From positions 1-37,548 of IMG/VR virus record IMGVR_UViG_3300037634_003268: a stretch of DNA of 37,548 nucleotides; one strand, written 5' to 3'. This DNA is from a virus. Its lineage: Duplodnaviria > Caudoviricetes. Made by a program: the position numbers and the translations under genes. How positions within the stretch are numbered: the stretch's first letter is position 1; each line of letters opens with the position of its first letter. Under the pieces are notes generated by a model, which saw only the letters and a list, made by a program, of their open reading frames with translations, made no database searches and had not been told where the DNA came from. This document shows, piece after piece, positions 1 through 37,548 of the stretch.

Positions 1-1
1 C

Positions 2-223
2 AAGGAAGGTCCTCTACACTACATATACGGGGATAAACTAAAGTACTTCCCGCCGTTCTATCAAATAGAAGGGTTCTTTGATGATTACGTGGAGAAGCAT
101 GGAGCATCTCCACTACATATAGCAGGAGAACCCTGGTATTGGTTCAAAGAGAAAGTTTACTATTGGTTAGAACCTAAAGGTGGAGTATGGAACAAGATAG
201 CACAATTCATAATCAAATTATAG
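2..223 (+). CDS. hypothetical protein, 5'-truncated by window edge
   Basis: Open frame from base 2 (KEGPLHYIYG...) to TAG at 221-223; not in ORF track because it lacks a start. Confidence 0.5.
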   Translation, partial: KEGPLHYIYGDKLKYFPPFYQIEGFFDDYVEKHGASPLHIAGEPWYWFKEKVYYWLEPKGGVWNKIAQFIIKL

Positions 224-375
224 TTGTTAGATGTGAAGAACGTAAGTGTGACATATGTGGCATAGATATTGCAATAAAAGAAGTTTCATTATGGGAAGAA
301 GGTAAAGAACATTGCAAGGAGTGCATGTATGTTGAAGGATACAGTAAGAGTAAAGATATCATCTGTACTGTCTAG
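187..375 (+). CDS. small hypothetical protein with two CxxC motifs
   Basis: CDIC and CKEC; GGTGGAG just upstream. Confidence 0.4.
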   Translation: MEQDSTIHNQIIVVRCEERKCDICGIDIAIKEVSLWEEGKEHCKECMYVEGYSKSKDIICTV

Positions 376-562
376 GTTTGAAATCAGAAGCGGGGTAATC
401 GTTATAGACGATAAACCTCATAGAGTATTTGAAGATACGGAAGTATTTGAAAAAAGGACAATATGGGTAAGTGGAGCATTACCGTATGAAAGTACAAATG
501 GATACCAATTGCAATTTAAAGGTAACGAAAGAAAGAAAGGAATTAGGGTAAGTCCCAGTTAA
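329..562 (+). CDS. hypothetical protein
   Basis: AGGAG upstream of ATG; 77 aa ORF. Confidence 0.5.
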   Translation: MLKDTVRVKISSVLSRFEIRSGVIVIDDKPHRVFEDTEVFEKRTIWVSGALPYESTNGYQLQFKGNERKKGIRVSPS

Positions 563-637
563 TTTTTGGGTTAAATGCACAATATATTGAGAGCGAAAGC
601 TAAAGGACCATATTATATACTCAATCCTAAGTTTCAT

Positions 638-710
638 GCCCTCGTAGCTCAACTGGAAGAGCACCAAACTTCTAATTTGGATGTTGTAGGTTCGAGTCCT
701 ACCGAGGGTA
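638..710 (+). tRNA. tRNA-Arg(TCT)
   Basis: Acceptor GCCCTCG/CGAGGGT, D arm GCTC/GAGC, anticodon arm CCAAA-CTTCTAA-TTTGG, T arm GTAGG-TTCGAGT-CCTAC. Confidence 0.95.
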
Positions 711-769
711 TATGACAATATATATGGGCGCAGGAATAGTATCACACGGATTGGGACCAGCAAATCCAT

Positions 770-1141
770 GTGGGTGCACAAGCTCATTTGATATGGAATA
801 TAGAATTGATAAATTATATAAAGGAATTTGGATATATAGTTGTAACAATTGTAAATCAAAATGGAGACCATCAGAGTTTGAAACTAACACTTGAACGTGC
901 GATTAAGGCTAACTCGCACACTATAACTATTTGTAGTACTCCAGAAACAGAAACATATACATGCTTCTTACCAGAGACATATAGTGAATTACCTCTTTTT
1001 GCAGTTAAGTCACTGGAAACATGTTACTTAATTTTACTTGATGTTGTTGTTCCCTATATAAATGATTATGGAATGGACAACAATACATATCATACTTTAT
1101 CAATATCTATACAAGAGTGGATGAGAGATGAAGACTTATGA
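770..1141 (+). CDS. hypothetical protein (start uncertain; overlapping 712-894 Cys-rich ORF is an alternative for the 5' part)
   Basis: ORF track; stop overlaps next ATG (ATGA). Confidence 0.4.
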   Translation: MGAQAHLIWNIELINYIKEFGYIVVTIVNQNGDHQSLKLTLERAIKANSHTITICSTPETETYTCFLPETYSELPLFAVKSLETCYLILLDVVVPYINDYGMDNNTYHTLSISIQEWMRDEDL

Positions 1142-1380
1142 GTAGGTCCAGAAGGAAAGAACCATATGTAGGACATTGCGCAGATAGCGATAAACAAGAT
1201 AAACGTAAAGCAAATAGGAAACATAGAAGAGTAATAAAGGAAGCACTAAGGAAAGAAGATCCCGAGACAGTTGAGTTTAAATTACTAAAGGAAGTAAGTA
1301 ATGAATGGGATTTCAGTAAAGATGGTAAACTGAGATATGATCCCGACGATGAGGCATGGGAAAAATACAATAGGAAATAA
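1138..1380 (+). CDS. small Arg/Lys-rich phage hypothetical protein
   Basis: MSRSRRKEP...DKRKANRKHRR; coupled to upstream stop. Confidence 0.75.
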   Translation: MSRSRRKEPYVGHCADSDKQDKRKANRKHRRVIKEALRKEDPETVEFKLLKEVSNEWDFSKDGKLRYDPDDEAWEKYNRK

Positions 1381-1382
1381 GA

Positions 1383-1586
1383 ATGCCAACAAATAGTTTA
1401 ACTTTGCCCGTTTTAACAATAAACGGTATTGAATTATTAAATGGCGGATCAGATGTATCGGTTGACGATATTGTTATTACTAATCCGATGACATTCAGTA
1501 GTTCCGAATTATTGTGGTTTAGACCTGAGCCTTCTCCAACTATATGCATGGGAGGAGACATTGTCACAGTCAAGAAACGGTATTAA
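1383..1586 (+). CDS. 67-aa protein containing a copy of a tail-tube C-terminal segment
   Basis: INGIELLNGGSDVSVDDIVITNPMTF matches tail tube ILGVELLNQGSGVSVDDIVIESQMTF (19/26 identical). Confidence 0.65.
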   Translation: MPTNSLTLPVLTINGIELLNGGSDVSVDDIVITNPMTFSSSELLWFRPEPSPTICMGGDIVTVKKRY

Positions 1587-1743
1587 AATTAAAGTAACCC
1601 AAAATGAAGATTTTTTGTCAGGTATTAGAATTATAGATAAGTCTTACACGTATACTTTTGGTGGTCCAGTAAGAAGAGTGATACCCGCCATAGATATAGA
1701 ATATTTACCTGAGTCACTTCCATTCAAGATCAATCATTTTTGA
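1561..1743 (+). CDS. hypothetical protein
   Basis: GGAGG upstream of TTG; stop overlaps next start. Confidence 0.5.
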   Translation: MSQSRNGIKIKVTQNEDFLSGIRIIDKSYTYTFGGPVRRVIPAIDIEYLPESLPFKINHF

Positions 1744-1937
1744 TAACTGTTAGTTTTGATGATGAGATGATTGAAGAGCAATTTCGAGATTTTCCCGATA
1801 AGATGATATGTATGGATGGTATTATTAGAACCATTCCTGGGAAACCTCATCCTTGGCGCGAATCAATTAGAAAAGCAGCTAAAGAATTTGCTATGCATAA
1901 AGAACAGAAATGGATAGAAGAAAATACTAAACAGTAA
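1740..1937 (+). CDS. hypothetical protein
   Basis: TTGA overlap with the previous ORF; ends just before tRNA. Confidence 0.5.
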   Translation: MITVSFDDEMIEEQFRDFPDKMICMDGIIRTIPGKPHPWRESIRKAAKEFAMHKEQKWIEENTKQ

Positions 1938-1942
1938 CACTT

Positions 1943-2013
1943 GCCCTTATAGTTCAACAGTAGAATAAGAGATTTGTACCCTCTAGATCCTGGTGCGACA
2001 CCTGGTGAGGGCT
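1943..2013 (+). tRNA. tRNA-Thr(TGT), slightly atypical
   Basis: Acceptor GCCCTTA/TGAGGGC, anticodon arm AGAGA-TTTGTAC-CCTCT (A-C mismatch), T loop TGCGACA with T-T mismatch in stem. Confidence 0.7.
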
Positions 2014-2014
2014 T

Positions 2015-2081
2015 GGGACGAACAGAGTAGCTCTCTTTCCGATACCTTGATTATCGGATAGTCCCTTTATCAATCAAGGAG
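2015..2081 (+). ncRNA. HNH-leader RNA motif copy A (three-way junction plus SD-covering pseudoknot)
   Basis: P1 GGGAC/GTCCC, P2 GAG-TAGCT-CTC, P3 TCCGATA/TATCGGA, loop CCTTGAT pairs with ATCAAGG (2073-2079) overlapping SD AGGAG. Confidence 0.8.
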
Positions 2082-2087
2082 ATAAAC

Positions 2088-2132
2088 GTGAAGTATTGTA
2101 AGAAATGTAATGTGGAGGCTTTTCTTGAATAA
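2088..2132 (+). pseudogene. truncated HNH-like N-terminus (MKYCKKCNVEAFLE*)
   Basis: GTG start behind motif copy A; resembles MKCKNCNE and MKQCEYCSE starts of the two HNH genes. Confidence 0.55.
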
Positions 2133-2388
2133 GTTAGTTTGTAGATATACTAAGTCATTACGTAATACACCTTTTGAGCAAGAATTAAAGTTCAGTAATA
2201 GAAAGACTCTTCTCTATAGGTTTCATAAGTACGAAAGTCTCATTGTTGGATTAGTACTCCATGAAACTAATGGATGTGTAACTGCAGAAGGAATACCAGA
2301 AGCACAGAAACTGTTTCTTGCTTCTCCATACGATAAACAAATATGCATATTGAAGAGAGCGTTACTTGCTGTAGATCTCTTGACATAG
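2110..2388 (+). CDS. hypothetical protein
   Basis: 92 aa ORF filling the gap before the glycan operon; weak RBS. Confidence 0.4.
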   Translation: MWRLFLNKLVCRYTKSLRNTPFEQELKFSNRKTLLYRFHKYESLIVGLVLHETNGCVTAEGIPEAQKLFLASPYDKQICILKRALLAVDLLT

Positions 2389-2394
2389 GATAAC

Positions 2395-3258
2395 ATGAGA
2401 ATATTGTTTGTAGGTGTCTTCACAGAAGACAACCGTTCTACTAATGATGGGCAAGCAAGAGGATTAGAACAGAACGGACATGAAGTAATAAGATATAATT
2501 ATAGAATCCGAAAGGACGAACTTGGTTCTCAACAGAGAGATTCTGAAATTATATGTACTGCTGGTTATGGTTTGTGTGACTTAGTTATATTCTCCAAATG
2601 TAACGGAGTCAGTATTGAAGTAATAAGCCAGATAAAAGCAGTTGGTATACCTACTTGCTTGTGGTTTATGGATGCCTACCTTCCTAACCACTGGACAGAA
2701 GAACTCATACTTAAGATGCAGCACTGCACTTATGTATGTTGTGACAAGTACCAAGCCGTTGGTGCTGCGTTAAATTATAATCCACGCACATATCACGTAT
2801 GTGAAGGTTATGATGATGAAATAGACAAACCTTACAACTACAATAGAGATATAGATTGTTCCTTCATTGGTGACCCATATGGAAATAGGGGCGCAATATG
2901 TAGGTTCTACAATATTAACATATTTCAATCCGCATATGGAGAGGAACATGCTAAGGTAGTTAGTAGATCTAAAATCAACCTAAACTTCTGTACAGGGGAC
3001 TGTGCATCAGATAGAGTCTATAAGATTCTTGGTGCAGGTGGACTACTGCTTACAGATGATTGGTATGGTAGATCTTCAGACCTTGAAGATGGCACAGATC
3101 TTGTTATATTTAATAATACATATGAACTTGCTCAGTTGATAAATAAGTATTTGGAAGATGATCATGCTGCACAAATCATAAGAGACAACGGTCACCAGAC
3201 AGTAAAGCAATATACCAGAAAGGAATGGGCAAGGAGGATAATAGAATATGCAAACTAG
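2395..3258 (+). CDS. glycosyltransferase, CgeB-like / GT-B (Glyco_trans_1_2-type C-terminus)
   Basis: MRILFVG N-terminus; SKINLNF...SDRVYKILGAGGLLLTD...IRDNGHQTV...YTRKEWARRI C-terminal pattern. Confidence 0.85.
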   Translation: MRILFVGVFTEDNRSTNDGQARGLEQNGHEVIRYNYRIRKDELGSQQRDSEIICTAGYGLCDLVIFSKCNGVSIEVISQIKAVGIPTCLWFMDAYLPNHWTEELILKMQHCTYVCCDKYQAVGAALNYNPRTYHVCEGYDDEIDKPYNYNRDIDCSFIGDPYGNRGAICRFYNINIFQSAYGEEHAKVVSRSKINLNFCTGDCASDRVYKILGAGGLLLTDDWYGRSSDLEDGTDLVIFNNTYELAQLINKYLEDDHAAQIIRDNGHQTVKQYTRKEWARRIIEYAN

Positions 3259-3937
3259 ATTATATCTTATATTAGCAAATACTAGATCTGGACACCATGG
3301 TATTATTAATTGGATCATGGCACAATTTCCAGGATACATATATCATAAGAATGCGTGGATCTATGATGCTAATCTCGATGAGATGCGATCTGACATGGAG
3401 AGAACTCCAGATGAAAGACATAATAATGGAGAACATAAAGCAGAAATTCGAAACTTTGAAGATTTCGATCTGCATTATTATAAAGACATACGTAGATTGG
3501 TTGAAACATTTAAAGTATGTACAATTATTGTATATAGGGGAGTAAGAAACTGGTTAGCGTCTCAAGTACGTAAGTACTCTATAACAGGAGATTCTGGAGC
3601 TATTAGTGTTAATATTGATGCATATGATCAATTCCTTAAAGAAGTACACGGAGAAACCCATCTTGTTCCAAATAAGCTTTGTATCAGCTTTGATAAGTGG
3701 TTTAGTAACCAGAAGTATAGAGAAGATATTGCAACATTACTTGAATTAGATTTTACTGACAATGGACTTAATGATCTTGGTATTCCTGGAGCTGGAAGCT
3801 CATTCGATGGTTATAAGTTTACAGATAATGCACAACACATGAATGTACTTAATAGACATGAACAAATGAAAGATTATCCCATTTATAATTTCTTTATGAA
3901 GGATGAGAGATTAATGAAGTGGGAAGCTATGGAGTAA
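3248..3937 (+). CDS. sulfotransferase-like (P-loop) protein, paralog 1
   Basis: N-terminal RSGHHGIINW resembles PAPS-binding loop; IIVYR..NWLAS; GSSFDG. Confidence 0.6.
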   Translation: MQTRLYLILANTRSGHHGIINWIMAQFPGYIYHKNAWIYDANLDEMRSDMERTPDERHNNGEHKAEIRNFEDFDLHYYKDIRRLVETFKVCTIIVYRGVRNWLASQVRKYSITGDSGAISVNIDAYDQFLKEVHGETHLVPNKLCISFDKWFSNQKYREDIATLLELDFTDNGLNDLGIPGAGSSFDGYKFTDNAQHMNVLNRHEQMKDYPIYNFFMKDERLMKWEAME

Positions 3938-3939
3938 GA

Positions 3940-4701
3940 ATGTTTAGCATAATAATTGTAACATTTAATAATATAAGATATTTACAACTCTGTATTGATA
4001 GTATAAATAAAAATAGCCATTTCGAAAATCAAATATTTGTACATGTCAATGGCGGAAATGATGGAACTACAGAATGGCTTGAAGAACAAGGAATTCCATT
4101 TACTCATACTGCAGAGAACATAGGACTAACTGCAGCAGCGAATCGTGTAGCTATAAAAGCATTCAACCGTTATGTGTGTCTGATAGATGATGATATGTAT
4201 GTTCTCCCCAATTGGGATAAAGAATTAATTAACTTCAAGAATGAAAATAATCTGAGTAATGAGGATTGGCTCTGCTGCACAGCAATAGAAAGGAATGCTG
4301 GATGTTCGGGATCTCTAAATGGAGATTATGGAGATATAGATACTTTTCATGAAGATGAACTATTAGCCGACTACAGACACATAAAGGCAGTGCCTATGGT
4401 TTGCACTCAACTCACTCCCCTCCTCATAGATCTTGTTACGTGGAAGAAGATAGGTGGCTATGATGAAGACTTTTGGGTCATAGGTGCAGAAGAAGGATTA
4501 GCAATGAGAATGCACAATAATGGATGTCAACATTTCGTCAGTGTACCTAAGAGCTTAGTTTATCATTTTCAATGTATTACATCTGACAAGATGCCTAATA
4601 GACAATTCCATTCTATACGTAGAGAGCAAGTATTTAGTGATAAGTATGGTATGACAACAAAGGATTTTAATGCTATTATAGGAAGAGGAAATAAATGGTA
4701 A
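3940..4701 (+). CDS. glycosyltransferase family 2
   Basis: MFSIIIVTFNN, NGGNDGT, IDDD (DxD), IGGYDEDF, VYH; start reassigned to ATG 3940 behind GGAG. Confidence 0.9.
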   Translation: MFSIIIVTFNNIRYLQLCIDSINKNSHFENQIFVHVNGGNDGTTEWLEEQGIPFTHTAENIGLTAAANRVAIKAFNRYVCLIDDDMYVLPNWDKELINFKNENNLSNEDWLCCTAIERNAGCSGSLNGDYGDIDTFHEDELLADYRHIKAVPMVCTQLTPLLIDLVTWKKIGGYDEDFWVIGAEEGLAMRMHNNGCQHFVSVPKSLVYHFQCITSDKMPNRQFHSIRREQVFSDKYGMTTKDFNAIIGRGNKW

Positions 4702-5438
4702 AGTCGTTTATAGTATATTCTAATAGTAGAAGTGGGCACCATGCAATCATTAATTGGATGGGAAAGCAACTTCCTGGTTATGTTGAACACCATAATAGTT
4801 GCACTAAAGAATTAGAACAAGGAAACTTAGTATCTGATACTGGAAGAATAGAAAAATATAATAATGGTGAAGATAGATATAACATATATAGTTTTGAACA
4901 ATTAGACATGAAACTATTGAGAAAGTTTGATGTTCCATCTATGGTTGAAAGTCCAACCAATATCATAATTATACGAGATATATTGAACTGGGCAGCATCT
5001 CTAACCTTTAAAGTTAAAGATTACAATGTCTTATGGGACCCATATGTAGATAGAGAAGGTAGGATCAGTTCTTCCATGATTAACATCTATAAAGATTTGC
5101 TCATTGAGGCTATAGATCGAACACTATATCCCACGGTAATAGGATACAATAAATGGACCACAGACGAAAACTATAGAAGTAATCTTGCTGGTGAGTTGGG
5201 TATGACATTTACTGATGATGGTTTTGAAGAGATGCCTTCATTCGGAGACGGAAGCAGCTTCTCCTATTTCCAATATGTAAATAAGGCAAGTAGTATGGAT
5301 ACACTTAATAGATGGAAGTATCTACCTGAAGGAGTTATAACAAGAATACTTTCCGATGCTCACCTTTTAGAATTAACCAGAAGCTGTCGTGATCTTATAG
5401 GACCAATTCCATGGATGGAACAAGGAGTACTTACATGA
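4695..5438 (+). CDS. sulfotransferase-like protein, paralog 2
   Basis: RSGHHAIINW, IIIRDILNWAAS, GSSFS; clear paralog of 3248-3937. Confidence 0.6.
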   Translation: MVKSFIVYSNSRSGHHAIINWMGKQLPGYVEHHNSCTKELEQGNLVSDTGRIEKYNNGEDRYNIYSFEQLDMKLLRKFDVPSMVESPTNIIIIRDILNWAASLTFKVKDYNVLWDPYVDREGRISSSMINIYKDLLIEAIDRTLYPTVIGYNKWTTDENYRSNLAGELGMTFTDDGFEEMPSFGDGSSFSYFQYVNKASSMDTLNRWKYLPEGVITRILSDAHLLELTRSCRDLIGPIPWMEQGVLT

Positions 5439-6016
5439 AAGCAATATCCGAACTAGATATACCTTCCTCATATAGACAAAACAAATACTGTAATGTCCTT
5501 GCTGGGATATGTTATACATTAAATCCTGGTAATATAGTTGAGTTTGGAATATTAGAAGGATACTCAACAGATGTATTTCTTAGATCTACTGATGCACAAA
5601 TAGTATCTTACGATTTGTTTGAATCTATTGGAGACTTCCCTGGAAACAGAAGCCAGTTTCATATTATACACGATAGATTTCACGAAGATATAGTTGAAGG
5701 TAGATTAATTTTGAGACCAAAAAGTTTCTATGATGCAGTAGATGATTTCTTGGATAATTCGATAGACTTAATACATATAGATATAGCAAATGATGGAGAT
5801 GTTTATGAGTTTGCTATTAATAATTATATGAGAAAATTAACATCTAATGGAATAATGATTCTTGAAGGAGGATCTCAAGAAAGAGATAATGTAGAATGGA
5901 TGATAAAATATAATAAGAGAAATATAGGCGAAGTAATAAAAAATACTAATGCATTGGTAATAGAATCATTTCCCTCTATTACTATTATGAGGAGAGGATA
6001 TGATACCATTATTTAG
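5435..6016 (+). CDS. class I SAM-dependent methyltransferase (Methyltransf_24-like)
   Basis: IVEFGILEGYST, SYD, IDLIHID, LTSNGIMIL motifs; ATG overlaps upstream TGA. Confidence 0.85.
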   Translation: MKAISELDIPSSYRQNKYCNVLAGICYTLNPGNIVEFGILEGYSTDVFLRSTDAQIVSYDLFESIGDFPGNRSQFHIIHDRFHEDIVEGRLILRPKSFYDAVDDFLDNSIDLIHIDIANDGDVYEFAINNYMRKLTSNGIMILEGGSQERDNVEWMIKYNKRNIGEVIKNTNALVIESFPSITIMRRGYDTII

Positions 6017-7121
6017 AGTATTTATGCATGAAGATGCCGTAGAAGCATCAGTAAAAGTATTGAGATCAGGATATATAGGTCAAGGTCCTGTGGTGGAACA
6101 GTTTGAAAAAGAACTATCTAATTATTTAGATGACAACGTAGTTACCACTAACTCTGCTACTTCCGCTGCACACTTAGCGTTTCATATGACAAAGAACTAC
6201 GATACCCAATATAGAGATGAAGTCCTTTGTACTGCTCTTACATGCACAGCAACTAATTGGCCTGTGCTTGCAAATGGACTAAAAATTAAGTGGGTGGACA
6301 TTGATCCTAATACACTTAATATGGACATAGATGATCTTGCAAGAAAAATAACTAATAAAACTCTAGCAATTAATATAGTTCATTGGGGTGGTTATCCAAT
6401 AGATTATAAGAAGATGTATGAGGCTCTCGATAAAACAGATGATGCAGTTTATAACTATCCTTCTGTAATAGAGGATTGTGCTCATGCCTTTGGTAGTACA
6501 TATGAAGGTTCACCATTATCTAATCAAGGTGGCTACTGTATATACAGTTTCCAAGCAATAAAACACCTTACATGCGGAGATGGTGGTGCTCTTGTACTTC
6601 CACACCTTAGTCATGTAGAAAATGCAAAACTACTCAGATGGTATGGTATAGATAGAAATACTAATAGTAAAGATTTTAGATGCGAAGCAGATATTCGTGA
6701 ATGGGGATTCAAGTTCCACATGAATGACATTAGTGCGTCTATAGGTCTTGCAAATCTTAAACATATTCAAAAAGAAGTTATTGACAAACATAAAGATAAT
6801 GCAGCATATTATTATGAAAAACTACAGGATATAGATGGTATAACTCTTCTTGAAAGAAAAGAAAATAGAGAATCAGCTTATTGGATATTCTCTTTGCTTG
6901 TAGATAGAAAAGCTGATTTCATGAAACATATGGCTGAGTGCAATATAATGGTAAGTCAAGTACATGAAAGAAATGACATACACTCATGTGTATTACAATA
7001 TAAATCAGCACTACCGAATCTAGATGCTACAATAGATAAGGTTATTTCTATTCCAGTGGGTTGGTGGGTAACTAAAGAAGATAGAGAATACATTGTAGAT
7101 TGTATAAAAAAGGGATGGTAA
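6000..7121 (+). CDS. DegT/DnrJ/EryC1/StrS PLP-dependent sugar aminotransferase
   Basis: GPVVEQFE, NSATSA, IEDCAHAFG, SFQAIKHLTCGDGG (catalytic Lys), ISIPV. Confidence 0.95.
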   Translation: MIPLFRVFMHEDAVEASVKVLRSGYIGQGPVVEQFEKELSNYLDDNVVTTNSATSAAHLAFHMTKNYDTQYRDEVLCTALTCTATNWPVLANGLKIKWVDIDPNTLNMDIDDLARKITNKTLAINIVHWGGYPIDYKKMYEALDKTDDAVYNYPSVIEDCAHAFGSTYEGSPLSNQGGYCIYSFQAIKHLTCGDGGALVLPHLSHVENAKLLRWYGIDRNTNSKDFRCEADIREWGFKFHMNDISASIGLANLKHIQKEVIDKHKDNAAYYYEKLQDIDGITLLERKENRESAYWIFSLLVDRKADFMKHMAECNIMVSQVHERNDIHSCVLQYKSALPNLDATIDKVISIPVGWWVTKEDREYIVDCIKKGW

Positions 7122-7859
7122 ATGATAAGTATACTTATTCCCACTTTGGGAAATCTACCATATTTAGATTTATATTGTAGATCTCTGGAAAAACATACAA
7201 CAGTACCATACGAAATAGTTATATGGAACAATGAAGCATCTGAGGATGTTAGAGACTTCTGTAGGTACAACCGCTATAGATACTTTGAATCAGACAATAA
7301 TCTAGGTATAACTAAACCATATAATATAATGGTTGAAGAATGTGCGTATGATATAATCTATTTATCTGACAATGATTTCTATGCACTTCCTGGATGGGAT
7401 GTAATAGCTAAGGAAGCCATAGAAGTGTATTGGAAGAGAGTATGCTTAATAGATCCCAGGATTGAGAAGATGAATAGATCTGTTATAGAAAATTTTGGAA
7501 CAGATCTAGGTTCATTCAGAGAAGCAGAATTAATAATGAAAACAGCTAATGTATCAGTTCCAGATGACGTTCTAGGACCTTATATGCCACCAGTACTCAA
7601 GAAGCAAGACTATATAAGTATTGGTGGGTTCAATGAAGACTTCTTCATTGGAGAACAAGATTTCTTGTGGAGATCTTATACATACTATAATAATGTTGGA
7701 TATACACAATATATAAGTTCTAATAGTTTTATGTATCACTTCGGATCTAAGACACCTAGAAAGTTTCCTGTGGGGGAGAAGAGAAGAGAATATACCTATG
7801 TAACAGAAACATATGGTATTACCCCAATTGAAATGGATAATATTATGGGAATAGTATGA
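7122..7859 (+). CDS. glycosyltransferase family 2
   Basis: MISILIPT, NLGITKPYN, SDND, IGGFNEDF, YHFGSKT. Confidence 0.9.
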   Translation: MISILIPTLGNLPYLDLYCRSLEKHTTVPYEIVIWNNEASEDVRDFCRYNRYRYFESDNNLGITKPYNIMVEECAYDIIYLSDNDFYALPGWDVIAKEAIEVYWKRVCLIDPRIEKMNRSVIENFGTDLGSFREAELIMKTANVSVPDDVLGPYMPPVLKKQDYISIGGFNEDFFIGEQDFLWRSYTYYNNVGYTQYISSNSFMYHFGSKTPRKFPVGEKRREYTYVTETYGITPIEMDNIMGIV

Positions 7860-8278
7860 CCACTATAAATGATGTAGTAAAATTCAAATACGACAGTATG
7901 GCAGATGATAAAATGCTAATTCCGTTAGAATATCCTAAGACAATGCCATTTCCTATAAAACGAATATTCTACGTTCATAGTATACCCGATACTGACAACA
8001 GAGGCAATCATGCTAATATAACATCGGAACAAATAATTATTTGTTTGACTGGTAGAATAAATGTTACTTGTCGCGATGGTATATCTATGCAGCAATGGAG
8101 TCTATGGCAGAATGATGCCATATATGTACCTAAAATGATATGGGATGAAGAGTCATTCTGTACCCCTGAAACTATTATGTTATCGCTAAATAGTACCATC
8201 TATAGTCGCGATTACTATATAGAAGATTTTGATATATTTAAACAACTTAAAAGAACAGACAAAAGTTGGGGATCATAG
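7856..8278 (+). CDS. FdtA/QdtA (WxcM-like) cupin, sugar 3,4-ketoisomerase family
   Basis: PFPIKRIFYV, RGNHAN, QIIICLTG, YVPKMIW, YIEDFDIF. Confidence 0.85.
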   Translation: MTTINDVVKFKYDSMADDKMLIPLEYPKTMPFPIKRIFYVHSIPDTDNRGNHANITSEQIIICLTGRINVTCRDGISMQQWSLWQNDAIYVPKMIWDEESFCTPETIMLSLNSTIYSRDYYIEDFDIFKQLKRTDKSWGS

Positions 8279-8369
8279 TATATCAAAGAAATAAGTACCC
8301 TTTAATTCGTTTATGGGCTATGATTGTTGTAGTTACGTTTATAATAGGTATTATATTTAAGAGAGAACC

Positions 8370-8576
8370 ATGAATCCTCCAATGACTCTACAAGAAAAAA
8401 TCACAAAAGTAATGTATCGCACAGTTAAAAATTGGGATGACGAAGAAGTATTATGCTTGTGGCATAATTGTTGCGATAAAGTGAAAAATGATGGAGAATC
8501 GGATAAAGTAAATGGAATCATTGATGCGTGTTGGAAAATTATTCAAGAAAGAGATCTAATTCCACCTGCGGGGTAA
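8370..8576 (+). CDS. hypothetical protein
   Basis: 68 aa ORF after intergenic gap with TATAAT at 8340-8345. Confidence 0.55.
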   Translation: MNPPMTLQEKITKVMYRTVKNWDDEEVLCLWHNCCDKVKNDGESDKVNGIIDACWKIIQERDLIPPAG

Positions 8577-8588
8577 CGGTGATTATGA

Positions 8589-8924
8589 ATGAACGATATG
8601 GAGGAATTCCTAGACGATTGGGATAAGGATGAAGGATATAGAGATAAGTTAAAAGCAAATGCCCTATGGATAGAAGCATTCAAAAAATCCAAGTTAATAG
8701 ATGCAGAAGATAAATTAACAAGGACAGTAGAATTACTCTATGATGATAAGATGTGGGACGTTATTCATGAGTCTAAAAGAATACAAGCAGAAGCAGAAAA
8801 AGATAGTCTTATAATGGTACCAAGGGAAGAGTGGAGAAGGATAACCAGAATCGTCTGGCTTCTCACTGGACTATTTACATTATTTGGTGGTTTATTCGCA
8901 GCAGCATTCTTCAAGTTGATTTAA
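8589..8924 (+). CDS. hypothetical protein with C-terminal transmembrane helix
   Basis: IVWLLTGLFTLFGGLFAAAFF. Confidence 0.65.
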   Translation: MNDMEEFLDDWDKDEGYRDKLKANALWIEAFKKSKLIDAEDKLTRTVELLYDDKMWDVIHESKRIQAEAEKDSLIMVPREEWRRITRIVWLLTGLFTLFGGLFAAAFFKLI

Positions 8925-8970
8925 GGAGTTATAAATGAAACGGAAATCTGGTAAACAGACAATCAAATAT

Positions 8971-9043
8971 ACCTCCGTAACTCAATGGCTAGAGTAACGG
9001 GCCTTTAACCCGTAGGTCGTCGGTTCGAGTCCGACCGGGGGTA
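8971..9043 (+). tRNA. tRNA-Lys(TTT) with C33
   Basis: ACCTCCG/CGGGGGT acceptor; ACGGG-CCTTTAA-CCCGT; GTCGG-TTCGAGT-CCGAC. Confidence 0.9.
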
Positions 9044-9047
9044 CTAT

Positions 9048-9119
9048 GCCTCCGTAGCTTAGTGGTAAAGCAGGGGATTCTTAATCCCAAGAGCGTTGGT
9101 TCAATCCCAACCGGGGGCA
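9048..9119 (+). tRNA. tRNA-Lys(CTT)
   Basis: GCCTCCG/CGGGGGC acceptor; GGGGA-TTCTTAA-TCCCA; GTTGG-TTCAATC-CCAAC. Confidence 0.9.
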
Positions 9120-9121
9120 CT

Positions 9122-9274
9122 ATGAACAAAAGACATAAATGGGGACTAGGATTAATATCTATCTTCGTTGGTATGTTCATAATATCAATTGCTACTGGAG
9201 AAATATTCGGAATAATTGCTTCACTAGCATTCATTATCATATTTGTTGTAGAACTGTTCTTCAGGAATAAATAA
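9122..9274 (+). CDS. small two-helix membrane protein
   Basis: MNKRHKW followed by two hydrophobic stretches; start moved to ATG after the tRNA. Confidence 0.55.
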   Translation: MNKRHKWGLGLISIFVGMFIISIATGEIFGIIASLAFIIIFVVELFFRNK

Positions 9275-9324
9275 TGTATACACAATGTTTACTAATACTA
9301 GGAGTTAGTACTTAAAAGATATAC

Positions 9325-9407
9325 GCACGAGTGGTGGAACGGTAGACACGCCAGCCTTAGAAGCTGGTGCTCAATAGGGCGTGAGAGTTCGACTCTCTCC
9401 TTGTGCA
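9325..9407 (+). tRNA. tRNA-Leu(TAG)
   Basis: GCACGAG/CTTGTGC acceptor, CCAGC-CTTAGAA-GCTGG, long variable arm, GAGAG-TTCGACT-CTCTC. Confidence 0.95.
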
Positions 9408-9473
9408 TGTTTTATCAACACATCAATGACGGAGGTCAACTGATGACAAAAGGAGTGCCATAGTACAATGTAA

Positions 9474-9488
9474 TCTCTCCTTGTGTAT
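9474..9488 (+). repeat. direct repeat of tRNA-Leu 3' end
   Basis: TCTCTCCTTGTGtAT vs TCTCTCCTTGTGcAT at 9394-9408. Confidence 0.6.
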
Positions 9489-9545
9489 ACGTAAGGGTAC
9501 GTAATTACAGCATTTAGGCTAACTAGTTATTATGGGGGGAGACTA

Positions 9546-9863
9546 ATGGTAAAAACAAAACGTATATTGAATCCTTCACTACCTATGCATTATAAGAGAA
9601 CTAAAGCTTATTATAGACATCAGCAACTTAGAGCAAGAGCTAAAGCAGAAAGATTAGTTAGAGAAATTTGGAAGTATGGACCCGGAGACGGTACCAGTGA
9701 ATCAACTATAGAAATGTTAATTCAAGCTCATGAGAAGAATAGAAAGAAATGTAGTTGTTCTATATGTTGTACTCCAAGAAACAATGTATGGTATAAAGAT
9801 CATACTAGACAAGAACGTATCGATAGATTCAATGTAGAGGAACAAATACAAGAAGCAGCTTAA
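9546..9863 (+). CDS. basic hypothetical protein with CSCSICC motif
   Basis: GGGAG RBS; Arg/Lys-rich N-terminus, KKCSCSICCTPR. Confidence 0.75.
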   Translation: MVKTKRILNPSLPMHYKRTKAYYRHQQLRARAKAERLVREIWKYGPGDGTSESTIEMLIQAHEKNRKKCSCSICCTPRNNVWYKDHTRQERIDRFNVEEQIQEAA

Positions 9864-9868
9864 AATGA

Positions 9869-9939
9869 GGGGCGTTAGTTCAATGGGAGAATTTGTGACT
9901 TGCACTCACAAGATGGGGGTTCGACTCCCCCACGCTCCA
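9869..9939 (+). tRNA. tRNA-Ala(TGC)
   Basis: GGGGCGT/ACGCTCC with G3:U70; TGTGA-CTTGCAC-TCACA. Confidence 0.95.
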
Positions 9940-9964
9940 TAAGTAGTTGAAATACAACAACTTA

Positions 9965-10036
9965 GGACCTATCTTATAGTGGTTATTATACCTGTCTGTC
10001 TAACAGGAGACGAGGGTTCGATTCCCTCTAGGTTCG
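9965..10036 (+). tRNA. tRNA-Asp(GTC)
   Basis: GGACCTA/TAGGTTC, G73; CCTGT-CTGTCTA-ACAGG; GAGGG-TTCGATT-CCCTC. Confidence 0.9.
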
Positions 10037-10037
10037 T

Positions 10038-10107
10038 GGAACGAAAAGGGTAGCTCCCCTTCCAGCACCGTGATTGCTGGATAGTTCCTTAATCCTATCA
10101 CGGAGGT
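10038..10107 (+). ncRNA. HNH-leader RNA motif copy B
   Basis: P1 GGAAC/GTTCC, P2 GGG-TAGCT-CCC, P3 TCCAGCA/TGCTGGA, loop CCGTGAT pairs with ATCACGG (10097-10103) overlapping SD GGAGGT. Confidence 0.85.
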
Positions 10108-10111
10108 AGAT

Positions 10112-10657
10112 ATGAAATGTAAAAATTGTAATGAAATTTTAGTACAAAAAGAAAAAGAAGAGAACAGACACTTTAAGAAAAGACAATTTTGTAATAGAAG
10201 TTGTTCAGCAACATTTAATAATAAGGGAACTAAGAGAGGACCTAAGCCCGTAGATCCAATTAGTATGTGTGCATGTGGAAACGAATTCACCATACATAGA
10301 TTGAAATCCGGAGCTTTATCTAAAACATTCTTATGTCCAGATTGTCGTCCAGCCAAAACTAAAGATGTTGATAATAGAACAAAACAATACTATTATGATA
10401 AAGGTTTAAGTAGTAGACAAGTTTCTGATAGAATAAGAACTATAGCAAGAAGAAGATTCAAAGGTTATGAGTGCGAGGTATGCGATTATGATTTATTCGT
10501 GGATGTTTGTCATATAATTCCCGTAGCAGATTTCGCTAATGATATACCTTTAAAAGTAATAAACAGCAGAAAAAATATCAGATTCCTATGTCCTAATCAT
10601 CATAGGGAACTTGATTCGGGATTTCTTCACGCAAGATCGGAGTTCGATTCTCCGTAA
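10112..10657 (+). CDS. HNH endonuclease with N-terminal Zn-finger repeats (HNH-1)
   Basis: CKNC, FCNRSC, CACG/CPDC; CEVC...DVCHIIP...N.RFLCPNHHRELD. Confidence 0.9.
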   Translation: MKCKNCNEILVQKEKEENRHFKKRQFCNRSCSATFNNKGTKRGPKPVDPISMCACGNEFTIHRLKSGALSKTFLCPDCRPAKTKDVDNRTKQYYYDKGLSSRQVSDRIRTIARRRFKGYECEVCDYDLFVDVCHIIPVADFANDIPLKVINSRKNIRFLCPNHHRELDSGFLHARSEFDSP

Positions 10658-10661
10658 GCTG
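10627..10661 (+). pseudogene. tRNA 3'-half remnant (Asp/Glu-like) embedded in the HNH-1 C-terminus
   Basis: TCAC-GCAAG-AT followed by perfect T arm CGGAG-TTCGATT-CTCCG; no matching 5' half. Confidence 0.6.
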
Positions 10662-10681
10662 GTTTCCCAAAGGAGTAACAA

Positions 10682-10915
10682 ATGATTTGTGCACAATGTA
10701 GAGAAGAAGGTAAGACAAGCACACTGAAAGTGAAACAACTAGGAAAGACATTGTTAGGGTGTCCGGGTGAGTTCTACGATGAAGTAGGCAAGTTTCATAT
10801 ACACGATCCTAACAGCATAGAAACACACTTTAAATGTAGTCAAGGTCACGAATGGACAGAGACATTAAAAGGATTTCCCTGTCCAACTTGCGGTATTAAA
10901 TATGACCTTCTGTAG
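10682..10915 (+). CDS. small Zn-binding hypothetical protein
   Basis: AAGGAG RBS; CAQC, CSQGH, CPTC; 3' end overlaps tRNA start. Confidence 0.75.
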   Translation: MICAQCREEGKTSTLKVKQLGKTLLGCPGEFYDEVGKFHIHDPNSIETHFKCSQGHEWTETLKGFPCPTCGIKYDLL

Positions 10916-10979
10916 CTTAGTCTGATAGAGCGCGTGAGTGAAGCCCACGAGGTCGTAGGTTCAAATCCTACCGGAAGGA
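10906..10979 (+). tRNA. tRNA-Phe(GAA), Pro-like body
   Basis: CCTTCTG/CGGAAGG; CGTGA-GTGAAGC-CCACG; GTAGG-TTCAAAT-CCTAC. Confidence 0.8.
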
Positions 10980-10983
10980 TACA

Positions 10984-11051
10984 TGCGGGGAGTTCTGGGA
11001 ACCGTAACCCTCATAAGGTTATCAAGGAAGGTTCGACTCCTTCTCCCGCAA
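10984..11051 (+). tRNA. tRNA-Met(CAT) with very short D loop
   Basis: TGCGGGG/TCCCGCA; GTTC-TGG-GAAC; TAACC-CTCATAA-GGTTA; GAAGG-TTCGACT-CCTTC. Confidence 0.75.
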
Positions 11052-11054
11052 TAC

Positions 11055-11088
11055 AGTGAAGTAGCTTAAGGGTAAAGCGCGACTCTCA
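11055..11088 (+). tRNA. 5' half of split tRNA(CAT) (Met or Ile2)
   Basis: AGTGAAG-TA-GCTT-AAGGGTA-AAGC-G-CGACT-CT-CA; pairs with 3' half at 11778-11815. Confidence 0.9.
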
Positions 11089-11093
11089 AATAT

Positions 11094-11159
11094 AGGACGA
11101 AAAGGGTAGCTCCCCTGTCAACTCTATACAGTTGACTAGTCCTTTTACTCGTATAGGAG
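11094..11159 (+). ncRNA. HNH-leader RNA motif copy C
   Basis: P1 AGGAC/GTCCT, P2 GGG-TAGCT-CCC, P3 GTCAACT/AGTTGAC, loop CTATAC pairs with GTATAG (11151-11156) overlapping SD GGAG. Confidence 0.85.
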
Positions 11160-11167
11160 TGATAAAC

Positions 11168-11704
11168 ATGAAACAGTGCGAATATTGTAGTGAAATTTTA
11201 ATACAAAGAGATACAGAATCAAATTACTATTTTAGAAAAAGAAGATTCTGTAATAAAAGTTGTTCTAATTTTCATTGCAAGAATGGTTTACATAATAAAA
11301 AATTATTAAAAACTAAAACATGCATTAGATGTAATACAGAATTTAACTTAGAAAGAAATGAACAAGGAAAATTCAAAGAAAGAAAAGTTTGTAATGATTG
11401 TCCGACTAACGCTCCAGGTATGGCAAACTATATGACTAAAGGGCAATTATTTGCTAGTAGATCATGGCAAGCAGCAAGAAGCACTATAGTTGATCATGCT
11501 AGAAGATTATATTTTAGTTGTAATGATAATCAGTGCAATGTGAATGAATGCACATACACTAATCATATAGAAGTTGCACACAAGAAAGCAGTGAAGGATT
11601 TTTCTGATGATACGCCAATATTAGATATCAACCATATAGATAACCTTATTGGTCTTTGTCCGAATCATCATTGGGACTACGATAACAGATTATTAAATCT
11701 TTAA
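11168..11704 (+). CDS. HNH endonuclease with N-terminal Zn-finger repeats (HNH-2), paralog of HNH-1
   Basis: CEYC, FCNKSC, CIRC/CNDC; EVAHKK...NHIDNLIGLCPNHHWDYD; ATG 11168 follows GGAG. Confidence 0.9.
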   Translation: MKQCEYCSEILIQRDTESNYYFRKRRFCNKSCSNFHCKNGLHNKKLLKTKTCIRCNTEFNLERNEQGKFKERKVCNDCPTNAPGMANYMTKGQLFASRSWQAARSTIVDHARRLYFSCNDNQCNVNECTYTNHIEVAHKKAVKDFSDDTPILDINHIDNLIGLCPNHHWDYDNRLLNL

Positions 11705-11777
11705 AGCGAAGTGGGGTAGCGGAAACTCGCGAAGATTCATAAACTTCGAGACATCGGTTCGAATCCGATCTTCGCCA
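11705..11777 (+). tRNA. nested intact tRNA(CAT), A1:C72 mismatch (initiator-like)
   Basis: AGCGAAG/CTTCGCC; GGGT/ACTC; CGAAG-ATTCATAAA-CTTCG; ATCGG-TTCGAAT-CCGAT; starts on the base after the HNH stop. Confidence 0.85.
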
Positions 11778-11815
11778 TAAGGTCGTGAGTGTGGGTTCGA
11801 GTCCCACCTTCACTA
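11778..11815 (+). tRNA. 3' half of split tRNA(CAT)
   Basis: TAA-GGTCG-TGAGT-GTGGG-TTCGAGT-CCCAC-CTTCACT-A; CTTCACT is the exact complement of AGTGAAG at 11055. Confidence 0.9.
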
Positions 11816-11851
11816 TGTAGCAATTATGTTACTTAATTTGAGGATTTAAAA

Positions 11852-12202
11852 ATGAGAACAGGTACTGAAGTAGGACCACATGAAACTCAGGTTTCTGGTA
11901 GTGATAGTAAGACTCAGGAGTTCGTAAAAAACGCACAGAAATGTGTACTTAGTGGGAGAGTTATTGAACTAACTGATCCTGCTGCTTGGTGGACAATAGA
12001 CGGAGAAACTAGTTACGCTCATGTAGATGAATGGTTAGCACAGTCAGAGGAATTTAGAATAGACATTCGTAATCGTAATACATTTTGTAATGGTATGGTT
12101 AATCCTTCACTCGCACGAATAGATAATAGAAAAGCCAATACTATTGCCACTGATAGAATAAACGCTGCACGCAAAGAGAAAATAGAAGCAGCCAGGGAAT
12201 AA
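11852..12202 (+). CDS. hypothetical protein
   Basis: GAGGA RBS; 116 aa. Confidence 0.75.
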   Translation: MRTGTEVGPHETQVSGSDSKTQEFVKNAQKCVLSGRVIELTDPAAWWTIDGETSYAHVDEWLAQSEEFRIDIRNRNTFCNGMVNPSLARIDNRKANTIATDRINAARKEKIEAARE

Positions 12203-12205
12203 CGA

Positions 12206-12445
12206 ATGAACGAAGTAACGGCAGACGATATTATATATATGTTAGATGCAGTCACTGCTCTAGGTAAAGAACTAGGTAATAATGTCGTATGGGAACAGTA
12301 TACTGATGTACGTAATATGCTTGGAATGAATTGTATCCATACAAGACAAGCAGCTAGAAATCTCATAGAGAACAAACAGGCTTTCGAAAAACTAAAGATT
12401 CTATATAAAAGTATGGAGCCAGTATTTACGGAGCAAATCGAATGA
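12206..12445 (+). CDS. hypothetical protein
   Basis: Tightly packed; ATGA overlap with next gene. Confidence 0.7.
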   Translation: MNEVTADDIIYMLDAVTALGKELGNNVVWEQYTDVRNMLGMNCIHTRQAARNLIENKQAFEKLKILYKSMEPVFTEQIE

Positions 12446-13158
12446 CCGAATTAGATCCAGAAGAGATAGCATTAGTAGAGTATGAGAAACAAAACGAACT
12501 TGTAGATCCCGCACTAATCCCTCTAGATATCAAAAAATTACTACATAAATATTACGGTGTAACTTTACCTGACTTTACTAATAAGCAGATGAATGATGTC
12601 ATAGAGATGTTAGCTGTACCGGGTAAGATGGCACGAAGAGCTACTGCTATTGTATGTATAGGTGAAGGTACTGAGAACATAGACGCATGTCCTTATGCCC
12701 ATACCTGTCCCCTAGTAGCAGCAGGCAAACCACCACTCGGTAGTGTATGTCCATTTGAAGATGCAATGATCGATTCATACTTAAGTAGTTATATGACTGA
12801 ACTAGAAGTACGAGCTGAAAACATTATAGAAATGGCACAGCTCAAAGATGTAATTACAATAGACCTACTACTTCAAAGATCTACTGGAGTACTCGCTGAT
12901 AATGGATTAGCTGATGAGAATGTAGTAGCAGTATTACAGAAGCCAGGTCAAGAAGCTAGTGTTCTATATAGAAAAGATCTTAGTCATGCTCTTATGGCTA
13001 TGGATAAATTATTAATGCGTAAGGAACGAATACTCAAATCTCTTAGAGCAACCAGAGAATCTAGAGCTGGAGATATGACCAAGGCATTAGATCCTGCAAC
13101 AATTATGGCACAAATTAGAAACAAGATCGAAGGTGGCGATATAGAAGATGCTGAATAA
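12442..13158 (+). CDS. Cys-rich hypothetical protein with helical C-terminus (possible small terminase, unverified)
   Basis: C...CPYAHTCPL...CPFE cluster; coiled C-terminus. Confidence 0.6.
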   Translation: MTELDPEEIALVEYEKQNELVDPALIPLDIKKLLHKYYGVTLPDFTNKQMNDVIEMLAVPGKMARRATAIVCIGEGTENIDACPYAHTCPLVAAGKPPLGSVCPFEDAMIDSYLSSYMTELEVRAENIIEMAQLKDVITIDLLLQRSTGVLADNGLADENVVAVLQKPGQEASVLYRKDLSHALMAMDKLLMRKERILKSLRATRESRAGDMTKALDPATIMAQIRNKIEGGDIEDAE

Positions 13159-13627
13159 GTTATTTAATACAGCTAAAGAACGACTGATGAAAAGTGCTGA
13201 AACTATATCTAAGAGTGCTAAGACACATGCAAAGAATGCACGAGTTGGAGTAGATAAGAAGTATAAGAAAGTCAGTTCTGATGTCAGTGCTGCTACCAAG
13301 AGAGCAGAAAGTAAGTTAGGAGTTAATGTAACAGAAAAGGTAGCTAAAATTCCTGAAGCAGTTCGACTCTTGAGTGGTAAACAAAAAATAGTAATAGGTA
13401 TTGTAGGATTAATGCTTGCAAATAGAGTATTGAGAGAAACATATACATCATTTAGTATGAGCTCACAGAATACTCCACCTCCAGCATATCAAGGTACATA
13501 CGGAGCAATAGAAGGAATGAGACACACCAATCCGAGAAGACCATTCAATAGCGACTTTGGATCGGGGTTAAAGTTAAATAGAGTTGCCAATCGAAAAATT
13601 ATGCCCCAGAGACATACTCAATGGTAA
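13148..13627 (+). CDS. basic hypothetical protein with one hydrophobic helix, possible internal virion protein
   Basis: IVIGIVGLMLA; GAIEGMRH...SDFGSG. Confidence 0.6.
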   Translation: MLNKLFNTAKERLMKSAETISKSAKTHAKNARVGVDKKYKKVSSDVSAATKRAESKLGVNVTEKVAKIPEAVRLLSGKQKIVIGIVGLMLANRVLRETYTSFSMSSQNTPPPAYQGTYGAIEGMRHTNPRRPFNSDFGSGLKLNRVANRKIMPQRHTQW

Positions 13628-13857
13628 CTATCAGAATAGATGCGGATTCCCTCAGTGAGGGGTGTTATACATTTGAGTACGAGAATACCTCACTACAATG
13701 TGAGAGATGTGAAGAGGAATCCAACTATCACGATATAGAACGAGATGACGAAATAATTACAGGAGAAGAAATAGAAATAGATAGGTGTCCTCATTGTGGT
13801 GCACATGGTTCATTTAAATATGAACTAGAAGAATTCGATGAAGTACATATGATTTAA
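13621..13857 (+). CDS. acidic Zn-ribbon hypothetical protein
   Basis: CERC and CPHC. Confidence 0.65.
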   Translation: MVTIRIDADSLSEGCYTFEYENTSLQCERCEEESNYHDIERDDEIITGEEIEIDRCPHCGAHGSFKYELEEFDEVHMI

Positions 13858-13932
13858 CTAGGTATAGCTCAGTACGGCCAGAGCGCGTGGCCTGGGACCA
13901 CGAAGTCGGGGGTTCGAATCCCTCTACCTAGA
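13858..13932 (+). tRNA. tRNA-Pro(TGG) with C33
   Basis: CTAGGTA/TACCTAG; CGTGG-CCTGGGA-CCACG; GGGGG-TTCGAAT-CCCTC. Confidence 0.9.
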
Positions 13933-13936
13933 TTTT

Positions 13937-14009
13937 TCCCAAGTAGCTCAATTGGCAGAGCGCTAGACTGTGGCTCTGGAGGTCGCGGGTTCGAATCCAT
14001 CCTTGGGAG
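13937..14009 (+). tRNA. tRNA with GTG (His) anticodon but Asn-like acceptor
   Basis: TCCCAAG/CTTGGGA, G73, no G-1; CTAGA-CTGTGGC-TCTGG; two mismatches in T stem. Confidence 0.75.
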
Positions 14010-14010
14010 T

Positions 14011-15147
14011 ATGATTACACCAGAGCAGGACAAAATCTTACAGGATTTTGCAGATAATTTAATTAATAATCAAGTAGATCTAGATCCAGAAGCAGCACAG
14101 ATTCTGGAGGATAATTTTTGGGACCTTATTGGACCTATGGACGGGAGACTATTGAATTATAACGAAATAATACATAAAATATTAGAACTCAAGCAAGAGT
14201 TGTTGGTATTTCCTAAGAATCAGTCATATATTAGGGCACAACTAAATGATTTACAAAGAAAAGCTGATGAATTATTGAATACGGGAACACCCACAGATAC
14301 CCCAGAACAAGAAATAAATAAGAAACTAAAACAATTAAAGACACTACAAGAAGATCTTCGTACCTCAACTGGGGAAAGAAGAAGGTCTATCTATATGGCG
14401 ATACAGCGTCTAACATTACAATTGACTCCGCGTAATCCTTCAGATAATGTAGAGCGACCCAAAATACCTAATAATTTGTTAACTGATCTAGTAGCATATT
14501 GGGCATTAGATGAAGCATCAGGAACAAGAGCTGACTCACATACTAATTCATATGATCTAGATGTCGTATTAAATGCTCCATCTCCTATAGCTGGAATAAA
14601 TGGTAATGGAGTTGATCTTGAACTTGGTTCGACCCAATGTTTGAATACTACTAATGCTGGATTATTATCTACTATGAGTGGCATTCGAAAGTTATCTATG
14701 TCTTGTTGGGTACGATTTGAAAGTATACCAACCTCATGGATATGTAGATCAGAGCAATCGGGACATCTACAATATACTACGGCAGGAGGATTAAGGTTTG
14801 GTCCAACATCTTCAGCAGGTGGCGGTGGAGTTGGCGAAGCATCAGTTAGTCCTGCAACCACATATCACGTAGTAGCTACATTTGATGGAACTAATGCCAC
14901 TGCAGCAGATAGATGCGAAATTTATATAGATGGATCTCTAGTCCCAACTACTAATACTTATGGAACTATTGCTTCTGTAACTGGCACATGTACTGCATTT
15001 ACACTTGGTGCATCGAATGCTTCAGGTGGAGCTGCAATGGATGGATGGTTAGATGAGTTTGCAATATGGACGAAGACATTGAATGCTACAGATGTAGCTA
15101 ATCTTTATAAAGGTGGCACTGGACTTTTCTATGGCGATTTCGATTAA
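14011..15147 (+). CDS. LamG/concanavalin A-like lectin domain protein with helical N-terminal extension
   Basis: LVAYWALDEASGT, SMSCWVR, YHVVATFDG, IYIDG, GWLDEFAIWTKTL. Confidence 0.85.
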   Translation: MITPEQDKILQDFADNLINNQVDLDPEAAQILEDNFWDLIGPMDGRLLNYNEIIHKILELKQELLVFPKNQSYIRAQLNDLQRKADELLNTGTPTDTPEQEINKKLKQLKTLQEDLRTSTGERRRSIYMAIQRLTLQLTPRNPSDNVERPKIPNNLLTDLVAYWALDEASGTRADSHTNSYDLDVVLNAPSPIAGINGNGVDLELGSTQCLNTTNAGLLSTMSGIRKLSMSCWVRFESIPTSWICRSEQSGHLQYTTAGGLRFGPTSSAGGGGVGEASVSPATTYHVVATFDGTNATAADRCEIYIDGSLVPTTNTYGTIASVTGTCTAFTLGASNASGGAAMDGWLDEFAIWTKTLNATDVANLYKGGTGLFYGDFD

Positions 15148-15160
15148 TAGGTGATATAAA

Positions 15161-15535
15161 ATGAATCAAGCAACAAGAGACACAGTAGATGCATTCGTTA
15201 CCTCTGTATATGATGGCATCCAGACCGCACAAGATACATACAAATTAAATAATAGAGATGATAATAGATATGAGAATGGTAGATTCTTTAATGAACCATC
15301 TACTCATAATGTATATCCTGCAGATGGCGTACTAAAGAATAAAAATAATGCATGGACAGAGAAGACTCTTCCTACTACAATGCCTTGCTCATTACGAACT
15401 AGCGTATTAGAGTACAGAGATCAGATGGGTTGGTTACTCATTATAGATTATTTAGATGATGGAATTCATTATCAGAAAATAATAGATACCCTTGATGTAT
15501 TGAGTCAAGATTGGTTAGAGGTACCCTCAACCTAA
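15161..15535 (+). CDS. hypothetical protein
   Basis: AGGTG RBS; follows LamG gene. Confidence 0.75.
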   Translation: MNQATRDTVDAFVTSVYDGIQTAQDTYKLNNRDDNRYENGRFFNEPSTHNVYPADGVLKNKNNAWTEKTLPTTMPCSLRTSVLEYRDQMGWLLIIDYLDDGIHYQKIIDTLDVLSQDWLEVPST

Positions 15536-15560
15536 AAATGGGGCTAGTGCTTTTATGTAG

Positions 15561-15634
15561 GGAAGTATGACAGAGAGGTAATGTGCCCGGAGGCTTGGGT
15601 TAAACCAACGTTGGTTCGATTCCAATTGCTTCCG
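15561..15634 (+). pseudogene. tRNA-Ser-like gene lacking a canonical anticodon loop
   Basis: GGAAGTA/TGCTTCC, G73, D arm ACA/TGT and T arm GTTGG-TTCGATT-CCAAT intact; centre GCCCGGAGGCTTGGGTTAAACCAAC. Confidence 0.75.
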
Positions 15635-15644
15635 TTGAGGATTT

Positions 15645-15905
15645 ATGAGAAAGAAATTAATTATGAGTTTAGATGCACTTTGTGATTTACTAACTAGTGT
15701 ACATAAAGTACCGGACGATTGTATACTTAATAAAGATATAGTAATTAAACATGTGGAAATGATTCATGAACAAGATGCATTAGTAATACATGTTGATACA
15801 TTAGATGAAATAAAGACTCCAGAATTAGAAATAGCGCAAATGGAAGAATTATATACTGAACAAGATTTAAAAGATCAAAAAGTTGTTGTAATATCAATGA
15901 ACTAA
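15645..15905 (+). CDS. hypothetical protein
   Basis: GAGGA RBS; 86 aa. Confidence 0.7.
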   Translation: MRKKLIMSLDALCDLLTSVHKVPDDCILNKDIVIKHVEMIHEQDALVIHVDTLDEIKTPELEIAQMEELYTEQDLKDQKVVVISMN

Positions 15906-15910
15906 AACTT

Positions 15911-15945
15911 GGAAGCGACCCGGAAGGATGAGGACACAGTCTTGA
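15911..15945 (+). pseudogene. 5' half of tRNA-Ser(TGA)
   Basis: GGAAGCG...ACAGT-CTTGA, matches GGAAGTA...GCAGT-CTTGA of the intact tRNA-Ser at 16397. Confidence 0.7.
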
Positions 15946-16397
15946 TAAAGTATACAGAAGAACAACTTAGGTGTATTATCCCCAGATCTTATACTTGGGC
16001 AAGTGTCTGTAGGGAATTAGGAATACCAACGGCTGGAGGAAGTCAAGCTCATTTGAAATCTAGAGCTGAAAAATATGGTATAGATTATTCTCACTTCAAG
16101 AGTAGAGCATGGAACAAAGGTTTAAAGGTACCTCATAGAAATATTGAAGACATATTAGTAAAAAGGACAAAAGGTAATAGACAAAGTGCTCATATGTTGA
16201 GAAGAGCATTAGATGAATTCGGAATATCATATAATTGTTTCGAATGTGGTGCATCTGAATGGAGAGGCAAACCATTACGATTAGAAGTAGATCATATTAA
16301 CGGAAATAAATTAGATGATAGAATAGAGAATCTAAGATATATGTGTCCTAATTGTCACTCTCAGACAGACACATATAAGAACAAAGTCAGAAATTAG
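15942..16397 (+). CDS. HNH endonuclease (HNH-3), different subfamily with N-terminal HTH-like region
   Basis: CFECGASEWRGKPLRLEVDHINGNKLDDRIENLRYMCPNCHSQT; probable TTG start 7 nt after GAGGA. Confidence 0.9.
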   Translation: MIKYTEEQLRCIIPRSYTWASVCRELGIPTAGGSQAHLKSRAEKYGIDYSHFKSRAWNKGLKVPHRNIEDILVKRTKGNRQSAHMLRRALDEFGISYNCFECGASEWRGKPLRLEVDHINGNKLDDRIENLRYMCPNCHSQTDTYKNKVRN

Positions 16398-16479
16398 GAA
16401 GTACGGTCATTGGCGCGACAAGCAGTCTTGAAAACTGTCACTCCGTAAGGAGCTGTTGGTTCAATTCCAGCTACTTCCG
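16397..16479 (+). tRNA. tRNA-Ser(TGA)
   Basis: GGAAGTA/TACTTCC, G73; GCAGT-CTTGAAA-ACTGT; long variable arm CTCC-GTAA-GGAG; first G is the last base of HNH-3 TAG. Confidence 0.92.
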
Positions 16480-16549
16480 TATTCCCTAGCAACATTGGGA
16501 ACATATACCCCGCGATCGTACAGCAGAAGTATACTAAATCGGGGTATCC

Positions 16550-16620
16550 GCAGGGATGGGCAAATGGTAAGTCGCGGGATTGCAACCCCCGAGTTCCCTG
16601 TTCGACTCAGGGTCTCTGCT
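16550..16620 (+). tRNA. tRNA-Cys(GCA)
   Basis: GCAGGGA/TCTCTGC, U73; CGGGA-TTGCAAC-CCCCG; CCCTG-TTCGACT-CAGGG. Confidence 0.9.
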
Positions 16621-16625
16621 TATAT

Positions 16626-16697
16626 GGTGAGTATAGTAGATTGGTAACACGCGAAGCTGTGTACTTCGAGAAACGGGTTCGATTCCCGTTTTTCACC
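16626..16697 (+). tRNA. tRNA-His(GTG), canonical G-1:C73
   Basis: GGTGAGTA/TTTTCACC; CGAAG-CTGTGTA-CTTCG; ACGGG-TTCGATT-CCCGT. Confidence 0.9.
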
Positions 16698-16720
16698 CTG
16701 CACTCCAACTAAGGTGATCT

Positions 16721-17236
16721 ATGCTTGATAAAATAAACAACTATGGAAAAGTCATATCTGGACTACAAGGCATCAAAAAATGGGTTTCAGGTCATACTTC
16801 TAAGATGAACTTAGGAGTTATGGGTAGAGCGGGAGCGGGAGCTGTTGTTTCTTCTGCTATGGGATTTGGTCCACTACCCGGTGCAGTAGCTGGAGCAGCA
16901 TCTCCAATTATTGGAAGAGGAATAAGGGGCATGGGTAGTCAATTGAAGAAAGGATTCACTGCATCTCCAGTAAGAACCGGAGCTGCCCTTGGATTAACAT
17001 TAGGTGTTATGGGTGCAGGTATGGCACTAGGAACTCGTACCCTTAATCAATTACGTACTAACATGAGACCAACTAGTGGAGTAGGACCATCAATGACATC
17101 TAGTGGATATGTTAGTTGGACTAATGGTAGAAGCGAAGGAATGAGTGCAGAACATCTTGGTGCATCTGGTGGGCTATCACTAGCATTACATAGGACTAGA
17201 CACAGACTTAACTTACACAGGACTGGTTTCTCTTGA
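16721..17236 (+). CDS. Gly/Ala-rich protein, possible internal virion/ejection protein
   Basis: AAGGTG RBS; glycine-zipper-like hydrophobic segments. Confidence 0.65.
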   Translation: MLDKINNYGKVISGLQGIKKWVSGHTSKMNLGVMGRAGAGAVVSSAMGFGPLPGAVAGAASPIIGRGIRGMGSQLKKGFTASPVRTGAALGLTLGVMGAGMALGTRTLNQLRTNMRPTSGVGPSMTSSGYVSWTNGRSEGMSAEHLGASGGLSLALHRTRHRLNLHRTGFS

Positions 17237-17892
17237 TAAATGAATTGTTAGAAATCGGGGGCATGGCTGCTGGAGCAGCAGCCCTAGAACAAACTTATGT
17301 ATTTACCATGTCACGAGCTCCATGGCAGAGTTTATCTGCAGGTAAAGGAATAGCTACCGGAGGAGTACTTAACCTCTTTGGATATGGACCAGGTAAAGCT
17401 ATTGGTGCTGGTTTGGGTATGCTAGGAGTTGGAGAAACCGGATGGGGTAGTAATTTACGTAAGTTCTTTGCTGGTGGAAATATGTTTGAAGAAAGTTTAG
17501 GTTATGATCCTGAGATTTTAAAGAAAAAATTTCATCCTAGACCACAAGCTAGAGCAGCAGCAGAGATTCAGCAATTTCACAGTAATAAAATAAAAGCCAA
17601 ACATCTAAAATTTGCAGGAAGACTTGCCGGAGGTCTGGCTATTGCTAATTTGGTAGGTAGCTTAGTTTCTCCAATGGTGTATTATGCAGGTAGAGGGATA
17701 AGCGCAGTATCGGATGCAGCAAGACAACCAATGGCAGCTCTTAATTCTCCGGATTGGGGTAATCAATTGGGTAGTGCATATATGACAGCTCAAGCATCCA
17801 CAGAAAGACAAAGAGCCACACAAATGTTACAACAAACAGGAATCACAGGACACGGGTCCATAGGTAGAGAAGCCAATAGAATGCATAGATAA
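17233..17892 (+). CDS. Gly/Ala-rich protein, possible internal virion/ejection protein
   Basis: TTGA overlap; Gly-rich hydrophobic segments, C-terminal ASTERQRA...GREANRMH. Confidence 0.65.
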   Translation: MINELLEIGGMAAGAAALEQTYVFTMSRAPWQSLSAGKGIATGGVLNLFGYGPGKAIGAGLGMLGVGETGWGSNLRKFFAGGNMFEESLGYDPEILKKKFHPRPQARAAAEIQQFHSNKIKAKHLKFAGRLAGGLAIANLVGSLVSPMVYYAGRGISAVSDAARQPMAALNSPDWGNQLGSAYMTAQASTERQRATQMLQQTGITGHGSIGREANRMHR

Positions 17893-17923
17893 TCAATATT
17901 ACTCATAACACTAGAAGGTTAAT

Positions 17924-18313
17924 ATGCCACATTTTTCAATAACATCAGATGGTACCGTAGAAGGCACCAAAGTAACAAAGGACGGAGTAGAACTTACAGA
18001 AAAGAATAAAGTAGTGGCAGTTAATTTTAATGCAAACGCTACATGGGAAGAACTATCAGTATCATACGTTATAGAAGAAGATTACATAGATGAAGATGGA
18101 AATAAGAATGGAGTACAGAGAGTATCCTACGTATGGAATACTAATGAGTGGATACGATCAGAACAGAACGAAGAAGCTCCTAAGGTATCCAATCCTTCCT
18201 TAGGAAAGTCGACAGATGAAACAGAAGGTCAAATTGGTGGCAAAGAGATAAAGGATATCTCAAACAAAGACCACCTCAAACGAATTTTTAGTAAAGGTGA
18301 TAATAATGCCTAA
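17924..18313 (+). CDS. hypothetical protein
   Basis: GAAGG RBS; 129 aa. Confidence 0.75.
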   Translation: MPHFSITSDGTVEGTKVTKDGVELTEKNKVVAVNFNANATWEELSVSYVIEEDYIDEDGNKNGVQRVSYVWNTNEWIRSEQNEEAPKVSNPSLGKSTDETEGQIGGKEIKDISNKDHLKRIFSKGDNNA

Positions 18314-18506
18314 GAAAGATCAGCTAACAAAAGAAGTAATGAACGCACCATTGTATCAGGGATATACGAATGTTCCCGAGAAACAAGCACTTCAGAATCC
18401 TACAGCAAGACCTAATAATATCCCAGTAAAGAAGGGATCACTTGGAATTCCTGAAGGAATGACTAAACGAGCAAGACCCAACTATGGATTTAATAAAAAT
18501 AAGTAA
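18306..18506 (+). CDS. small basic hypothetical protein
   Basis: AAGGTG RBS before MPKK; TAATG coupling to terminase. Confidence 0.65.
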   Translation: MPKKDQLTKEVMNAPLYQGYTNVPEKQALQNPTARPNNIPVKKGSLGIPEGMTKRARPNYGFNKNK

Positions 18507-20362
18507 TGTCAGTAACTAAGGACGAACAAGATTTTTACGATCTAATGATGGATCGTTGCAAATGGGCACAAAGTTATCTGCGAGACCCTTCGGATCCTCG
18601 ACAACCCTTCAGCCTTAAGGATAGAGATTATCAAAAAGAAGTTCTGAAGTCTGATGGTAAACGACAAGCTTGGAGAATGGGACGTCGTGTAGGAAAGACT
18701 GTAATGCTTTGTATAAGAGCATTACATAGAGCATTCATTGAATCGAATTGCCATATAGTATTCGTTACCCCATATGAAAGTCAAATTAGGGTTATCTTCG
18801 AAGATACCATAAAGCCTATGATTCAAGACTCGCAATTTGTTAATGCGAGTGTTGCTAAAATTAGGAGATCACCTTATGAAATCGTTTTACATAATGGATC
18901 AAAAATTTCCGGGCTTACTGCAGGTACTAGGTCTGGACAACATGGCGATGCTATTCGTGGTTTGTCTGCGAAGCTTCTTATCTTAGATGAAGCAGATTAT
19001 CTAAGTCCAAAATCTATTGCTACTATAACCGCTCTACTTGCTACGTCTCCGGAAACGGAGCTGATCGCAAGTTCTACGCCTACTGGTCGTAGAGAGTGGT
19101 TTTATGATATATGTACAAAACCTGAGTTGGATAAACTATATAAGAGATTTCATTTCCCTTCGTCTGTATCCCCAAACTGGACTCCAGACATAGAACATGA
19201 ATTCAAAACTACATTGTCTATTGAAGATTACTCTCATGAATTTGAAGCTATATTTGGTTCTGAAGCTCAAGGCGTATTCCATCCAGACTTCATAGATGCA
19301 TCACTCAGATTGTATGACTATGATGATATTCCATTAAAGAAAACTCCAGGAAACATTCGTGCTATAGGAGTAGATTGGAATGAAGCTAAGAATGGTGTAC
19401 AAATTATAATAACAGAAGCAATGAAGCATCCTACTCAAATGACATTCATAAAGGAAGATGAGGATGGAGATCCAACTGATGAGAAGTATCAAGAAACAGT
19501 ACAGGGCAAATTTGTAGTTATAAACCATATAGAAATTCATGATGTACACAATACTCAGGATAACGCCATTAATACTATAATGAGATTAATGGCAGAGTAT
19601 AATGTTGATCATCTATATGTTGATGAAGGACATGGTGCATTCCAGGTTGCAGAACTTATGCGAAGATCGCGTAAGACACCTCAACTTGAAATGAAGAAGA
19701 AACTACGTGCACTTAATATGTCATCAAAACTTAAGATTAAGAATCCGCAGACACGAGCATGGGATTCTAAACCTATTAAACCGTATACAGTATCGTCAGC
19801 TAGAAACTTCCTTGAGAAGGATAATCTTATACTACCTAAACATGAAGACCATCAGATTGGTCTCGTAGGTCAGATGAGAGCATACGTTATTGTTAAGGTT
19901 AGTGTGACTACAGGTCAACCCACATATAGTGGACTTAATGATCATGCACTAGATGCATGGATGTTTTCTATGCTGGTATATGCTCAAGAGTACAGTGAAC
20001 TAACTAAGATAGCATTAGCTAAGAATATAAAACACATCAGACCAGAAAGATTCGAGAGAACTGCAGCAACTTTTGATAGATCACTAGAAGAAAATCAAGG
20101 AGTAATAGTACATCAGGAACCATATGATGCTGTACGGAAAGCTGCTGAAGATTTAGTTGGAGATGATTATAAGTTCATTGGGTGGGATGATGATCTATTT
20201 AGTGATGAAGATCATGACTTAGAAAGAAGAGAGATCACACATAAATCACAAGGCAGAAAGAGATCATATGCGCCCTTCATGAAGACGGGAAGATCTAAAT
20301 CTAATTCATTGCCTACTAGAACTAATATTACTATAGGTTCTAGAAGCAAGTCGTGGAGATAA
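18506..20362 (+). CDS. terL: terminase large subunit
   Basis: YQ motif, Walker A GRRVGKT, Walker B LILDEAD, SSTPTG, nuclease GVDW and DHALDA. Confidence 0.95.
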   Translation: MSVTKDEQDFYDLMMDRCKWAQSYLRDPSDPRQPFSLKDRDYQKEVLKSDGKRQAWRMGRRVGKTVMLCIRALHRAFIESNCHIVFVTPYESQIRVIFEDTIKPMIQDSQFVNASVAKIRRSPYEIVLHNGSKISGLTAGTRSGQHGDAIRGLSAKLLILDEADYLSPKSIATITALLATSPETELIASSTPTGRREWFYDICTKPELDKLYKRFHFPSSVSPNWTPDIEHEFKTTLSIEDYSHEFEAIFGSEAQGVFHPDFIDASLRLYDYDDIPLKKTPGNIRAIGVDWNEAKNGVQIIITEAMKHPTQMTFIKEDEDGDPTDEKYQETVQGKFVVINHIEIHDVHNTQDNAINTIMRLMAEYNVDHLYVDEGHGAFQVAELMRRSRKTPQLEMKKKLRALNMSSKLKIKNPQTRAWDSKPIKPYTVSSARNFLEKDNLILPKHEDHQIGLVGQMRAYVIVKVSVTTGQPTYSGLNDHALDAWMFSMLVYAQEYSELTKIALAKNIKHIRPERFERTAATFDRSLEENQGVIVHQEPYDAVRKAAEDLVGDDYKFIGWDDDLFSDEDHDLERREITHKSQGRKRSYAPFMKTGRSKSNSLPTRTNITIGSRSKSWR

Positions 20363-20363
20363 C

Positions 20364-21698
20364 ATGGCAGGTATAGATACAAAACAAGAGAAGAATATCT
20401 TTGCGTATAAGGGTGAAATATCCAGACCCATACCTAAAGCTACTCGTCCGTTCGAATTAGATCTAGATATACAAGAAGATGAAATAAAAGATAGAGCTAA
20501 TACGCTAATTGCAGCTAAAGAAACCGATGACCTTATAGATGATGTAATTGCAGAATTAATAGATCAATTGAAGGATCTTGATGTAGATATTTCTGGCAAT
20601 CCAGAACTGGTATTAGCAGTAGATAGGTTAGGAGGAGAGAAGTTAACATTTGGAATTTATAACCGAGCACTTAATATTTTGCGCAATGCTGCTCTTGCTG
20701 CCTTGTGTGTGGATCCTGTACATCTCATTTTCGCTGAGTCTGATGAATCAGGACCCCAAATACCTAGACTACCTACTAGAACGTTGTCATGTGATGAGGC
20801 AGCGAATCCTTCATTATTTCAATATACTCCGGAAGAAGCTAATGATGTAGGAACCATACCTCTATATGATGCGCAGGGTATGCAGAAGCAAATGACTAGA
20901 TGGAGAACTATACTATTAGTATGGTGGGGTGTCGGGAGTCTTGGATTAAAGGTTACTATCACTGCACTAGATTCAATCATAAGAAAACTACGTAGTAGAT
21001 TATTGAAACCCATACGTAAACCATTTGAGAAGATACGAAACTGGCTTAGATCTCTAGTATGTAAGTTTGAGAAGAGAATATTCGGTAGAGGACTTAGTAA
21101 CTTCTGTAATGATAAGCGAAGACTAATGGGTGTAGATGATGATGGAGATGAAGAAGTACCCGAGGGTACTACATTATGTTATGAGACTAATGAAGAAGGT
21201 GACACTACTAGAGAAGTAATCAGAGTAGATAAAGATGGGGTAGAAGACATACAGAAAATAAGTATAGAAGGATGGGATCAGGCAGACTGTCTTGCTGAAG
21301 AATACTTAGATACAAAGCCCGAGTCAGTAGGTTGTCCAAACTTCATACCTCAGGAATGTATAGATTCAGCTCAAGCTATAGTAGATCGCGTACATGATTG
21401 GTCTCTTGATCAAAAAGATATGGTAGATGGGGAAACTAACCCACAAGCTGTTATGATCTGGCCTTTCGTTAATGAGATAATAGATATACAAGAAACAGGT
21501 AAGTTCATGTTAACAGCTCAGGACAATTCAGAATTGAGTGATGTACTAAAAGAAACAACTAAGAAACGTGGCTTCTCCAATGCACGTTGGGGTGCACCTA
21601 TTGTTGAGAACTTCGTTGATGGAGTAAAGGTGGGACGAACAGAATATACGGCATTCTCTGCTAATAGAGATATTCCACCGGAGGATTGCGATGAGTGA
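20364..21698 (+). CDS. hypothetical virion-module protein with central hydrophobic/basic segment
   Basis: 444 aa ORF between terminase and portal. Confidence 0.8.
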   Translation: MAGIDTKQEKNIFAYKGEISRPIPKATRPFELDLDIQEDEIKDRANTLIAAKETDDLIDDVIAELIDQLKDLDVDISGNPELVLAVDRLGGEKLTFGIYNRALNILRNAALAALCVDPVHLIFAESDESGPQIPRLPTRTLSCDEAANPSLFQYTPEEANDVGTIPLYDAQGMQKQMTRWRTILLVWWGVGSLGLKVTITALDSIIRKLRSRLLKPIRKPFEKIRNWLRSLVCKFEKRIFGRGLSNFCNDKRRLMGVDDDGDEEVPEGTTLCYETNEEGDTTREVIRVDKDGVEDIQKISIEGWDQADCLAEEYLDTKPESVGCPNFIPQECIDSAQAIVDRVHDWSLDQKDMVDGETNPQAVMIWPFVNEIIDIQETGKFMLTAQDNSELSDVLKETTKKRGFSNARWGAPIVENFVDGVKVGRTEYTAFSANRDIPPEDCDE

Positions 21699-23079
21699 AG
21701 TAGACGCACAAACCCAAAGAAGAAAAGATCAAGGAGTAGCATTTAATCAAGCAGTAGAACAAGGACTAGCTGAAGAGAGTCTTGGAAGGAAGACCCTAGA
21801 AGCTAGAGCAGCTACTGAACCAGCTAGAAGAATAATATCATCTACTACATCGGACCATACTGCTGCTCCTCCTAGTAGTAAACCTAAATCATGGAAAGCT
21901 TATTATGCTACAATTAAACCTGCAGTAGACAGTTTCATGCTCCAAGCAGAAAGAATACTTAGAGATTGGTCTAAAGATCCAGTAGTAATGTGTTGTCTAA
22001 TACGAAACCTTGCAGCTATAGGTGGATTAGACAAAATACAAAAGTTTACTAGGAATCCAAAGGTACAGGAAGCTAGGGGAATACTTCACCAGATGCGCAG
22101 TATGCTTGACTTAGTTATAGGATTTCTTCAGAAGGATATAGATACACAACTAAAGAGATCAGTTGATCTACTTGGTTCTATAATGTTAGCAGTAATAGGA
22201 GCAGTAATTACTACGCTTGATCTATTACAGCAATACCTTAGAGAAGAAATATTCCAATTAATGGGTAAGCAAAGAGATAGTGTATTCAGAAGATGTTGGC
22301 CTTTCGATGCATTGATCGACTTCATTATCAAAACTATTAGTCATCCTGTGACTGGGATCTTCGTAAAACTAGATCAATACATTCTGGATTGGCAGAATAA
22401 GGTTAAGGAAGATATAGGAATGAAGTATAACTGCAGTTCTCTCGATAAGGCTGATGAAGAATTGAAAGCACTAACAGCTAGACGGGAAGAAGTAGAAGCA
22501 GAGATAGAGGAAAACATTAATGTTGATGGACAAGCTCTTGCAACAACTAGTTTGAAAACTAAAGCCAAAAACATTAATAAAGCAATTAACGTAGTTAGAT
22601 CTAGAATTTCTATTAATAAGGGAATACCTATTGTAGGTCAAGCTGGATGCTACTTAAGAAAAGTAGAAACACTACAAAATCTTAAATACTTCAGAAATAC
22701 AATAGACAAAGTTATTGCTGGATTAGACAAAGGTATATTATGCGTAAACCTTACAGATGAACAACTAGCAAACAGTCCTAATCCTTTAAATGATGTAAGT
22801 AGTGTAAATCATCCTGCACAACGATCAGGAATATCAGTTGTATTCCCAACAGATGATGAAGTAGGGAACTTCCTAGTAGATGAGTTTGGATTAGATGGTG
22901 ATGAGGTTGCTGAGATAGTAGCCAACATAGAACCAGACAATATAAATGATGAAGAGTCAATAGAGAAAGATCTGGATGGACAAATTAGAGCAGTCGAAAC
23001 ACTAGCTGACTGTACTCAGGTTATATCGGACGAACTAATTGTGGAGATAAATAGTACCATAAGTAGGCTGGAGGGTTAA
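21691..23079 (+). CDS. hypothetical helical virion-module protein
   Basis: GGAGG RBS; 462 aa, coiled-coil segment. Confidence 0.8.
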   Translation: MSEVDAQTQRRKDQGVAFNQAVEQGLAEESLGRKTLEARAATEPARRIISSTTSDHTAAPPSSKPKSWKAYYATIKPAVDSFMLQAERILRDWSKDPVVMCCLIRNLAAIGGLDKIQKFTRNPKVQEARGILHQMRSMLDLVIGFLQKDIDTQLKRSVDLLGSIMLAVIGAVITTLDLLQQYLREEIFQLMGKQRDSVFRRCWPFDALIDFIIKTISHPVTGIFVKLDQYILDWQNKVKEDIGMKYNCSSLDKADEELKALTARREEVEAEIEENINVDGQALATTSLKTKAKNINKAINVVRSRISINKGIPIVGQAGCYLRKVETLQNLKYFRNTIDKVIAGLDKGILCVNLTDEQLANSPNPLNDVSSVNHPAQRSGISVVFPTDDEVGNFLVDEFGLDGDEVAEIVANIEPDNINDEESIEKDLDGQIRAVETLADCTQVISDELIVEINSTISRLEG

Positions 23080-25209
23080 ATGGGAACGTTTGAAATTGAA
23101 TATGATGAAGGACATCCTGAATTAATAGAGATGGTAGCAGATGCTCCAACTCATAAGGAAGTTCCGAAATTAATAAAAAAGAAGAGACCCGTTGTGAGAG
23201 CGAACTCCCCTGGTCTAGCTTATAATGGAACTAAGTACAGGAACTCTTTCAAAGGGCCAGACTACAATCTTAACGATGTAGCTAATGCAGTAGATAGAGA
23301 ACCCCTATTCCGTAGATCTGTAGAGAAATTACGTACGCTAATTCTTAAGAATAAGTTTGAATTCGTTGGTCAAAATCCCAACGCAGTAGCATACATCAAA
23401 CAAAGGTTCAAGCAAATATCAATGGTTAGTGGTATTCCTACTGATCAGTTAATTAAGGATATAGTAGAACAACTTGTCACATACTCTAACGCGTATCTAG
23501 TTAAGAATAGAAAGAAGGAAGCTTCTGGAGGAGCGTTCAGAAGAACATTCGATGATAAAGAACTAGAACCAGTAGCAGCATACTATCCTATTTGTGCAAC
23601 TACAATAGAGATAGATAAAGATGAGCATGGTAAAGTAAGAATGTATAGACAGGTTGTACCGGGTTACCCTAGATCACAATGGCCAAAGTTCAAACCCGAA
23701 GACGTAATACACTTTCACAAGGATAGAAAGGTAGGACTAAGTACGGGGACTCCATACGTAATATCTGTACTTGATGACATACGTGCTTTGCGTGGAATGG
23801 AGGAGCACGTTGAGAGATTAGTTTATCAGCATGCTGTACCTCTATATCAATATATAGTTGGAGATGAGAACGACAGAGCTGAACCGGAAGAATTGGAAGA
23901 ACTACAGTTCGCTGTAGATAACATGCCATTCAATGGAGCTCTAGTTACACCGGAAAGACATGAGATTAAAGTAGTAGGTGCTGAGGGAGAGGCATTGGAT
24001 GCATCTACTTATTTAGAATACTTTATGAAACGTGTACGCGGTGGACTACATCTTTCATCTGTAGATTGGGGAGAAGGAGATTCCAGTTCTAGGGGAACAT
24101 CTCTTACTATGTCACAGGATACTCGTGACACAGTTGAAGAATTCCAGGATGTACTTAAGACATTCTTTAATGAATTTCTACTTGAAGAACTATTAGCTGA
24201 AGGTGGATTCGCATATGACGAATACAATCCAAATAATAAAGTAACGTTATACATACCTGCAATTGATATAGATGAAAAGATCAAACATGAAAATCATAAC
24301 ATGCTCATGTATCAGGGTGGAGCAATTACTCATGAGGAATTAAGACTGGGAGTAGGTAGAGAACCATTTTCAGAATCACAGAATCAAGATACCTATTTTG
24401 CTAATGTTACAATTCCTACAATGAAAATTAAGCAGACTGTTTCTGCTCAGGGTAATGGAAGTGCACAGAATAAGGATACTCCAACTAATCAACATGGTAC
24501 ACAACTAACATCACCTAGAATTCCTCAGGATATGGATATAAGTGATCAACTGGAAAATGGATCATTCCGTAACGAACTGTTACAGTCATTAGGAATGGAG
24601 CATTCGTCTAATGTATTAAATCTTCATTGGGATACTATGGAGAAAGAATACATAAACATATTCAATTCGCCAGATGAACTTACTGATGATTTATGGATAG
24701 AAGGAATACAGGATAAGTTCGTAGATGATTCGATTGGTGCATTGAATCCAGTATTGGCCAGTGCATATATTAAGGGCGCACAAAGTGCAACTAATGAGGA
24801 CATAACTATTACTTCAAATCAGGCAGGAGTAATGCAAACAGATGTAGAATCATTAATTAACACTACTAAAATAGGTCTCAGAAAGTTAGCTAGAACAGTA
24901 TCTCGTAGAATAGAAAAAGAAAATATTAATGATTCGATCACTAATGATACGGTTTCTGCTGTAATGGATACATTTAAGCATAGAATTAATATGAATATAT
25001 CCACAGCATTAATGAGAGATTATAACTTTGGAAGAGCTAGAATGTTCCAAACCCAAGGGTACCAAGAACTTATAATTCCTGCATGCCCTAACTGCGTTAA
25101 GCCTGCTAGAACATTCCCGCTTAAAGATGATATCACCGCAACGGACATTCCACCAGGAAGTACGCATCCAAACTGTAACTGTTTAGTAACAGTTCCAGGA
25201 GATGTGTAA
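23080..25209 (+). CDS. portal protein with C-terminal Mu gpF-like (minor head) domain
   Basis: YSNAYL, EDVIHF...GLSTGTPY, GAITHEELRLGVGREP portal motifs; C-terminal CPNC...HPNCNC. Confidence 0.85.
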   Translation: MGTFEIEYDEGHPELIEMVADAPTHKEVPKLIKKKRPVVRANSPGLAYNGTKYRNSFKGPDYNLNDVANAVDREPLFRRSVEKLRTLILKNKFEFVGQNPNAVAYIKQRFKQISMVSGIPTDQLIKDIVEQLVTYSNAYLVKNRKKEASGGAFRRTFDDKELEPVAAYYPICATTIEIDKDEHGKVRMYRQVVPGYPRSQWPKFKPEDVIHFHKDRKVGLSTGTPYVISVLDDIRALRGMEEHVERLVYQHAVPLYQYIVGDENDRAEPEELEELQFAVDNMPFNGALVTPERHEIKVVGAEGEALDASTYLEYFMKRVRGGLHLSSVDWGEGDSSSRGTSLTMSQDTRDTVEEFQDVLKTFFNEFLLEELLAEGGFAYDEYNPNNKVTLYIPAIDIDEKIKHENHNMLMYQGGAITHEELRLGVGREPFSESQNQDTYFANVTIPTMKIKQTVSAQGNGSAQNKDTPTNQHGTQLTSPRIPQDMDISDQLENGSFRNELLQSLGMEHSSNVLNLHWDTMEKEYINIFNSPDELTDDLWIEGIQDKFVDDSIGALNPVLASAYIKGAQSATNEDITITSNQAGVMQTDVESLINTTKIGLRKLARTVSRRIEKENINDSITNDTVSAVMDTFKHRINMNISTALMRDYNFGRARMFQTQGYQELIIPACPNCVKPARTFPLKDDITATDIPPGSTHPNCNCLVTVPGDV

Positions 25210-25287
25210 AGTTTTTTGGGTCCCTAATTTAAAATTGGGGCTATGTCATCTTTATAAAGTAGTAATTTTCTATGGAGTTATATCTAA

Positions 25288-26199
25288 ATGGCAAGACCAA
25301 AGGTCGTGATACTTGGCGACATAATGCTTGACAGATACTTTGAAATAGATCGTACGAAACAATCTCCGGAACACGATGGACTATGTTTAATTAATCCCAT
25401 CTTAAAAGATGAAAACCCCGGAGGAGCAGGAAACGTAGCAACGTGTCTTGCGAAGATGGGAATACCGACGATGATTATCGGTGCTGTTGGTTCTACGAAC
25501 TTACATAGAATGTTAGATTGGATTCCCAATTTAACTAATATTACATTTGTAGTTCCAAATCTAGAATGTAGAAAAGATAGATATCTACATGAAGGTGTAA
25601 CACATACCAGAATTGATACGGATCCTATAGCTGAAGATTTTCGAATATGGGATCCGATGATACTAGAAATAATAAACAACTTGCCTAAGAGTTGTGAAGT
25701 ATTAATAACTAGTGACTATAATAAAGGTACACTTAGTGAATCAATTCTACAAGCTCTTAAAGGGCGTTTTCAAACTTGGATAGCGGATCCTAAGAAAACC
25801 TTCTATGATGCGTACAAGTCTGAAGAAATAATTATTAAACCCAATTCTGCAGAAGCATTAGATATGACTTCAACTGATGATACATCAGATGCCATAGCTA
25901 AGTTAGCAGAGTGGACCCCAGGTCGTATTGTAGTAACTGACAGTAAGAATCCTATTCTATATACGGATAAGGATTCTACTAAAGAGATGGTAATACCACA
26001 ATACGAACCAAACACGGTGGTTGGGGCTGGAGATGTCATGACTGCTGTTCTCGCAGCAGGTGCTATTAAAGGATGGGACTTGAATAAGAGTCTCGAAGCA
26101 GGTGTACTTGCTTGTAAGCATACACTAAGTTTAGATCCAGGAAGTACACTTGACAGGAAAGCTTGGAATCACATAGTCACAGAGGTGACAGACGATTGA
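25288..26199 (+). CDS. PfkB-family kinase, HldE/RfaE heptose-7-phosphate kinase-like
   Basis: GDIMLDRY, PGGAGNVA, SDYNKG, ADPK, KPNSAEA, VGAGD. Confidence 0.85.
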   Translation: MARPKVVILGDIMLDRYFEIDRTKQSPEHDGLCLINPILKDENPGGAGNVATCLAKMGIPTMIIGAVGSTNLHRMLDWIPNLTNITFVVPNLECRKDRYLHEGVTHTRIDTDPIAEDFRIWDPMILEIINNLPKSCEVLITSDYNKGTLSESILQALKGRFQTWIADPKKTFYDAYKSEEIIIKPNSAEALDMTSTDDTSDAIAKLAEWTPGRIVVTDSKNPILYTDKDSTKEMVIPQYEPNTVVGAGDVMTAVLAAGAIKGWDLNKSLEAGVLACKHTLSLDPGSTLDRKAWNHIVTEVTDD

Positions 26200-27809
26200 A
26201 ATTTGTAAATGTTAATCCCGTTAAAGTCCAGATAACGGACGCTCTCAAAGACAAGGACGCATCAGATATCCAGGCTTTGAACGTACGTTTGGCGGCTACG
26301 CATTTGGGATACGTTAATGAGAACAAGTTTCGCTACGTAGATGGAGACGCTACTGATAATAGTTTAAAGTCTTGGACCAAACCATTTCAGAAGCCAGTTG
26401 TTACATTTCACAACGACCAAGAAGATCCTCTAGGTAGGGTTTACGATGCTAGACGAGAAGAATTTCACCTTCAGGATGGAGAGGAAAAAGAAAATCGTCC
26501 GACTGGTGTGGTAGTTCTAGATGCACTCATTACAGATCCTGATGCTATTAAGAAAGTACTAGACGGTTCATATTTAACTGTTTCTACATCCTGCTCAAGC
26601 AAAAACATTGAATGCAGTATTTGCGGTTCTAATGTTGCATTGAAAGATGAGAAGTGCGATCATCAAAAGGGTAAGACCTATGATGGTAAAGATTGCGTTT
26701 GGGAAGTAGGAGAAAGAAAATATACTGAAGTATCATTCGTGAATACACCTGCAGATCAAAGTGACGAACACTTTGCTGGGGTTATTTCTATAGGGGATGA
26801 CACGGAGGGTGAAGCCGAAGAAGTAGTAATAATGAAAGACTCGATGGAAACAATAGCTGAAGCGAAGGAAGCTACTGTTGAAGTTAAGATAGAAGATGAA
26901 ACAGATGGAATAAAAGAAACAGTAGAAGACGACGATGTTACTCAATGGACTGCTCATGATTTCAAGCTTGCAACATCAATAGCTGAAAAGATGAAAGAGC
27001 AACTGGGAGACGCATTCTATAATGGGGAAGATGAAGCAGTATTTTGTGGACCTCATTCAGAGAAGAATTCTACATTCCCTCTACCGGACATGGAACACGT
27101 AGAGGCAGCCCTTGCAATCCTTGATGATTATAGAGGTAGAGGATCCAAGGCAAAGCTTACTTCTGAAGTCCTACAGAAGAAAGCATCATTCGAGCCTGCT
27201 GATAATGATCAGGACTTTACATTGACAGAGAAGATCGCTGACCTTGAAAAAGAAATTGGTGAACTGAAGGAACAACTGACCGATGAAAAAGTACTTGAAC
27301 ACCCAGCAGTATTAACAAAACTAGAAGACGTACAAAAGGAAATCGAAGCGAAGTCCGAAACTATTAGTAAGCTTCAAGCCAAACATGATTCAGTAAAAGC
27401 TGAACTAGATGATCAACAGGATGAAGCAGAAAATATAGTTGGAATGGTTGATGAGAACGTACGTTTGTTTAAACTCGTGAAACGTCTAAGGGCTACCCTT
27501 CTAGTTGATCTACAGATAAGAACAGGTAAAATACCTGATCTTGTCAAATCCGAAAACTTTCTGGATGCAAGGATGGACACTATCAATACGGCAATTAAAG
27601 ATATGGACGGAGAGGACATTGTAAGTGCATATAATGCACTCGCAACCGAAACAAATTTCGGTACATATCAGAAACCAAATGAGCCAACTGAAACAACAGA
27701 AAATCCTGCTTTGGATAATGATCCAAGTCAGAAGATCAGTGACTCTACAACTATTGAGAGCGGACCGGATACATTGAAGAGAGTTTTTCTTAAGAAAAAG
27801 TCCCAATAA
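26196..27809 (+). CDS. prohead protease fused to coiled-coil scaffold
   Basis: ATH, KPVVTFHN...PLGRV, YLTVS, CSICG..CDH..G..YDG, EVSFVNTPAD; acidic coiled C-half; TTG start after GAGGTG. Confidence 0.85.
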   Translation: MKFVNVNPVKVQITDALKDKDASDIQALNVRLAATHLGYVNENKFRYVDGDATDNSLKSWTKPFQKPVVTFHNDQEDPLGRVYDARREEFHLQDGEEKENRPTGVVVLDALITDPDAIKKVLDGSYLTVSTSCSSKNIECSICGSNVALKDEKCDHQKGKTYDGKDCVWEVGERKYTEVSFVNTPADQSDEHFAGVISIGDDTEGEAEEVVIMKDSMETIAEAKEATVEVKIEDETDGIKETVEDDDVTQWTAHDFKLATSIAEKMKEQLGDAFYNGEDEAVFCGPHSEKNSTFPLPDMEHVEAALAILDDYRGRGSKAKLTSEVLQKKASFEPADNDQDFTLTEKIADLEKEIGELKEQLTDEKVLEHPAVLTKLEDVQKEIEAKSETISKLQAKHDSVKAELDDQQDEAENIVGMVDENVRLFKLVKRLRATLLVDLQIRTGKIPDLVKSENFLDARMDTINTAIKDMDGEDIVSAYNALATETNFGTYQKPNEPTETTENPALDNDPSQKISDSTTIESGPDTLKRVFLKKKSQ

Positions 27810-27835
27810 TTTGGGCACTAGGAGAGTGAATTAAA

Positions 27836-29002
27836 TTGTCAGAATTAGTATTTCTAAATGAAAGTACACGTAAGCAGCCAATTAGAAGTAATCCTTCTAA
27901 GTATAACACATCCCCATTCCGTAGAGAACTAGAACAGGGTGGAGACGGTGGTATGCGTCCAGTCGGTGCATTTTATCCATGGAAGTCTCTTCCTGTACAA
28001 TGGCAGGATGTTGAAACTGGTGATTGGGTTGTAATTACTAAAGGTACTATTGTAAGTCTTATTACAAACCAAGTAACAACAACTGCAGAAACTGGTATTT
28101 CTGGTGGTATTCCTGATATAGAAGCTTCGGGTTCTATTCCTGTATTCGATGATGAAACAGTTTCAGGTGCAACATATACCGCTCTAAATATCGATTCAAG
28201 TTTCTGGGGTTATCATGACACTGCAGCAGGTCTTTTGATTCCTGCTAATGGTGGAGCTGGTGTAAGATACGAATACGCTGCAGACGATGTAACTGCTGGC
28301 GTAGTACATGCTAACGCAGACCTTACATTAGTAACTGCAAGTGAGTTCGTTGATACACCTAAGAATACACCTGTCGGCGTTGCATTCATGGACGTTATGC
28401 AGGATATTCGTGGTAAGAGCATCAACTATAACCTGTGGGCAAGTCAGTACGGAGTGCTTGCAGATGGTCTGATCGTTCTTCCTTACGCCGATTATGGAGA
28501 TACATCGCCTCAGTCAATGGCAACATTTGCTGGACATAAGATCACCGAACTAACTGGTGGTAACTCGGTAATTGATACATCAACAACTGATGTTGGTTAC
28601 AACGCAGTTTATAAGAAGCACGGTTTCTACTACTTTGACAGTGCAGCAGATCCTACAGTAGGCGCAAGAGCAGGATCACTTCTACAGTCCGATGCCTATG
28701 GTAAGTTCGTAGGTCAGGGTTCTGCAGAAACACAAGCAGTTAACGTAGCCAGAAATCAGCAAACTGTTGGTCGTTTGCTTTATACGGATGCAAGATATCC
28801 AAAAGATCAACTACAGGCAGTAGATACTTATCCTGGTTCTGGACTGCAAGGTACAGAAACAAATGGTATCCCTGCGTTTATTTATAACTTCGCAGTGGAT
28901 GCTCTGACTGGAATGAGTCTAGGTACTTCTGCAAGACACGTCAAAGATATGGTAAAGAGCGGTGCTATTGGTGCAGCTTATATCCAGGTCGACGTAGCTT
29001 AA
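27836..29002 (+). CDS. head decoration/capsid-associated protein
   Basis: Position between protease and capsid; beta-rich; AGGAG RBS, TTG start. Confidence 0.7.
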   Translation: MSELVFLNESTRKQPIRSNPSKYNTSPFRRELEQGGDGGMRPVGAFYPWKSLPVQWQDVETGDWVVITKGTIVSLITNQVTTTAETGISGGIPDIEASGSIPVFDDETVSGATYTALNIDSSFWGYHDTAAGLLIPANGGAGVRYEYAADDVTAGVVHANADLTLVTASEFVDTPKNTPVGVAFMDVMQDIRGKSINYNLWASQYGVLADGLIVLPYADYGDTSPQSMATFAGHKITELTGGNSVIDTSTTDVGYNAVYKKHGFYYFDSAADPTVGARAGSLLQSDAYGKFVGQGSAETQAVNVARNQQTVGRLLYTDARYPKDQLQAVDTYPGSGLQGTETNGIPAFIYNFAVDALTGMSLGTSARHVKDMVKSGAIGAAYIQVDVA

Positions 29003-29013
29003 CAAAATAAAGA

Positions 29014-29039
29014 AGGGGTACGGGGCAACTCGTACCCCT
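29014..29039 (+). promoter_or_regulatory. GC-rich GNRA hairpin before capsid RBS
   Basis: AGGGGTACG-GG-GCAA-CT-CGTACCCCT, no U tract. Confidence 0.6.
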
Positions 29040-29059
29040 CATAAGGAGGCTGTTTAACC

Positions 29060-30376
29060 TTGAGAATTAGAGATTTAAAGTTGCCTGACGGATCTACAAT
29101 GGATCCCGAGGACGTGCAACGTGTGGAACATCTACACTCAGCCTTTGTAAACAATGGTGTTGCCTACGATGAGGATAACGATAAGTTCATCACGATGAAC
29201 CTGAAAGATGCACTTACAACAGGTGAAGTAAATCGTTTCATCCCAACTGTTGTAACAACTATTGTGCGCGAAGCTCTAGAACCAGCAGCGGTTGTAGTTA
29301 ATACTATATTCCAAAGCATGGAACTGGAAAGAGGTAGACAAGTACAGATTGGTTCAATCGGCGCTATGACTGTAGCGGATATTCCCGAAGGAACCGAATA
29401 CCCAGAGACCTTCCCTGACATGGGAGAAGGTACAATGATCGCAACCAACGTAGACAAGGTTGGTATTCAGATTCACTTCACAGATGAGATGATCGAAGAC
29501 ACTCAGTTTGATGTTATCGGCCTTTGGCTGAGAGCAGCAGGTCGCGCTTTTGCACGTCACAAAGAACTGAAGGGTTTAAAACTTCTTGATGAGATGGGTA
29601 CCGTAGTATTTGATAACGATACCGGTAATACATCTATAGAAGGTTCATGCACAGGTAGAAACATTGCTGGTGCACAGAACGGTACCATGACGCTGAACGA
29701 CGTATTTCAGCTTTATGCGTACCTTGTAACTCGTGGCTTCTCTCCTTCTCACTGGATTACACATCCTCTTGCATGGACAATGTTTCTCACCGATCCTGAA
29801 ATAAGAGAAATCATCATGTCTGGAGATGTACTTGCTACTAACAGAATTCCACAGGGAGTAGCAGGTGGCGGATGGCCTACTGAGTTTCAGGGAGGAGGTC
29901 AACGCACAGCGGCAACTGGTGAGTACTCGGAAACTGGTACTGCTCCAACTAACATTCAGGGAAGAAATGGTGCTAACGCATTCCTTACCTCTCTGAATCC
30001 GCTGGGTAATACTCATAATATTCCACCAAGAGGGCTTCCCGCTCCTCTTACTATGATCGTAACTCCATGGATGGCTTACAATGCTACTGGCGGAAACCTC
30101 GCTGCAGCAGCAGGCTTCCCATCTACATCTATCGCAATGGTAGATGCAAATGCTACTGGTGTTCTGATCAATAGAGAATCCTTGAATATCGAAGAGTTCG
30201 ACAAGCCACTCGTAGATATGCACGGATTAAAGTTAAGAGAAAGATATGGATTTATGTCCATCGAACAAGGTAAGGGTGTAGCTCTTGCTAAAAGCGTAAT
30301 CCTTGATAGAAATTACGTATTCGATAACACTAACTCCGTAACGCTGTCAGCACTTGCTGACACAGACTTTATCTAA
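29060..30376 (+). CDS. major capsid protein (HK97 fold)
   Basis: FIPTVV..IVRE, IPEGTEYP, KVGIQIHFTDEMIEDTQFDVI, THPLAW, ERYG; AAGGAGG RBS. Confidence 0.9.
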   Translation: MRIRDLKLPDGSTMDPEDVQRVEHLHSAFVNNGVAYDEDNDKFITMNLKDALTTGEVNRFIPTVVTTIVREALEPAAVVVNTIFQSMELERGRQVQIGSIGAMTVADIPEGTEYPETFPDMGEGTMIATNVDKVGIQIHFTDEMIEDTQFDVIGLWLRAAGRAFARHKELKGLKLLDEMGTVVFDNDTGNTSIEGSCTGRNIAGAQNGTMTLNDVFQLYAYLVTRGFSPSHWITHPLAWTMFLTDPEIREIIMSGDVLATNRIPQGVAGGGWPTEFQGGGQRTAATGEYSETGTAPTNIQGRNGANAFLTSLNPLGNTHNIPPRGLPAPLTMIVTPWMAYNATGGNLAAAAGFPSTSIAMVDANATGVLINRESLNIEEFDKPLVDMHGLKLRERYGFMSIEQGKGVALAKSVILDRNYVFDNTNSVTLSALADTDFI

Positions 30377-30382
30377 CAACTA

Positions 30383-30419
30383 ATGATGGGGGGCTAGTTT
30401 ATCACTATCCCCCCATCAT
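30383..30419 (+). terminator. stem-loop after capsid gene
   Basis: ATGATGGGGGG / CCCCCCATCAT; no U tract. Confidence 0.55.
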
Positions 30420-30430
30420 ATGAGGAAAAT

Positions 30431-31093
30431 ATGGCTACACGAGCAAAGAAAGAAGAAGAAGTAGTAGTTGAAGACGTAGTAATCGCAGAAGTTGAAGAAG
30501 TTGAAGAAGATGATAACGAAGTACATATACGTTTAAAGAAAGCTCAAATTTGCATAGATGAAAACCTAGGGTTGAATCTAAATGCACTTATGAACAGAAC
30601 TACTGCAATACTAGATAAGAGAGATCTCAGTGACATAGATAAACAACGTCTTAGATCTCTAGTTGGTTCTAAAGATATAGAAAAGTTCGATCCATCCTTG
30701 CCAGAACCAATGAACATTCCCGAATATAAATTAGATCTATCAGATACAGTAGAGTTTAAGTTTCTTAATGATGCTAAGACAACAGACAAGCAAGTTATGA
30801 ATTACGTTACTAACGCACTTAATACTCCTCGTGCTGCTAGAATCCCATTAAAGGTTTTGTACTCCCTTGAAACTCTAGGGCAGAACAAAGCACTAAAGCC
30901 CAGACTACCCGTAGTCGAAGCTATAGTAAATGGTCTTGAAGCGATTGGAATAGCAGAAAAGGATGCTGCTCTAACTCCAGTAGAAAAAGATAAGTTGGTA
31001 GATGCAATCGAACAACATACACGACAAGTTGAGCGTGGAGTATCTGCTACTATGAGTGACGAATCTGATGAAGTATTAAATTCGGTACAATAA
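30431..31093 (+). CDS. hypothetical protein (acidic N-terminus)
   Basis: GAGGA RBS; 220 aa. Confidence 0.8.
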   Translation: MATRAKKEEEVVVEDVVIAEVEEVEEDDNEVHIRLKKAQICIDENLGLNLNALMNRTTAILDKRDLSDIDKQRLRSLVGSKDIEKFDPSLPEPMNIPEYKLDLSDTVEFKFLNDAKTTDKQVMNYVTNALNTPRAARIPLKVLYSLETLGQNKALKPRLPVVEAIVNGLEAIGIAEKDAALTPVEKDKLVDAIEQHTRQVERGVSATMSDESDEVLNSVQ

Positions 31094-31167
31094 TGGCTTC
31101 TAGAAAAACTAAGAAGAAATCAACTAAGGGTACTAAAAAGAAGAAAAAGGGGACGAGTAAATACTAA
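31093..31167 (+). CDS. 24-aa Lys-rich peptide
   Basis: MASRKTKKKSTKGTKKKKKGTSKY; TAATG overlaps at both ends. Confidence 0.65.
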   Translation: MASRKTKKKSTKGTKKKKKGTSKY

Positions 31168-32534
31168 TGGCAACGCCTTTCCATGTTATATCACATTCCC
31201 CGAGCGGACATATAGTTCCCGTTAATTCAAATATAGTAGTTGAATTTAACGAGAAAGTAGATCCTTTAACGGTGAACCCTCTTACACTTACAATAGTGGA
31301 AGCGGATACCCTAGATGTTCCTCGTGGTACTGTAATAACTTCTGGTGCGCAAACGCAGTTGGTCTTTCAACCCGAATCTTATTTAAACATTTTAACTAAG
31401 TATAGGGTATCGGTACCAACACCAGGAATAAAAGATGTAGATGGAAATAACCTTGCAGATCCCTTTGTATGGAACTTCACGACATCACAGAATGAATTAG
31501 TTGGTGGATCGGAGATAGAATGGGCAGCAGGACAAGCTTCTGCAGTCACTACACGTACACCAACGTTATGGAATTCTATACTAACCAACGCTAGTGGTAC
31601 CATAGAACACGGCGATGGAAAGATAAGTACCACAGTTAAATCACTAGAATTAGTATTAAATGGTTCACCTTCAGGTACCTTTAGCGATCTTTCGGGCTAT
31701 TTTGGTATTAAGGCAGTAGATGTTTTAGGTTATACCTTAACAGGGGACCATATAGCAGGACCTTCAGGATACTTCATAACTGCATCTGGTAATGCGATTC
31801 ATGTAGCACTACCTACAGGAGCAGTATCTGGAAGTACATTCCTAGCTAATAATGCGGAATATACCGTAACACTTAAATCTGGTGCAACAGCTTCGGGGTT
31901 TGCCCCAACTACAGAAGATCAAACTAAGTCATTTATGACTGAGTTTTATCCGATGTATACAACTGACGTACTTGTAAGATTATTTGCCGGACCGTTCGTA
32001 GCAGATATTCCAGATGACACAATACGCAGAGTTGCACTTCAGCATTCAAGAAAACTAACTGTCTTCAATGGTAGTACAGTTTATGGTCCAGTACCATATT
32101 ACGTAACAGACTATGTAACATGTCAGACTGCAGTAGATGTAATACGTCAAGAGTTTTCAGCTATGGCTCTTAAGGCAGGAGAGAAACACCTTGGTGATCT
32201 CTCTATAGATGCTGACGTTACATCAGTAAAGAAGTTAATGGATGATACTATAAAGCATCTGCAGGCATGTGCTGATGAAGCATTTGGATTAGTTAGAACT
32301 GGTGGAAGAAGAGTCAAGCCTCTAGTAACAACTAGGGGTAAATACAACTTCCCTAATCATTCTAGACTATTACAAATGGGAGATACGTACGTTTGTGATG
32401 GACCAGCATCATTGAGAGATAGCGGAGGAAGAAGAGAGATCATAGAGAAGTGGCTAAATGGTGCTCCACTACCTTCAAGATTACATTGGGGTCAGTACAT
32501 ATATACAGTAACTAACTATCCGTTGGTGAGTTAA
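31167..32534 (+). CDS. Ig-like (Big_5-type) domain protein with probable head-tail adaptor C-terminus
   Basis: VPVNSNIVVEFNEKVDP...LVFQP...Y.V...GIKDVDGNNL..PFVWNFTT; KHLGDLSI. Confidence 0.75.
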   Translation: MATPFHVISHSPSGHIVPVNSNIVVEFNEKVDPLTVNPLTLTIVEADTLDVPRGTVITSGAQTQLVFQPESYLNILTKYRVSVPTPGIKDVDGNNLADPFVWNFTTSQNELVGGSEIEWAAGQASAVTTRTPTLWNSILTNASGTIEHGDGKISTTVKSLELVLNGSPSGTFSDLSGYFGIKAVDVLGYTLTGDHIAGPSGYFITASGNAIHVALPTGAVSGSTFLANNAEYTVTLKSGATASGFAPTTEDQTKSFMTEFYPMYTTDVLVRLFAGPFVADIPDDTIRRVALQHSRKLTVFNGSTVYGPVPYYVTDYVTCQTAVDVIRQEFSAMALKAGEKHLGDLSIDADVTSVKKLMDDTIKHLQACADEAFGLVRTGGRRVKPLVTTRGKYNFPNHSRLLQMGDTYVCDGPASLRDSGGRREIIEKWLNGAPLPSRLHWGQYIYTVTNYPLVS

Positions 32535-32535
32535 A

Positions 32536-33108
32536 TTGGGTTTAGATCTATTTAGAAAAGCAGTACCAGATACAACTAAAGTAGATAGATTCGGAAATGG
32601 AATCAGAGGAGTAGATCTAAGAGAAGAGTTTGATTGTTTTGTAAATGGTAATCAAGATTCACAAGGACACGGTTACTGGGCAGTATATAGAAGATTTGAT
32701 ACTAGTCAAAACTCAGATCTATATAACAGAACTACGGGTAAAGGTAAATATTTCAAACCTACTGGTGAAGGTGTAGGTGGACAATCATACCCATACGAAG
32801 ATGAATTAGTAAGAACTGCTAAAAGAGCATTAACTGTTACAGCTTCAAGATTCAAAGTAGAACAAGAAACACCATTTGGAAATATACCAGTTCTATATAG
32901 GCAATTTTACTTTGCACATGATATGAAACCTAAGGAATCAGATCTCATTTATGAGATTGATTACGAAGGTAATGATGAACCAACAGGTATTGAACCTCCA
33001 TACATGCAAGCATGGAATATTAACTTAGTAGAACCATATAGATCGGATGGAGGACGCATAGAATACTATGCATGTATATGTGGTATTGAAGTTATAGGTA
33101 GACAATAA
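32536..33108 (+). CDS. probable head-closure/neck protein
   Basis: Synteny; DLREEF, FYF...KPKESDLIYE, RSDGGRIEYY. Confidence 0.6.
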   Translation: MGLDLFRKAVPDTTKVDRFGNGIRGVDLREEFDCFVNGNQDSQGHGYWAVYRRFDTSQNSDLYNRTTGKGKYFKPTGEGVGGQSYPYEDELVRTAKRALTVTASRFKVEQETPFGNIPVLYRQFYFAHDMKPKESDLIYEIDYEGNDEPTGIEPPYMQAWNINLVEPYRSDGGRIEYYACICGIEVIGRQ

Positions 33109-33878
33109 TGGCACAACAAACTACAAACACAACCATTACTACAGATGATCTACCTATAAGTGAGTTTGAAAATTGGGAAGAGCCAGCGTGGGTTGGTACT
33201 AGATCAGAAAAGCCAGCATCTATAGAAGATGCGATGATATTAATCTACCAGATAATGTCAGTAATGAAACCTGATCTACGATTCACTCCAGCTTATCCAG
33301 ATTACATTATAGATTCAGAACTCACACAAAAGATTGAAGACGCTCCACAAATGCCAGATGAATCTATAGCATGGAGCGTTATAAGTATGAGACCGGGGTC
33401 TCGTTCTAAAGTACCATTCGGTAGAAATAAAGAATTGAGACCAAGACTCAGAGAAGTGGGAATACCTAACAATAGAGAGATAGCGTTAGGAAATGAAATT
33501 CCCGAAACCGAAATCATAACCTATGGTCAACAGTTTGATAGTATTATACAGTTTGATTGTTTTGCTAAGACTAACTTTGATGCAGAACGTTTAGCTACTG
33601 ATTTCATTAAGACTATGACGAATCACTCTCCGACTCTGATTAAATTTGGAGTCTCCAGATTTTACTTCTGGAGAAGGTTACGTGATGCATTTCTGCTTCA
33701 ATTTAGAAATGGGATCATAGCAAGGTCCGTGCAGTATTATATGAAGAGCGAAGAAGTTACTTTCGAGGAAGTTTCTAAACTCAAAAGTATAAGGATTGCA
33801 TTAGAAGAAATGCGCGATGAGGGTACGAACTACCCTGATTGGGCAACTCGTGTAAAGGAAAAGGCTTTAGAAAAGTAA
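33108..33878 (+). CDS. probable tail completion/terminator protein
   Basis: Directly upstream of sheath; GQQFDSIIQFDCFAKTNFDAERLATDF. Confidence 0.6.
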   Translation: MAQQTTNTTITTDDLPISEFENWEEPAWVGTRSEKPASIEDAMILIYQIMSVMKPDLRFTPAYPDYIIDSELTQKIEDAPQMPDESIAWSVISMRPGSRSKVPFGRNKELRPRLREVGIPNNREIALGNEIPETEIITYGQQFDSIIQFDCFAKTNFDAERLATDFIKTMTNHSPTLIKFGVSRFYFWRRLRDAFLLQFRNGIIARSVQYYMKSEEVTFEEVSKLKSIRIALEEMRDEGTNYPDWATRVKEKALEK

Positions 33879-33957
33879 AGACTAAATGCTGACTCCTCTT
33901 AACAACTAGTCGTACGAGGAACACGAAATGTTCCTTTTACCAAGGAGGCGATTTACC

Positions 33958-36777
33958 TTGGCAAATCTTCCAGGGGTAAGTTCAATATGGAAGGACACTG
34001 ACTTCTCACAACCGCGTCAGCAGTTGCAAGGAGCACCTTCAGTCCTGGTTATCGGTACGGCGGTAGATGGACCACCTAATGTTCCGATTGCTATTAGAAA
34101 CGTCGATGAAGCTAAAGCAATCTGGGGCAACTTTTCTGGTGGTACACTTATCAGAGGGATCGAAGAGGTATTCATCGGAGCAGGTTCTGCCGTTCTGGAC
34201 ATCAGAGGACTACGTCTAGATGGTGGCTCAAAGGCAACTCTTGAGATACTTGAAACAACCGGATCTACTACTGCTGCGCAGCAAACAGATGCAGATGCTT
34301 ATGCACTCTTGCTTACTGCCAGACAACCAGGAGAGATCTATAACCACGTATCTTTGGGATATAGAGATGGTCAAGTAATTGAGATCTTTAACCCTAAGAC
34401 CGGTATTACTTCGAGATTCGATTACGATCCTAACCGAAACAATGTACAAGCAGATGTACATAACGTAGCTGATTTAGTTACAGCTATTAATTCCGATCCA
34501 AACCTAAATGATATAGTAATTGCTCAGTATAGAGAACTTACTGCAGCATTTGAAATGGCAGTAAGGTACGACCCAGGTTCTTCAAGACCAAACGCATCAG
34601 GTGTATACCAAGATTCAACTGGTAGACATTCGATTACTATTGCCGATCGTGTAGCGCAATGGGATTCAGCGTATGATCCTGAAGGTGTAGGTGGATCTGC
34701 CATCTACGCTAATAACTGGCTAAATAATGCAACACCATCTGGTGGTCAAACAGCAGGTAATAATATACAGAAAGTTAATAGAGTTTACTCTATCTCTGAT
34801 ATTGGTGCAGATGAACGTTTAGCAGTTGCCGGAGGAAGTACCGCAACATTAGTAAATCAAGCAGTTAACATGAGCGATAGAAGTGGTTATACAAGTATAA
34901 CTGCTCTGAAGGATTATCCTTCAGCAACTACTGGCTCACTTGATGGAGACCTATCATATGGACCATCTGGTACGACTGCTGTAAGTGAAGTAAGACAGGT
35001 TGTAACTGGTCTATACGTTGGTACCGGAGACGGAACCACAACTACATTCTATTGGGATGCAGCACAATGTATAGATGATGGAGATCCTTGGGATGATTCC
35101 TTAGTACATAAGGCAATTGCATCAGGTGAAAACATTCTTACAACATCAACAACCGGATACACTGGTTCTGGTGATAATAGAGATCTAGTTGGACATCTTA
35201 TCGAGACTGACACAAGAGAGAAATTGTGGGATGGTGTTTCCGTTGGAAACGGCGGAGTAGCAACTGCTTCAGGTTCATTTGAAGCTTTCCTCGATACAGA
35301 TACATCTGGAGTTCCTATTTCAGGTTACACGATAGCTTGGGATGGAGCAGCAGCAACAGTAACAGAATATGGATCACCTAGAGGTAATATTTCCTTCTTG
35401 ACTGCTCCAGCTAACGGCGTGGACATCTCTGTAACTTATAAGAGTATTCCACATACAATGTCTGAGTCAACAACAAAGGCAGCCGCAACAGCAACATCTA
35501 CAGCATGGGACAAGTGGAGAAGATACTTCGTTAGTGGAAACAACATTACATTCGGTGCAACAGTACCTGCTGATGTTGAAGTTCGCTATAGAAAGATCCA
35601 AGATTTTGAACTTGGAACACAAGTTGATGTAATTGCAGATCCTGTAGGAAGAATAGGAACACCTACAAGTTCTGATACTTACTCAACAATCAGATTCCTT
35701 GACGCAGGGAACCAGCCTGGTCCTGGATCTACTTCAGGTTTGGTAGACAATCAAGATACCATAATTGGTATAAATTATGATTTCCTACCAGAGTTTCCTA
35801 ACCTGACATCCTTTAAGTCATTGGGTGGAGGAAGTAATGGAAACACTCTATCAGCAAGTGCACTATATGATCAACTATCAGATACTGCAGATGCTATAGA
35901 AAACTACGCGGTGGATTTCATTGTCCCAATGGGTGTTAACATTGATGCCAATAAGACAGTTCCAAATCCCCGTACCGGACTTGACCAAACAGTCAACGCA
36001 GGATACGGCGATCTGTTTAAGACTCTGGTCAATAATTTGACACAAAATGTTGATGAGAGTCAGATTATGCTGGGAGTGGAATCACCTTCAGCCACTGATC
36101 CGAAGACAATCAATACTTGGGTAGAAGAACTAACACTTAAGGTTCCTGGAGAATTAACTAAATCTGCTAATGTTATTGCGGACTTCGATGAGAGACTTAT
36201 ATCTCTGGTAGCGTTTGAACCAGTTATAGGTAACAAATTCGAGGGTACTACTTATTCCGCAAATGGACAAGCGATTTATACAGGACTAGTCGCAAGCTTA
36301 GACGTGACTAGAGCTTCAACTAACCAACCATTAAGAAGTACTAATCAGCTAAGATTCCCTCTGTCAAGAAGACAACTTCTAGACATGATTGATGGTAGAC
36401 TAGTTGTAGCCAAACCAAGCATCGGTAACCCTAATGAGTACGTTATTGTTAAGGGTATAACTGCTGCAGCAGTTGGTTCTAAGTACCAAAACGAATGGGC
36501 AACCAGAGTCGTAAGACTCGTCATGAATATCGTACGTGCAGCAGCAACACCTTTTATTGGTCACGCCAATACAAATGCCGCACAAATAGCTATGCAGACA
36601 GCCATTAACTCCGGCTTGAAGCAGATGATCGGTGTCGCACTTCTAGGTTATGACTTCAAAATCATAACAACTCCACAGATGCGCGCACAGGGTTTGCTCG
36701 ATATAGATCTATCCTTAGTACTAGTAGGGGAAATTTCTGAAATTCGTACAGTCGTACATATCCAAGATACAGTTTAA
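33958..36777 (+). CDS. contractile tail sheath protein with large insertion domains
   Basis: LPGV, LVIGTAVDGPPNVP, PGEIYN, LGGGSNG, C-terminal RVV...FIG..N...EISEIRTVV; TTG start after AAGGAGG. Confidence 0.9.
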   Translation: MANLPGVSSIWKDTDFSQPRQQLQGAPSVLVIGTAVDGPPNVPIAIRNVDEAKAIWGNFSGGTLIRGIEEVFIGAGSAVLDIRGLRLDGGSKATLEILETTGSTTAAQQTDADAYALLLTARQPGEIYNHVSLGYRDGQVIEIFNPKTGITSRFDYDPNRNNVQADVHNVADLVTAINSDPNLNDIVIAQYRELTAAFEMAVRYDPGSSRPNASGVYQDSTGRHSITIADRVAQWDSAYDPEGVGGSAIYANNWLNNATPSGGQTAGNNIQKVNRVYSISDIGADERLAVAGGSTATLVNQAVNMSDRSGYTSITALKDYPSATTGSLDGDLSYGPSGTTAVSEVRQVVTGLYVGTGDGTTTTFYWDAAQCIDDGDPWDDSLVHKAIASGENILTTSTTGYTGSGDNRDLVGHLIETDTREKLWDGVSVGNGGVATASGSFEAFLDTDTSGVPISGYTIAWDGAAATVTEYGSPRGNISFLTAPANGVDISVTYKSIPHTMSESTTKAAATATSTAWDKWRRYFVSGNNITFGATVPADVEVRYRKIQDFELGTQVDVIADPVGRIGTPTSSDTYSTIRFLDAGNQPGPGSTSGLVDNQDTIIGINYDFLPEFPNLTSFKSLGGGSNGNTLSASALYDQLSDTADAIENYAVDFIVPMGVNIDANKTVPNPRTGLDQTVNAGYGDLFKTLVNNLTQNVDESQIMLGVESPSATDPKTINTWVEELTLKVPGELTKSANVIADFDERLISLVAFEPVIGNKFEGTTYSANGQAIYTGLVASLDVTRASTNQPLRSTNQLRFPLSRRQLLDMIDGRLVVAKPSIGNPNEYVIVKGITAAAVGSKYQNEWATRVVRLVMNIVRAAATPFIGHANTNAAQIAMQTAINSGLKQMIGVALLGYDFKIITTPQMRAQGLLDIDLSLVLVGEISEIRTVVHIQDTV

Positions 36778-36783
36778 CTAAGT

Positions 36784-36813
36784 CTGGGGGAGGGTTCTCC
36801 TCCCCCAGCTTTT
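36784..36813 (+). terminator. stem-loop with short U run between sheath and tube
   Basis: CTGGGGGAGG / CCTCCCCCAG then CTTTT. Confidence 0.55.
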
Positions 36814-36830
36814 AAGGAAGGTGACTATCA

Positions 36831-37508
36831 ATGGCTAACGCCACAGATCTACTTGATAATACGTATACATCTACGTATACCAGTTTCGCTGGAACTGATA
36901 TACAGGCTGTATTAGATGGTCGCCCTATTGGGAACTTGATGGGTATATCATACTCTGTAACTCGTGAGAAAGCTCCTATCTATACGATGGGTTCTGTAGA
37001 TCCGAGAGGATACTCAAGAGGTAAAAGAGGTATTGCTGGATCATTAGTATTCACAATATTTGATAGATCCGCTCTAAGCAATTTAACTGATAAGGATCAA
37101 CCACGACATGCGAAGTATTTCGCTAAGTTCACTGACGTTGCGTCTCCTGGAGATTTCGCAGCATCAGGTGGTAGTGAAGTTCCAAGAAACGATGCTGCAG
37201 GAATAATAGATGCTGCAGGTGGAACAGTAGGACCTAACGGTCAACTATTCCATCGTGACTTGAGAAACGTTAACTATGTTGATCAGATGCCTCCATTCGA
37301 TATTGTACTCTCTGCGGAAAATGAACTAGGTACTCGTATGTTCATGCAGATTCTGGGAGTAGAACTATTGAATCAGGGATCAGGTGTATCGGTTGATGAT
37401 ATTGTTATTGAGAGTCAGATGACTTTCGTTTCAAGATCAATCATTGATTGGAAGCCAATCGAGAACGCAAGAGGAGCTGCTGCAGGCAGCACGCGTCCAG
37501 CCGTATAA
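36831..37508 (+). CDS. tail tube protein
   Basis: Follows sheath; YTSFAGTDI, ISYSVTREKAPIYTMG, RGKRGIAGSLVFTIFDR, DQMPPFDI. Confidence 0.8.
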   Translation: MANATDLLDNTYTSTYTSFAGTDIQAVLDGRPIGNLMGISYSVTREKAPIYTMGSVDPRGYSRGKRGIAGSLVFTIFDRSALSNLTDKDQPRHAKYFAKFTDVASPGDFAASGGSEVPRNDAAGIIDAAGGTVGPNGQLFHRDLRNVNYVDQMPPFDIVLSAENELGTRMFMQILGVELLNQGSGVSVDDIVIESQMTFVSRSIIDWKPIENARGAAAGSTRPAV

Positions 37509-37511
37509 CTA

Positions 37512-37544
37512 ATTAGGGGGCTAGTATAAGCTAGCCCCCCTAAT
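37512..37544 (+). terminator. stem-loop after tail tube
   Basis: ATTAGGGGGCTAG / CTAGCCCCCCTAAT. Confidence 0.55.
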
Positions 37545-37548
37545 CCCC

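What the first reader, a model, noticed from the sequence alone, without database searches (positions are those of the whole stretch)
2015..11159. Three copies of a covarying three-way-junction/pseudoknot RNA that masks the SD of HNH genes
Seen at 2015, 10038 and 11094 with the consensus P1(5 bp)-GAA(A/C)-A-GRG-TAGCT-CYC-YT-P3(7 bp, 6-7 nt loop)-TA-P1'-linker-PK'-SD-start. Every helix changes sequence but keeps pairing. P1: GGGAC/GTCCC, GGAAC/GTTCC, AGGAC/GTCCT. P3: TCCGATA/TATCGGA, TCCAGCA/TGCTGGA, GTCAACT/AGTTGAC. The loops CCTTGAT, CCGTGAT and CTATAC pair with ATCAAGG, ATCACGG and GTATAG, each running into the SD. Two copies begin 2 nt after a tRNA discriminator and the third lies inside a split anticodon. 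Inference: a translational off-switch for a toxic nuclease, possibly gated by tRNA processing or by the HNH protein itself. It could alternatively be a scaffold RNA or ribozyme that travels with the element. I do not recognise it as a named family.
Basis: partly seen in the sequence, partly recalled or inferred. Interest (0 to 1): 0.88.

Follow-up and report, generated by a model that had tools for sequence, protein, structure and literature searches.

The report
Kissing-loop leader of phage nucleases
A small RNA fold, present three times here and in over 150 distinct versions in other phage and metagenome sequences, sits just in front of selfish DNA-cutting-enzyme genes of several unrelated families; one of its loops is complementary to the hairpin loop that carries the gene's ribosome-binding site, so it likely keeps enzyme production low, possibly by pairing with a second copy of itself.

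Summary
The three copies are real and belong to a widespread phage RNA family with no Rfam match (169 distinct copies; one in cultured coliphage EP_H11). All helices covary. It presents the 'pseudoknot' strand as a 6-7-nt loop and pairs the rest of the Shine-Dalgarno, so the contact is a loop-loop kiss that covers the whole SD in 61 of 75 copies. Downstream genes are HNH, Endo VII, GIY-YIG, LAGLIDADG and PD-(D/E)XK nucleases, swapped at the ATG, so gating by the HNH protein is unlikely. About 27 of 169 copies follow a tRNA and many start at a promoter, so tRNA gating is not general. Copy 1 heads only a 14-codon remnant. The small loop L2 stays self-complementary through double changes (AGCU, AAUU, GAUC, UGCA, GGCC), and 28 of 93 copies have a linker too short for an easy intramolecular kiss. 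Best model: a portable translational damper that likely closes as an RNA dimer, capping nuclease output as transcript dose rises. Nothing functional was tested. The scan noted this architecture before on other DNA.

The parts
2015..2086 (+). Leader copy 1: P1 2015-19/2061-65, J1/2 GAACA, P2 2025-27/2033-35 with loop UAGCU, P3 2038-44/2052-58, L3 2045-51, J3/1 UA, P4 2066-71/2081-86, L4 2072-80 (kiss 2073-79); P1-P4 linker 0 nt
   Evidence: (58.7 bits)
2088..2132 (+). 14-codon ORF (GTG start, CxxC-like opening); likely the remnant of a lost nuclease gene
1943..2013 (+). tRNA-Thr(TGT) directly upstream of copy 1
9965..10036 (+). tRNA with GTC anticodon (Asp, read from the sequence) directly upstream of copy 2
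   Evidence: 54.3 bits; sequence
10038..10106 (+). Leader copy 2: P1 10038-42/10084-88, P2 10048-50/10056-58, P3 10061-67/10075-81, L3 10068-74, P4 10094-96/10104-06, L4 10097-103; P1-P4 linker 5 nt
   Evidence: (63.6 bits)
10112..10657 (+). HNH endonuclease ORF, 181 aa, Cys-rich N-terminus; its 3' end overlaps a tRNA T-arm remnant
11055..11088 (+). 5' half of a split tRNA(CAT), ending in the anticodon loop
11094..11162 (+). Leader copy 3: P1 11094-98/11139-43, P2 11104-06/11112-14, P3 11117-23/11130-36, L3 11124-29, P4 11145-50/11157-62, L4 11151-56; P1-P4 linker 1 nt
   Evidence: (70.4 bits)
11168..11704 (+). HNH endonuclease ORF, 178 aa, 32% identical to the ORF at 10112
11705..11777 (+). 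Complete tRNA-Met(CAT) carried inside the insertion
11778..11816 (+). Orphan 3' half of the split tRNA(CAT)

Best explanation
This is a portable 5' leader RNA of mobile phage nuclease genes in which loop L3 of a three-way junction is complementary to loop L4 of a small hairpin that holds the Shine-Dalgarno sequence; the kiss likely locks the ribosome site shut, and it likely forms between two copies of the mRNA, helped by the self-complementary loop L2, which would cap nuclease synthesis as transcript dose rises. Shown by covariation: P1-P4, the L3-L4 pairing, SD coverage, and the link to nuclease genes of unrelated families. Inferred: that the fold forms in vivo, that it represses, and that the closed state is a dimer or oligomer (L3 of A with L4 of B and the reverse, L2 with L2 at the centre). 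The conserved C-GAA/UA-G junction is read as a structural tandem (sheared G.A plus non-canonical A.U; recalled motif, not tested) that stacks P1 on P3. I put repression alone at about 0.75 and the whole statement, dimer included, at about 0.45.
For: Kiss of 6 bp or more in 69 of 77 unique L3 loops, against a shuffled mean of 2.0 (max 9), with 62 distinct hexamers. Five helices have 23 of 25 pairs with two-sided changes, and slid controls fall to covariation 0.08-0.13 against 0.68 (the alignment was fitted to P1-P3 only). P4 has 3 bp or more in 93 of 100 non-redundant copies, against a shuffled mean of 46.7 (max 60); the SD is fully covered in 61 of 75. L3 and L4 are equal in length and fully paired in 82 of 93. 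The kiss ends 7-8 nt before the start codon in 114 of 151. 41 of 46 downstream protein clusters hit a nuclease or homing-endonuclease family, as do 29 of 31 proteins (mostly later finds). Dimer: 6 of 11 L2 tetramer classes are palindromes (P about 0.002; 0.026 without the two classes used as search seeds), against 16 of 77 L3 loops. In a prospective scan for a non-G centre, all 3 distinct complete copies had AAUU or GAUC (two were already known). The P1-P4 linker is 2 nt or less in 28 of 93 copies, including window copies 1 and 3. RBS-sequestering hairpins are the known control of T-even homing endonucleases (PMC2988022, passages), and 2-6-nt palindromic kissing loops are known dimer interfaces (PMC7357161, passages).
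Against: No expression, probing or reporter data. Five of 11 L2 classes are not 4-nt palindromes (CGCU, UGCU, AGCG, AUCU, GACG), although four keep a self-complementary centre. Extended-duplex energies of most 5-nt-loop hairpins are unremarkable (16-89% of random loops do as well). 53 of 93 copies have a linker of 5 nt or more and could kiss within one molecule. Short-linker copies could instead melt P4 and form a plain cis pseudoknot, as type II hammerheads do next to stem II (PMC3088659, passages). The steric argument is a rough estimate with no 3D model. Classes are not phylogenetically independent, and most copies were found with patterns that fix the core. Exceptions: L499 heads a replication-initiator-like ORF and L500 a portal-like ORF; L524, L527, L529 and L548 keep the junction (32-36 bits) with no kiss, and no ORF was evident in the two inspected; the EP_H11 ORF has no Pfam or PHROG hit.
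Confidence: 0.45

Rival explanations
1. Monomeric, constitutive damper: L3 pairs with the SD strand within one molecule (as a kiss with long linkers, as a pseudoknot replacing P4 with short ones). L2 is only a tight loop or a tertiary contact. The nuclease is made from rare breathing.
For: The same covariation data. 53 of 93 linkers are 5 nt or longer. Kiss stacking (mean -10.2 kcal/mol before loop costs) is of the same order as SD:anti-SD pairing (mean -7.4). Hammerhead type II RNAs pair loop I with the tail right after stem II (PMC3088659, passages).
Against: It does not explain double changes that keep the L2 centre self-complementary (GC to AU or UA), nor why P4 closes exactly around the kissing strand in 88 of 100 copies when linkers of 0-2 nt make a cis kiss with intact P4 hard.
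Confidence: 0.27
2. Gated switch: a host or phage factor or a metabolite binds the conserved junction or L2 and opens or closes the kiss (riboswitch-like, or dimerisation as an ON signal late in infection).
For: Junction nucleotides C-GAA, G-C, UA-G are nearly invariant across types. Many copies start at their own promoter, so any late timing would have to come from the RNA. T-even nucleases are derepressed late (PMC2988022, passages).
Against: L2 and P2 vary widely once ascertainment is removed, leaving few nucleotides for a pocket. The nuclease cannot be the common ligand. No alternative fold was seen.
Confidence: 0.16
3. Self-cleaving ribozyme, perhaps dimeric and hammerhead-related, that trims tRNA trailers or releases the SD after a delay.
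For: Topology equals a type II hammerhead (open stem II, GAA(A), loop I paired to the 3' tail; PMC3088659, passages). About 27 of 169 copies follow a tRNA, as theta ribozymes do (PMC10879173, passages). Hammerheads that work as dimers exist (title seen in the reference list of PMC5737381; that a palindromic stem III mediates this is recalled).
Against: The CUGANGA strand is absent: J3/1 is 2 nt, and the positions before it covary as P3. There is no HDV-like fold. Gaps to the tRNA vary from 1 to 20 nt, and most copies have no tRNA nearby (39 of 169 within -400..+1200).
Confidence: 0.07
4. DNA-level cassette or recombination site, or a guide or scaffold RNA for the nuclease.
For: ORFs are exchanged exactly at the ATG behind an identical leader (L048/L109), and near-identical proteins carry different leaders (L001/L290: 95% protein identity, 58% leader identity).
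Against: G-U-tolerant pairing and a fixed register to the SD and start codon point to mRNA. There is no single cognate nuclease family and no spacer-like segment.
Confidence: 0.05

Closest known systems
RBS-sequestering hairpins of T-even homing endonuclease genes (I-TevI, I-TevII, I-TevIII, segB, Aeh1 mobE; PMC2988022, passages read)
   Same: Phage homing-endonuclease genes, SD about 8 nt before the start paired in a leader structure, presumed limit on nuclease synthesis.
   Different: Those are gene-specific simple hairpins removed by an internal late promoter. This is one conserved four-helix family shared by unrelated nucleases, with a loop-loop kiss and a self-complementary loop, and where a promoter is seen it lies upstream of P1.
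Type II hammerhead ribozyme with loop I/3' tail pseudoknot (PMC3088659, passages read)
   Same: Three-way junction with an open stem, C-GAA(A) after it, A-G before its 3' strand, and a hairpin loop paired to the 3' tail.
   Different: No CUGANGA core strand; the tail is an RBS hairpin in fixed register with a start codon.
Theta (minimal HDV-like) ribozymes behind phage tRNAs (PMC10879173, passages read)
   Same: Small structured RNA directly 3' of phage tRNA genes in a minority of copies.
   Different: No nested double pseudoknot and no catalytic-C junction; most copies are not tRNA-adjacent; always 5' of an SD.
   Same: 2-6-nt self-complementary loop; complementary loop pair on a three-way-junction RNA that could join copies head to tail.
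   Different: Here the interface would include the RNA's own RBS hairpin. I found no such cis-regulatory dimer in the searches run.
Rfam RF02996 int-alpA motif (lead from earlier scan notes)
   Same: Earlier notes call related leaders divergent relatives of it; I could not view its consensus.
   Different: Its model gives no match at E<=10 in this window or in five other genomes carrying the motif.
Candidate DNAVirus_7989 of Fremin et al. 2023 (PMC10690425; passages and supplement tables searched)
   Same: 51-nt candidate, 100 freshwater phage sequences, 59 Endonuclease_7 genes within 25 bp downstream; it may be part of this family.
   Different: Its sequence files could not be read, so identity is unknown; it is a table row, and my term search of the main text found no HNH or endonuclease discussion.

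Membership tests
Any Rfam 15 family | Score at or above the gathering threshold | tested here: not met
   Only tRNAs in the window; nothing over the motif at permissive E-values
int-alpA (RF02996) | Match to the family covariance model | tested here: not met
   0 matches at E<=10 in the window and in 0 of 5 other genomes
int-alpA (RF02996) | Same consensus architecture | not testable with these tools
   Supplement of PMC5737381 unreadable; no member found in E. coli K-12 to display
Type II hammerhead ribozyme | Open stem II, closed stems I and III, loop I paired to the 3' tail | tested here: met
   P1 open, P2 and P3 closed, L3 paired 3' of P1
Type II hammerhead ribozyme | CUGANGA core between stems I and II (consensus recalled) | tested here: not met
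   J3/1 is UA; the bases 5' of it covary as P3
Type II hammerhead ribozyme | Self-cleavage | not testable with these tools
   Needs an in vitro assay
Theta / HDV-like ribozyme | Nested double pseudoknot with a catalytic C in J4/2 | tested here: not met
   The covarying structure is a three-way junction plus RBS hairpin
Theta / HDV-like ribozyme | 5' end within about 5 nt of a tRNA 3' end | tested here: not met
   True for two window copies, but only about 27 of 169 follow a tRNA at all, with gaps of 1-20 nt
T-even-type RBS-sequestering leader of homing endonucleases | Lies 5' of a phage homing-endonuclease-like gene | tested here: met
   41 of 46 clusters; window copies 2 and 3
T-even-type RBS-sequestering leader of homing endonucleases | SD base-paired in the leader | tested here: met
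   SD fully covered in 61 of 75 copies, by covariation
T-even-type RBS-sequestering leader of homing endonucleases | Internal late promoter whose transcript omits the structure | tested here: inconclusive
   -10 boxes are enriched 5-7 nt upstream of P1; no sigma70-like site inside copies 2 and 3; phage-specific late promoters were not searched
T-even-type RBS-sequestering leader of homing endonucleases | Translational repression shown by mutation | not testable with these tools
   Needs reporter or toeprint data
Metabolite riboswitch | Invariant pocket nucleotides and ligand-dependent folding | tested here: inconclusive
   Junction conserved, L2 and P2 variable; binding not testable
Nuclease guide or scaffold RNA (HEARO/OMEGA type, recalled) | One cognate nuclease family and a variable guide segment | tested here: not met
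   HNH, Endo VII, GIY-YIG, LAGLIDADG and PD-(D/E)XK genes all occur

The most novel reading that the evidence does not exclude
An RNA-only dosage sensor: the mRNA leader acts as its own antisense RNA, assembling head to tail (L3 with the partner's L4, palindromic L2 loops at the centre) so that ribosome sites lock only when transcript concentration rises. The hypervariable L3/L4 code gives each nuclease cassette its own channel. Such a protein-free feedback module would let selfish nucleases of any fold move between unrelated phages with their own expression control.
Probability: 0.33. Interest if true: 0.9.

Novelty: new variant of a known kind. Interest (0 to 1): 0.73.

Why it matters
How most free-standing phage homing endonucleases are kept in check is stated as open even for T4 (PMC2988022). 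This family offers one portable answer shared by at least four unrelated nuclease folds. It has a strong covariation signature, a 75-nt size and a copy in a cultured coliphage, so it is directly testable in E. coli. If the closed state is a dimer, it would be a natural, protein-free concentration sensor for translation, with at least 62 natural kissing codes that could serve as orthogonal parts in synthetic biology.

Tried and rejected
Rfam at gathering and permissive thresholds: no family over the motif. int-alpA model: no match, and no member could be displayed. GTDB scan with a strict UAGCU-class pattern: 1 hit, so that class is almost absent from cellular assemblies; other classes were not scanned there. 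The window HNH as a query in viral contigs gave 1 relative, whose genome has no copy. Endo VII homologue loci chosen without regard to RNA: 4 of 80 carry the leader, 3 of them from contigs already held, so it is patchy within a nuclease family. Sequencing runs: no RNA holder listed, which is no evidence either way. A weak fourth window hit at 2227-2281 (9 bits) vanished with the broader model. A Pseudomonas phage blast hit was chance. One search had a one-base offset error in my pattern and its parser printed nothing, so it was not used. Extended-duplex dimerisation through P2 is not favoured for 5-nt loops. Pairing of L2 with the free SD end and of the CUCCCCU strand with the SD were considered and dropped once P4 accounted for those SD bases. 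Joining the tRNA-Ser 5' half to the 3' part of the full tRNA-Ser gave no tRNA call. Rows dropped: L188-L190 duplicate the window's copies and were excluded from counts from then on; 39 of 186 distinct pattern hits failed the strict parser (several of them scored as real with the model); L415 was not scanned among the 46 clusters. Literature searches found no description of the family. The sequence supplements of PMC10690425 and the supplement of PMC5737381 could not be read, and bioRxiv supplements are closed; these bear on novelty.
Full report
Observation. The window is a fragment of a large phage genome (virus record, 18% complete) with a tRNA cluster. The 20-nt core occurs three times against 0.02 expected, and two covariance models find exactly these three with filters off (R1; R2, 58.7-70.4 bits). 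Copies 2 and 3 head HNH ORFs (32% identical to each other). Copy 1 heads a 14-codon ORF with no convincing remnant behind it. Copy 3, its HNH gene and a complete tRNA-Met sit inside the anticodon loop of an older tRNA(CAT), whose halves give a tRNA-Met call only when joined.

Family. Pattern scans of viral and metagenome contigs gave 287 instances and 169 distinct copies; added, 182 distinct copies have a kiss of 5 bp or more. A strict pattern hit 1 contig among the GTDB genomes. The cultured Escherichia phage EP_H11 (OP688485.1) has a 79.6-bit copy in front of a 303-aa unannotated ORF. A model search of 50 whole records found up to 7 copies per genome. No Rfam family matches.

Structure. P1 (4-6 bp), P2 (3 bp) and P3 (6-7 bp; 7 in 130 of 169) form a junction C-GAA-NN / NN / UA-G. 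P1 and P3 covary at nearly every pair. P2 looked invariant only because my patterns fixed it: copies found by other routes show GGC/GCC, GGA/UCC, GUG/CAC, GAU/AUC, and a G-C or U.G closing pair of P1. L3 pairs with the strand before the start codon over 6 bp or more in 69 of 77 unique loops (shuffled mean 2.0, max 9), and that strand ends 7-8 nt before the start in 114 of 151. P4 flanks the kissing strand and pairs the rest of the SD: 3 bp or more in 93 of 100 non-redundant copies (shuffled mean 46.7, max 60), closing exactly on the strand in 88 of 100, with the SD fully covered in 61 of 75. All four P4 pairs show two-sided changes. L3 and L4 are 6/6 or 7/7 nt and fully paired in 82 of 93. The 'pseudoknot' is therefore best described as a loop-loop kiss onto an RBS hairpin. 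These shuffles do not correct for relatedness; the slid-register controls and the 62 distinct hexamers are the safer evidence.

Genes and contexts. Of 46 downstream protein clusters, 41 hit a nuclease or homing-endonuclease family in Pfam or PHROGs, some weakly and one (L455) only through an associated repeat; four had no such hit and one was not scanned. They include Endo VII, HNH, GIY-YIG, LAGLIDADG (L122) and PD-(D/E)XK (L195). Of the 31 proteins (mostly later finds), 29 are nuclease-type; L499 and L500 are not. Only 4 of 80 Endo VII homologue loci chosen without regard to RNA carry the leader. Leader and ORF reassort: L048 and L109 share the leader and 98% of 100 upstream bases but switch from HNH to a GIY-YIG-like ORF at the ATG, while L001 and L290 have 95% identical proteins and 58% identical leaders with every helix compensated. 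Contexts of the 169: 23 within 25 nt of a called tRNA plus about 4 by T-arm, 32 behind a full sigma70-like promoter (31 from one protein cluster), 68 after an ORF, the rest unassigned. A -10 box lies 5-7 nt before P1 in 50 of 165 against 1.65 per position in the background. The leader is thus often the 5' end of the message, and neither tRNA processing nor the HNH domain can be the general gate.

The L2 loop. I first noted that UAGCU and UUGCAA are self-complementary (note), then set the idea aside after seeing non-palindromic variants. Earlier scan notes on similar leaders revived it, and I tested it. Scans with a free loop and whole-genome model searches added UGGCCA, CGGCCA, UUAGCG, UGACGG, UAAUU, GAUAU, UGAUC, CCUGCAG, UCGCU and UUGCU. 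Six of 11 tetramer classes are palindromes (P 0.002; 0.026 without the two seed classes), and four of the five others keep a GC or CG centre. Two adjacent loop bases cannot pair with each other, so keeping the centre self-complementary through double changes points to pairing between molecules (inference). A prospective scan for 5-nt loops with a non-G centre returned 27 stretches; the 3 distinct complete copies all had AAUU or GAUC, only one of them new, and 4 junction-only relatives had a CG centre. Against this, extended-duplex energies are unremarkable for 5-nt loops and the classes are few and related.

Mechanism. Shown: the pairing pattern, SD coverage and gene association. Inferred: repression, by analogy with the RBS hairpins of I-TevI-III, segB and mobE (PMC2988022, passages). 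Inferred with less support: the closed state is intermolecular. P4 follows P1 after 0-2 nt in 28 of 93 copies (0 and 1 nt in window copies 1 and 3). By rough A-form geometry, L4 then points away from L3, and a kiss with both hairpins intact is far easier between two molecules, head to tail, with the palindromic L2 loops meeting on the two-fold axis. Antiparallel head-to-tail dimers and 2-6-nt palindromic kisses are documented themes (PMC7357161, abstract and passages). Dimer-dependent locking would flatten nuclease output as genome and transcript copies rise, without any protein, which suits a cassette that moves between unrelated phages. The main rival is a monomeric damper in which short-linker copies melt P4; a gated switch and a ribozyme are less likely (see rivals).

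Comparison. It works like the T-even RBS hairpins but is a single conserved four-helix family, with its promoter upstream where one is seen. It has the topology of a type II hammerhead (PMC3088659, passages) but lacks the CUGANGA core. It is not HDV-like or theta (PMC10879173, passages). The int-alpA model does not match, and its consensus could not be viewed. Fremin et al. list a 51-nt freshwater candidate before Endonuclease_7 genes that may overlap this family; its sequence was unreadable. Eight literature searches found no description (listings only, unless stated). Earlier agents of this scan reported the same architecture in other genomes; a sequence look-up found no look-alike, so whether those are the same family is unknown.

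Verdict. New variant of a known kind (RBS-occluding leader of phage homing endonucleases), interest 0.73. If the RNA-only dosage sensor holds (probability about 0.33), it would be categorically new.

Noticed in passing
window 15909-16479: A third HNH ORF without the leader lies between a tRNA-Ser(TGA)-like 5' half (15911-15945) and a complete tRNA-Ser(TGA). It looks like another insertion into an anticodon loop with a replacement tRNA, but joining the half to the 3' part gave no tRNA call.
   Followed up: partly
window 11055-11816: The insertion (leader + HNH + full tRNA-Met) splits an older tRNA(CAT) in its anticodon loop and supplies a diverged tRNA with the same anticodon, as expected of a nuclease that destroys its own target.
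   Followed up: partly
window 10635-10655: The 3' end of the HNH ORF at 10112 runs through a tRNA T-arm remnant.
   Followed up: no
window 2395-8278: A cluster of glycosyltransferase-, aminotransferase- and methyltransferase-looking ORFs; only the first was scanned (PF13524).
   Followed up: no
window 2141-2300: The non-coding-looking stretch behind copy 1 folds into a long predicted hairpin (-31.1 kcal/mol, no shuffle control) that contains a GAA...UA junction-like segment at 2227-2281.
   Followed up: partly
L524, L527, L529, L548 (near 595-675; L548 165-230): GC-rich relatives keep the three-way junction (32-36 bits) with loop UUCGC but have no kiss; in the two inspected (L524, L529) no ORF follows and they seem embedded in a longer structured RNA.
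   Followed up: partly
L499:675-747 (-) and L500:696-781 (+): Two copies head non-nuclease genes: a replication-initiator-like ORF (GAUC loop) and a portal-like ORF (GACG loop). A dose sensor before a replication initiator would fit copy-number control.
   Followed up: no
L048 / L109; L001 / L290: Nuclease ORFs are exchanged exactly at the ATG behind an unchanged leader, and leaders are exchanged in front of near-identical ORFs; the mechanism of this reassortment is unexplained.
   Followed up: partly
family-wide: L2 class tracks linker length: UUGCAA and YGGCCA copies have P1-P4 linkers of 7-15 nt, UAGCU and UUAGCG copies 0-11 nt.
   Followed up: no
L054, L502-L507 (G015); L458, L508-L511, L521 (G034): Genomes with 6-7 copies carry several different L2 loops in front of related nucleases, which may avoid cross-talk; the window's three copies share L2 but differ in the L3/L4 code.
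   Followed up: no

What the first reader, a model, noticed from the sequence alone, without database searches (positions are those of the whole stretch)
11055..11815. Russian-doll tRNA: a tRNA(CAT) split in its anticodon by an HNH cassette carrying its own intact tRNA(CAT)
Seen: the 5' half (11055-11088, ends CGACT-CT-CA) and 3' half (11778-11815, TAA-GGTCG...CTTCACT-A) rejoin into an undegraded cloverleaf with a 7/7 acceptor stem. The 689 bp between them are fully accounted for by 5 nt, a structured leader, an HNH ORF and a complete tRNA(CAT). That inner tRNA starts on the base after the stop codon and ends exactly at the junction, with CA at both borders. Known: bacterial tRNA(CAU) genes can carry group I introns, but there is no room for a catalytic core here and no border choice gives U|...G. 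No integrase or transposase is present. Inference: either an intron-less homing element that destroys its tRNA target and supplies a cleavage-resistant replacement, or a new kind of tRNA intron. In the second model, 3' processing of the inner tRNA frees the outer 3' half precisely at TAA for ligation.
Basis: partly seen in the sequence, partly recalled or inferred. Interest (0 to 1): 0.92.

Follow-up and report, generated by a model that had tools for sequence, protein, structure and literature searches.

The report
HNH-plus-tRNA cassette splitting phage Met tRNA
In a marine bacterial virus, a gene for a predicted DNA-cutting enzyme, together with the tRNA gene next to it, sits inside the anticodon of another CAT-anticodon tRNA gene, which it has most likely broken, although an unexplained kind of tRNA splicing seen in related phage layouts is not excluded.

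Summary
Confirmed. The two halves rejoin into a clean tRNA(CAT), far beyond chance, and a run not marked as a possible source bridges both junctions. The 689-bp insert is a folded leader, an HNH gene and an odd, initiator-like tRNA(CAT); there is no ribozyme. The HNH belongs to a lineage tied to tRNA(CAT) genes: relatives either abut such a tRNA or sit inside its anticodon loop. Best reading (0.6): a homing-endonuclease cassette with its linked tRNA was copied into its own predicted cut site and broke the gene, probably recently. 'Replacement' is doubtful, because the inner tRNA looks initiator-type with a deformed anticodon arm and the outer looks elongator-type. Rival (0.25): RNA-level removal, as suspected for Lak-phage tRNA introns, which also end in a tRNA-like unit at the 3' junction. 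This insert lacks their 5' hairpin and the C after position 73. I found five more nuclease-plus-tRNA nests; four have damaged outer anticodon arms. No empty allele and no RNA evidence were found. The scan noted this design before in at least five other genomes; my ten literature searches did not find it described.

The parts
10984..11051 (+). Neighbouring tRNA(CAT), initiator-like acceptor, short D arm; ends 3 nt before the split gene
   Evidence: ARAGORN; not found by Rfam
11055..11088 (+). 5' half of the outer, elongator-type tRNA(CAT) (Met or Ile2 not determined)
11089..11093 (+). 5-nt unpaired start of the insert (the border can slide by 2 nt because of the CA repeat)
11094..11167 (+). Conserved leader: three-way junction whose third-helix loop (11124-11129) is complementary to 11151-11156 beside the ribosome-binding site (predicted pseudoknot); found before endonuclease-like genes in many phages
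   Evidence: no Rfam match
11168..11704 (+). 178-aa zinc-finger + HNH endonuclease gene; conserved residues H138, N155, N159, C164, H168 present
   Evidence: Pfam HNH_2 E 3.6e-4, just under cut-off; PHROG 8446; alignment A1; fold search gave only weak HNH-nuclease rows, none at E<=0.001
11705..11777 (+). Inner tRNA(CAT): 1:72 mismatch and purine11:pyrimidine24 (initiator-type features, recalled), deformed anticodon arm, no encoded CCA
11778..11815 (+). 3' half of the outer tRNA(CAT)

Best explanation
This is a cassette of a folded leader, an HNH endonuclease gene and a linked tRNA(CAT) lying inside the anticodon loop of another phage tRNA(CAT) gene, which it most likely entered at the enzyme's own predicted cut site and probably inactivated. 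Inferred steps: (1) the HNH cuts the DNA of intact tRNA(CAT) genes in the anticodon loop; (2) the break was repaired by copying a leader-HNH-tRNA block, the commonest layout of this family, using the short CA match that tRNA 3' ends share with the CAT loop; (3) the split gene and the inner tRNA's altered anticodon arm would no longer be cut, so the allele could spread by intronless homing between co-infecting phages; (4) the loss is tolerated because host tRNAs or other phage tRNAs cover it, and the halves are pristine because the event is recent. The inner tRNA is better seen as a passenger than as a like-for-like replacement.
For: The family is tied to tRNA(CAT). Of 116 distinct family loci, 44 have an ARAGORN tRNA right after the gene (21 of the 44 are CAT) and 14 pass a strict split-tRNA test. 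In a quick tree the window enzyme falls in a 28-row group (SH-aLRT 90) holding 23 of 30 split-tRNA(CAT) members, inside a 76-row group (85) holding 30 of 30 split and 28 of 30 CAT-adjacent members. In the 20 split relatives parsed, only a 34|35 border restores CAT in all, and 34|35 is one of three borders possible here. The leader precedes endonuclease-like ORFs (judged by eye) in 28 of 29 distinct viral loci, only 3 of them near tRNAs, so it belongs to the nuclease gene, not to splicing. Five other nuclease + whole-tRNA nests were found (L380, L398, L403, L407, L411), with HNH-like or DUF559 nucleases; four have damaged outer anticodon arms. An ORF-less remnant with decayed halves exists (L245). 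Precedent: SegB homes by cutting tRNA genes (PMC2330249 abstract; PMC13096335 sections 9-10).
Against: The outer halves show no decay and score higher than the inner tRNA (122 vs 114). Of 20 HNH-split relatives, 17 keep all 11 cross-half pairs, with two-sided changes at seven positions; L078/L079 differ by a compensated 27:43 pair across a 98%-identical insert. That fits repeated precise homing but also selection on a spliced product. The inner 3' end sits where Lak-type tRNA-like units end. No empty allele was found. Cleavage and target are untested. The tree is short (90 columns), its support is below 95, and the split labels were set by hand.
Confidence: 0.6

Rival explanations
1. The insert is a mobile, ribozyme-free tRNA intron of the Lak type. 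The inner tRNA-like unit acts as a processing signal whose 3' cut frees the outer 3' half, a second cut frees the 5' half, and a protein RNA ligase joins them; the HNH spreads the intron.
For: All four Lak intron types in the part of Table S6 that I read end, by my reading, in an acceptor + T-arm unit at the 3' junction and start with a small hairpin. A tandem-T-arm scan gave 15 of 98 distinct loci with well-paired split tRNAs; 14 of 15 have 3-4 nt between inner position 73 and outer position 39, and the window has 3. Sister pairs keep the outer halves while the inserts diverge (L389/L447, L393/L412, L397/L457). L397 carries an HNH inside such an insert, and L356 is a tRNA(CAT) split at 35|36. 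Here the outer is pristine and the inner is deformed, as in that class.
Against: All 14 have a C after inner position 73 and 12-13 (by eye) have a hairpin at the 5' junction; the window has neither. The inner tRNA's 5' end lies 616 nt from the 5' junction, so no known activity would make that cut precisely. The scan pattern itself limits the spacing. In an unconstrained scan, orphan T-arms were only weakly enriched at 38-43 nt (16 of 47, about 9 expected). Splicing has not been shown for any member, Lak included, in the passages read.
Confidence: 0.25
2. A one-off rearrangement: an endonuclease break in the tRNA array was mended by short-homology recombination that pasted in a neighbouring block. 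The allele is not a homing unit and the match of enzyme and site is incidental.
For: The array holds three HNH genes, three leader copies and an orphan T-arm. Orphan T-arms after intact tRNAs are common at many spacings (47 of 123). SegB breaks drive recombination-dependent amplification of tRNA regions.
Against: The insertion sits in the same loop that 30 family members split, and both ends fall at CA.
Confidence: 0.12
3. Assembly artefact, or a known intron class (group I/II).
For: The contig is metagenomic and tRNA T-arms are repetitive.
Against: Junctions are bridged in run X4 (both) and X6 (left), with no joints in 8 runs; no Rfam intron match and no room for a core.
Confidence: 0.03

Closest known systems
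Free-standing homing endonucleases of phage tRNA arrays: T4/T6 SegB, intronless homing (PMC2330249, abstract and outline; PMC13096335, abstract and sections 9-10; PMC3984707, passages)
   Same: Endonuclease gene in a phage tRNA cluster, no ribozyme, predicted to cut tRNA genes and to spread with neighbouring tRNA genes.
   Different: SegB is GIY-YIG and recognises the T-loop motif; in the texts read it is not described as splitting a tRNA gene. This is an HNH tied to the CAT anticodon loop and lies inside a tRNA gene.
'Enigmatic' tRNA introns of Lak megaphages (Devoto et al. 2019, PMC6784885: passages and part 4 of 8 of supplementary file 3; preprint 10.1101/356790: passages)
   Same: Phage tRNA split in the anticodon loop by a ribozyme-free insert that ends in a tRNA or tRNA-like unit at the 3' junction; the nested tRNA in tRNA-Thr is stated in the paper.
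   Different: The Lak inserts read are about 80-115 nt, ORF-less, start with a hairpin and end in a degenerate unit. This one is 689 nt, carries a leader and an HNH gene, and lacks that hairpin.
Cyanobacterial tRNA-fMet group I intron with an anticodon-specific endonuclease (Bonocora and Shub 2001; seen only as a title in the reference list of PMC3984707; the name I-Ssp6803I is recalled)
   Same: Homing endonuclease aimed at the anticodon region of a tRNA(CAT) gene.
   Different: It rides a self-splicing group I intron; there is none here, and the nuclease family differs (recalled).

Membership tests
Free-standing homing endonuclease (intronless homing) | Endonuclease domain with catalytic residues | tested here: met
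   HNH_2 and PHROG 8446 matches, conserved His/Asn/Cys; fold search inconclusive
Free-standing homing endonuclease (intronless homing) | Not inside a self-splicing intron or intein | tested here: met
Free-standing homing endonuclease (intronless homing) | Empty allele exists in relatives | tested here: inconclusive
   None found; no close relative of the phage was reached
Free-standing homing endonuclease (intronless homing) | Cuts the empty allele but not the occupied one; biased inheritance | not testable with these tools
   Target inferred only from gene context
Group I tRNA intron | Catalytic core P3-P9 | tested here: not met
   No Rfam match; insert fully accounted for
Group I tRNA intron | Exon ends in U, intron ends in G | tested here: not met
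   None of the three borders fits
Lak-type phage tRNA intron (features drawn) | Insert in the anticodon loop, halves fully paired, no ribozyme | tested here: met
Lak-type phage tRNA intron (features drawn) | tRNA-like unit ending at the 3' junction | tested here: met
   3 nt between inner 73 and outer 39, as in 7 of 15
Lak-type phage tRNA intron (features drawn) | Hairpin at the 5' junction and a C after inner position 73 | tested here: not met
   5 unpaired nt and then the nuclease leader; T follows position 73
Lak-type phage tRNA intron (features drawn) | Spliced product | not testable with these tools
   No usable RNA run
Integrase/transposase element at a tRNA att site | Recombinase gene and a restored target tRNA | tested here: not met
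   No such gene among 38 window ORFs scanned with PHROGs; both halves are left split. The contig is about 18% complete

The most novel reading that the evidence does not exclude
A homing, ribozyme-free tRNA intron of bacterial viruses: tRNA-processing enzymes acting on the nested tRNA, plus a protein RNA ligase, excise a whole gene cassette from the anticodon loop, giving two tRNAs and an HNH mRNA from one transcript. It would be the nuclease-bearing form of the Lak-type introns, and the HNH-only splits of initiator tRNA genes would belong to the same system.
Probability: 0.22. Interest if true: 0.9.

Novelty: new variant of a known kind. Interest (0 to 1): 0.6.

Why it matters
If the best reading holds, it shows how a homing nuclease can occupy its own target in a tRNA gene without any splicing element. 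It also defines an HNH lineage specialised on tRNA(CAT) anticodons whose target can be tested with one short substrate. If the rival holds, bacteria infected by phages splice tRNAs by an undescribed protein-dependent route, which would explain the Lak introns left open since 2019. Such split genes are missed or mis-called by routine tRNA annotation.

Tried and rejected
Empty allele: single-protein locus scans with the HNH and with a neighbouring ORF found nothing; an exact 5'-half pattern gave 0 viral hits; distant blastn against cultured phages gave only short tRNA matches; no joint in 8 runs. Expression: no RNA holder listed; X18 does not cover the element; not used as evidence. RNA ligases (Rnl1, RtcB, Rnl2-type): none in this 18%-complete contig; an Rnl2-type gene lies about 1.4 kb from the L361 split tRNA in 1 of the 2 other records that could be searched (2 more not held); the Rnl1 control rang nowhere; inconclusive. 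A pattern for the 5' hairpin gave mostly chance hits: 1 split of 91 distinct, plus L245 seen by eye. A loose pattern for other CAT tRNAs in relatives was uninformative, and the Rfam list was not typed by anticodon. Structure model pLDDT 76, pTM 0.49; no significant fold or PDB sequence match. Promoter scan at chance level. Precise abutment as a general rule: only weakly supported. The theta-ribozyme paper has no occurrence of intron, HNH, homing or endonuclease (PMC10879173); the second Lak paper adds nothing on intron mechanism (PMC8346664 passages). Of the 24 loci, L410, L491, L498 and L511 look like chance and were not counted as nests.

Full report
Setting. The window is a 37.5-kb fragment, about 18% complete, of a phage with terminase, portal, head and tail-sheath genes. 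The runs that hold it are marine metagenomes. It carries 14 ARAGORN tRNAs plus a tRNA at 9965-10036 found by Rfam, and three HNH genes.

The observation. The halves 11055-11088 and 11778-11815 rejoin into a cloverleaf that scores second of 16 tRNAs tested. No shuffle (0 of 1000) and no other tRNA 5' half (0 of 1263) pairs as well with the 3' half. Contigs of run X4 bridge both junctions and X6 the left one; none of 8 runs shows a joint or a variant in the element. The CA repeat lets the border lie at 33|34, 34|35 or 35|36; none gives the U and G of a group I intron, and Rfam finds no intron.

The parts. The leader is a three-way junction (z -2.6), repeated before the upstream HNH gene at 10041 and, as a variant, near 2016. 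In 29 distinct viral loci it precedes endonuclease-like ORFs of several kinds (28 of 29, judged by eye; one cut off), with tRNAs nearby in only 3. In 29 of 29 copies tested, the loop of its third helix is complementary over 5-8 nt to the stretch beside the ribosome-binding site (mean 6.1 against 4.0 for mismatched pairs). It is therefore a likely translational control element of nuclease genes, not a splicing signal. The protein is a zinc-finger HNH with conserved core residues. The inner tRNA has a 1:72 mismatch and a purine11:pyrimidine24 pair, which I recall as initiator features, and its closest fetched relatives are initiator-like. It also has a deformed anticodon arm. The outer tRNA is elongator-type, and the two are no closer than typical CAT tRNAs (score 42; means 37 and 36 over 102). 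A like-for-like replacement is therefore doubtful, and a third tRNA(CAT) sits 3 nt upstream.

The HNH family. Locus scans with the family alignment gave 167 loci analysed, 116 distinct, 6 without the motif; the 21 weak genome hits were left out. Of these, 44 have an ARAGORN tRNA right behind the gene (21 CAT) and 14 pass a strict test for a tRNA(CAT) split by the HNH alone, the stop codon doubling as the loop's last bases. By hand I labelled 30 as split, including three decayed ones. In 20 of the 30 both halves could be parsed: 17 keep all 11 cross-half pairs, with two-sided changes at seven positions, and only a 34|35 border gives CAT in all 20. Others are decayed (L076, L188, L125, L197; ORF-less remnant L245). 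In a quick tree the window enzyme groups with 23 of the 30 (support 90, not starred). So the enzyme's likely target is the CAT anticodon loop, where it now sits. L078 and L079 share a 98%-identical insert but differ at 5 of 74 tRNA positions, including a compensated pair across the insert. That rate favours precise homing into different alleles over plain descent, but it does not exclude selection on a spliced product.

Other nested tRNAs. A scan for two T-arms in tandem found a matching outer 5' half in 24 of 81 loci tested (null 44 of 1605). Three kinds appear. (a) Short inserts with a 5' hairpin and a degenerate tRNA-like unit, then a C, with near-perfect outer halves; these match the Lak introns as I read them in Table S6 of PMC6784885, and L397 carries an HNH inside one. 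(b) A tRNA or tRNA-like unit placed directly in the loop (L098, L350, L484). (c) Nuclease gene plus whole tRNA, as here (L380, L398, L403, L407, L411). Four of these five have damaged outer anticodon arms. L407 keeps its stem and can be read as an outer Lys(TTT) around an inner Leu(TAA), again not a replacement; L380 is a CAT-in-CAT nest. The window has the gene content of (c) and the state of preservation of (a). The first scan's pattern limits the spacing, and an unconstrained scan showed only weak enrichment of close abutment (16 of 47, about 9 expected).

Mechanism. Shown: the anatomy, the family's tie to tRNA(CAT), the recurrence of the layout. Inferred: cleavage in the CAT loop, repair that copied a leader-HNH-tRNA block through short matches at tRNA ends, resistance of the new allele, homing, and loss of the outer tRNA (0.6). 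In this phage the Ala tRNA end is followed by the same bases as the inner tRNA, so the right-hand match may have been longer than CA; that is conjecture. The splicing rival (0.25) rests on the pristine halves, the deformed inner tRNA and the Lak-type geometry. It lacks the 5' hairpin, the C after position 73 and any route to a precise 5' cut.

What is known. SegB homing in tRNA arrays, HNH genes in tRNA clusters (PMC6409571 and PMC8421152 passages) and a tRNA nested in a Lak tRNA intron are published. Ten searches did not list a paper on a nuclease-plus-tRNA cassette splitting a tRNA gene, on this HNH lineage or on the leader. The library lacks most subscription papers, bioRxiv supplements are closed, and I read only part 4 of 8 of the Lak supplement. 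Earlier notes of this scan describe the same design in at least five other genomes, and ribozyme-free tRNA inserts in several more. They are unchecked AI notes and prompted my tandem-T-arm scan; my counts come from my own calls.

Verdict. Real, recurrent, and a new variant of intronless homing, with an open and testable chance of being an undescribed tRNA intron. Interest 0.6.

Noticed in passing
window 11094-11167, 10038-10111, about 2016-2087; L001-L040: Conserved leader RNA of phage endonuclease-like genes: three-way junction plus a covarying loop-to-ribosome-site pairing in 29 of 29 copies; no Rfam match.
   Followed up: partly
window 10112-10664: Second HNH of the same family: its leader starts right after tRNA-Asp (9965-10036) and its ORF runs into an orphan T-arm with no matching 5' half seen.
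   Followed up: partly
window 2014-2130: Third leader copy directly after tRNA-Thr, followed by a truncated zinc-finger ORF start; probably a decayed cassette.
   Followed up: no
window 15561-16479: Degenerate tRNA-like sequence at 15561-15634 and a third, unrelated HNH gene (15909-16397) whose stop abuts tRNA-Ser.
   Followed up: no
L047, L066, L068, L072, L078, L079, L155, L156, L164, L181, L182, L184, L185, L196 and others: Initiator-type tRNA(CAT) genes split at 34|35 by the HNH alone, with a conserved folded start resembling the Lak intron hairpin; 17 of 20 keep all cross-half pairs.
   Followed up: partly
L354, L356, L361, L369, L370, L376, L382, L389, L393, L397, L412, L436, L447, L456, L457: Lak-type inserts in Tyr, Met, Thr, Lys, Phe and Arg tRNA genes, ending in an acceptor + T-arm unit; sister pairs conserve the halves while the inserts diverge; an Rnl2-type ligase gene lies about 1.4 kb from the L361 site.
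   Followed up: partly
L098:2824-3012; L350; L484: A tRNA or tRNA-like unit placed directly in the anticodon loop of another tRNA; in L098 it starts at the 34|35 border and ends in CCA.
   Followed up: partly
L046, L068, L072, L079: Sequences resembling theta ribozymes (recalled motif, not tested) directly after the 3' halves of split tRNAs.
   Followed up: no
L115, L126, L127: Family HNH genes in antisense orientation inside split tRNA genes.
   Followed up: no
L090: Family HNH followed by a tRNA(CAT) 5' half and what looks like a group I intron; not tested.
   Followed up: no

Follow-up and report, generated by a model that had tools for sequence, protein, structure and literature searches.

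A nuclease gene with a spare tRNA, lodged behind the broken 5' half of a tRNA-Ser(TGA) gene, is interpreted here as a mobile homing cassette that overwrote the resident tRNA-Ser(TGA) gene of a tailed phage and would spread without splicing, a reading to which we give a probability of roughly 0.65. The locus lies in IMG/VR record IMGVR_UViG_3300037634_003268 (Duplodnaviria; Caudoviricetes), in the stretch of 37,548 nucleotides analysed here in full and referred to as the window. The layout itself, its recurrence in a subclade of related nucleases, both halves of the resident gene at one related locus (L275) and a series of filled and empty sites at tRNA-Leu(TAG) were seen directly.

The phage stretch and the integrity of the locus

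A large tailed phage is the origin of the window, a 37.5-kb fragment in which a profile scan of the proteins identified terminase, portal-like and capsid genes. No tyrosine integrase was found among the 34 window proteins scanned, from a record that is about 18% complete. Half or more of the stretch was present in runs of six marine metagenomes, of which two may be the source of the sequence. Contigs from two other samples (X3 and X4) crossed both the junction between the half-tRNA and the HNH gene and that between the HNH gene and the intact tRNA, with no differences, and an assembly artefact at this locus could therefore be ruled out.

The window contains at least 16 tRNA-like genes. One of them (9,965 to 10,036, plus strand) was recognized by Rfam (54.3 bits) but missed by ARAGORN, and was assigned to Asp(GTC) by eye. 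An odd tRNA-like gene at 15,561 to 15,634 (plus strand) scored 37.5 bits with Infernal but was not called by ARAGORN at default settings; relaxed ARAGORN settings, applied to identical contigs, gave a two-letter 'GG' anticodon, and this gene is possibly a pseudogene or a frameshift-type tRNA. Two hairpins (16,482 to 16,546, plus strand; z −1.9) between tRNA-Ser and tRNA-Cys do not correspond to a Ser 3' half and are possibly a processing signal or a decayed tRNA. Elsewhere in the window, glycosyltransferases, a methyltransferase, a DegT aminotransferase and an FdtA-like gene are clustered (2,395 to 8,278, plus strand), which suggests a sugar modification of the phage DNA or surface.

The broken tRNA-Ser(TGA) 5' half

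The orphan 5' half, hereafter the stub, extends from 15,911 to 15,945 on the plus strand and comprises an acceptor strand, a D arm and an anticodon-stem strand, ending at the anticodon. We read it as the remains of the resident tRNA gene. In a comparison of both strands with 44 foreign Ser(TGA) 5' halves, none from its own phage, the stub was the top-scoring position of the whole window (19, with the runner-up at 13), and a score of 16 was reached by none of 400,000 simulated positions. It is identical to the Ser(TGA) half of locus L243 at 27 of 35 positions. The sequence-only reading had placed a tRNA-Ser half ending at the anticodon at this site, and its alignment to Ser tRNAs beyond chance is thus confirmed. 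A blastn search of the stub against 50,697 phage records gave seven matches, two of which covered all 35 nt at 29/35 identity (E 0.1); one of these two is an unannotated intact tRNA-Ser(TGA) from Streptomyces phage GiJojo (L304, 300 to 386), which has the same type of D arm as the stub, as do the Ser(TGA) genes of L243 and L272.

The stub is detectable by nearest-neighbour scoring only, generic profiles having failed: Rfam gave no match to it in the region 15,850 to 15,946, a mixed Ser HMM reached 3.6 bits, and pooled HMMs did not recover it at 8 bits. Folding over the stub gave nothing notable (z −0.14). The exact complement of the stub acceptor strand is absent from the plus strand of the window, and thus, as had been noted earlier, no orphan 3' half is visible.

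Searches of viral contigs for an empty allele, with exact and degenerate stub patterns, gave no match. The terminase search for relatives identified three loci, at 33–34% identity, none with tRNAs, and no joint skipping HNH-3 was found in the contigs, which drop rare variants, of 8 of 19 metagenome runs. Since no empty allele was found there, the overwriting was not seen at the HNH-3 site itself.

The HNH-3 gene and its product

The nuclease gene, HNH-3 (15,942 to 16,397, plus strand; 151 aa), belongs to a frame that is open from 15,909 and closes with a TAG stop at 16,395 to 16,397. Its likely start is a TTG codon in the anticodon loop of the stub, corresponding to the residue at which its homologues also begin. 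A putative ribosome-binding site, GAGGA, was predicted from the sequence in the stub D arm (15,930 to 15,934, plus strand), 7 nt upstream of this start. A promoter scan of 15,400 to 16,800 gave seven sites, with 4.6 expected, none of them just 5' of the HNH-3 start.

HNH-3 is a free-standing gene, with no spacer on either side and located outside any intron or intein. An intron origin, with the HNH housed by a self-splicing intron whose removal would join the stub to a 3' exon, has a precedent of sorts, as group I introns of tRNA-Leu(UAA) may house some members of the family (an Rfam group I match overlaps the HNH at L178, and there only, among 10 loci with orphan tRNA-Leu halves that were scanned). 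However, the HNH-3 reading frame starts in the stub and ends on the first base of the tRNA, so there is no room for a ribozyme core, and no group I intron was matched in the window. We therefore find this explanation hardly credible.

The protein has a helical N-terminal part, two CxxC pairs and an HNH motif. Pfam HNH_3 and HNH were above the cut-off, as were only HNH families, a GIY-YIG domain being absent, and a full-length profile match was obtained with PHROG 10822 (E 5.5e-53, residues 3–148). Residues D117, H118, N130, H139, C99, C102, C135 and C138 are invariant in 15/15 aligned proteins, and the predicted catalytic and zinc residues are intact. With the structure model (pLDDT 87), no match was found at E ≤ 0.001; the best values were 0.03–0.1, with no close solved structure. 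The HNH-type structure matches, weak as they are, all correspond to DNA nucleases. This argues against the possibility that the HNH is an anticodon RNase killing a competing tRNA-Ser, with the spare tRNA as an immunity factor. Such a function would be in keeping with the known arms race over tRNAs and otherwise draws on the layout only; however, the stub and the spare have the same anticodon loop, and alleles that are filled or empty at the DNA level, described below, would be left unexplained. We consider it very improbable.

The window encodes two further HNH proteins, HNH-1 and HNH-2, which are 32% identical to each other (E 2e-26) and from which HNH-3 had been set apart as another subfamily. 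The distinction holds for HNH-2, to which HNH-3 is unrelated outside the motif (E 0.049); HNH-1 and HNH-3 differ in their best PHROG family. HNH-3 is not preceded by the leader motif that HNH-1 and HNH-2 have in common, in agreement with the earlier reading. This leader is structured (about 10,041 to 10,110 and 11,097 to 11,170, plus strand) and has no Rfam match. The end of HNH-1 resembles a tRNA 3' half. Inspection by eye of the HNH-2 region (plus strand) revealed a Met(CAT) 5' half (11,055 to 11,088), the leader, the HNH, an intact tRNA-Met (11,705 to 11,777) and a matching 3' half (11,778 to 11,815), an arrangement nested as in L275.

The intact downstream tRNA-Ser(TGA)

The intact tRNA-Ser(TGA), with a long variable arm, was identified at 16,397 to 16,479 (plus strand) by ARAGORN and Infernal (31.1 bits, above the cut-off). 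It does begin, as previously stated, on the G of the HNH-3 stop codon. The stub and this tRNA have their first 5 and last 9 nt in common, the latter ending in the anticodon, and only 3 of the 21 positions between, in the D arm. The D arms are thus unrelated, which rules out a duplication of tRNA-Ser, and the downstream gene is read as a different allele, probably a replacement for the resident gene.

Base pairing within these elements bears on a further explanation, following the logic of integrative elements, in which the cassette would bring no more of a tRNA than its 5' half, the apparently intact tRNA being a chimera of this half with the resident 3' half. The anticodon strand of the stub pairs at 5/5 positions with the downstream 3' strand, versus 4 plus one G-U for the strand of the tRNA itself, and at L279 the stub acceptor pairs at 7/7, versus 6 plus a G-U. 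However, in the window, the acceptor of the intact tRNA forms 7/7 pairs with its own 5' strand, whereas pairing with the stub gives 5 plus a G-U and a mismatch; when the downstream 3' half was joined to the stub, ARAGORN made no call. The spare tRNA is, moreover, wholly foreign in L275, L288 and the coliphages. A chimeric origin is therefore improbable.

Relatives of HNH-3

The alignment-based scans for viral homologues covered 8/64 and 18/64 parts, and the homologue sets are samples. Among the 135 full-length PHROG 10822 homologues listed without a downstream Ser(TGA), 99 have a tRNA no more than 150 nt away, and in 48 the gene directly adjoins a downstream tRNA, which is a Leu tRNA in 29 cases; the family is therefore tRNA-bound but not Ser-bound. 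The wider family is found mostly beside Leu tRNAs without stubs, and most members lie between whole tRNAs. By contrast, the subclade around HNH-3 is Ser-bound. In a check based on proteins only, all four subclade proteins with a read-through tail of at least 12 aa had translated Ser(TGA) as their best match, above the shuffled maximum, versus 0/24 for the other homologues. The proposed association of HNH-3 homologues with tRNA-Ser thus holds for the subclade and fails for the family as a whole.

Pattern scans for an HNH followed by Ser(TGA), in which the stub was not part of the pattern, yielded 24 distinct loci, including that of the HNH-3 phage. Pattern matches without an HNH homologue were dropped; they made up 14 of 21 in the viral data, 11 of 44 in the metagenomes and 5 of 6 in the genomes. 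The one genome locus left, L299, has no stub by eye. These 24 loci were compared with 165 others, after the removal of L294, a duplicate of the HNH-3 phage, and the addition by hand of L288, which has short upstream DNA; the Ser tRNA of L279, missed by ARAGORN, was assigned by hand, and partial matches or those with less than 120 nt upstream were skipped. A Ser stub score of at least 14 was reached by 4 of the 24 loci, one of them the HNH-3 phage, versus 1 of the 165 others (L001). The stubs of L275 and L288 were judged by eye, their scores (9 and 5) being below the threshold, and 18 of the 24 loci have no stub. Among full-length homologues, stubs were present in four of the five others with at least 40% identity (two by eye), versus 1 of 18 in the rest.

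At L001, whose HNH is 59–60% identical to HNH-3, the stub ends at the same base, and what follows the HNH looks like a decayed Ser gene. At L275, the spare tRNA is followed by the 3' half of the resident gene, and ARAGORN called a Ser(TGA) when this was rejoined to the 5' half; at the sequence level, L275 is a clean insertion of the HNH and the spare tRNA into the anticodon loop. Of the seven Ser stubs, four have a clean end in the anticodon loop (five if L286, which is ambiguous, is included) and two end after the D arm. In L001 and L286, a −35 box was predicted to be formed from the anticodon letters. The types of stub differ among related HNHs, as would be expected if the stubs come from the recipients, and L117 and L123 have a Leu(TAA) version of the layout of stub, HNH and replacement tRNA. 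In trees inferred by a quick method, with SH-aLRT as the only measure of support, the core clade had a value of 96 and the wider clade a value of 90; the stub-bearing HNHs of L288 and L267 were found outside this wider clade.

Several other arrangements were observed in the family. At L003 (about 2,375 to 2,996), a homologue with 39% identity splits a tRNA-Met(CAT) in the anticodon loop, the 3' half following directly at the HNH stop; this locus has no intron core, no spare tRNA was called, and a hairpin lies over the ribosome site. Orphan tRNA-Leu 5' halves precede the family HNHs at L102, L108, L117, L123, L127, L134, L137, L141, L143, L178, L182 and L200, and end at a position that we take to be typical of Leu(UAA) group I introns. 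GOLLD RNA and tmRNA genes were found near family HNHs at L178 (3,044 to 3,336), L182 (577 to 949) and L127 (306 to 843).

A filled and empty series at tRNA-Leu(TAG) in cultured coliphages

A homologue from the same family, 48% identical to HNH-3, is present in the genera Felixounavirus, Mooglevirus and Suspvirus (Ounavirinae, Felix O1-like), in which it is present in some relatives and absent from others at one site. The flanks are common to all 10 Ounavirinae loci studied. Two of them have only allele A of tRNA-Leu(TAG) (phiWec174 and FO1a); four, those of Maleficent, mistaenkt (MN850587), SP22 and ECML-1, have, in the same flank, a 10–11 nt 5' stub of A followed by the HNH and by allele B, which is unrelated to A; and four have only allele B (wV8, heid, BPS17W1 and Sf16). 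The stub corresponds to the first 10–11 nt of A and, in Maleficent, holds the annotated ribosome site. A short direct repeat brackets the stub and the HNH. Across the collection, 162 records have allele A and 90 have allele B; the complete unit of HNH plus B occurs in 10, each of the three being counted separately. The simplest order of events would be from A to the stub-HNH-B form and then to B alone, and one such cycle would thus be readable in these phages. Among Otagoviruses, too, the Leu(TAG) allele differs between phages that have the HNH and those that lack it, and no stub is visible there. As the coliphages of this series grow on E. coli K-12, the cut site and homing are directly testable.

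Proposed mechanism

The broken gene could instead be a passive scar: an ordinary free-standing HNH of tRNA arrays, cutting elsewhere as SegB does, or immobile, would have been joined to a stub left when two Ser genes recombined, in a single event, at the anticodon arm common to both, and kept for its start codon, ribosome site or −35 box. The identity of stub and spare over the 9 nt ending in the anticodon is compatible with such an event, the break provides expression signals in the window, L001, L286 and Maleficent, the 99 homologues counted above are merely close to a tRNA, and free-standing enzymes often cut far from their own gene (PMC2988022, accessible sections). However, the isotype of the stub repeatedly matches that of the downstream tRNA, with different types of stub (Ser, Leu-TAA and Leu-TAG), and the insertion at L275 lies inside the anticodon loop. 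We therefore regard a passive scar as unlikely.

According to the homing reading, which we prefer, the HNH would nick or cut the resident-type tRNA gene on a cassette-free genome during mixed infection. Repair from the cassette-bearing genome would then copy in the HNH and the spare tRNA, removing the 3' part of the resident gene. The spare tRNA would keep the codon read and would itself escape cutting, its D arm and flanks being different, and the stub would survive as the left flank and as an expression signal. Later loss of the HNH would leave a swapped tRNA allele. That the nuclease cleaves, that the spare is immune and that inheritance is biased are all inferred by analogy, from the HNH nuclease family and the precedents of SegB and MobE.

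Cutting at the anticodon itself is a tentative element of this scheme, and we find it rather doubtful. The end point of the stub may have been selected for expression, since the anticodon letters provide the start codon of HNH-3 and the −35 box in L001 and L286. Furthermore, the anticodon alone cannot spare the replacement, since the stub and the replacement have the same 9 nt ending in it. The HNH-3 junction may also have arisen when the HNH later lost its own leader by a deletion at the 3-nt overlap of the anticodon and the first codons of the HNH (compare L279). The sequence-only reading had proposed an anticodon-targeting nuclease with a replacement isoacceptor; the recurrent cassette of a nuclease and a same-anticodon tRNA stands, but the targeting is conjectural, since the stub ends vary and the coliphage stub has a length of 11 nt.

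The layout of that reading, an HNH gene between a half-tRNA and a full tRNA with the same anticodon, recurs in the Ser(TGA) subclade, in the Leu(TAA) loci L117 and L123, and in the coliphages with filled and empty Leu(TAG) sites. A broader proposal, to which we would give slightly less than an even chance, is that the PHROG 10822 HNHs constitute a widespread class of splicing-free homing elements, located in their target tRNA gene with an immune isoacceptor, using the broken half as a promoter or start, leaving a swapped allele on decay, and acting as one of the principal drivers by which tRNA alleles are replaced in phage arrays.

Homing elements in needed genes normally require an intron or an intein. 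If the homing reading is correct, an element that carries a spare tRNA could enter a needed gene without splicing. It would also explain the unrelated tRNA alleles with the same anticodon that occur at one position in close phage relatives, and would bear on the variation of phage tRNA sets and the spread of alleles resisting host tRNases. The series of filled, empty and nuclease-lost sites in cultured phages growing on E. coli K-12 is new here.

Comparison with known systems

HNH genes have been associated with tRNA arrays (PMC5966550, PMC8421152), and the first of these papers cites Pope et al. 2014 for adjacent HNHs being implicated in the diversity of tRNA repertoires. The accessible sections of both papers give no anatomy of a stub plus a replacement, unlike the HNH-3 locus. 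No description of stub-HNH-replacement cassettes was found in the accessible literature, although Pope et al. 2014 may overlap with the present layout.

SegB of T4/T6 is, like HNH-3, a free-standing nuclease gene among tRNA genes. According to the accessible parts of PMC2330249 and PMC13096335, it is a GIY-YIG homing endonuclease of the tRNA cluster that cleaves the DNA of tRNA genes and thereby promotes inheritance of this region. However, it belongs to another nuclease family, recognizes a T-arm motif of many tRNA genes and, as described there, leaves no tRNA gene broken and brings no spare with the same anticodon. Intronless homing by MobE of T4 is also similar, as it involves an HNH outside an intron, often with expression signals borrowed from its neighbours, but genes of the MobE type are intergenic and their enzymes cut at distant sites (PMC2988022, in its accessible sections), whereas HNH-3 sits in the broken target gene itself. 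In tRNA-dependent lysogeny, as set out in the available portions of PMC10865867, a tRNA gene is likewise broken without being rebuilt and an isotype-matched tRNA is supplied. That system uses a tyrosine integrase on the host chromosome, whereas the present case involves a 0.57-kb nuclease cassette on the phage's own array, with no integrase and with a same-isotype Ser(TGA) beside the break. By analogy with these systems, the cassette would work like a free-standing homing endonuclease combined with the break-and-supply logic of tRNA-dependent lysogeny, and would be neither a SegB system nor an integrase-based one.
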